Part shown: positions 1 through 3,510 of the stretch, piece after piece
How positions within the stretch are numbered: position 1 is the stretch's first letter
Layout of the letters: every line of letters starts with the position of its first letter
NCBI GenBank assembly: GCA_000004985.1
Contig: GG739220.1
Direction: 5' to 3' (one strand)
DNA length: 3,510 nucleotides
Origin: Naegleria gruberi
Taxonomy: Eukaryota
Translations under genes and position numbers: made by a program
The notes under the pieces: model-generated
Seen by the model: only the letters and a program-made list of their open reading frames with translations
What the model was told of the DNA's origin: nothing
Database searches by the model: none

Positions 1-56
1 TGAGTACATGTTGAGATATGGTCCACTGTACATGTTGAAAATATACATGTACCTAT
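1..56. repeat. Cluster of three palindromic ACATGT hexamers (6..11, 30..35, 45..50). They sit inside an 11-nt direct repeat gtacatgttga (4..14 and 28..38) and a palindrome tacatgta (44..51).
   Basis: Read directly. The window edge truncates the context. Confidence 0.5.
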
Positions 57-150
57 CATCATGATAAACAATAGGGAAATGTTCGGAAGTGATTTTACCT
101 GATGGAATCGACCATGCTGAACAATACTAGATTGAAAGTTTTCCAAATTA

Positions 151-525
151 TCATGTGAATCTGGCAGTGATGATGATTTTAGTGAAAATATTAAATTTCA
201 CTAAAATATTACTATTATCAGATTTATTTCCGCAAATATTACTATTATAATGATGATAAATAACAATGATGATGGTTGGTAGTTGTTCCGATGATGATGT
301 ACCAACTTGAATTTTTCCAAATAATAAAATTATTTCCAAATCATGATGAAGGATTAAATTCCAGAAATTACTAGTAATACTATTATTTAAATGATGATGA
401 GATGATGTGGTGAAATTCTTGGAGTTAATAGATGTGAAATCACTCCAAGAATCAACAGAGTCGTGATGTACCTGATGTTGATCCAATATTTTTGAAATAT
501 TTTTCCAAGTTCTTGTAGATTCCAA
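151..525 (-). CDS. Low-complexity His/Ser/Asn/Ile-rich open frame with no ATG anywhere. Either an internal exon of a minus-strand gene or a by-product of (ATGATGA)n strand asymmetry.
   Basis: The frame is open from the TAA at 550..552 down to the TGA at 151..153 (134 codons). The first track codon is TTG, and there is no Met in the entire frame. Its composition (HHH, NNS, SSS, III) derives from TGATGA/ATTATT repeats on the plus strand. Confidence 0.22.
   Translation of the reverse strand: MESTRTWKNISKILDQHQVHHDSVDSWSDFTSINSKNFTTSSHHHLNNSITSNFWNLILHHDLEIILLFGKIQVGTSSSEQLPTIIIVIYHHYNSNICGNKSDNSNILVKFNIFTKIIITARFT
160..400. repeat. Degenerate low-complexity region with multiple (A)TGATGA tracts and short direct repeats. 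These include aaatattactattat at 204..218 and 234..248, and tttccaaat(t)atcatg-tgaa at 140..161 and 333..354.
   Basis: TGATGATGA-type tracts at 168..176, 250..256, 266..275, 291..300 and 381..400. A 15-nt exact direct repeat spaced 30 nt. A ~22-nt imperfect repeat spaced 193 nt. Confidence 0.5.
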
Positions 526-564
526 ACAACTAAGAATCCGGACCGAATATTACCTAATAATTTT

Positions 565-587
565 TTATACGGGTTTATTTCGTATAA
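565..587. other. Perfect hairpin ttatacg-(ggtttattt)-cgtataa (7-bp stem, 9-nt loop).
   Basis: Inverted repeat read directly. It lies at the 5' edge of the GC-richer ORF-free block. Confidence 0.5.
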
Positions 588-836
588 CAGTCTAAATTAC
601 TTCAATTTACTGAGCTATCCATTAAATATAACCACATCATTATTGATGTTTCTCCTTTCTTTTTGGAAGAAGGTTTGTTCGAAAGTAACTTTGATTTTGC
701 GAACTAATTTATTCAACCCTTCATCCATAGCAACACGGTAGCTGATAAAGAGAAAGCTTGTCAAAAGAAGAGAACGTTGAAGTAAAGTATGCCATCACCC
801 TAGTCACCAGCAAGATCCAAAAACCTAAAGATGAAA

Positions 837-861
837 GAGAGGTTTTAAAAACCGTCCTCTC
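837..861. other. Inverted repeat gagagg-(ttttaaaaaccgt)-cctctc, nested with the near-palindrome GGTTTTAAAA(A)CC.
   Basis: 6-bp arms with a 13-nt spacer. The spacer itself is a 12/13-nt palindrome. This suits a protein-binding dyad or an RNA hairpin. Confidence 0.45.
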
Positions 862-1077
862 AAGGTGGCAACCCTAACAGCTACAACAATAGAGATTGAA
901 ACAGTTCAACAACTTTATTCTAGACCTAAGGAGGTCAATTTAGAAATAAAGGACAGCTCCTTCAAAAATTGCAACATTCAAAGATGCTAATTCTCTTAAT
1001 CTTAAACAATCTGATTCGAACAACAATTTTGGGGTAAAAGAGAGATTCTAAAGGTATTTCATTGAAGGAATATTTAT

Positions 1078-1476
1078 GTGATTGCTATCAATCAAACTGG
1101 GGAATCAATTAATGACGAGTTATCTTCAGATGAAATATTTGATTTGATATTGTCAACTTCTAATGAACAATATTCAGCTGACTCTGAATTCTATGGCTTT
1201 TCTTCTTCAAAGAGTGACCACTTCGTCCCATATCACTCATTCCATTCCAATAGCCACGAGCAAACACCAACCACCATGGATCCGGTTCTAACAACTCCAA
1301 TTCCTCCGTATCAATCAATAAGTGGCAGACTCTCATTTCCATCAACGTTGGAAAGAATTCGGCGTATCAGAAATAATTGTAGATTGGATAAAAAACGGAA
1401 TTCCAATCGATTCAGATTCCAGCCAATAGAAAAATTACTTCCAGAGGAAGTTCTCAGAAAGAGAAAATATGGATAA
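1078..1476 (+). CDS. Hypothetical ORF or exon of 132 codons. Its only plausible ATG start is 1276..1278, which would give a 66-aa basic peptide. The N-part is acidic and Ser-rich, the C-part Arg/Lys-rich.
   Basis: It is open from the TGA at 1063 to the TAA at 1474..1476. The track's 'start' at 1078 is GTG. The in-frame ATG at 1276 sits in the textbook Kozak context ccaccATGg. The C-terminus IRRIRNNCRLDKKRNSNRFRF...RKRKYG is strongly basic. No recognisable domain is present. Confidence 0.3.
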   Translation: MIAINQTGESINDELSSDEIFDLILSTSNEQYSADSEFYGFSSSKSDHFVPYHSFHSNSHEQTPTTMDPVLTTPIPPYQSISGRLSFPSTLERIRRIRNNCRLDKKRNSNRFRFQPIEKLLPEEVLRKRKYG

Positions 1477-1563
1477 GGAGAGATAGAATCCATGTTACAA
1501 ACCAAATTATAACTCATGTTCCAGTAAGGAAACAACACAATTGACAAATAACCTTCTTCCAAG

Positions 1564-1569
1564 TTTATT
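1564..1569 (-). promoter_or_regulatory. Second (distal) AATAAA poly(A) signal for the minus-strand gene.
   Basis: Plus-strand tttatt at 1564..1569, about 95 nt downstream of the stop. Confidence 0.35.
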
Positions 1570-1627
1570 GGAAAGATAGAAATGGCGGATGAGTTTCAGC
1601 TTATGGTATTAAGAATTATATTGATTC

Positions 1628-1641
1628 CGTGGCTTCCCACG
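1628..1641. other. GC hairpin cgtgg-cttc-ccacg (5-bp stem, 4-nt loop) abutting the proximal AATAAA.
   Basis: A perfect inverted repeat CGTGG/CCACG read directly. It lies in the shared 3' intergenic region between the convergent ORFs. Confidence 0.5.
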
Positions 1642-1642
1642 A

Positions 1643-1648
1643 TTTATT
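1643..1648 (-). promoter_or_regulatory. Poly(A) signal AATAAA (minus strand) 13 nt downstream of the membrane-protein stop codon.
   Basis: Plus-strand tttatt is AATAAA on the minus strand. It is immediately 3' of the TAA at 1661..1663. A second AATAAA lies at 1564..1569 on the minus strand. Confidence 0.5.
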
Positions 1649-1660
1649 TAAAGAGAGAGA

Positions 1661-3304
1661 TTAAACATGCTTCAATTCAATCGTAGAACTGCTTTCTTGT
1701 GTTTGCATGTATGAGTGTGAATTTCTTGTATTGTTCTTATCTTTACCGAGTTTCTTTACTACAAACCAAATAATTACTGCAATTAGTAGGGCAGTTAGTG
1801 GAATGAGGACTAGTAACATTAATAACCACATTAATGGATTGCTAGTTGCAGGTTTTTTGACAATTATATTTGAATTTGATGAAGAGGAGGTTGATGCAGT
1901 TTCAATTGATTTGTATTCAAGAATTGAAAGATTATATCTTAATGAAGAGCATTCACAAGTTGCTATTTGATTATTCTTGATAGAAATGGAACAATCAGTT
2001 TCCAACGATGCTGATCCAATGTTAGCACAAACATAAGTTGCCTGACTGTCGTATTGTTTCATCTCAATGTCGAATAAGTATTTCGAATAAGATTGAGGTG
2101 AAGGATCAAGTTGTAAACTATTTACAACTGAATTGATAGATATCATCTTTCCAGGTTGCTTTAAAATTGCAATGGTGTCTGTATTTTTTTGAATATTCCA
2201 TCTATACTTGATTGGTGACTTGATTGAATTGGTTTTCAAGAAAGATGAAATGTTCAATGGTAACGTGATATTTACCATCTCACTTTCGAATTTCATTCCA
2301 TTCATTTCATTCTTGAAATGCTTGTTTAGAACTGTCAAATAACTGTTAGTTTCAAACTTAAATGGTGTTTGACCAATTAAAACATTTCTCAATAAAACTT
2401 GTCCTAATAATTCAAAAGTTTCCAATAATTTTTCATTTGAAACTAAAGCCATTAAATTTTCTTGCAAATTCATAATATTTTGCAAGTTGACCAAATCGCC
2501 TCTAGACAGAACAAAGGCAGTGCTTGATTGAACTGATGCCAAAGCATCTCTCAATAAAAATAAACTAGAGTTGGCCGTTTGGTTGGAATGATATTCAGAA
2601 TTTTGTGAAATTGAATTCAATCCAAATAATAAATTTGTAATGTAATTTCTATTTGTTGATTCTGCAGCAGTTGTCATGATTTGACTGGAACCCATAAAAT
2701 CATTCAATAAATCTCTAATTAAAGATTGAATAAATTCAAAATCTTCATTGGTCCATCTACAATTACTTGTCGTAAATCCAGAATTACAAACACATTTTCC
2801 ATCTTTAAATTGTCCATTTCCATTACATAAATCTCTCTTTGAACTTATACTGTTAAATAATAAATTCATTGTTCTAGAAATGGTTGCAGTATTGAAAACA
2901 CTTCGTTGATAATCACCAACAGGAGCCAATGTTGCTATTTGGTTCCATGAGGCTGTTAACTTTTTGATTTCTGCTAAACTTTTGACAACTGGAAGAGTGA
3001 TGGTAACTTGTTTGATTGTTATGGAGCTAGATCCTGTCACTGGATCAATTACCTTGACATAAAGATCTAATTTGTTTCCAGAATTTGGCATTGGAAGTTT
3101 TTGATATAATTCTTCTGTTTTAGAAAGTGGAAAGTTGGATTTTGAAAAATCATCAATAAAACCATATTCGAAAGTATTACTATTCTGATCGTTTTGACAT
3201 TTTGGACAATTGAAAGTAAATATTGTCGTCATTGCAACACCACTCAAAGGTGACACTTGACAGTCACATGGTTTTGGTGATTTTATCCACCTCTTTCTAG
3301 ACAA
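1661..3304 (-). CDS. Single-pass (C-terminal TM) membrane glycoprotein with an EGF-like motif. The ORF runs 547 codons stop-to-stop. The first in-frame ATG is codon 25 (3230..3232). The true 5' end is uncertain and may be an upstream exon.
   Basis: Longest ORF in the window, ending in TAA at 1661..1663. It has a 26-aa hydrophobic helix LMWLLMLLVLIPLTALLIAVIIWFVV followed by KKLGKDK (stop-transfer). Five N-x-S/T sequons lie N-terminal of the TM. C160-x10-C171-x-C173-x2-G-F-x5-C182 matches the EGF signature C-x-C-x2-[GP]-[FYW]-x4-8-C. A Ser-rich stalk (TASTSSSSNSN) precedes the TM. Codon usage is coherent (GGA, AGA, CAA, AAT, TTA/TTG). AATAAA lies downstream on the same strand. Antisense frames are broken. 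Confidence 0.78.
   Translation of the reverse strand: MSRKRWIKSPKPCDCQVSPLSGVAMTTIFTFNCPKCQNDQNSNTFEYGFIDDFSKSNFPLSKTEELYQKLPMPNSGNKLDLYVKVIDPVTGSSSITIKQVTITLPVVKSLAEIKKLTASWNQIATLAPVGDYQRSVFNTATISRTMNLLFNSISSKRDLCNGNGQFKDGKCVCNSGFTTSNCRWTNEDFEFIQSLIRDLLNDFMGSSQIMTTAAESTNRNYITNLLFGLNSISQNSEYHSNQTANSSLFLLRDALASVQSSTAFVLSRGDLVNLQNIMNLQENLMALVSNEKLLETFELLGQVLLRNVLIGQTPFKFETNSYLTVLNKHFKNEMNGMKFESEMVNITLPLNISSFLKTNSIKSPIKYRWNIQKNTDTIAILKQPGKMISINSVVNSLQLDPSPQSYSKYLFDIEMKQYDSQATYVCANIGSASLETDCSISIKNNQIATCECSSLRYNLSILEYKSIETASTSSSSNSNIIVKKPATSNPLMWLLMLLVLIPLTALLIAVIIWFVVKKLGKDKNNTRNSHSYMQTQESSSTIELKHV
1757..1834 (-). other. Transmembrane helix segment of the membrane protein (residues ~491-516).
   Basis: An uninterrupted run of L/I/V/M/W/F/A encoded here. 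It is preceded by P-A-T-S-N-P and followed by the basic K-K-L-G-K-D-K. Confidence 0.7.
1949..2029 (-). other. Juxtamembrane 4-Cys module C426-x11-C438-x11-C450-x-C452. Its Cys spacing is GPS/GAIN-like, but it lacks the HL^T cleavage consensus.
   Basis: The spacing C-x11-C-x11-C-x-C sits ~38 aa before the TM and is followed by SSLRYNLSIL. It resembles the GPS Cys framework only in spacing. Confidence 0.3.
2759..2827 (-). other. EGF-like Cys motif CNGNGQFKDGKCVCNSGFTTSNC (residues 160-182).
   Basis: Direct match to the EGF-like signature-2 pattern C-x-C-x(2)-G-F-x(5)-C. Only four Cys are present, with no C1/C2 within 25 aa upstream, so this is an atypical or truncated EGF-like unit. Confidence 0.55.
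3264..3269 (-). promoter_or_regulatory. Minimal start-stop uORF (ATG-TGA) 35 nt upstream of, and out of frame with, the first in-frame ATG.
   Basis: Minus-strand ...aaaaccATGTGActgtcaag... Only relevant if transcription starts upstream and codons 1-24 are leader. Confidence 0.25.
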
Positions 3305-3510
3305 TTAAATTTAAAAATATCAAATGTTCTATTTATTATATAATAATTATCTACATAATTAGTTTTGACTGAATCGGTCTAGAAAAAAAGTTATGTTTAA
3401 AAAACTATTTCAACTTTAATATTTATTTTCTCTTTCATTTTTAAGAATTTTTAATTTTTGATACCCTAGAAAATTCTAATTTAAAATACTATATTTCATA
3501 TATTTTTTAA
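3305..3510. other. Extremely AT-rich (~15% GC by hand count) ORF-free spacer 5' of the minus-strand gene. It is either promoter/intergenic DNA or an intron.
   Basis: Only short ORFs on the minus strand (MKEKINIKVEIVF*, M*). Runs of A/T. Ends at ...ttaattgtctag|AAAGAGG, which resembles a 3' splice acceptor. Confidence 0.5.
3336..3342 (-). promoter_or_regulatory. TATA-like element (minus strand tatataataaatag). It is ~105 nt upstream of the first in-frame ATG (3232) of the membrane-protein ORF.
   Basis: TATATAA on the minus strand inside an ~15% GC tract. The spacing is compatible with a TSS near 3310 and a short leader. Confidence 0.3.

What the first reader, a model, noticed from the sequence alone, without database searches (positions are those of the whole stretch)
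1661..3304. Large EGF-motif membrane glycoprotein ORF with no signal peptide and no ATG for 24 codons
Everything downstream of codon ~40 reads as the ectodomain, stalk, TM and tail of a type I membrane glycoprotein. The evidence is the EGF C-x-C-x2-G-F-x5-C motif, five N-glycosylation sequons, the Ser-rich stalk, and the TM followed by a KK stop-transfer. Yet the N-terminus MTTIFTFNCPKCQNDQ... (from the first ATG) is not a signal peptide. The frame stays open for 24 more codons upstream, starting right after a TAA, and includes a C-D-C...C-P-K-C (CxC-x17-CxxC) arrangement. Either a signal-peptide exon lies upstream (beyond 3510, or via the acceptor-like ttaattgtctag|AAAG at ~3297), or the protein has an unconventional topology or function. 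Which it is changes what this gene is.
Basis: partly seen in the sequence, partly recalled or inferred. Interest (0 to 1): 0.55.

Follow-up and report, generated by a model that had tools for sequence, protein, structure and literature searches.

The report
Truncated Naegleria REJ–EGF–GAIN receptor gene
The ORF is the last 29% of a roughly 1,850-residue surface receptor of the amoeba Naegleria gruberi, and it seems to lack a signal peptide only because the first two-thirds of the gene are not on this tiny unplaced 3.5-kb scaffold.

Summary
In detail: a 547-codon minus-strand frame (1661..3304) opens right after a TAA, has its first ATG at codon 25, and carries an EGF motif, sequons, a TM segment and a KK. 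The window is an entire 3,510-bp scaffold of Naegleria gruberi. The annotated model NAEGRDRAFT_54901 (523 aa) equals ORF residues 25-547.

The ORF is not a whole protein. Pfam REJ matches residues 10-134 to profile positions 314-445 of 452. Twenty-nine of the 32 homologues, 19 of the 27 looked up being Naegleria gruberi proteins, start matching at ORF residue 5-14, and 28 of these 29 carry 127-4,273 residues upstream. The closest paralog, NAEGRDRAFT_48114 (1,854 aa, 92% identical), aligns its residues 1319-1854 and has an N-terminal signal-like segment, an EGF array and a longer REJ match. Met25 is a conserved internal L/M.

Unresolved: whether the 15%-GC stretch 3305-3510 is a long intron (about 45%), or marks a truncated or interrupted copy or an assembly artefact. 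An unconventional topology is very unlikely. Ordinary finding, with a modest bonus: a fold-only GAIN domain that I found unreported in Naegleria.

The parts
1661..3304 (-). Open frame of 547 codons plus a TAA stop (1663-1661). It is the C-terminal segment of a REJ-EGF-GAIN single-pass membrane protein. Residues 25-547 equal the annotated N. gruberi model NAEGRDRAFT_54901.
   Evidence: 523/523 identical to P0033, which is recorded on a 3510-bp contig
3305..3510 (-). Non-coding stretch of 15% GC upstream of the ORF, running to the scaffold end. It has stops in all three frames, no GT[AG]AGT or GTATGT donor, and no similarity to any family protein. It is either part of a long intron, an insertion or breakpoint, or intergenic DNA.
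3305..3307 (-). In-frame TAA that closes the frame immediately upstream of the first codon (TTG).
3291..3298 (-). Three AG dinucleotides (3298-3297, 3294-3293, 3292-3291) that could serve as splice acceptors. They lie 8-15 nt upstream of the first residue that aligns with homologues. Their use is not shown.
   Evidence: (sequence)
3284..3304 (-). Codons 1-7 (LSRKRWI). No significant homology here: family members have [YH]-[ST]-F-x-[IV]-x-x. RWIK weakly resembles K-[VL]-V-K of some paralogs.
3230..3232 (-). ATG used by the public gene model (codon 25). It aligns with a conserved internal L/M in the strand G-x-A-[LM]-x-T-x-F-x-F-x-C, so it is not a native start.
2903..3277 (-). C-terminal part of the REJ domain (residues 10-134, matching Pfam PF02010 profile positions 314-445 of 452). 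In the model it is an Ig-like beta-sandwich (residues 16-103) followed by helices. It carries the conserved Cys13, Cys15, Cys33 and Cys36.
2759..2833 (-). Single EGF-like domain (residues 158-182), including the EGF_1 pattern CVCNSGFTTSNC at 171-182.
2384..2749 (-). GAIN subdomain A: a bundle of five long helices and one short helix (residues 186-307).
   Evidence: architecture as described in PMC3321182
1910..2362 (-). GAIN subdomain B: a beta-sandwich of 12 modelled strands plus two small helices (residues 315-465).
1910..2029 (-). GPS-like motif: Cys426-x11-Cys438-x11-Cys450-x-Cys452-S-S-L455|R456, then the last strand YNLSILEY. It is in exact register with latrophilin C832-x-C834-x-H836-L837|T838, but has Ser in place of the His and Arg in place of the Thr/Ser nucleophile. 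Autoproteolysis is therefore predicted to be absent.
1838..1909 (-). Ser-rich, disordered juxtamembrane linker (residues 466-489).
   Evidence: pLDDT below 50
1757..1834 (-). Transmembrane helix (residues 491-516), followed by KK.
1664..1756 (-). Cytoplasmic tail of 31 residues ending in IELKHV. A tail end of the form [IV]-E-[LM]-x-[TH]-V recurs in several paralogs.

Best explanation
The window is a whole 3.5-kb unplaced scaffold of Naegleria gruberi NEG-M. The ORF is the C-terminal roughly 29% of a member of a family of very large type I surface proteins, which is expanded in N. gruberi and also has members in N. fowleri and Willaertia.

Full-length members have this layout: signal peptide, an EGF array (sometimes with NHL or PKD-like domains), a REJ domain, one EGF, a GAIN domain, a single TM, and a short tail. 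Only the stretch from the last REJ beta-sandwich onward is encoded here.

The missing signal peptide, and the frame that stays open upstream of the first ATG, are consequences of truncation. The public 523-aa model simply starts at the first in-frame Met, which is an internal conserved L/M position.

Mechanistically (inferred from the family architecture), the mature protein would be co-translationally translocated using the signal peptide of the missing N-terminal part. It would be N-glycosylated and disulfide-bonded, and displayed as a long adhesion or sensing stalk. The GAIN domain would sit directly on the membrane. In this copy that domain has SSL|R instead of H-L|T/S, so it should act as a structural, uncleaved module, as the BAI3 GAIN domain does in its uncleaved crystal structure.

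Why the coding sequence stops at codon 8 is not settled. My weights are:
- about 45%: a long (more than 206 nt) intron, with the rest of the gene beyond the scaffold end;
- about 35-40%: a 5'-truncated or insertion-interrupted paralog copy;
- about 10%: an assembly artefact at the scaffold end.
For: **Identity**
- P0033 (NAEGRDRAFT_54901) lies on a 3510-bp contig and is 523/523 identical to ORF residues 25-547.

**The ORF starts mid-domain**
- Pfam REJ matches residues 10-134 to profile positions 314-445 of 452.
- In paralog P0001 the same REJ hit spans residues 1122-1445, and the window aligns to 1319-1854 (497/541 identical).
- Twenty-nine of the 32 homologues begin to match at ORF residue 5-14. 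Twenty-eight of these carry 127-4,273 upstream residues; the other is the 523-aa model of this ORF itself.
- N-terminal signal-like hydrophobic segments are present in P0001, P0008, P0010, P0011, P0016, P0019, P0021, P0023 and P0031.
- Met25 aligns to an internal L/M, and Cys13/15/33/36 are family-conserved.

**Fold**
- The AF2 model has mean pLDDT 73.6 and pTM 0.71.
- Foldseek gives 4dlo_A at E=3.9e-10.
- The GPS register and residues are shown.

**Frame maintenance**
- The frame carries no stop and three in-frame indels at 8% amino-acid divergence from P0001.
- A neutral-drift simulation gives P(no stop) of 0.018 at 8%, 0.14 at 4% and 0.38 at 2%.
Against: **Against the sub-claim of an intact gene joined through an intron**
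- Two N. gruberi-like paralog loci, L001 and L002, read straight through the equivalent point in one ORF. The same is implied for the homologues known only from metagenome or read-assembly contigs (P0007, P0017, P0018, P0020, P0025, P0026, P0031, P0032).
- The three introns visible in L001 are only 37-51 nt long. Here at least 206 nt of non-coding DNA without a donor consensus precede the ORF.
- The rest of the scaffold (1-1660) is decayed, TE-like sequence, and a third partial copy (P0002, 98% identical) sits on another tiny scaffold. This pattern is typical of repeat- or pseudogene-rich regions.

**Limits on the core claim**
- No transcript data and no genomic DNA of P0001 could be obtained.
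- Nothing found argues against the core claim that this is a fragment of a larger family protein.
Confidence: 0.88

Rival explanations
1. This is a 5'-truncated or interrupted paralog copy, that is, a gene fragment or young pseudogene. A segmental duplication, rearrangement or insertion cut the gene between the codons equivalent to 1318 and 1319 of the full-length paralog. No functional signal-bearing N-terminus is joined to this ORF.
For: - Homology ends abruptly at codon 8, seven codons after an in-frame TAA, and upstream is 15%-GC DNA with stops in all frames.
- Paralog loci L001 and L002 have no intron at this point, and the family introns seen are 37-51 nt.
- The scaffold is tiny, the adjoining 1.6 kb is decayed and without Pfam hits, and another partial copy lies on a 1043-bp scaffold.
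Against: - The frame is open for 540 homologous codons at 8% divergence from P0001, with all three indels in frame and every invariant or near-invariant family residue retained.
- Under neutral drift, P(no stop) is 0.14 if half the divergence fell on this lineage and 0.018 if all of it did. A truncation would therefore have to be recent.
Confidence: 0.37
2. The scaffold end is an assembly artefact. The last roughly 200 nt (3305-3510) would have been joined wrongly, through a chimeric clone or read, so the true genome continues with coding sequence as in the paralog.
For: - The N. gruberi assembly is highly fragmented: 1,977 scaffolds with an N50 of 160 kb (Table 1 of PMC9928731).
- The break lies within 210 nt of a scaffold end, and exactly where paralogs continue uninterrupted.
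Against: The sequence 3305-3510 reads as normal AT-rich Naegleria non-coding DNA, and the transition is clean. There is no direct evidence of chimerism. This could not be tested without reads.
Confidence: 0.1
3. This is a complete, stand-alone 523-aa (or 547-aa) protein with unconventional biogenesis. It would be translated from ATG 3232 without a signal peptide and anchored by its C-terminal TM, with the large domain in the cytosol or inserted by a non-classical route.
For: This is what the public annotation shows. The TM ends only 31 residues from the C-terminus, which is loosely like a tail anchor.
Against: - The product would begin in the middle of a beta-sandwich and a REJ domain.
- It keeps 12 cysteines, eight of them invariant or nearly so among the 16 aligned family members (three of the four EGF cysteines are not conserved there), plus an EGF domain, a GAIN domain and five sequons. 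These are hallmarks of extracellular folding.
- Met25 is an internal conserved L/M.
- No other family member starts at this point: all 28 other homologues that match it extend at least 127 residues upstream.
Confidence: 0.04

Closest known systems
Sea urchin receptor for egg jelly SpREJ1 (also SpREJ8 and SpREJ9), the single-TM members of the PKD1/REJ family
   Same: Large glycosylated ectodomain with a REJ domain, one EGF domain (in SpREJ1), a GPS site immediately before the first and only TM, and a short tail (PMC1934368). The window protein and its full-length paralog show REJ, then EGF, then GAIN/GPS-like, then one TM.
   Different: - SpREJ1 has C-type lectin domains; the Naegleria proteins have long EGF arrays, sometimes with NHL or PKD-like domains.
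- The Naegleria GPS region is not recognised by the Pfam GPS or GAIN models and lacks the His of the H-L|T triad.
- The EGF domain here is inserted between REJ and GAIN.
- The organism is a heterolobosean amoeba, not an animal.
Polycystin-1 (PKD1) and PKD1-like proteins
   Same: REJ domain followed by a GAIN domain next to the membrane. The REJ Pfam model hits with E=2e-10 here and E=1.6e-24 in the full-length paralog.
   Different: There is no PLAT domain after the first TM, no 11-TM or channel-like region and no coiled coil. The tail is only 31 residues. The cleavage site reads SSL|R rather than HL|T.
GAIN domains of adhesion GPCRs (BAI3/ADGRB3 4DLO, GPR110, CELSR1, GPR126, latrophilin-3)
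   Same: The fold matches: a helical subdomain A plus a beta-sandwich subdomain B. The GPS four-Cys spacing is shared, and the conserved Leu sits in the same register, just before the membrane. The BAI3 GAIN domain in the best-matching structure (4DLO) is likewise uncleaved.
   Different: There is no 7TM domain and no HormR domain. Sequence identity is only 10-14%. The conserved Trp residues of the GPS motif were not checked.
Ancient GAIN-domain proteins reported from Tetrahymena thermophila and Dictyostelium discoideum (Arac et al. 2012, PMC3321182)
   Same: Protist proteins carrying GAIN domains with GPS motifs.
   Different: That paper does not list Naegleria or any other Discoba. No paper in the searched library mentions Naegleria together with 'GAIN domain' or 'REJ domain'.

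Membership tests
PKD1/REJ family (polycystin-1-like, SpREJ) | REJ domain (Pfam PF02010) | tested here: met
   E=2.1e-10, 40.2 bits against a cut-off of 25, but only profile positions 314-445 of 452. Paralog P0001 gives 86.8 bits over positions 95-445. Fourteen of 16 aligned members hit the model.
PKD1/REJ family (polycystin-1-like, SpREJ) | GPS/GAIN immediately upstream of the first TM | tested here: met
PKD1/REJ family (polycystin-1-like, SpREJ) | PLAT/LH2 domain after the first TM, and multi-pass (up to 11 TM) membrane region | tested here: not met
   There is a single hydrophobic segment (491-516), a 31-residue tail and no PLAT hit. SpREJ1, SpREJ8 and SpREJ9 also have one TM, so this excludes a PKD1-type member but not a SpREJ1-type one.
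GAIN domain (autoproteolysis-inducing domain of aGPCRs and PKD proteins) | Six-helix subdomain A plus twisted beta-sandwich subdomain B (13 strands, 2 small helices) | tested here: met
   The model has 5 long helices and 1 short one (179-300), then 12 strands and 2 small helices (308-458), in model numbering. Definition taken from PMC3321182. Fold matches.
GAIN domain (autoproteolysis-inducing domain of aGPCRs and PKD proteins) | Four conserved GPS cysteines forming two disulfides (C801/C832 and C820/C834 in CL1) | tested here: inconclusive
   The sequence pattern C426-x11-C438-x11-C450-x-C452 is invariant in all 16 aligned members and has the right order and CxC spacing. Disulfide pairing itself cannot be tested here.
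GAIN domain (autoproteolysis-inducing domain of aGPCRs and PKD proteins) | Cleavage triad His-Leu|Thr/Ser, two residues after the CxC | tested here: not met
   The window has S454-L455|R456, and P0001 has S-L|G. No family member has His. Several paralogs have [KRQ]-[LF]|T, resembling the R-L|S of BAI3. In CL1, H836S and T838G abolish cleavage without unfolding the domain.
GAIN domain (autoproteolysis-inducing domain of aGPCRs and PKD proteins) | Recognition by sequence profiles (Pfam GPS and GAIN models) | tested here: not met
   No GPS or GAIN hit at E<=1 in the table for the window protein, nor among the 25 most widely matched families across the 16 aligned members (36 families matched in all; the other 11 were not shown).
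Adhesion GPCR | Seven-transmembrane domain after the GAIN domain | tested here: not met
   One TM only, and the protein ends 31 residues after it.
EGF-like domain | Six-Cys EGF signature or profile match | tested here: met
   PF23106 EGF_Teneurin scores 26.6 bits against a 24.3 cut-off at residues 158-182. The PROSITE EGF_1 regex matches 171-182. Only four Cys (160, 171, 173, 182) are present, so it is a short EGF variant.
Type I membrane protein | Cleavable N-terminal signal peptide | tested here: not met
   Absent from anything encoded in the window. Present as a hydrophobic N-terminal segment in the 92%-identical paralog P0001 and in eight other family members. No dedicated signal-peptide predictor was available.
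Type I membrane protein | Single TM near the C-terminus with positive-inside flank, and a glycosylated Cys-rich ectodomain | tested here: met
   TM 491-516 followed by KKLGKDK, five sequons and 12 Cys upstream.
   The TM ends 31 residues from the C-terminus. However, the N-terminal part consists of REJ, EGF and GAIN domains with conserved cysteines, which are known only as extracellular modules. Topology cannot be measured here.

The most novel reading that the evidence does not exclude
The window represents an unreported, heterolobosean-expanded family of single-pass REJ-EGF-GAIN receptors. At least 19 N. gruberi proteins belong to it, together with N. fowleri and Willaertia members. Their GAIN domain is invisible to current sequence profiles, and some paralogs keep an [KR]-L|T site that could still self-cleave.

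If the family descends vertically, the REJ+GAIN juxtamembrane module would predate the split of Discoba from the lineages where it is known (animals, Amoebozoa, ciliates). It would then be LECA-age, and it would originally have worked on a single-pass anchor rather than on a 7TM or 11TM receptor.
Probability: 0.3. Interest if true: 0.5.

Novelty: new member of a known kind. Interest (0 to 1): 0.25.

Why it matters
For this window, the result removes an apparent paradox. There is no signal-less glycoprotein here, only a truncated gene model (NAEGRDRAFT_54901) on an unplaced scaffold. That model should be flagged as partial.

More broadly, Naegleria carries a sizeable family of REJ-EGF-GAIN single-pass surface proteins. 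They are annotated only as 'predicted protein', and their GAIN domain is detectable by fold alone. This extends the known range of the GAIN/REJ module to Discoba. It also offers simple single-TM versions in which GAIN function could be studied, both cleavable and naturally uncleavable.

Tried and rejected
**Searches that found nothing**
- The search for homologous proteins with the whole ORF and with residues 8-210 returned nothing, although the protein's own cluster is in the collection. This is a limit of the word index, not evidence of absence.
- The look-up of encoding contigs found no record for P0001, for the window's own 523-aa product or for P0002. No DNA-level comparison with the closest paralog, and no dN/dS, was therefore possible.
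- The search for related loci in JGI metagenomes failed twice: alignment A1 was not conserved enough, and the single protein gave no confirmed relative.
- The afdb50 fold library was unavailable.
- Sequence search of the PDB gave only chance-level hits.
- Rfam found nothing in the window, and repeats are only short chance-level matches.
- Pfam gave no hits for three ORF or conceptual translations from 1-1660.

**Ideas rejected**
- A ciliate genetic code. Gln is encoded by CAA or CAG (24 and 2 codons) with no in-frame TAA or TAG, and the upstream frame still contains TGA stops in table 6.
- A short intron with an upstream exon inside the window. There is no donor consensus, stops occur in all frames, and tblastn with P0001 or any family protein gives no hit outside 1664-3283.
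- A zinc-binding reading of CxC...CxxC. These cysteines are conserved across the family within an extracellular beta-sandwich.
Full report
**1. The observation**

The minus strand carries a 547-codon open frame at 1661..3304. Its first codon, TTG (3304-3302), directly follows an in-frame TAA (3307-3305). The first ATG is codon 25 (3232-3230).

A script confirmed the remaining features:
- cysteines at 13, 15, 33 and 36;
- the PROSITE EGF_1 pattern at 171-182 (CVCNSGFTTSNC), with a spacer of 4 residues, not 5;
- five sequons before the membrane segment (241, 245, 345, 351, 458) and one in the tail (524);
- a hydrophobic segment at 491-516, followed by KK;
- a 31-residue tail.

GC content is 31% in the ORF and 15% in 3305-3510. 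Gln is encoded by CAA or CAG (24 and 2 codons) with no in-frame TAA or TAG, and the upstream frame still has TGA stops under the ciliate code. The standard code therefore applies.

**2. Where the window comes from**

An exhaustive HMMER search found 32 relatives. Cluster look-ups covered 27 of them:
- 19 are Naegleria gruberi 'predicted proteins';
- one is from Willaertia magna;
- one is a read-assembly ORF whose cluster mate P0034 is an N. fowleri 'PKD/REJ-like domain-containing protein';
- six are unnamed or uninformatively named proteins from metagenome or read-assembly contigs.

P0033 (NAEGRDRAFT_54901, XP_002668202.1, 523 aa) is recorded on a contig of exactly 3510 bp. It is 523/523 identical to ORF residues 25-547. 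The window is therefore an entire small unplaced scaffold of the N. gruberi NEG-M assembly. That assembly has 1,977 scaffolds (PMC9928731). The public model simply starts at the first in-frame ATG.

**3. The ORF is a C-terminal fragment**

- Pfam REJ matches residues 10-134 to profile positions 314-445 of 452, so the ORF opens two-thirds of the way through a domain.
- The closest paralog is P0001 (NAEGRDRAFT_48114, 1,854 aa). It aligns residues 1319-1854 to ORF residues 8-547, with 497/541 identical and three in-frame gaps.
- P0001 has an N-terminal signal-like segment (MAIIQRRTATIASLLIIVLWYCFCTQHSIEA), an array of EGF repeats (ten matched stretches for Pfam EGF_Teneurin), a PKD-like domain and a REJ match over residues 1122-1445.
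- In a local phmmer run, 29 of the 32 relatives begin to match at ORF residue 5-14. Apart from the window's own 523-aa model, which starts at residue 25, all of these carry 127-4,273 residues upstream.
- The family consensus just upstream is [YH]-[ST]-F-x-[IV]-x-x-SPKPCxC, whereas the window reads LSRKRWI-KSPKPCDC.
- Met25 aligns with a conserved internal L/M.
- Eight other family members also have N-terminal hydrophobic signal-like segments.
- tblastn with P0001 and all relatives finds nothing in the window outside 1664-3283.

**4. What the encoded part is**

An AlphaFold2 model was built on an alignment of the window protein with 15 paralog C-termini (A1). It has mean pLDDT 73.6 and pTM 0.71. 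In ORF numbering it shows:
- an Ig-like beta-sandwich (about 16-103), then helices;
- a small EGF domain;
- a bundle of five long helices and one short one (186-307);
- a beta-sandwich of 12 strands and two small helices (315-465);
- a disordered Ser-rich linker;
- a TM helix, then a disordered tail.

This matches the published definition of the GAIN domain: six helices plus a 13-strand sandwich with two small helices, placed immediately before the first TM (PMC3321182).

The four invariant C-terminal cysteines (426, 438, 450, 452) and Leu455 are in exact register with latrophilin C832-x-C834-x-H836-L837|T838. The window, however, has S-S-L|R, and P0001 has S-L|G. In latrophilin, H836S and T838G abolish cleavage without unfolding the domain. 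This copy is therefore predicted to have an uncleaved, structural GAIN domain. Several paralogs have [KRQ]-[LF]|T, which resembles the R-L|S of BAI3.

The Pfam GPS and GAIN profiles do not appear for the window protein, nor among the 25 most widely matched of the 36 families hit across the 16 aligned members. The GAIN assignment therefore rests on fold and motif register.

**5. Why the coding sequence stops at codon 8**

Three AG dinucleotides (3298-3297, 3294-3293, 3292-3291) lie just upstream of the homology boundary.

Evidence for a maintained gene:
- The frame is open over 540 homologous codons at 8% divergence from P0001.
- All three indels are in frame.
- All conserved residues are kept.
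- A neutral-drift simulation gives P(no stop) of 0.018, 0.14 and 0.38 for 8%, 4% and 2% divergence on this lineage.

Evidence against an ordinary intron:
- Two contigs from ENA assembly ERZ929261 are 98% identical in protein to NAEGRDRAFT_71165 and NAEGRDRAFT_61914. Both carry single ORFs that run straight through the equivalent point.
- The same is implied for the other homologues known only from metagenome or read-assembly contigs.
- The introns visible in the 5' part of one of these loci are only 37-51 nt, of the form GT[AG]AGT or GTATGT...AG.
- In the window, at least 206 nt of non-coding DNA precede the ORF, with no donor consensus and stops in all frames.
- The rest of the scaffold (1-1660) is decayed sequence without Pfam hits.
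- A third partial copy, 98% identical, sits on a 1043-bp scaffold.

Genomic DNA for P0001 could not be obtained, so the question stays open. My weights are:
- long intron with the rest of the gene off-scaffold, about 45%;
- truncated or interrupted copy, about 35-40%;
- assembly artefact, about 10%;
- genuine stand-alone signal-less protein, at most 5%.

**6. Comparison with known systems**

The architecture REJ, then EGF, then GAIN/GPS, then a single TM is closest to sea urchin SpREJ1. That protein has one TM, one EGF domain and a GPS before the TM (PMC1934368).

It differs from PKD1 proper: there is no PLAT domain and no 11-TM region. It differs from adhesion GPCRs: there is no 7TM domain.

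GAIN domains have been reported from Tetrahymena and Dictyostelium. No paper in the searched library mentions Naegleria together with 'GAIN domain' or 'REJ domain'.

**7. Verdict**

The puzzling lack of a signal peptide is an artefact of a truncated gene model on a tiny scaffold, not unusual biology. The protein is a new, partial member of a known kind: the REJ/GAIN surface receptors.

The modest point of interest is at family level. N. gruberi, with relatives in N. fowleri and Willaertia, carries an expanded set of single-pass REJ-EGF-GAIN proteins whose GAIN domain is detectable only by structure.

Noticed in passing
window 780-1560 (+ strand), especially 1078-1476 and about 1330-1440: Coding-like composition (33-41% GC) but broken frames. 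A 132-aa ORF is followed, after a frameshift, by 'HFHQRWKEFGVSEIIVDWIKNGIPIDSD'. From memory, this motif resembles the N-terminal region of DIRS- or Crypton-type (tyrosine-recombinase) element proteins. There are no Pfam hits, so this is probably a decayed mobile-element or pseudogene remnant.
   Followed up: partly
window 151-525 (- strand) and 160-420 (+ strand): A 124-aa ORF rich in His, Ser, Ile and Asn, lying over repeated ATGATGATG tracts and short direct repeats (AATATTACTATTAT, three copies). No Pfam hit; nature unknown.
   Followed up: partly
P0002 (NAEGRDRAFT_77148, on a 1043-bp N. gruberi scaffold) versus window 1664-2305: A third copy of the gene's 3' end, 98% identical in protein to the window over 214 residues (five differences, including R456G at the GPS +1 position). 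It sits on another tiny scaffold and is either a divergent allele or a very recent duplicate.
   Followed up: partly
L001 and L002 (ENA assembly ERZ929261, run ERR1078381, project PRJEB11402): An assembly labelled as a metagenome contains contigs whose proteins are 98% identical to N. gruberi NEG-M paralogs. A close N. gruberi strain is therefore present there and could supply the full-length version of the window's gene.
   Followed up: partly
L001 502-707: The public model NAEGRDRAFT_71165 appears to skip a plausible 39-codon exon (VDDNMIKLLSGPNLTYILGSSNYNIVCVNGSLATNCQFK). The exon is flanked by GTATGT...CTAG and GTGAGT...AAAG introns. The model instead translates part of the second intron (VL[TI]L[VG]FKTK), so it is probably a mis-spliced model.
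   Followed up: partly
window 1664-1681 (the last six codons, IELKHV) and paralog C-termini: Several family members end in, or near, the motif [IV]-E-[LM]-x-[TH]-V: IELKHV, IELITV, VELMTV, VEMETV..STV, ELITV..FSTV. Some have an extra S-T-V end. This may be a conserved cytoplasmic sorting or binding motif.
   Followed up: no
tool behaviour (versus 20): The word-indexed protein search did not return the query's own cluster or its 92%-identical paralog, although both are in the collection. Negative results from that tool for this eukaryotic family are not informative.
   Followed up: yes
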